This document shows, one piece after another, positions 1 to 24,000 of a DNA stretch of 24,000 nucleotides (positions are counted from its first letter, which is position 1; each line of letters starts with the position of its first letter). Below the pieces are notes generated by a model. That model ran no database searches. It saw nothing but the letters and a program-made list of their open reading frames with translations, and was not told the origin of the DNA. The stretch lies in NCBI GenBank assembly GCA_963827625.1, contig CAWHBS010000003.1:806306-830305 (forward strand). Reading direction: 5' to 3'. The DNA is from an uncultured bacterium. GTDB taxonomy: Bacteria; Chloroflexota; Chloroflexia; Chloroflexales; Kallotenuaceae. The position numbers were made by a program, and so were the translations under genes.

Positions 1-93
1 GCGGCGGCGCGGCAGTACGGTAGTCGGGCGCCGAGAGCGATCACTCTGGCGCCACCACCAGTGGCGTGCAGGGACACTATTGGAGGAGCATTC

Positions 94-591
94 ATGGCGA
101 CATTGACGGCACTGAAGTTCGACACGGCGGAAGGCGCGCAGCAGTTGGAAAACCTGCTGCTGCAGCTGCAACAACAGGGGCTGATCCAGGTCAACGACGG
201 CGCGGTCGTCAGCTGGCCTGTCGGCGCTAAAAAGCCCAAGACCAAACAGCTCACCAGCATGGCCGGCGCCGGCGCGCTCGGCGGCGCGTTCTGGGGCTTT
301 CTCTTCGGGCTGCTGTTCTTTGTGCCGCTGCTGGGCCTGGCCATCGGCGCGGGCATGGGCGCGCTGGCCGGCACGTTCGCGGACGTCGGCATCGACGACA
401 AGTTCATCAATCAGGTCAAAGCGGAAGTCACGCCCGGCACGTCGGCACTGTTTCTGTTGACCTCCAATGTGGTGACCGACAGAGTGGTGGCGGCGATCCA
501 GGAGCAAGGGCTCAAGCCGGAGCTGATCTCGTCGAACCTGTCGAGCGAGCAGGAAGCCAAGCTGCGCGAGGCGTTCGGCGAGACGGAGTAG
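94..591 (+). CDS. DUF1269-type membrane protein (soluble N-domain, glycine-zipper TM core, soluble C-domain)
   Basis: ORF 61..591. An internal ATG at 94 follows GGAGGA (82-87). The Gly/Ala-rich TM core is AGAGALGGAFWGFLFGLLFFVPLLGLAIGAGMGALAG. The architecture matches the DUF1269 family from memory. Confidence 0.75.
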   Translation: MATLTALKFDTAEGAQQLENLLLQLQQQGLIQVNDGAVVSWPVGAKKPKTKQLTSMAGAGALGGAFWGFLFGLLFFVPLLGLAIGAGMGALAGTFADVGIDDKFINQVKAEVTPGTSALFLLTSNVVTDRVVAAIQEQGLKPELISSNLSSEQEAKLREAFGETE

Positions 592-606
592 TCGCCGCGT
601 CAGGGC

Positions 607-643
607 GTGGCCGGTGGCGGTCCACAACGACGCCACCGGCCAC
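607..643 (+). terminator. Perfect 13-bp GC-rich hairpin 16 nt after the DUF1269 stop (candidate intrinsic terminator)
   Basis: GTGGCCGGTGGCG (607-619) pairs with CGCCACCGGCCAC (631-643) around an 11-nt loop. The downstream sequence GGTCATGCTGTTGT is only weakly T-rich. Confidence 0.45.
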
Positions 644-998
644 GGTCATGCTGTTGTACGCATCGACAAGCAGAACGGCTTCGGGTTGGTCTGCGCCATC
701 CTCGGCGCAGGCGGTCGCGGACCAGGGTGCCGGCGCCAAAGCACGCCGGCCTGCGCGATAGACGGTGGCCGGCATCGCACTTCGGCGTCCGCGAGCAGTA
801 TGTCGAGGGTATCCAGCACGTGATTTCGGGCGTCGGCTATCACGAGGTCGTGGTCGAGTCCCTCCTGCACAATATCTCCCCGTGCAGGAATCGACCAGCG
901 ACATCGCGCGGACCTTAACCGCGTTCCAGTTCCGTGCGCGGGAGATCCGCGAAGACGCGCGCATCGAGCAGATCACCTACTTAAGGGAGAAATCCGCG

Positions 999-1931
999 AT
1001 GTCGCAGTCACTTCCCGAAGTCACCCACATCTACCAGCATCATACCCTTGACAGTACACGGTGGCGTCAGTATGTACCACGCACCGATGATATCGTCGTC
1101 GCTACCTCGTACAAGTCGGGAACAACCTGGGTCCAGGCAATGCTTGCCCACCTGATTCTCGGAACGCAATCCATCCCGAACATCGACGTGCTCTCGCCCT
1201 GGCTCGATTTCCGGAAGGCTCCGCTGAGCGATGTCCTGAAGCAGTTGGAAGACCAGCAGCACCGCCGGTTTATCAAGACGCACTTGCCGCTTGATGGATT
1301 GCCGTTCTATCCCCAGGTCAAGTACATTGTGGTTGGTCGCGATGCACGCGATGTGTTCATGTCGTTATGGAATCATCTCACGCGGTACGCCGATGCGCCG
1401 CCTGAGGCCGCCGATGCGCCGCCACAGGATGGGCCGCCTGACCCGCCGACGCCACAAGATATCCATGCGTTCTGGCGCGAGTGGATCACGCGAGGGTATT
1501 TTGACTGGGAAAGCGAAGGCTTTCCCTACTGGGGCAATCTGCATCACACCAAGACCTGGTGGCCGCAGCGTAACCGCGATAATGTTCTGTTGGTGCACTA
1601 TACCGACCTGTTGGCTGATCTCGGCGGCGAAATCCGCCGCATCGTGCGGTTTCTGGACATGGAGTGTTCAGCTGAGACGCTCGCGGAGGTAGCGCACGCC
1701 GTAACGTTTGCGACAATGAAACAGAACGCAGCCCAGTTGCTTCCAGGTGCCGAAACCGGCTGGAAGGGTGGTGCGCGAACCTTCATTTTCAAAGGAACGA
1801 ATGGACGATGGAAGGATGTGCTCGCGCAGGAGGAACTGGCTCTGTACACTGAGACGGTTGCGAAGGTGTTGAAACCCGATTGTGTCGCCTGGTTGGAGCA
1901 AGGCCGTATCGCCTTCGCCGAGCGCGAATGA
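999..1931 (+). CDS. PAPS-dependent sulfotransferase family protein
   Basis: ATG at 999 is preceded by AAGGGAGA. The 5-prime-PSB-like motif TSYKSGTTW and the later motifs RFIKTHLP, VVGRDARDV and FKGTNGRWKD are typical of cytosolic-type sulfotransferases. A Pro-rich insert (ADAPPEAADAPPQDGPPDPPTP) is present. Confidence 0.85.
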   Translation: MSQSLPEVTHIYQHHTLDSTRWRQYVPRTDDIVVATSYKSGTTWVQAMLAHLILGTQSIPNIDVLSPWLDFRKAPLSDVLKQLEDQQHRRFIKTHLPLDGLPFYPQVKYIVVGRDARDVFMSLWNHLTRYADAPPEAADAPPQDGPPDPPTPQDIHAFWREWITRGYFDWESEGFPYWGNLHHTKTWWPQRNRDNVLLVHYTDLLADLGGEIRRIVRFLDMECSAETLAEVAHAVTFATMKQNAAQLLPGAETGWKGGARTFIFKGTNGRWKDVLAQEELALYTETVAKVLKPDCVAWLEQGRIAFAERE

Positions 1932-1932
1932 C

Positions 1933-2250
1933 ATTCTCCGGCCCGGCGGCAGCCTGATCTGCACGCTATCGCATCCGTGTTTTGAAACCGGCGATCGGGA
2001 CTACGACGCGACCGGCGCCGTGACGGTGCGCGAGTATTTTGCCGAGTACCCGATCGCGCAGCGCTGGGGCGAGCGCATCCACCGGCCGCTGAGCACCTAC
2101 GTCAACGCCCTGTTGCGGCGACGTATGCACCTCCAGGCGATGATCGAGCCACAACTGGATCCGCAGCTGAGCGAGACGGTGCCGGAACTGCAGCGCCACA
2201 TCCATGTGCCCGGCTTCGTGGCGCTGCATGCCATCAAGATGTTGGCGTGA
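1933..2250 (+). pseudogene. 3-prime remnant of a class I SAM-dependent methyltransferase (N-terminal SAM-binding motifs absent)
   Basis: ORF 1882..2250 reads ILRPGGSLICTLSHPCF ... STYVNALLRRRMHLQAMIEP. This resembles the post-motif-II part of Methyltransf_11/25-type enzymes. No GxGxG motif I lies upstream, and the homology begins right at the sulfotransferase stop codon. Confidence 0.5.
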
Positions 2251-2302
2251 GCTCGCGCAGGGACGAGTGGTGTTGACATCTGTGCCTGGACGAGGTTTCC
2301 AC

Positions 2303-3736
2303 ATGCAAGCATTGCAAAGCCCGGCGGACATTCGTGACTTCTTCTTGGGCAACCAAACTCCACTCTACTATGTCAGCACCTCGACGTTTAACCTTCTGGG
2401 GGCGGATGCTTGGATCAAGAACCTGTCATTTATCAACACTATCAATAGCTTTGCCGGCCAACATCCCAACGTGTTTGTACCGGATGACGCGCTGGTTCAT
2501 GGTCTGCAAAGGATTGAAGCGGCCAACAATTATCTGCTCAATCACCCGGCAGTCGCCGATTTTGTTCGCAGCTCGGGCTCGGGCGGCGTGCTCATGCTAA
2601 TGTTTGATGCGCTTACAGAAACACTCGCCCGGAATCTGGGGCTGACGGTAGCCTTCCCCTCCGCCAAACTACGCCATTGGCTTGATAACAAGCTGACAAC
2701 TACACGTCTGGCCGACCAGGCCGGTATTCCATCCGTACCGCATGTTCTGGCCAGGGTCGACAGCTACGCCGCCCTGCGCCGGGCCGCGGACGCACTGGGG
2801 CCGGATCTGGTCGTCCAGTTGCCGCACGGCGATTCCGGGACGACCACCTTCTTCATCTCCACTGAGACTGACTTTCTCGGCTATGCCGGGCAGATCGCCG
2901 AGCAGCCCGCCGTCAAAATCATGAAGCGGATTCGCTGCCGGCAGGCGACGATTGATGGTTGTGTCACCCGCTATGGCACGCTGGTCGGGCCGTTGATGAG
3001 CGAGTTGATCGGGTTTGCCGAATTGACACCCTACCGCGGCGGCTGGTGCGGCAACGAGGTCTTTGGCGCCGGTGCATCGGCGGTCTTTCCTCCAACGATC
3101 CGCCGGCAGGCGCACGACGCCGCGGTGGCGGTCGGCGAGCAGATCCGGCGCCAGGGCTACTGGGGCTGTTTCGGCCTCGACTTTCTGATCGACCAGGACA
3201 CGGGAGCGCTGTATCTGGGCGAGTTGAATCCGCGTATCACCGGCGTGACGGTGCTGACGAGCCAGGTGGCCCTGGATCAGAGCGAGGTGCCGCTGCTGCT
3301 CTTTCACCTGTTGGAATGGCTTGGGGTTGGCTATGTGCTGGACGTCGAGCAGTTCAATCGACGGTGGGTCGACGCCGAACAGGTGATGGGTTGGAGCCAG
3401 TTGATTATCGAGCACCTCGAGGATGCGGAGGAGATCGTGACCCACGTTCCCGCAACCGGCATCTGGCGCATGGAGCCCGAAAGCACGGTGCAGTTCTCAC
3501 GGCCGGCGTTTCAGCCGCAGGCCGTCGCCAGTGACACCGAGGCGTTCTTTCTGCGCACGGTCGATCCTGGCCACGTGCCGGGCCGGGGCCAGTCCGTCGG
3601 CCGGCTGCTGACGCGTGGCCGCCTGATGACCGACGATTACCGGCTGACCGAGCGGGCCAAAGCGTGGATCCGCGGCCTCAGGGCGCACTTTGCTGCTGCA
3701 CACGTAGCGCACAACCCAAGCTCGGCAGATGACTAA
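2303..3736 (+). CDS. ATP-grasp family ligase (carboxylate-amine ligase-like) with N-terminal pre-ATP-grasp region
   Basis: ATG at 2303 follows GACGAGG. ATP-grasp signatures are LVVQLPHGDSGTTTFFI, GYWGCFGLDFLID and the Mg/ATP loop YLGELNPRITGVT. The product is 477 aa. Confidence 0.85.
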   Translation: MQALQSPADIRDFFLGNQTPLYYVSTSTFNLLGADAWIKNLSFINTINSFAGQHPNVFVPDDALVHGLQRIEAANNYLLNHPAVADFVRSSGSGGVLMLMFDALTETLARNLGLTVAFPSAKLRHWLDNKLTTTRLADQAGIPSVPHVLARVDSYAALRRAADALGPDLVVQLPHGDSGTTTFFISTETDFLGYAGQIAEQPAVKIMKRIRCRQATIDGCVTRYGTLVGPLMSELIGFAELTPYRGGWCGNEVFGAGASAVFPPTIRRQAHDAAVAVGEQIRRQGYWGCFGLDFLIDQDTGALYLGELNPRITGVTVLTSQVALDQSEVPLLLFHLLEWLGVGYVLDVEQFNRRWVDAEQVMGWSQLIIEHLEDAEEIVTHVPATGIWRMEPESTVQFSRPAFQPQAVASDTEAFFLRTVDPGHVPGRGQSVGRLLTRGRLMTDDYRLTERAKAWIRGLRAHFAAAHVAHNPSSADD

Positions 3737-5561
3737 GCGAACCACGACGGCCGGCGGCCAGACTGGCCAGTCCAGGCGGCCCTCCACCTTCGCGGTGTTC
3801 CGCAGGCGCAATTTCACCCTGCTATGGATCGCCCAGTTCATCTCGACGATGGGCAGCGGCCTGACAGCGATCGCCAGCTCCATCCTCGTCTACCGGATGA
3901 CCGGCTCGGCGTTAAGCGTCGGCCTGATGATGCTGGCGACGGCGTTGCCTGGCCTGTTTGTGGGCCTCATCGCCGGTGTGTTCGTCGACCGATTTGACCG
4001 CCGGCGCATCATGATCGCCGCCAATCTGATCTGTGCTGCCCTCGTTGCCGCCATCCCCGTCGTGCTGCCGTTCGGGATCGGCTGGCTTTATCTCGTCGTC
4101 GTGCTCGCCAGCTCGGCGGGACAGTTCTTCGCGCCGGCGCATACCAGCCTGCTGCCTGAGATCGCCCCCGACGAGGAGCTGGCCGCGGCCAATGCGATGA
4201 TGACTATCAGCCAGTTCGGCGCGCTGACGGTTGGCTACGCCGGTGCGGGCCTGATCGCCACCTTAACCACGATTGCGTGGGCGTTCTACCTGGACGCAGT
4301 ATCGTTCCTGCTCGCGGCGCTCTGCATTCTGCTGCTCCACGTCGCGCCGCGCAACGTCAAGGGAGCGACCAATCTCGCTGCCGTCGCGCATAACCTGCGC
4401 ATCGGGCTCGTCTTCGTCCGCGACATGCCGGTGCTCCGCTCGCTGGTGCTCGTCTTTGTGCCGATCTTTATCAGCTATGGCTTTGGGAACGCGCTGTTCC
4501 TGCCGTTCGCGATCCGTGCGCTCGGCGCGACCGCGTTCGAGTACAGTCTGCTGGAAGGGCTGTTCACGGTCGGCTTTGTCGTCGGCAGCCTGTTGATGGC
4601 CGGCCTGGCCGATCGCCTGCACGAGCAGCAATGGATCACCATCAGCATCCTCGGGATGGGGCTGTTCAATGTCGCGCTGGCACTTGCGTGGTCGGTGCCG
4701 GCCGCGATCGCGTTCAGCGCGATGGTTGGTTTGCTCAACGCGCCGTCGTACATTGGACGCCAGCTGCTGATTCAGCGCACCACGCCGCGTGAGATGCGCG
4801 GCCGCGTCAGCAGCATGTTTCTGGTCACCCGCGATACGGGTTTCATGCTCGGCATGGCGGCGGCGGGCCTGGCCGACTTGTTCGACGTGCGCATGCTGCT
4901 GCTGGTAAATGCGGTGCTGTTGTTCGGCTGTGGCCTCCTGTCGTTCATCCTCCTGGGGCACGGCCAATCGATTGACGAGCGGCGCCGCGTCCCGGCCATG
5001 CTGCGCGCCGCGCCCGGGCCGGGGCTGGGCCGCGCGGCACTCCTGGCCGACATCGATCGACTGGCCATGCATTTGCCCGCTCTCGCGCACTTCAGTCGCC
5101 AGGAACGGCTAGCGCTGGCGGCACAGACGCGGGTCTATGACGCGCCCGCCGGCACAGCGATTGTGCGGCAGGGTCAGCAGAGCGATGCGACCTATTTCTT
5201 GCTCGACGGGCGAACCGTTGCGAGTTGTGTGGATGAGGGCGCCGTGCGGGTGCTCGAGGTCCATAACGCCGGCGACTTCTTCGGCGAGATCGCTGCCTTA
5301 ACCGGCATGCCGCGCACGGCCAGTGTGCTCACCACGCAGCCGACGACGGTGCTGCAGATGCCGGCAGCCGCGCTCCGGGAGCTTACGCGTGACCCACAGA
5401 TCAACCGGGTATTCCTGAGCAAGCTGTCGGAGCGCATGGAGCGGCTGCGGCTCATCGCGCTGCCGGGCTTCGGCGGCCACGACCAGGAGCTGCTGCGCGA
5501 GTTACGCACGCCCGCCGCGCAGGCGACGTCAGAAGGGCCTCCGGTGCCTGCCGCGAGCTGA
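3729..5561 (+). CDS. MFS transporter (EntS/MFS_3-like exporter) fused to a C-terminal cyclic-nucleotide-binding (CAP/cNMP) domain
   Basis: The ATG overlaps the ATP-grasp stop by 8 nt (ATGACTAA). There are about 12 predicted TM helices and the DRFDRRRIM loop typical of MFS_3. The C-terminal roughly 130 aa contain the FGEIAALTGMPRTASV phosphate-binding-cassette motif of cNMP-binding domains. Confidence 0.9.
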   Translation: MTKRTTTAGGQTGQSRRPSTFAVFRRRNFTLLWIAQFISTMGSGLTAIASSILVYRMTGSALSVGLMMLATALPGLFVGLIAGVFVDRFDRRRIMIAANLICAALVAAIPVVLPFGIGWLYLVVVLASSAGQFFAPAHTSLLPEIAPDEELAAANAMMTISQFGALTVGYAGAGLIATLTTIAWAFYLDAVSFLLAALCILLLHVAPRNVKGATNLAAVAHNLRIGLVFVRDMPVLRSLVLVFVPIFISYGFGNALFLPFAIRALGATAFEYSLLEGLFTVGFVVGSLLMAGLADRLHEQQWITISILGMGLFNVALALAWSVPAAIAFSAMVGLLNAPSYIGRQLLIQRTTPREMRGRVSSMFLVTRDTGFMLGMAAAGLADLFDVRMLLLVNAVLLFGCGLLSFILLGHGQSIDERRRVPAMLRAAPGPGLGRAALLADIDRLAMHLPALAHFSRQERLALAAQTRVYDAPAGTAIVRQGQQSDATYFLLDGRTVASCVDEGAVRVLEVHNAGDFFGEIAALTGMPRTASVLTTQPTTVLQMPAAALRELTRDPQINRVFLSKLSERMERLRLIALPGFGGHDQELLRELRTPAAQATSEGPPVPAAS

Positions 5562-5773
5562 TGGAACGCCGACAGGTCGTCCGGTTGCGCCGCGATTTGG
5601 CGTCGAACTCGGTGGAGGGGGAGTGGGCAGCGGCCCTGCGCACTGTCTACGGCCTCGTGCGCCAGCTCGCGCCGCTGATCCTGGCACACCGCGGCGCCGA
5701 TACGATCGTGTTTACGCCGACCGGCAGCGGGCGGACGGCGCGGCAGATGCCGGCTTTCAGCTGTTACTATTGA
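5561..5773 (+). CDS. Small ORF with pyruvate-kinase C-terminal (PK_C)-like fragment; possibly a degraded gene
   Basis: The ATG shares 1 nt with the MFS stop (TGATG). GADTIVFTPTGSGRTARQM resembles the PK_C core (xxIVvxTxxGxsAR). At 70 aa it is too short for a full PK_C domain, so coding status is uncertain. Confidence 0.3.
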   Translation: MERRQVVRLRRDLASNSVEGEWAAALRTVYGLVRQLAPLILAHRGADTIVFTPTGSGRTARQMPAFSCYY

Positions 5774-5795
5774 ACGTACGCTCGCGACCACACGG

Positions 5796-6401
5796 CTAGC
5801 TGCCGGCCTTTAACGGCTTTTGCGGTGCTGCGTCCTGTGCCGCAGTCTGCTCGGCCGCACGCAGCCGCGCGCGATACTGGACGATGATGCCAACCAGCAA
5901 CAGGCTCAACCAGACGATGCCGCTAAGCGACGATTGGCGGCTCAGCGGCAGGACTCGGACGATCATGCTTGCACCGAGCAGCACCGAGAAGACGATCAGC
6001 GCCTGGTTGGTATCCCAGGTCGTAAACCATGCACAAACGACGCCGACAGCGACGGCGAGCAGCACCACAACGCCGCTCGGCAGCGCGATGGTCGATACGG
6101 CCAGCAGCGCAACAACGGCGTAGATCCCGACGCCGAACCCGATGAGCGCAGACGCAGCCCGTGGTCGCCACCACGTAACGGCGCCACAAATACTCGCGAC
6201 GAGGAGGCCGAAGAGCAGGTCACGCTCCACGCCCGGTGCGCCCGGTGCTCCGAGCGCCAGGTAGTCGGCCACGGCAGTTGCGCTCGCGAACCCGACGGCA
6301 ACAGCGCCCAGCCAGAAGAAGCGCCGGCCAAACAGGAGCGTGGCGGCGCCGAGACCACCCAGCAGTGCCACGTATATGATCGACAGCAGGAGTTGCCACA
6401 T
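5796..6401 (-). CDS. Integral membrane protein of unknown function (about 6 TM)
   Basis: ORF 5796..6407. I prefer the ATG at 6401, which sits 6 nt after AAGGGA. The protein is hydrophobic throughout with a basic/Ala-rich C-tail. It starts 23-29 nt after the upstream UbiB-like gene ends, on the same strand. Confidence 0.7.
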   Translation of the reverse strand: MWQLLLSIIYVALLGGLGAATLLFGRRFFWLGAVAVGFASATAVADYLALGAPGAPGVERDLLFGLLVASICGAVTWWRPRAASALIGFGVGIYAVVALLAVSTIALPSGVVVLLAVAVGVVCAWFTTWDTNQALIVFSVLLGASMIVRVLPLSRQSSLSGIVWLSLLLVGIIVQYRARLRAAEQTAAQDAAPQKPLKAGS

Positions 6402-6429
6402 ATCCAATCCCTTGCCGTTGGCACAAGCG

Positions 6430-8616
6430 TTAGAGCTCGATATCGATGGTTGGCTCGCGCCAGGCCAGCCAGACGAAGCGCACTACGATCGCCGCGGCGA
6501 CTGCCGCACTGCCGAAAAATAGGAAAAATGCGATGCTCGAAAGGCGTACGCCGGCAAGCTCGGCAGGAATAGTTGTGACGATGGCGGAGCCGATCAGCAT
6601 GCCTGCGAGCAGCAAGCCAACCAGGGCGCGGCTGATATTGAGCGAAAGGCTGGCATCGAACTTATCGACCTCGCGCCCCAGCTCGCTGGTATCGATGCGC
6701 AAGCTTAACTGCCCACGCTCGTACTGCTCGACCCATTTGAGCGCTGCATCGCTCAAGGATGGAATGCGCCGCACCAGCTCCTTGCCGGTCCGCACGACTT
6801 GCTGGCGCACCAACCGCATCACCGTGTCCGCGTCGAGCTCCTTACGCAACAGATCCTTTACTTCGGCAAACGCTGCCACCACCAGATCGCGCGACGGATC
6901 GAGCGTATGTACGATCTCTTCGGCCTGGACCAATGCCTTTAATGCGAGCGTCAGATCGCTCTGCAGGCGGAGCCCGGCGCGCCGCATTGCCTCGAATGTG
7001 TCGGCCAGTACGCCCGACAGGTTGGACGACTGGTCCGCGAAAAGCTGGTAGCGCTTCATCAGCCGTTCCAGATCGGCGATGAATGCGCCCTCGTTAACCT
7101 GCCGCTTGAAGGGCGTGCTCAGGCGCATAATTGTCTTGGCCAGGTCATAGCCGTCCCGGTCATTGATCCCCCAGAGCAGGTCAATCAATGCCATGCGATG
7201 CTCCGAGGTGAGGCTCCCCATCAGGCCCATATCGATGAAGACGATCGTGCCGGTGTCGAGGTTGACGAGCACGTTGCCGGGGTGCGGATCGGCGTGAAAA
7301 AAGCCGTCGATCAAGATTTGCTGGAGCATCGCTCGAAGGAACTCTGTGGCGAGTGCGGGCAGGTTGATGCCCGCGGCAGTAATCTCGGAAACGTCGGTTA
7401 TCTTCACCCCACGTACAAACTCCTGGGTCAGAATGTGCCGGCCGCTCAGCTCGGGGTAGGCGAGCGGAATATGGATCGTTGGGAACGTGCTCATGTTAAT
7501 GGTCAACATACGCATATTGAGCAGCTCGTTCTCGTAGTTGAGCTCGAGAGCAATATTGGACGCGAACTCGTTCACCACGCCACTCAGGTCAGCCTCGCGC
7601 GCCCAGGTGCGGCGACGCTGAACCTTCGCGGCCAGGTCGCGCATGACGTTCAATTCGGCGCGTACGGTCACGTCGATGTCGGGCCGCTGTACCTTGACGA
7701 CAACCGGCGTGCCGTCGACCAGCGTCGCGCGATGCACCTGGGCCGTTGAGGCCGCTGCGAACGACTCGTGATCGAAGCTCGCGAACGCCGCTTCCGGCGA
7801 TTGGTCCAGCTCGCGCTGGACGATCCGTGCTGCCTCCTCGTAGGGAAACGGCGCTACATCACTCTGGAGCCGCTCGAACTCGGCGCGCCAATCCTTCGGC
7901 AGTACCTCGGCGCGGCTGGCCATCATCTGCCCACACTTCACAAAGGTCGGGCCGAGCTCCTGCAGGAGCAGGCGGACTTTGGCGGGTGTCGTCTCTGCGC
8001 TCAAGGTCTGCTTGCCCGGGTAGAGCAGCTGCTGCATCAGCAGACGGAAGCGCGCCAGGGGAGTCAGATCGATCGCTACGTCCTTGGTATAGCGAATGAT
8101 CAGCTGCGAAATCTGGGCGACGCGCAGATTTTCAACAACCCGGTTGCGTCCACCAGACCCTAACCATCCCAGCCAGCGCCAGTAAAAACGGGTCTGCGGC
8201 ACGTCGCTGATGACCGGACTGTCGAGGCCGAAGACCGCCTCCATGACGGGCAGCGCCAGCAGCAGAACGGAGCTGATCAGCAGAATCCACAGCCAGGCCG
8301 GCGTTGCGACAGCAAAGGCGGGTTGGAGGAACGTCACCAACAGCCAGAACAGCACAGAGTTTAGCGTCACGACGTAGACTGGAATCGACACGAGCAAGAA
8401 GCGCGCGGTGAAGAGCACGATCACGGGCCGGATCACCTCGTGCAGCAACCCGTACACCAGGCCGAGCACAACATACACCACGCCCAGCGGCAGCTGCGGC
8501 GACGGCGAGCGGACGTCGATGCCTGGCGTCAGCGCCACAACGACCGCCAGCGTGAGTGCAGTGACAAGCAAGCGAATTAAGCTGGTACAACATAGGATTG
8601 GCGGTCCCTTCGTCAT
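6430..8616 (-). CDS. ABC1/UbiB/AarF atypical protein kinase family protein with extra N-terminal 4-TM (phage-holin-4-like) module and C-terminal TM helices
   Basis: ABC1 core motifs are FVKCGQMMASRAEVLP, FAAASTAQVHRA, VVVKVQRPDI and FHADPHPGNVLV. The N-terminal roughly 160 aa are four hydrophobic helices. The C-terminus (VGLLLAGMLIGSAIV ... FFLFFGSAAVAAAIVV) gives two more TM helices. Confidence 0.9.
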   Translation of the reverse strand: MTKGPPILCCTSLIRLLVTALTLAVVVALTPGIDVRSPSPQLPLGVVYVVLGLVYGLLHEVIRPVIVLFTARFLLVSIPVYVVTLNSVLFWLLVTFLQPAFAVATPAWLWILLISSVLLLALPVMEAVFGLDSPVISDVPQTRFYWRWLGWLGSGGRNRVVENLRVAQISQLIIRYTKDVAIDLTPLARFRLLMQQLLYPGKQTLSAETTPAKVRLLLQELGPTFVKCGQMMASRAEVLPKDWRAEFERLQSDVAPFPYEEAARIVQRELDQSPEAAFASFDHESFAAASTAQVHRATLVDGTPVVVKVQRPDIDVTVRAELNVMRDLAAKVQRRRTWAREADLSGVVNEFASNIALELNYENELLNMRMLTINMSTFPTIHIPLAYPELSGRHILTQEFVRGVKITDVSEITAAGINLPALATEFLRAMLQQILIDGFFHADPHPGNVLVNLDTGTIVFIDMGLMGSLTSEHRMALIDLLWGINDRDGYDLAKTIMRLSTPFKRQVNEGAFIADLERLMKRYQLFADQSSNLSGVLADTFEAMRRAGLRLQSDLTLALKALVQAEEIVHTLDPSRDLVVAAFAEVKDLLRKELDADTVMRLVRQQVVRTGKELVRRIPSLSDAALKWVEQYERGQLSLRIDTSELGREVDKFDASLSLNISRALVGLLLAGMLIGSAIVTTIPAELAGVRLSSIAFFLFFGSAAVAAAIVVRFVWLAWREPTIDIEL

Positions 8617-8852
8617 CGCAGGTCACCACCAAACTCCGTTATCGTCGTAGCCGACCGTGGTGACCGTCGGGATCGCCCACCACCGGCCGACGCCGAGATG
8701 CGGGTCTTCGTCCGGCTCGACGCTGCGCCTCAAGCTGCCGCCGCCAGGCGCGCTGATCAGTGGCGCGACGCGCTCCGAATCGACGCTGGGTGGTCACACT
8801 ACCGCGTCAGGCTCCGTTTCAGGACGGAGCGTCGCACGCACCCGCGCTGCGA

Positions 8853-9395
8853 TCAGCGCAGGCGGAACGCAAGGATAATCAGGAAGATGCCGCCGGCGAT
8901 GAGCAGGATGCCAAGAGTCCAGGGCAACGCCAGCGTCGTCCCTAACGGGTTGGCGAGTATCACCAAGCCGAACAATATCCCCATCGCCCCCAGCACGCCG
9001 GACCACCAGCCGCCGCCCCGAAAGGCATCGATCAGCGCGACGATCCCGTATACGATGCCCAGGAGGCCGACGAAGATGGTAAACGTCGAGCCCACCACAA
9101 AGGCGGTGCCGAGCGGATGGTTCTGGCCCAGGATGCCCGAGATGATCAGGCCGCCGGCCAGCAGGCCCACGATGCCCGAAAAGAGCTTCCAGCCCCAGCG
9201 CGTGCGATCCCAGAACAGCCGGAGCAGGTCGATGGCGCCAATCGCCAGCCAGTAGATGCCCAGCGCGAGCACAAAGCCCACCGACGTGGCCACCGGCTGG
9301 GTGAAAAACCAGATCCCGATCAGAATGGCCAGAATACCCTCAACCAGCGGGACCCACCAGCGGACGGGTGGCGCATCATAGACAGCGGCGGTCAT
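8853..9395 (-). CDS. HdeD/DUF308 family membrane protein
   Basis: The internal ATG at 9395 is preceded by AAGGAGA. Repeated DUF308-like helices are present (WWVPLVEGILAILIGIWFF, GIYWLAIGAIDLL, GVLGAMGILFGLVILANP). Confidence 0.85.
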   Translation of the reverse strand: MTAAVYDAPPVRWWVPLVEGILAILIGIWFFTQPVATSVGFVLALGIYWLAIGAIDLLRLFWDRTRWGWKLFSGIVGLLAGGLIISGILGQNHPLGTAFVVGSTFTIFVGLLGIVYGIVALIDAFRGGGWWSGVLGAMGILFGLVILANPLGTTLALPWTLGILLIAGGIFLIILAFRLR

Positions 9396-9556
9396 GGTCG
9401 TGTCTCCTTTGTAAGGATGGGCCGACAGCACGGCGGCGCATCCAACGCTGACCGAGGTGCGCGCTCATCGACGCGACGTTGACACCCGGATCGCGTCGAC
9501 AGCCCGGCTGCGGTCGTCCAACGCACGCGCTGATGGTGGACCGGCGCGGCACGGTG

Positions 9557-9584
9557 GGCACACGCGGCGCCGGGCGCGTGTGCC
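9557..9584 (-). terminator. 10-bp GC-rich hairpin between the DUF1269 paralog and the HdeD-like gene (candidate terminator/attenuator)
   Basis: GGCACACGCG (9557-9566) pairs with CGCGTGTGCC (9575-9584) around an 8-nt loop. A second 9-bp inverted repeat, TCGACGCGA/TCGCGTCGA, lies at 9468-9499. Neither has a U-tract. Confidence 0.3.
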
Positions 9585-9732
9585 GCTCCTAGCAGGGGAG
9601 CGTCCGGGTGCCCTTTCGTGAGACAGCAGGTCATCCGTGCGTAGCGCAGCCCACCTGGCCGGACGAGCAGCGGCGAACAACAGCCGGCGCGGCAGCCGTC
9701 GCTTACGCAGCCGGCGGCTCCGACAGTGTGCG

Positions 9733-10380
9733 CTACTCGGTTGTCGTTGACCCGGTTGTATCCGGCGCCGGCTCTGACGTTGCGCGCTCCTCGGCTGTCG
9801 CCGGGACGGGCGCGCTCGGTTCGTCCGTTGCGACGGTCTCCAACTCGGCCACCGCCGGAACCGCCGCGCCTTCCGCCACGGCCATCGCCTGCGTGGCTTC
9901 CGCCAAGGCCGCCTGGGGCACACCATACGTGCGCGTCGTGCCGCCATACGTCTCCAGCTGCGTTGTGGTCGGCGCGATCTCCGCTTCATCGCAGTTCACC
10001 ACCACGGCCACCTTGCCCGCATCCAGTTCGGTGCCCAGCGCGTCGATCTCCTCTTTCGTCAGGTGCAGCGACTGCTTCATGAAGGCGCCGCCGGCACCGC
10101 CCAGCGCGCCGCCGCCGAGCAGGCCGCCCAGCAGCGTGAGGCCCCCGGACAGCACGCCGGCGATCACGCCAACCACCGCGCCGACGACGGCACCGCGACC
10201 GGTCTTGTGGCCGACGTGCGTTTTGACCTTGTCTCCCTCCTTGACGAGCGTGCCGATCGCGCCAAGCTTAATGTCGTCACTGGCCTGGTCCCACGACTTG
10301 AGTCCCTTGATCGCCTGATCGGCGGCGACCAGGTTCGGAAAGATGGCGACGACGACGTTCTCGTTCTTGTTGTCGGACAT
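9733..10380 (-). CDS. DUF1269-like membrane protein (paralogous in architecture to 94..591) with acidic/Thr-rich C-terminal tail
   Basis: ATG at 10380 lies 7 nt after GAGGAG. The N-terminal domain begins VVVAIFPNLVAADQAIKGLK. The glycine-zipper core is GAVVGAVVGVIAGVLSGGLTLLGGLLGGGALGGAGGAF, followed by a second soluble domain. Confidence 0.8.
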   Translation of the reverse strand: MSDNKNENVVVAIFPNLVAADQAIKGLKSWDQASDDIKLGAIGTLVKEGDKVKTHVGHKTGRGAVVGAVVGVIAGVLSGGLTLLGGLLGGGALGGAGGAFMKQSLHLTKEEIDALGTELDAGKVAVVVNCDEAEIAPTTTQLETYGGTTRTYGVPQAALAEATQAMAVAEGAAVPAVAELETVATDEPSAPVPATAEERATSEPAPDTTGSTTTE

Positions 10381-10466
10381 GGGTACGCTCCTCGTGTGTA
10401 GGCTGCGGAGCAGCCACGAATATGGGCGACGACGTCTCCGTGCCGCCCGGTGTGTGCCGCCCAGTC

Positions 10467-10715
10467 TCAGGTTTGCCGGGCCACTGCCTCCACCACCGCT
10501 CCCAGCTCGGCGCCGGCTGCCGTCTCCGCCACGCTGGCGGCCCGCTCGTCCCGCGCCGCGCCTCTCAGCTCGGCGGCGGTGCTGACCTCCTCGATGCCGG
10601 TCATCCCGATTTCGATCGCTTCCGCGGTGAGCTCGTTGCTGCGCTCGGCCAGTGCGTCAGCCGCCGCCAGGCGTACGACGCCTTCGGCTACCACGCGCGC
10701 GCTCAGGTCCGCCAC
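10467..10715 (-). CDS. Ala/Glu-rich helical hypothetical protein (GTG start), possibly the 3-prime half of a frameshifted gene
   Basis: This 82-aa ORF is AEAL-rich with no recognisable motif. It overlaps the upstream Ala-rich ORF by 13 nt in a different frame. Confidence 0.35.
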   Translation of the reverse strand: MADLSARVVAEGVVRLAAADALAERSNELTAEAIEIGMTGIEEVSTAAELRGAARDERAASVAETAAGAELGAVVEAVARQT

Positions 10716-10981
10716 GTTGCTGCCGGTGGCCGGCGCGGTCGGCCACCGTGGCGAGGGCTCCCCGCGCGTGAGGTCTCTCCGGCGCCCGCGGCCAGCGCGA
10801 TGCCGGCGGTAACATCGAGCGCGTCGGCCGCTTCGAGATCGCGTTTGGCGGCTGCGAGCGCGTCGGCCCCTTGCATCGTCGTGGCCGCGGCATCCACCGC
10901 GAACTCGTCGGCAGCGTCCTGCAACCTGTTGCGCTCAACCGCATCGTTCCTCCCTTCATCACCTTGGGCTGCGTTCGTCAT
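10703..10981 (-). CDS. Ala/Asp-rich helical hypothetical protein, possibly the 5-prime half of a frameshifted gene
   Basis: ATG at 10981 lies 7 nt after GAGGTGG. The first roughly 65 aa look protein-like (DAADEFAVDAAATTMQGADALAAAKRDLEAADALD). The last roughly 25 aa become Arg/Pro-rich, as expected for an out-of-frame read. Confidence 0.35.
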   Translation of the reverse strand: MTNAAQGDEGRNDAVERNRLQDAADEFAVDAAATTMQGADALAAAKRDLEAADALDVTAGIALAAGAGETSRAGSPRHGGRPRRPPAATWRT

Positions 10982-11117
10982 GGGTACCACCTCAGGCTAG
11001 CACACCATAGCAACCGCTTAGGTGTTGAGCACGTCCGCTGGCGCCGCCGTTCGGTCGGGTGCGTTGTACACCCCGTCTGCAGTCATCGTCGCAATGCTCG
11101 CGTAGCTTTCTTCGCAT

Positions 11118-11600
11118 TTATGCGTGCATCCACGCGCGGATCGACGCGATATGCTCGCCGTAGTGATCGTACACGTCGCCGCGCAGCATCTGCCAGACCA
11201 CAATTGGTCCGGGCGCGCCCGGGAACTGCTGGGGTTCGATCAGGAAGGCTTCGTCGTTGGACTCCACGCCGGCGAGCAGGCGTCGAAAGGCGCTACGTGA
11301 CTCATCCAATACGTCTTCCAGGTCGCGGTCGCGGTTCTTTTGATAGTTCAATGCGTTGCGCTCGTCGAACGATAGTGACCAATCGGTCTCTACCGGCGTG
11401 TAGCGCACGCCGCGCAGGTTTTCGTCGAGCCGATCGGCGTACCAGAGCTCGAACATCGAAAGATGGGCCACCAGGTCTTTGACCGACCACTCGCCCGCGA
11501 CGCCGGGCTCGGTCATACGCTCGTGCGGCACCGCGGCCAACGCTACGTCCCACTCGGCGCGCTTTTCACGTAGCGTTGCCAGCAGTTCTGCTTTGTTCAT
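11118..11600 (-). CDS. DinB-superfamily / ClbS-DfsB-like four-helix-bundle protein
   Basis: ATG at 11600 follows GGAGGA. The N-terminus NKAELLATLREKRAEWDVAL ... EWSVKDLVAHL and the C-terminal DHYGEHIASIRAW His-containing helix match the DinB/DfsB pattern. Confidence 0.8.
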   Translation of the reverse strand: MNKAELLATLREKRAEWDVALAAVPHERMTEPGVAGEWSVKDLVAHLSMFELWYADRLDENLRGVRYTPVETDWSLSFDERNALNYQKNRDRDLEDVLDESRSAFRRLLAGVESNDEAFLIEPQQFPGAPGPIVVWQMLRGDVYDHYGEHIASIRAWMHA

Positions 11601-11914
11601 GTGTTCCTCCGTCCGTTCTTGCTGTCCATCGTTGATGGTCAGGACGTATGGTCAGTATTTGCGAAGCGTCGACAAGCGACTGATGACGTGCTAGCGCCCT
11701 TGATAGCTAGCCCTGGGTGTGCCACCGTCATGTCATACTTTCGGACGGAGCTTGCGGATGAATCGGACTGAGCCTTCCCGGCCTGGCTGAGTACGCGCAC
11801 GCGGACTTGAAGTCGAAACGCCGCGAAACGGCTCAGCAGGGTCAGATCCGCTACCCCACTATCACGCCGGGTCAAGCGTTCACGGGCTACGCAGTGCAGG
11901 CTACAGAGGACTAG

Positions 11915-12646
11915 ATGACAGCAGCCTTCGGATGGGGACTCCTGGCGGGTTCGTCCCTGGTGATCGGCGCCCTCATTACGCTCACTTTCCAGATCAGTCC
12001 GCGGGTGATCGGGCTGATCATGGCGTTTGGCGCAGGCGTGCTGATCAGCGCGGTCGCCTTCGATCTGGTCGAGGAGGCGGTCGGACTGACCTCCGGTCAC
12101 GGAGCGGTCACCATGGGTTTCTTCGGCGGCTGCGGGGTCTTCTTCGGCGGCGACTGGCTGATCGACCGCTTCGGGGGGAGTGAACGCAAGGATGCCACCG
12201 GCAACCAGGAGGGCGGCTCCGCGCTCGCCATCGTGCTCGGCACCGTGCTCGACGGGGTCCCCGAGTTGCTGGTGATCGGCCTGACGATCTATCACGGCGG
12301 GGCAGTGGGCGCCGCCTTTCTGGCGGCGGTGTTCATCTCCAACCTGCCCGAAGCGATCGCCTCGACAGCCGGCCTCGTCGCCAGCGGCTGGACGACGGCG
12401 CGGATCCTGGAGCTGTGGATCGCGATCGCCGTGATCTCGGGGCTCGCCTCGCTGGCCGGCTATGCCCTCTTCCAGGAGTTGTCACCAGACACCGTCGCCG
12501 TGGTGCTTGCCTTCGCAGGTGGTGCGATCCTCACTATGCTCGCAGACACGATGATGCCCGAGGCCTACGAGCACGGCGGCAAGCTGGTCGGGGTCCTGAC
12601 GGCGCTCGGCTTCGCGATCGCGTTCACGATCCATGTGTTCGAGTGA
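11915..12646 (+). CDS. ZIP family divalent-metal (zinc) transporter
   Basis: ATG at 11915 follows AGAGGA. The protein has 8 TM helices. ZupT/ZIP-like motifs are LDGVPELLVIGL and ISNLPEAIAS, with a DTMMPEAYEHGG metal-site helix. Confidence 0.9.
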   Translation: MTAAFGWGLLAGSSLVIGALITLTFQISPRVIGLIMAFGAGVLISAVAFDLVEEAVGLTSGHGAVTMGFFGGCGVFFGGDWLIDRFGGSERKDATGNQEGGSALAIVLGTVLDGVPELLVIGLTIYHGGAVGAAFLAAVFISNLPEAIASTAGLVASGWTTARILELWIAIAVISGLASLAGYALFQELSPDTVAVVLAFAGGAILTMLADTMMPEAYEHGGKLVGVLTALGFAIAFTIHVFE

Positions 12647-12764
12647 GTCATGGTACGTTTCGCCGCGAATTCCGTTGGTGGGCATTCCGCGCCTTGCGGC
12701 GGAGACGGTTGGCACGACATAATGATCGCGTGATAGATCCTGGGCTTGGGCCGACAGTTGCCGC

Positions 12765-12801
12765 TTGACTTTGCGTCATAAGTACACTATCATGATAGTG
12801 T
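12765..12801 (+). promoter_or_regulatory. Sigma70-like promoter (TTGACT-17 nt-TATCAT) overlapped by a perfect 18-bp palindromic operator
   Basis: TTGACT lies at 12765-12770 and TATCAT at 12788-12793. The palindrome ACACTATCATGATAGTGT lies at 12784-12801. The region is AT-rich in a GC-rich background, 25 nt upstream of the J-domain gene ATG. Confidence 0.5.
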
Positions 12802-12825
12802 TATCGTGACACAAAGCGAGGCGCT

Positions 12826-13902
12826 ATGGCCGAGACAGTCTTGGATCCGTTCGACCTATTACGCCGGGCAATCTGCCCCGAGGACGTTTTTGGCCTTCTG
12901 GTTGCCGATACGCAGGACACCCTCAAGCAGCGGTATCGGGAGCTCGCAGCGGTTGTGCACCCGGACCATAACGCGGATCGGCGCCAGGAGGCGACTGAGG
13001 CATTTCACGCACTTCAGCATTGGTACGGCGCCGCCCAGGAGCAGCTGCGGCGGGGCAGTGATGCTGCGCCGCCACGCATCACTGCCGCCTCTCGGCTGCA
13101 CACGTATCGCGGCTATGCACCACCCCTCACGGGTGACCTGAGTGACCTGTTTCCAGTCCAGCTCGACAGCAGCCGCGTGCTGCTCAAGGTTGCGCGTCTT
13201 GCCCGCGACAACGACCTGCTCCACGCAGAAGCCCGGACGCTGCAACGCCTCGATCGCGTGCTGCAGGGCCAGGCGGTGCGCGCGCACTTTCCCACTCTCG
13301 TCGAAGACTTCCTGCTCGCCGACGTGACGGGCAGCCGGCGGCAGGTTAACGTGCTGAGCGAGGAGGTCAGCTGTGTCTCACTGATGGACGTGATCAGGGC
13401 CTATCCTGCCGGCATCGCGTCGGGCGACGCCGCCTGGATGTTCAACCGCATGCTCGCCGTGCTGGGCGTGACGCATAATCTCGGCATTGTGCACGGAGCG
13501 CTGGTCCCGACGCACGTTCTGATCCGGCCTGGCGACCACAACGGGATGCTCGTCGACTGGTGCTACAGCGTCCCGGCCGGCGAGTCGCTGAAGGCCATCA
13601 GTCCGCAATTTGCCGACTTCTACCCACCGGAGGTACTCGAACGGCGGCCCGCCACCACCGCGACCGACCTGTATATGGCTGCGCGCTGCATGGTGCGGCT
13701 GCTGGGCGGCACGCGGGGCACGCGCGACCTGCCCGCCGGCGTGCCGCGCCCGATGCGTGCCCTGCTCGACGCCTGCCTGATCCCGGCGCCCGCGCGACGG
13801 CCTGACGACGCCTGGCAGGTTCTCGATGATTTTCGGGAGATCCTCGCACGGCTGCACGGACCAGCGGTATTCCGGCCGTTCCACATGCCCGCGCCGGCCT
13901 AG
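12826..13902 (+). CDS. J-domain (DnaJ-like, HPD motif) protein fused to a protein-kinase-like fold lacking the catalytic Asp (pseudokinase)
   Basis: The J-domain reads LKQRYRELAAVVHPDHN ... EATEAFHALQHWYG, with HPD at 12958-12966. Kinase-fold landmarks are VLLKVAR (VAIK-like Lys), HAEARTL (alpha-C Glu), HGALVPTH in place of HRDxKxxN (HGA at 13492-13500), DWC in place of DFG, PPE in place of APE, and the TDLYMAARC and ARRPDD subdomains. Confidence 0.85.
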   Translation: MAETVLDPFDLLRRAICPEDVFGLLVADTQDTLKQRYRELAAVVHPDHNADRRQEATEAFHALQHWYGAAQEQLRRGSDAAPPRITAASRLHTYRGYAPPLTGDLSDLFPVQLDSSRVLLKVARLARDNDLLHAEARTLQRLDRVLQGQAVRAHFPTLVEDFLLADVTGSRRQVNVLSEEVSCVSLMDVIRAYPAGIASGDAAWMFNRMLAVLGVTHNLGIVHGALVPTHVLIRPGDHNGMLVDWCYSVPAGESLKAISPQFADFYPPEVLERRPATTATDLYMAARCMVRLLGGTRGTRDLPAGVPRPMRALLDACLIPAPARRPDDAWQVLDDFREILARLHGPAVFRPFHMPAPA

Positions 13903-13947
13903 GCTCGCCGGCGCTTCACTATCAACACTTAGTAATGGAGATCAGTC

Positions 13948-14937
13948 ATGGGACACTCAAACTGGAGCGACGCCGCCTACCAGGCGCGCCAGCAGCACCG
14001 CCGCGCCACCGGCCAGACCGCCTTCAGCTACGACGACCAGGTGCGGACTACGGGTGTGGTCCGAGTCCACGACAAGCTGAATCCGCGCGGTGTGACGCGC
14101 GAGAGCCGGGACAGCAATCAGCACCCGGCGTCCCTCGCGATCGCCGTGATCTTCGACGTCACGGTTCGATGGGCAGCGTGCCCCGCGTGTTGCAGACCAA
14201 GCTGGGCGCGCTGATGCGGGTGCTTGATCCAGCACGGCTACGTCGCGGACCCGCAGCTCCTGTTTGGCGCGATCGGCGACGCGAACTGTGACGCCGTGCC
14301 GCTGCAGATCGGCCAGTTCGAGTCCGGGCTTGAGATGGACGATGATCTGGGCAAGATCTACCTGGAAGGCGGCGGCGGCGGCCAGGTCCAAGAAACCTAC
14401 GAACTGGCGCTCTATTTCCTCGCTCGCCATACCGCGATCGACTGTTATGCGCAGCGTGGCAAGAAGGGGTACCTGTTCACGATCGGCGACGAGCAGCCAT
14501 ATGCTGTTGTGAGCCGCCAGCACGTTCGGGCGCACATCGGCGATGCGCTGGAGCGGGATATTCCGGTTCAGCAGATCATTGCAGAGGTGCAGCAGCGTTA
14601 CGAATACTTCCATATCATCCCGACTGACACCGCACATGGACGGAGCCAGGCCGTGCAGGCGCGCTGGAAGGAACTGCTGGGCGAGCGGGTGCTGCTGTTG
14701 CACGACGCCGCGGCCGTTTGCGAGACGATCGCCCTGGCGATCGGGCTGTGCGAAGGGTCGGTGGACGATCTTGCCGGCGGAGCCGACGATCTCCGCGACG
14801 CCGGCTATGGCAGCGCCGGCGTGGCAGCCGCCGCCACGGCGCTGGCTCACTACGGGGCAAGCCGCGCACCCGTGCTGCGGCTCGCCGCAGGGCTGTTGCC
14901 GGCGAGCACGGTGCAGGTCGCCGACGGACGGCTCTAG
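13948..14937 (+). pseudogene. von Willebrand factor A (vWA, MIDAS) domain protein; frame interrupted by a 1-nt deletion and a 1-nt insertion about 60 nt apart (true pseudogene or assembly error)
   Basis: ATG at 13948 lies 7 nt after GGAGA. Frame 1 reads ...LAIAVIFDVT and then hits TGA at 14212. The alternate frame from 14163 reads GSMGSVPRVLQTKLGALMRVL. Frame 1 resumes at 14227 with IQHGYVADPQLLFGAIGD. Joined, these give a canonical DxTGSMG MIDAS motif and a continuous vWA fold (YLFTIGDE). Confidence 0.75.
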
Positions 14938-14960
14938 GTGGGTCGAAAAAGGAGGCGACA

Positions 14961-23107: not shown

Positions 23108-23365
23108 TCAAGATCCGTCAGCTTCCGGTGTTGCCAGCTCTGCCGCTGCGGCAGCCGGTACGACCGGCGTCGACTTCGCAGCCGCCGGCAGCACCAGTTC
23201 CCTCAAAAAAGCAAACAACGCCTCCAGATCGGCGAAGCGGTGCGGCGCTGCCGCATCAGCCGCCTGCAAGGAGGCATGCCACGGTCCGTTGCCGTCGCGC
23301 CACAGGCGCAACAGATACACGCGATAGCTTTCCGCGTTCTGCAGGTCGCTGCTCAAGCTCGTCAT
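23108..23365 (-). CDS. Small hypothetical protein (85 aa) with YRVYLLRLWR...WHASL...FADLEALFAFL motif
   Basis: I prefer the internal ATG at 23365, which follows GAAAGG. It lies 77 nt upstream of the giant gene on the same strand. The motif resembles small unannotated proteins I recall from Chloroflexota and cyanobacteria. This is memory only, not a search. Confidence 0.6.
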   Translation of the reverse strand: MTSLSSDLQNAESYRVYLLRLWRDGNGPWHASLQAADAAAPHRFADLEALFAFLRELVLPAAAKSTPVVPAAAAAELATPEADGS

Positions 23366-23422
23366 TGATGGCCTTTCGGTCAATCGTCGCTCAACCCCCG
23401 AGCGCCAAGTGTATCCAACCGG

Positions 23423-23462
23423 TCGGACCAAACTCGGACCAGTCTCGGCCCACACTCAAACC
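23423..23462. promoter_or_regulatory. Four direct heptamer repeats at exact 11-bp phasing (TCGGACC, TCGGACC, TCGGCCC, TCAAACC): candidate SARP binding sites
   Basis: The repeats start at 23423, 23434, 23445 and 23456, each a heptamer plus a 4-nt spacer. On the minus strand a TACACT -10-like hexamer (23413-23408) lies 9 nt beyond the outermost repeat, about 45 nt upstream of the small-ORF ATG. Confidence 0.5.
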
Positions 23463-23497
23463 TGCGAAGACAGGCAGCGCGCGGCGCTCGCTGCGTA

Positions 23498-23529
23498 GTC
23501 ACGATCTCGTCACGATCGAGGAGTACAAT
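23498..23529 (+). promoter_or_regulatory. Two 9-bp direct repeats (GTCACGATC) at 11-bp phasing abutting a TACAAT -10 box upstream of the SARP gene
   Basis: GTCACGATC occurs at 23498-23506 and 23509-23517. A 6-nt gap follows, then TACAAT at 23524-23529. There is no good -35 element. The GTG start lies 29 nt downstream. Confidence 0.45.
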
Positions 23530-23557
23530 CTGGCCAGATGCGCGGGGAGAAGCAACC

Positions 23558-24000
23558 GTGCAGCACAGCATTGGCCGTCTGACCCTGACCCTTTTCGGCG
23601 CGTTTCAGGTCGTGTGCGACGGCGTGACCATCACGCAGTTCCGCGGCGACAAAGTGCGCGCGCTGCTGGTGTACCTGGCCGTCGAGTGCGACCGGCCGCA
23701 TAGCCGCGCCCACCTGGCCGGCCTCCTGTGGCCCGAGCAGCGCGACGCCGCCGCGCTGGCCAATGTGAGCAAGTCGCTGGTACGGCTGCGCACGGCCCTG
23801 AGCGACACCGACGCCACGCCCTTGCTGCTGGGCACGCGCCAGACGATCCAATGGAACGCGCCCGGCGGCGCCGACGTAGACGTGACGGCGTTTTTGCGCC
23901 TGGCGCGCTCGACCGATCCCGCCGCGCTGGAGCAGGCGGCTGCGCTGTACCGCGGGCCGTTGTTGCCCGGCTTCAGCATCCCCGGCTGCCCCGCGTTCGA
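23558..24000 (+). CDS. SARP/AfsR-family transcriptional regulator, N-terminal part (OmpR-type winged helix plus start of BTAD); runs off the window
   Basis: This ORF is not in the ORF track because it is open-ended. My own translation from GTG 23558 (GGGGAGA 8 nt upstream) is VQHSIGRLTLTLFGAFQVVCDGVTITQFRGDKVRALLVYLAVECDRPHSRAHLAGLLWPE...VDVTAFLRLA...AAALYRGPLLPGF. This is the classic SARP N-terminus. Confidence 0.8.
   Translation, partial: MQHSIGRLTLTLFGAFQVVCDGVTITQFRGDKVRALLVYLAVECDRPHSRAHLAGLLWPEQRDAAALANVSKSLVRLRTALSDTDATPLLLGTRQTIQWNAPGGADVDVTAFLRLARSTDPAALEQAAALYRGPLLPGFSIPGCPAF

Follow-up and report, generated by a model that had tools for sequence, protein, structure and literature searches.

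J domains and kinase folds occur in one polypeptide in GAK/auxilin-2, which has an active N-terminal kinase, clathrin-binding regions and a C-terminal J domain, and in DNAJB1-PRKACA (J-PKAc), a somatic fusion with an active kinase. Pseudokinases that bind nucleotides, such as JAK JH2 (HGN at the HRD motif), MLKL (HGK) and STRADalpha, use the kinase fold as a switch or a scaffold. In the AAA-vWA remodelling pairs, i.e. the MoxR-type NorQ/NorD, CbbQ/CbbO and Mg-chelatase BchI/BchD, a MIDAS/vWA adaptor and an ATP-driven motor act on a specific enzyme. A further group is that of class C J proteins, in which an N-terminal HPD-containing J domain is combined with a specialised, non-DnaJ domain. Among them, RB43 Rki is a phage-encoded J protein that engages the host DnaK (PMC3486835). 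A 2026 review counts 49 unique phage class C J proteins, 48 of which lack any further known domain (PMC13254874).

We analysed a 24,000-nucleotide stretch of DNA (the window) from an uncultured bacterium of the Kallotenuaceae (Chloroflexota). It contains a three-gene operon that codes for a J-domain/kinase-fold protein, a vWA/MIDAS-like protein and a PurA-like protein (Table 1). An earlier interpretation made from the DNA alone (the sequence-only reading) had delimited the first gene exactly as we find it and had named the same two partners; we recognised the vWA-like protein by its fold and the PurA-like protein with Pfam, and both are strictly co-conserved with the first gene. The first protein has the domain layout of class C J proteins such as Rki. 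However, Rki, a small ORFan protein, acts on sigma32, whereas here the specialised domain is a kinase fold and the gene has two fixed partner genes. A literature search for the combination of domains and genes found in this trio returned no description of it.

Table 1. Features of the trio operon and its upstream region (positions in the window).
Feature	Position	Strand	Remarks
Predicted sigma-70-type promoter of the trio operon, TTGACT-17 nt-TATCAT	12765..12793	+	10/12 positions match
Predicted operator site 1, TTGCGTCATAAGTACACTA	12771..12789	.	One mismatch to T[AT]GTGT-N7-ACAC[TA]A; fills the -35/-10 spacer
Predicted operator site 2, TAGTGTTATCGTGACACAA	12796..12814	.	GTGT-N7-ACAC core without mismatch; covers the likely transcription start
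J-domain/pseudokinase gene	12826..13902	+	ATG start, 358 aa; first gene of the operon
J domain, ~residues 8-78	12847..13059	+	Pfam DnaJ, family profile, AF2 helices, invariant HPD
HPD	12958-12966	+	Residues 45-47
Kinase-fold domain, ~residues 85-352	13078..13881	+	Foldseek kinases E~1e-10, residue conservation
Catalytic loop HGALVPTH	13492-13515	+	Residues 223-230
DWC	13555-13563	+	Residues 244-246
vWA/MIDAS-like partner gene, disrupted here	13948..14937	+	329 aa if intact; fold match of homologue
Divergent PurA-family enzyme	14961..16319	+	452 aa; Pfam Adenylsucc_synt 1.3e-62

The N-terminal J domain and its intact HPD, as first read from the sequence, are well established. Pfam DnaJ (PF00226) matches residues 22-67 with E=2.5e-7 (31.1 bits against a gathering threshold of 27.8), the profile of the family matches more than 20 solved J domains with E-values as low as 2.6e-7, and the AlphaFold2 (AF2) model has the helices of the domain at residues 8-14, 18-22, 30-44 and 50-76. 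The HPD tripeptide is invariant in 121 of 121 close relatives, among which K34, R36 and R38 of the basic helix II are also conserved. Judging from the HPD and the sequence around it, the protein would stimulate DnaK and act as a specialised class C co-chaperone, an assignment to which we give about an even chance. Among 149 distant representatives, 99 have the HPD, and the remainder have HED or HAD or are truncated. HED or HAD is found in ~15% of these distant proteins; weaker stimulation of DnaK would be anticipated for them, which suggests that J function is not universal in the family. A search of the window for the Hsp70 signature motif found none, in line with the earlier statement that it contains no dnaK gene.

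HMM searches and structure prediction were both used for the C-terminal region, and they agree with the kinase fold proposed for it. Pfam Pkinase (PF00069) gives E=1.8e-5 but stays under its gathering threshold (24.8 bits against 31.7). The AF2 model of the protein has a mean pLDDT of 88.9, and Foldseek searches of the PDB retrieved ~2000 protein kinases, the best being AAK1, PknB, Aurora A and TNIK (E~1e-10; target-normalised TM-scores of 0.66-0.77 for the top matches). The scaffold residues are kept: the beta3 Lys, K121 (in LLKVAR), and the alphaC Glu, E135, are invariant in the 121 sequences, and D281 and R324-R325 are invariant or nearly so. A PPE (APE-like) motif is also present. A glycine-rich GxGxxG loop is absent from residues 103-109, which read GDLSDLF and follow the family pattern GD[LIV]x[DN][LV][YF].

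The substitutions of the active site were also read correctly from the sequence. The HRD Asp is replaced by Ala in this protein (H223-G-A225), and the position is occupied by Ala or Ser, never by Asp, in the close relatives, the 149 distant representatives and the phage homologues described below. The catalytic-loop Asn is replaced by a His (His230) in 120 of the 121 close relatives. DFG has become DWC (D244-W-C246), with the Asp present in 116 of these 121 proteins, and the Lys, the Glu and the DFG Asp are retained in the same close, distant and phage comparison sets. As these substitutions are conserved across a large family (763 clusters of homologues at 50% identity, E<1e-30), they reflect a selected pseudokinase-type active site rather than decay. 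The family, now mislabelled as 'serine/threonine kinase' or 'molecular chaperone DnaJ', consists of J-domain/pseudokinase fusions tied to two partner genes.

The resemblance to GAK and J-PKAc is limited to the joining of a J domain and a kinase fold in one chain: both keep the HRD Asp, and neither is homologous as a fusion to the protein of the window, even though the DNAJB1-PRKACA chimaera (PDB 8fe5) ranks 16th among the Foldseek matches. In its active site, our protein is closer to JAK JH2, MLKL and STRADalpha, which likewise retain the beta3 Lys and the alphaC Glu but have another residue in place of the HRD Asp, and STRAD chains (2wtk, 3gni) are found among the family-profile and Foldseek matches. 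In contrast with these eukaryotic signalling proteins, the present family is bacterial and phage-borne, is fused to a J domain and has its DFG Asp within DW[CS].

The invariance of the Lys, the Glu and the DFG Asp, which bind Mg-ATP, leaves room for nucleotide binding or for a non-canonical reaction. The kinase-like domain could then be an active, unconventional enzyme for which the J domain is no more than a positioning device. Its target would be DnaK, the PurA-like protein or the vWA-like protein, the last for example at the tail or the conserved carboxylate of its C-terminus. Such an enzyme might be a kinase of low activity that relies on substrate-assisted catalysis, or a transferase forming nucleotidyl or acyl-phosphate products as do SelO and SidJ. 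The invariance of the beta3 Lys, the alphaC Glu, the DFG Asp and the catalytic-loop His/Asn exceeds the needs of a pure scaffold, and a mycobacteriophage orthologue even keeps the canonical Asn (HGAITPDN). However, the catalytic Asp is missing in every member examined, with no conserved acidic residue nearby in its stead (the DHNG Asp varies across the family), and the Gly-rich loop is degenerate. The NCBIfam match to a SidJ-related pseudokinase also points towards an enzyme, but it is weak and not significant (E=0.027). We consider this possibility unlikely, if deserving of some weight; the invariant Mg-ATP ligands themselves fit an unconventional enzyme and a switch equally well. At locus L017, the gene cluster includes a J-less kinase-like protein fused to a peptidoglycan-binding domain, and therefore the kinase fold has an Hsp70-independent role.

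The order J-pseudokinase, vWA-like and PurA-like is found at all eight Chloroflexota loci with enough flanking sequence, a count that leaves out a ninth locus whose sequence ends inside the vWA-like gene (L009). It is also kept in five distant members (L012, L018, L019, L020 and L021). The hosts of the trio comprise Chloroflexota, including Oscillochloris trichoides DG6 (L004), one Bacteroidota MAG, unassigned metagenomic contigs and Bixzunavirus mycobacteriophages. The orthologues are 52-65% identical across Chloroflexota classes, and the genes flanking the trio are not conserved among loci. This linkage bears on the possibility that the kinase fold itself is the client of Hsp70, with the J domain acting in cis and the neighbouring genes being only co-regulated; DnaK would then fold the pseudokinase or switch its conformation. 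Eukaryotic kinases are indeed classic Hsp70/Hsp90 clients, but such a role would explain neither the strict three-gene linkage across phyla and phages nor the existence of the AAA-containing sister modules presented below, and we deem it very improbable. The sequence-only reading had mentioned it as its alternative.

Searches of Pfam, NCBIfam and PDB sequences found no match for the vWA-like protein, whose sole family match is phrog_2971, of unassigned function. The AF2 model of a 91%-identical homologue is of moderate confidence (pLDDT 67, pTM 0.72), and it matches integrin beta-I and alpha-I domains, NorD and the vWA structure 4fx5 with E-values of 2e-5 to 4e-4. A DxSxS-type MIDAS motif, D-V-T-G-S, is invariant among the homologues. 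Alignment with a 99%-identical strain in which the gene is intact (L011) showed that the copy in the window has lost 1 nt in a G run (14163-14164) and gained 1 nt at 14222. The disrupted frame runs into an in-frame stop at 14212-14214, and the MIDAS motif DVTGSMG falls in the frameshifted segment. Of 120 vWA-like sequences, 116 start with MG, in both subfamilies, and the phage versions keep this start.

The C-terminal tail of the vWA-like proteins is disordered and ends in G-R-hydrophobic-COOH. Kinase-linked versions end in xRL-COOH, with DGRL in 88 of 120 sequences and R and L at the last two positions in 108 and 98 of the 120, respectively. We considered whether the xRL end is specific to them, which is ruled out since AAA-linked versions end similarly, in GR[ILVF](F) or WKL. 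Thus, the tail tracks the ATPase-recruiting partner rather than the kinase fold. The tail is absent from the two phage lineages that have neither a J-pseudokinase nor an AAA ATPase. The tail motif could instead serve for docking on the PurA-like enzyme.

The third protein clearly belongs to the PurA family but scores well below the curated NCBIfam cut-offs, with 171.1 bits against 402 for NF002223, 139.5 against 395.6 for TIGR00184 and 32.9 against 300 for the PurZ model NF038379. We aligned it with E. coli PurA, whose numbering is used here, and we take the aligned residues to have the roles that they play in that enzyme. The phosphotransfer residues D13, K16, H41 and Q224 are in invariant columns, and T239 and D333 are also kept. 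In contrast, the L-aspartate loop T300/T301/R303/R305 is replaced by D-W-Q-Q-G-F (family motif W-Q-G-x-F-R). The other changes are K331 to C or H, T129 to C and R143 to H. The curated cut-offs and the lost aspartate loop rule out both a housekeeping PurA and PurZ, and since the amino-acid substrate site is replaced, the enzyme probably makes something other than adenylosuccinate.

In Myxococcales, Planctomycetes and Patescibacteria, the vWA-like and PurA-like pair is encoded with an AAA ATPase of 600-670 aa, and at one locus (L021) such a module adjoins a J-type trio. That an AAA ATPase occupies the place of the J-pseudokinase supports, but does not prove, the view that an ATP-driven remodeller, DnaK, is brought in by the J domain. 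It also lends indirect support to the earlier proposal that the kinase fold is an adaptor bringing Hsp70 to a partner, and only in this indirect way is that part of the proposal borne out. Among the matches of the predicted vWA-like fold is NorD, from the AAA-vWA complex NorQD (9qhe_G), and the sister modules share an AAA protein with the AAA-vWA pairs. However, their ATPase is a classical PF00004 protein, not a MoxR one, no Pfam vWA model detects the vWA-like protein, and in the trio the motor would be an Hsp70 recruited in trans by the J domain instead of a dedicated AAA protein. AAA-type modules contain two further genes without counterparts in the J-type trio, and hence the two module types are not one-for-one swaps. 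One of the extra proteins, of ~310 aa, was considered as a J-less homologue of the pseudokinase, but the family HMM does not match it.

Homologues of the trio are also encoded by phages. They are found in 201 mycobacteriophage records (Bixzunavirus, cluster C), and in phage Ronan, gp257, gp258 and gp260 are in the same order, the vWA-like gene carrying an intein. Aligned over 95% of its length, the phage kinase-like protein shares 37% identity with ours, and HPD, HGA and DWC are all present in it. Bixzunavirus annotations read 'serine/threonine kinase', 'hypothetical protein' and 'PurA-like adenylosuccinate synthetase', thus calling the first protein a kinase and naming no J domain. Rhizobium and Vibrio phages have the vWA-like and PurA-like pair without the J-pseudokinase, and in Rhizobium phage RHph_TM39 the pair is close to phosphoribosyltransferase-like and NMN adenylyltransferase/NUDIX genes. 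The contig of L012 is made up of small co-directional ORFan genes, which makes it phage-like by gene arrangement; a PHROGs scan of these neighbours did not confirm its phage identity.

These occurrences, the intein and the setting of the RHph_TM39 pair might indicate that the module is a phage tool in origin, used for host takeover or counter-defence, and that the Chloroflexota copies are domesticated or prophage-derived. It could replenish the adenine nucleotides or NAD-related pools that defence systems deplete, or it could take over DnaK in the manner of RB43 Rki; DnaK-hijacking phage J proteins are already known (PMC3486835; PMC13254874). However, the neighbours of the trio in the window and at the related bacterial loci are ordinary chromosomal genes without phage hallmarks, and the identity of the Chloroflexota orthologues, together with their shared promoter and operators, looks like long vertical residence under host regulation. 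We regard a phage origin as quite unlikely; it concerns where the module comes from and is compatible with a co-chaperone mechanism.

An anti-phage defence function, with the kinase-like protein as a sensor and the PurA-like enzyme as an effector altering nucleotide pools, appears barely credible. PADLOC does report matches of the kinase domain with MkoA (9e-13), mad6 and PD-T4-6, NCBIfam adds one with the MAD6 kinase, and nucleotide-modifying effectors are common among defence systems. Nevertheless, the PADLOC matches correspond to generic kinase-domain similarity and none was obtained for the vWA-like and PurA-like proteins, which rules out a known system of PADLOC-DB v2. Moreover, evolution is slow (69-91% identity among the 120 vWA-like homologues), the neighbours are housekeeping genes without any recognisable defence island, and lytic phages themselves carry the trio.

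The reading that we prefer, with roughly half of our confidence, is that of a class C J co-chaperone that binds its client or partner through a kinase fold devoid of the phosphotransfer base. Its operon would be self-contained, the other two products being a MIDAS-containing vWA-like protein and a PurA-family ligase with a remodelled amino-acid site. The pseudokinase domain would dock on a complex of the vWA-like and PurA-like proteins. Nucleotides possibly gate this docking, given that the three Mg-ATP-binding residues (Lys, Glu and the DFG Asp) do not vary. The HPD-containing J domain would then trigger ATP hydrolysis in the housekeeping DnaK, which would remodel, load or release the complex, with the disordered G-R-hydrophobic tail of the vWA-like protein as a candidate handle. 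DnaK would thus take the role of the dedicated AAA ATPase of the sister modules; MoxR-type ATPases do such remodelling for other vWA proteins. If true, this would provide an example, from bacteria and phages, of a pseudokinase used as an Hsp70 adaptor, and it is suggested that one and the same vWA-enzyme pair can be driven either by Hsp70 with a J protein or by a dedicated AAA ATPase. Genetically tractable models are available in Bxz1-like phages, grown on M. smegmatis, and in Oscillochloris, which is in culture.

More speculatively, the vWA-like and PurA-like pair might be the core of an undescribed ATP/GTP-driven system of bacteria and phages, a decidedly improbable proposal in our eyes. The PurA-like enzyme, without an aspartate site, would couple an activated purine intermediate of the 6-phosphoryl-IMP type to another amine. 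As the candidate amine, the vWA-like protein would contribute its invariant N-terminal glycine, the alternative being the synthesis of a new nucleotide. A J-recruited Hsp70 or an AAA ATPase would engage the G-R-hydrophobic tail to load, reset or release the complex. Upon NAD or adenylate depletion, ADP-ribose would switch the module on via NrtR, and phages would have captured this response too.

The upstream region bears on regulation. The promoter in Table 1 is the sole strong promoter-like site ahead of the trio, and its TTGACT...TAnnnT arrangement is conserved upstream of the Chloroflexota orthologues. Two palindromic sites accompany it, and at the position of site 1 a perfect GTGT-N7-ACAC core is found at six other loci (L001, L003, L006-L008 and L010). 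NrtR sites are 21-bp palindromes with a GT-N7-AC core (PMC2330246), and nrtR genes lie inside the cluster at L018 and L019. From the motif core and these two nrtR adjacencies, we regard the sites as putative NrtR operators. They hint at ADP-ribose/NAD-linked control of the operon, with NrtR/ADP-ribose as a plausible regulator at hand. The two sites would probably mediate a repression that ADP-ribose lifts, and the module would thereby be linked to stress that involves NAD or adenine nucleotides. The conserved operator had not figured in the sequence-only reading, nor had the phage homologues, the altered substrate site of the PurA-like enzyme or the frameshifts of the vWA-like gene. In the 290 kb of sequence that we fetched, 17 of the 18 strict matches to the operator motif immediately precede the trio or an operon that joins nrtR to it; ~4 strict matches would be expected by chance.

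The product of the first gene of the trio, i.e. the putative J-domain/pseudokinase gene followed by vWA-like and PurA-like genes, harbours both domains proposed in the sequence-only reading, and the boundaries of that gene were confirmed. Pfam recognised a DnaJ domain at residues 22-67 (31.1 bits, E=2.5e-7, above the gathering score of 27.8), and a profile of 54 family members matched >20 solved J domains, including those of DNAJB8, DNAJB6 and E. coli DnaJ (best E-value 2.6e-7). The model score, the HPD tripeptide and the helical hairpin are those of a J-domain protein. The Pkinase match at residues 165-295 (24.8 bits, E=1.8e-5) is below the gathering score of 31.7, and the 54-member profile yielded only marginal matches to the kinases StkP and CaMK1 and to the pseudokinase STRADalpha. 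An AlphaFold2 model built on the family-profile alignment is confident (mean pLDDT 88.9, pTM 0.76), and its structural neighbours in the PDB, at least 2000 according to Foldseek, are essentially all protein kinases. The best are AAK1, PknB, TNIK and Aurora A (E~1e-10), and the DNAJB1-PRKACA 'J-PKAc' chimera ranks 16th. Thus, the profile matches and the predicted structure together establish the J and kinase-fold domains as real. Eukaryotes also have polypeptides combining a kinase and a J domain, GAK and the DNAJB1-PRKACA fusion, but their kinases are active and of unrelated origin.

Coordinates of the trio, its control region and other features in the window and comparison loci (L001-L024)
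Feature	Locus	Coordinates	Strand	Remarks
Sigma-70-type promoter	Window	12765-12793		TTGACT-17-TATCAT, ahead of gene 1
Operator site 1	Window	12771-12789		Fills promoter spacer
Operator site 2	Window	12796-12814		Directly downstream of -10 box
J-domain/pseudokinase gene (gene 1)	Window	12826-13902	+	ATG start, 358 aa
vWA-like gene (gene 2)	Window	13948-14937		'vWA' of the sequence-only reading
PurA-like enzyme gene (gene 3)	Window	14961-16319		Adenylosuccinate synthetase family, Pfam 1.3e-62
AAA-type (sister) module	L021	279-4778
AAA-type (sister) module	L022	2442-11032
AAA-type (sister) module	L023	2132-8488
AAA-type (sister) module	L024	2277-8470
J-less kinase-like fusion	L017	6001-8028
Intact vWA-like gene	L011	11123-12112
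Ronan gp258	L013	7086-8870
MFS transporter fusion	Window	3729-5561		610 aa
ABC1/UbiB-type atypical kinase	Window	6430-8616		728 aa
Long ORF	Window	18609-23111	-	1500 codons

In an alignment of the protein with 120 relatives (53-99% identical), HPD45-47 is invariant or nearly so, as are the scaffold residues claimed to be kept (K121, E135, D281 and R324-R325), H230, and H223-G224-A225 and D244-W245-C246, which bear out the proposed replacement of HRD and DFG and the substitution of the catalytic-loop Asp and Asn. The Gly-rich loop position reads GDLSDLF. A search of 1.84 billion cluster representatives with the kinase part alone gave 763 clusters at E<1e-30, the majority of 340-390 aa with a kinase part beginning near residue 90-120. 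Among 149 distant representatives, the catalytic loop is HGA[VI]xPxH and the DFG position DW[CS]Y[SA]; the J-domain tripeptide is HPD in 99, HED in 15 and HAD in 7, and the rest are mostly truncated. The HRD Asp position is occupied by Ala or Ser, never Asp, in eight diverse members aligned by hand. As this holds for close and distant members, the alignments argue that loss of the catalytic base is an old, selected feature, with the Mg-ATP-holding residues retained. The protein departs from active kinases in four defining features, namely the HRD Asp, the catalytic-loop Asn, the Gly-rich loop and the Pfam cut-off, and is a pseudokinase by the usual definition; its kinase-like domain may bind nucleotide or run a non-canonical reaction.

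The partner called PurA-like is indeed a member of the adenylosuccinate synthetase family, yet it is neither PurA nor PurZ, as it scores far below both equivalog cut-offs. Aligned with E. coli PurA, it retains D13, K16, H41, Q224, T239 and D333. T300/T301/R303/R305, the aspartate loop of the E. coli enzyme, are replaced by a conserved W-Q-G-x-F-R, K331 by Cys or His, T129 by Cys and R143 by His. The enzyme probably still performs NTP-dependent oxo-group activation, with a different nucleophile.

The second gene product has no sequence-model match in Pfam, NCBIfam or the PDB. A homologue with 91% identity was modelled (pLDDT 67, pTM 0.72); its fold resembles integrin beta-I and alpha-I domains, NorD from the NorQD complex and a vWA protein of bacterial origin, and the MIDAS motif D-V-T-G-S is invariant among homologues, in agreement with the vWA assignment. 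An EGGGGGQ loop is also invariant, and an N-terminal 'MG' is found in 116/120 sequences of each of two subfamily sets (P0121-P0240 and P0399-P0518) and in phage versions, as MGxSxWS in J-type and MGGGG in AAA-type proteins. The window gene is broken when compared with that of strain L011 (99% identical): it lacks a G at 14163-14164 and has an extra one at 14222. Owing to these compensating 1-nt indels, 58 nt apart, the MIDAS motif is no longer read in frame and a stop codon appears at 14212-14214. The indels may represent real pseudogenisation. An assembly error is probably the likeliest cause, since L011 carries several split genes of its own, e.g. the MFS/cNMP gene.

The trio is a widespread, uncharacterised and mobile module, conserved in bacteria and phages. 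It occurs in identical order in 8/8 Chloroflexota loci with enough flank, spanning Oscillochloris, Roseiflexaceae, Ardenticatenaceae, Anaerolineae and others (a ninth locus ends inside gene 2), and in five distant family members (~40% identical), including a Bacteroidota MAG. No other gene of the window is conserved near the trio in the compared loci. By tblastn against phage genomes, homologues of all three proteins were found in ~200 Bixzunavirus (cluster C) mycobacteriophages. In phage Ronan, gp257, labelled 'serine/threonine kinase', is 37% identical and retains HPD, HGA, DWC and the canonical Asn; the 'hypothetical protein' gp258 is the vWA-like protein, with an intein inside its KGY...IGDE strand; and gp260 is annotated 'PurA-like adenylosuccinate synthetase'. 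The intein, a Cys...Asn-Cys insertion within KGY-LFTIGDE, gives weak Hint/Intein_splicing matches, and other cluster C phages have an uninterrupted version of ~270 codons. PHROGs labels the trio phrog_3043 'kinase', phrog_2971 'unknown function' and phrog_1211. The trio matches no known defence system in PADLOC-DB v2, and our literature search found no description of this combination.

The vWA-like/PurA-like pair is the core of the module, being present without any kinase-like gene in the Rhizobium phage RHph_TM39 (L014 1-1245) and in TDDLMA, a Vibrio phage (L015 1-1423). A Met/Gly-rich protein is encoded ahead of the pair in both phages, and in TDDLMA anaerobic ribonucleotide reductase genes are nearby. 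In Myxococcales, Planctomycetes and Patescibacteria, the pair belongs to five-gene modules coding, in order, for a ~227 aa protein, a classical AAA ATPase of 600-670 aa, the vWA-like protein, a ~310 aa protein and the PurA-like protein. In L021, an AAA-vWA-like-PurA-like set directly adjoins a J-type trio. The ~310 aa protein is unrelated to the pseudokinase; in L024 it matches the pyruvate-kinase family in Pfam. In L022, the PurA-like domain belongs to a larger protein of 1453 aa that also has a Big_5 domain.

It is well known that vWA adaptors and AAA motors remodel specific enzymes, as in NorQD, whose NorD resembles our vWA-like model, CbbQO and Mg-chelatase. In the simplest reading, the J domain would outsource the motor function to the housekeeping DnaK, and the pseudokinase domain would provide docking specificity. 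The kinase fold has a role of its own, apart from the J domain, since a J-less kinase-like protein with a C-terminal peptidoglycan-binding domain exists in the same cluster of L017. On its 458-kb contig, that fusion gene comes after those for the vWA-like and PurA-like proteins, and its neighbours are a dNMP-kinase-like gene and an endolysin-like one (M15 peptidase/PG-binding). From sequence and model, we infer a co-chaperone that joins a J domain to a pseudokinase domain for targeting, encoded within a three-gene module. The initial interpretation stood as to domains, substitutions and named partners, was supported in part overall and was extended considerably. The protein would work like class C J proteins, using a dedicated domain for targeting. 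Of 49 unique class C J proteins from phages, 48 have nothing recognised beyond the J domain (2026 review, PMC13254874), and phage Rki shows that DnaK can be engaged by J proteins of phage origin (PMC3486835).

A disordered tail closes the vWA-like protein. Within the J-type set, R is the penultimate residue in 108/120 sequences and L the last one in 98/120, and 88/120 have the full ending DGRL; RL is the ending in each of the eight kinase-linked lineages that were examined. AAA-linked proteins have a Lys-rich tail ending GR[ILVF](F) or WKL, and the tail is absent from the two phage lineages with neither partner. On the few independent lineages sampled, the tail may be the handle for an ATPase or chaperone.

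The J-pseudokinase gene is the first of its operon; the following promoter-like site is at 16323, immediately past the third gene. The -10 box lies between two palindromes of 19 bp. The 290 kb of window plus fetched loci contain 18 copies of the strict core GTGT-N7-ACAC, versus ~4 expected; 17 of them immediately precede the trio, usually as tandem pairs with a spacing of 25-26 bp, or sit just ahead of the nrtR gene that precedes it in L018. A promoter with tandem T[AT]GTGT-N7-ACAC[TA]A palindromes precedes the trio in the window (12765-12814), L001, L003, L006-L011, L018, L019 and L021. In the Bacteroidota locus L019, nrtR (NUDIX + WHD_NrtR) is the fourth cluster gene and the site is upstream of the J-pseudokinase gene. 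NrtR operators are 21-bp palindromes with a GT-N7-AC core, ADP-ribose releases NrtR, and Roseiflexus has an NrtR regulon (PMC2330246). The putative NrtR assignment is a well-supported lead rather than a finding, because it was matched to the published core and not to the Chloroflexi logo. The surroundings of the pair in RHph_TM39, which include an NMN adenylyltransferase/NUDIX gene and a phosphoribosyltransferase-like gene, point likewise towards NAD/ADP-ribose metabolism. That the trio is a novel purine-ligase or protein-modification system, Hsp70- or AAA-driven and controlled by ADP-ribose, we regard as a long shot.

Two other window genes are unrelated to the trio: an MFS transporter fused to a cyclic-nucleotide-binding domain, and an ABC1/UbiB-type atypical kinase with an N-terminal holin-like 4-TMS region. 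The long minus-strand ORF, a candidate frame that overlaps several further long ORFs on both strands, has no more than weak FG-GAP and GbpA_2 matches.

Follow-up and report, generated by a model that had tools for sequence, protein, structure and literature searches.

A 192-bp divergent intergenic region in DNA of a Chloroflexota bacterium is likely to contain two activator-dependent promoters, both lacking a -35 element and both built like the targets of SARP and AfsR regulators. The region lies within a stretch of 24,000 nucleotides, here called the window, between the gene of an AfsR-like regulator and a small open reading frame (ORF) that is followed by the gene of a giant secreted protein. 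Two sets of direct repeats in this region are very probably docking sites of a putative AfsR-like activator and would replace the missing -35 elements. The promoter logic is that known from SARP and AfsR proteins, with functional steps predicted here from sequence, and it appears in a phylum and a gene context without an earlier description; a full-text search for SARP or AfsR terms together with Chloroflexi, Chloroflexota or Anaerolineae found no paper.

Arrangement of the divergent region

The features of the locus, in window coordinates, are the following.

18609..23030, minus strand: giant secreted protein, 1473 aa; its N-terminus is signal-like, and FG-GAP and GbpA_2 match weakly
23108..23365, minus strand: small ORF, 85 aa, first gene downstream of Set 1
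23366-23557: divergent intergenic region, 192 bp, bounded by the small-ORF ATG (23365..23363) and the regulator GTG (23558)
23377..23372, minus strand: Shine-Dalgarno sequence GAAAGG of the small ORF
23413..23408, minus strand: TACACT, predicted -10 hexamer of the small-ORF promoter
23423..23462, minus strand: Set 1, with plus-strand starts TCGGACC 23423, TCGGACC 23434, TCGGCCC 23445 and TCAAACC 23456, start-to-start distance 11
23498..23517, plus strand: Set 2, GTCACGATC-tc-GTCACGATC, copies starting at 23498 and 23509
23524-23529, plus strand: TACAAT, predicted -10 hexamer of the regulator promoter
23544-23549, plus strand: Shine-Dalgarno sequence GGGGAG of the regulator
23558..24000, plus strand: first 147 codons of the AfsR-like regulator gene, for the winged-helix DNA-binding domain and the beginning of the BTAD; the gene continues beyond the window

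Both hexamers were assigned from sequence only. Read on the minus strand, Set 1 is GGTTTGA-gtgt-GGGCCGA-gact-GGTCCGA-gttt-GGTCCGA, that is, four direct repeats in 11-bp phase, and its 11-mers in the register of the wider family described below are GAGTGTGGGCC, GAGACTGGTCC and GAGTTTGGTCC. Its period-11 self-match (17/22 and 21/33) is the top period-11 score of the whole 24-kb window. This level was reached at period 11 in 0 of 5000 dinucleotide-preserving shuffles and at any period from 5 to 20 in 31 of 5000. Set 2 consists of two perfect copies, in canonical register, of the family consensus T-n-A-C-G-n-T (here T-C-A-C-G-A-T). Its 9-nt exact repeat was matched by 42 of 5000 shuffles, and the pattern T.ACG.T-N4-T.ACG.T has a single occurrence on both strands of the window, which is Set 2. 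The two repeat families were both recovered independently by a repeat-finding search, and they share G-T-C at the same register. No TCGGACC-N4 array besides Set 1 was found in the 24-kb window, the only DNA of the source genome covered. A sequence-only reading of the window had reported both sets at these coordinates as 11-bp-phased repeats, and both the positions and the spacing proved exact and beyond chance.

From the end of the proximal GGTCCGA of Set 1 it is 9 nt to TACACT. On the other side, TACAAT follows 8 nt after GTCACGA and 6 nt after the end of Set 2 as a whole. At the 17-bp position where a -35 element would be expected, the small-ORF promoter has CGAGTT and the regulator promoter has ACGATC, so that neither possesses a -35 element. 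The distances of 9 nt and 6 nt, and the missing -35 element next to Set 2, agree with the sequence-only reading. Scanning 23000-24000 with the sigma-70 consensus gave no promoter, which is expected without a -35 element and is not counter-evidence. Set 1 is predicted to provide the activator boxes of a promoter for the small ORF and the giant gene, and Set 2 those of the promoter of the regulator gene. One detail of the earlier proposal has to be corrected. Set 1 had been said to begin with the same TCG core as the TCGAGxx heptamers bound by characterized SARPs, but TCGGACC is the template-strand sequence of the promoter that it would serve, and on the non-template strand the family has T-n-A-C-G-n-T as its core, or T-n-A-G-A-G with Ser-type proteins. 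An Rfam search of 23000-24000 (E up to 1) returned nothing, and a known structured RNA is thus not supported.

The gap between the small ORF and the 1473-aa gene is 77 nt, and a search for a terminator-like site between them found none. On these grounds the two genes are probably co-transcribed. The same gene order is present in L002, where the upstream sequence is limited to 51 bp. The small-ORF protein carries the motifs YRVYLLRLWRD...WHASLQ...FADLEALFAFL and had 0 matches in Pfam and NCBIfam. A profile search of 1.84 billion representatives placed it in a family of 3690 cluster representatives (E up to 1e-3). This family is unannotated, and nearly all of its members are 60-110 aa long. The core of the protein is predicted confidently (pLDDT ~90) as beta-beta-beta-alpha, three strands plus a helix, and a comparison of the predicted structure with the PDB gave no significant match (best E = 0.6).

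The adjacent regulator

Pfam matched nothing in the 147 in-window codons of the regulator. We extended the sequence by means of an identical public contig of 1897 bp (L001) and repaired it across a frameshift. In the extended, frame-repaired protein, the BTAD (PF03704) was detected at 87.7 bits (cutoff 22.1; E=1.3e-24). Beyond it, a Walker A sequence, GMGGVGKT, and a match to NB-ARC (E=0.0011) are reached only by a +1 frame change. For the window regulator alone, Trans_reg_C stayed below threshold (E=0.051), and the domain is recorded for several homologues. A family profile built from 30 homologues aligned with AfsR (8k60) over residues 25-350, which comprise the DNA-binding domain, the BTAD and the start of the NOD (E=8.5e-27), and with EmbR (2fez) from residue 10 onward (E=4.8e-23); weak ToxR winged-helix matches were found at profile positions 33-89. 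The protein thus shows both an N-terminal OmpR-type winged helix and a BTAD following it. We conclude that the gene at 23558 is AfsR-like by homology, with the predicted order of winged helix, BTAD and NB-ARC.

Named relatives of the window regulator are Chloroflexota proteins, and complete regulator partners at other loci have 1000-1530 aa. SARPs have been called exclusive to actinobacteria (review PMC10972967), and the literature defines them by actinobacterial origin together with control of secondary-metabolite clusters; here the organism belongs to Chloroflexota and the downstream genes are secreted/giant ones. The earlier description of this gene as a SARP is therefore retained for the AfsR-like homology but not for the type of protein, which is a large Chloroflexota regulator and not a small actinomycete SARP. 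After the NB-ARC, the closest relatives of the window regulator carry WD40 repeats (L119 5203-8181; L118 6710-8247), whereas the C-terminal repeats of AfsR are TPR. In L119, the WD40 region is called as a separate 992-aa gene.

The regulator ORF is apparently frameshifted at L001 419-420, ~130 nt beyond window position 24000 on the plus strand. The site has the sequence GAACTCGTGG, the uninterrupted version of which is GAACCGTGG. The difference is a one-base insertion: the sequence reads GAA CTCG TGG, and the family consensus LEPWREEAH needs GAA CCG TGG. Because of this insertion, the public gene call on an 862,637-bp contig stops at 237 aa, and the sequence for the BTAD and the NB-ARC Walker A goes on in the +1 frame. 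The frame change is either an artefact of assembly or genuine. In the latter case, the operator could be a relic in the source genome, its sequence intact beside a regulator pseudogene and its promoters silent or rewired. The presence of the insertion both in L001 and in the 237-aa NCBI gene call agrees with such decay. However, the gene calls of the related locus L118 are fragmented likewise, in a way consistent with frameshifts, the insertion may have arisen in assembly, and the repeats, the hexamers and the small ORF are without signs of decay. We regard a decayed system as unlikely and continue with the reading of two activator-dependent promoters.

Recurrence of the module in Chloroflexota

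A pattern scan of metagenome contigs for the small ORF yielded 208 relatives, 80 of which were kept. A genome collection contributed 33 small-ORF loci, nearly all from Chloroflexota MAGs (Anaerolineae, Caldilineales, Ardenticatenaceae, Promineifilaceae and Thermoflexales). By tblastn, 65 of the 80 metagenome loci, as well as most of the 33 from genomes, proved to have a regulator homologue upstream of the small-ORF homologue in divergent orientation. This corresponds to ~85 metagenome and MAG loci with the divergent pair, and the two genes are usually 100-320 bp apart. In L004, the small ORF is present and no upstream regulator was found within its 740-bp contig.

The intergenic regions of these loci hold 3-4 direct repeats with an 11-bp period beside a TAnnnT hexamer on the small-ORF side. 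Among 41 distinct intergenic regions, the mean best self-match was 14.05/22 at period 11 compared with 9.5-11.3 at all remaining periods between 5 and 20, and a period-11 self-match of at least 16 was observed in 12 of the 41 regions and in 0 shuffles. Self-recurrence of 4-mers amounted to 256 at spacing 11 and to 23-109 at other spacings, with CACG, TCAC, TGAC and GTCA leading. Additional recurrence peaks at periods 7, 14 and 21 result from tandem copies of GATTCGT (7 bp), of which L013 and L051 have four to five, located after the 11-bp array region and ahead of the start codon.

Each region was anchored on the TAnnnT hexamer having the most periodic upstream 33 nt. The periodicity threshold beside TAnnnT was passed by 41 of 65 loci, compared with 2.7% of shuffles. 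The anchored arrays share one register, with T-n-A-C-G-n-T at -14..-8 and at -25..-19 relative to the hexamer, and Set 1 of the window is in this same register. A occurs at -12 and at -23 (42/51 loci each) with C-G next to it, and T is found at -14, -8, -25 and -19. An extended -10 (TG at -3/-2) is frequent as well (31/51 and 39/51 loci), and nothing resembling TTGACA occurs at the -35 position of the family small-ORF promoters.

Of 75 regions, 32 have a canonical -35/-10 pair (TTGAnn-N17-TATAAT-like) directed toward the regulator gene and 2 have one directed toward the small ORF, with 5.35 in shuffles; the regulator gene in the family usually has an ordinary promoter. In the window and in L003, no such site was found in either direction. 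We did not count the apparent regulator-side arrays of L057, L053 and L056, whose intergenic regions are short, because there the array of the small ORF is simply seen in reverse.

In related loci, the gene after the small ORF commonly encodes a giant or secreted protein. In four of them, the subsequent reading frames have at least 2640 aa and run off the fetched DNA (L090 8263-16182, L101 3629-11584, L088 and L111), and the two of these frames that were scanned contain transglutaminase-core, Ig-like, FG-GAP and TSP3 domains. In other loci, this position is taken by proteins of 300-1100 aa that bear a signal, and close relatives have Big_3_3 or HemolysinCabind proteins. This recurrence supports the earlier suggestion of a link between the regulator and the giant protein, and the 1473-aa secreted protein probably forms one unit with the regulator and the small ORF.

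A recognition-helix residue covaries with the repeat core

DNA-binding domains were aligned beside their arrays, and the residue at window position 71 was scored. Arg occupies this position in 39 loci, 35 of which have CG at -11/-10 of the proximal repeats, whereas CG is found in 0 of the 15 loci with Ser (14 loci) or Asn (1 locus). Fisher's exact test of helix residue against CG core gives p = 4.5e-10, a value that ignores phylogeny. The non-Arg proteins form about six separate clades on a neighbour-joining tree, and Ser/Asn-type units tend toward T-n-A-G-A-G. L078 was rejected as an exception to this covariation, given an off-by-one register of its TGTCACG array. In a profile alignment, position 71 corresponds to R87 of AfsR, which is among the residues of helix alpha3 that make base-specific contacts according to cryo-EM (PMC11301090).

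The window regulator has the helix NVSKSL with Ser71, and this residue fits the predicted Set 1 core, the units of which have G-A-G or G-A-C at -11 to -9. At -12, Set 1 deviates from the consensus of the family: it carries C, whereas 26 of 30 Ser-type units have A. The core of Set 2 is the Arg-type consensus, whereas the adjacent regulator is Ser-type.

Conservation in two related loci

The partial contig L003 carries an orthologous locus in which the small ORF is 71% and the regulator 74.5% identical to those of the window. Identity is 80% in Set 1 and 78% in TACAAT plus Set 2, compared with 31% and 48% in the two 5' UTRs and 51% in the middle segment. Both arrays have thus been kept while the remaining spacer drifts. 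Within Set 1, three copies have undergone a concerted change of the core from TCC to ACA (GGTCCGA in the window, GGACAGA in L003), and the spacers GACT and GTTT as well as the distance to TAC(A/G)CT are unchanged. The recognition helix differs between the two regulators (NVSKSL in the window, NLSTTI in L003), and the difference includes the position equivalent to AfsR T88 (Lys compared with Thr), in parallel to the concerted change of the Set 1 core. The distal fourth repeat (23456-23462) is outside the concerted change, with GGTTTGA in the window and GGTTCGA in L003.

Set 1 is also conserved in a third relative, L118, and shows concerted core changes in both L003 and L118. TACGCT replaces TACACT at the same place in both loci, and TACAAT is identical in both. 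Set 2 has been kept as GTCACGAGC / GCCACGCTG in L003 and as GGTCACGTT / GGTCACAAT, next to TACAAT, in L118.

It is mainly because of the covariation of helix and core, together with the parallel change between the window and L003, that we assign the arrays to the adjacent regulator and not to another winged-helix protein. We also considered that the repeats might be the sites of an unrelated response regulator of the OmpR/PhoB type. The pho boxes of PhoB/PhoP are likewise 11-bp direct repeats that adjoin the -10 and replace the -35 element, with head-to-tail binding of winged helices, and the papers on AfsR also liken it to PhoB/PhoP. TCTGTCC of L003 presumably resembles a pho-box half site, which we counted in favor of this possibility. 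PhoP and AfsR have overlapping sites in Streptomyces (PMC10972967). However, PhoB and PhoP possess a receiver domain and belong to two-component systems, and neither a receiver domain nor a response regulator was found in the adjacent regulator or in the 10 largest other window ORFs scanned. Moreover, the core covaries with the adjacent regulator's own helix, and the arrays track the regulator/small-ORF pair across loci. We thus consider sites of an OmpR/PhoB-type protein very improbable and attribute Set 1 to the AfsR-like regulator.

Which protein reads Set 2 is a separate question. Set 2 had been proposed to serve the regulator gene, and it does adjoin the predicted -10 of this gene, but its Arg-type core beside a Ser-type neighbor suggests that autoregulation is perhaps not the best reading. 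L003 and L118 show the same mismatch, an Arg-type Set 2 beside a Ser-type regulator. It is quite conceivable, though we would not call it probable, that an Arg-type paralogue reads Set 2 and activates the gene of the Ser-type regulator, which in turn, by way of Set 1, activates the small ORF together with the giant gene. The core present in the two perfect copies of Set 2 occurs with an Arg helix in 35 of 39 loci and never with Ser or Asn, and several copies of the module exist in single MAGs (L099/L100 and L097/L103). On the other hand, no Arg-type paralogue is present in the 24 kb of the source genome covered, SARPs are able to bind degenerate repeats, and both sets share G-T-C at the same register. 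A single regulator might instead bind both sets, exerting positive feedback on its own gene in addition to activating the small ORF. The regulator gene is adjacent, and the 11-bp phase and the -10 register are equal on both sides. Yet the cores of the two sets differ precisely at the positions that covary with the helix residue, and most family members use an ordinary -35/-10 promoter for the regulator gene, so that we view autoregulation as possible but doubtful.

Comparison with known systems

Published rules for SARP promoters are direct repeats 11 or 22 bp apart that overlap the -35 element or accompany a poor one (PMC10936776, PMC7040171, PMC10972967), with the 3' repeat located 8 bp from the -10 (PMC10936776, PMC7040171). 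In the window, the repeats have an 11-bp spacing (four copies and two copies), lie ~8 bp from a predicted -10, and are not accompanied by a -35 element. Because the repeat spacing and the distance to the -10 match these rules, the mechanism shown for AfsR, in which protomers occupy successive 11-bp units, is likely to apply here.

The closest parallel is AfsR/afsS of Streptomyces coelicolor, a large SARP with an afs box. The order of winged helix, BTAD and NOD predicted here is the same. In both cases, 11-bp direct repeats adjoin the (here predicted) -10 of the target promoter, which has a poor -35 element or none. The covarying residue aligns with the base-contacting R87, and an adjacent small-protein gene is the direct target, here a putative one. 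Published afsS coordinates place the -35 at -38..-33, with a 20-bp spacer, and the T-C-A of the upstream repeat at -37..-35. Computed from these, the T-C-A of the downstream repeat would start 14 nt before the -10, the same offset as that of T-n-A in the Chloroflexota family. Differences concern the phylum and the repeat number (Actinomycetota with 2 repeats compared with 3-4 in the Chloroflexota family) as well as the core, which is CGTT(T/C)ATCG for AfsR/afsS and T-n-A-C-G-n-T or T-n-A-G-A-G in the family. Furthermore, afsS lies downstream of the AfsR gene, whereas the small gene of the family is divergent and is followed by genes of giant secreted proteins. We take the small protein to be unrelated in sequence to AfsS.

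The small SARPs ActII-ORF4, DnrI, PapR2 and FdmR1 likewise have a heptamer with a 4-bp spacer, often in three copies, and 8 bp between the 3' copy and the -10; GTCAGSS of PapR2 resembles GTCACGA of Set 2. These proteins have ~250-300 aa and control antibiotic clusters, in contrast to the complete partners here, which have 1000-1530 aa and downstream genes that are not biosynthetic. EmbR of Mycobacterium tuberculosis shares the winged helix plus BTAD, but it ends in an FHA domain and is without a NOD.

Proposed mechanism and implications

According to the mechanism that we propose, the neighboring AfsR-like regulator would bind Set 1 head to tail through its winged helix on one face of the DNA. 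Set 1 ends one helical turn upstream of the predicted TACACT hexamer, and the promoter-proximal protomer would contact RNA polymerase in the place of a -35 element. Transcription from this promoter would include the small ORF and probably extend through the gene of the giant secreted protein. Set 2, positioned in the same register beside TACAAT, would render the regulator gene activator-dependent, too. We infer binding, activation rather than repression, the start sites and the reader of Set 2. The sequence-only reading had proposed SARP-type operators in place of the -35 element, and the recurring arrays, their fixed register relative to the -10, the covariation of core and helix, and the profile alignment with AfsR argue for this prediction.

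Replacement of the -35 element by SARP-type repeats has been studied only in actinomycetes and described as specific to them. Our results point to a conserved form of it that is predictable from sequence across Chloroflexota. In this phylum, the predicted SARP logic goes with giant secreted proteins and with small proteins of a very large family instead of antibiotic clusters. The covariation of helix residue and core offers a candidate specificity rule for assigning regulators to promoters in uncultured organisms. Tentatively, we propose a Chloroflexota module family that would consist of an AfsR-like STAND regulator, a -35-less promoter with 3-4 boxes, a protein of ~75 aa with a beta-beta-beta-alpha fold and, often, a giant secreted protein. 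A rule of helix Arg with A-C-G and helix Ser with A-G-A-G would predict the pairing, and the locus described here might represent the lower tier of a paralogue cascade.

Additional observations

In the intergenic region of L121 (2157-2479), two ~33-bp direct repeats, CCGGTTTTGAC(G/C)CAAACTTTACCCCA(A/G)TCACCA, are situated upstream of the 11-bp units, and L119 and L120 each contain one similar copy. Elsewhere in the window, a plus-strand gene at 3729-5561 encodes an MFS transporter with a cyclic-nucleotide-binding domain joined to its C-terminus (MFS_1 E=1.6e-35, cNMP_binding E=4.7e-17).
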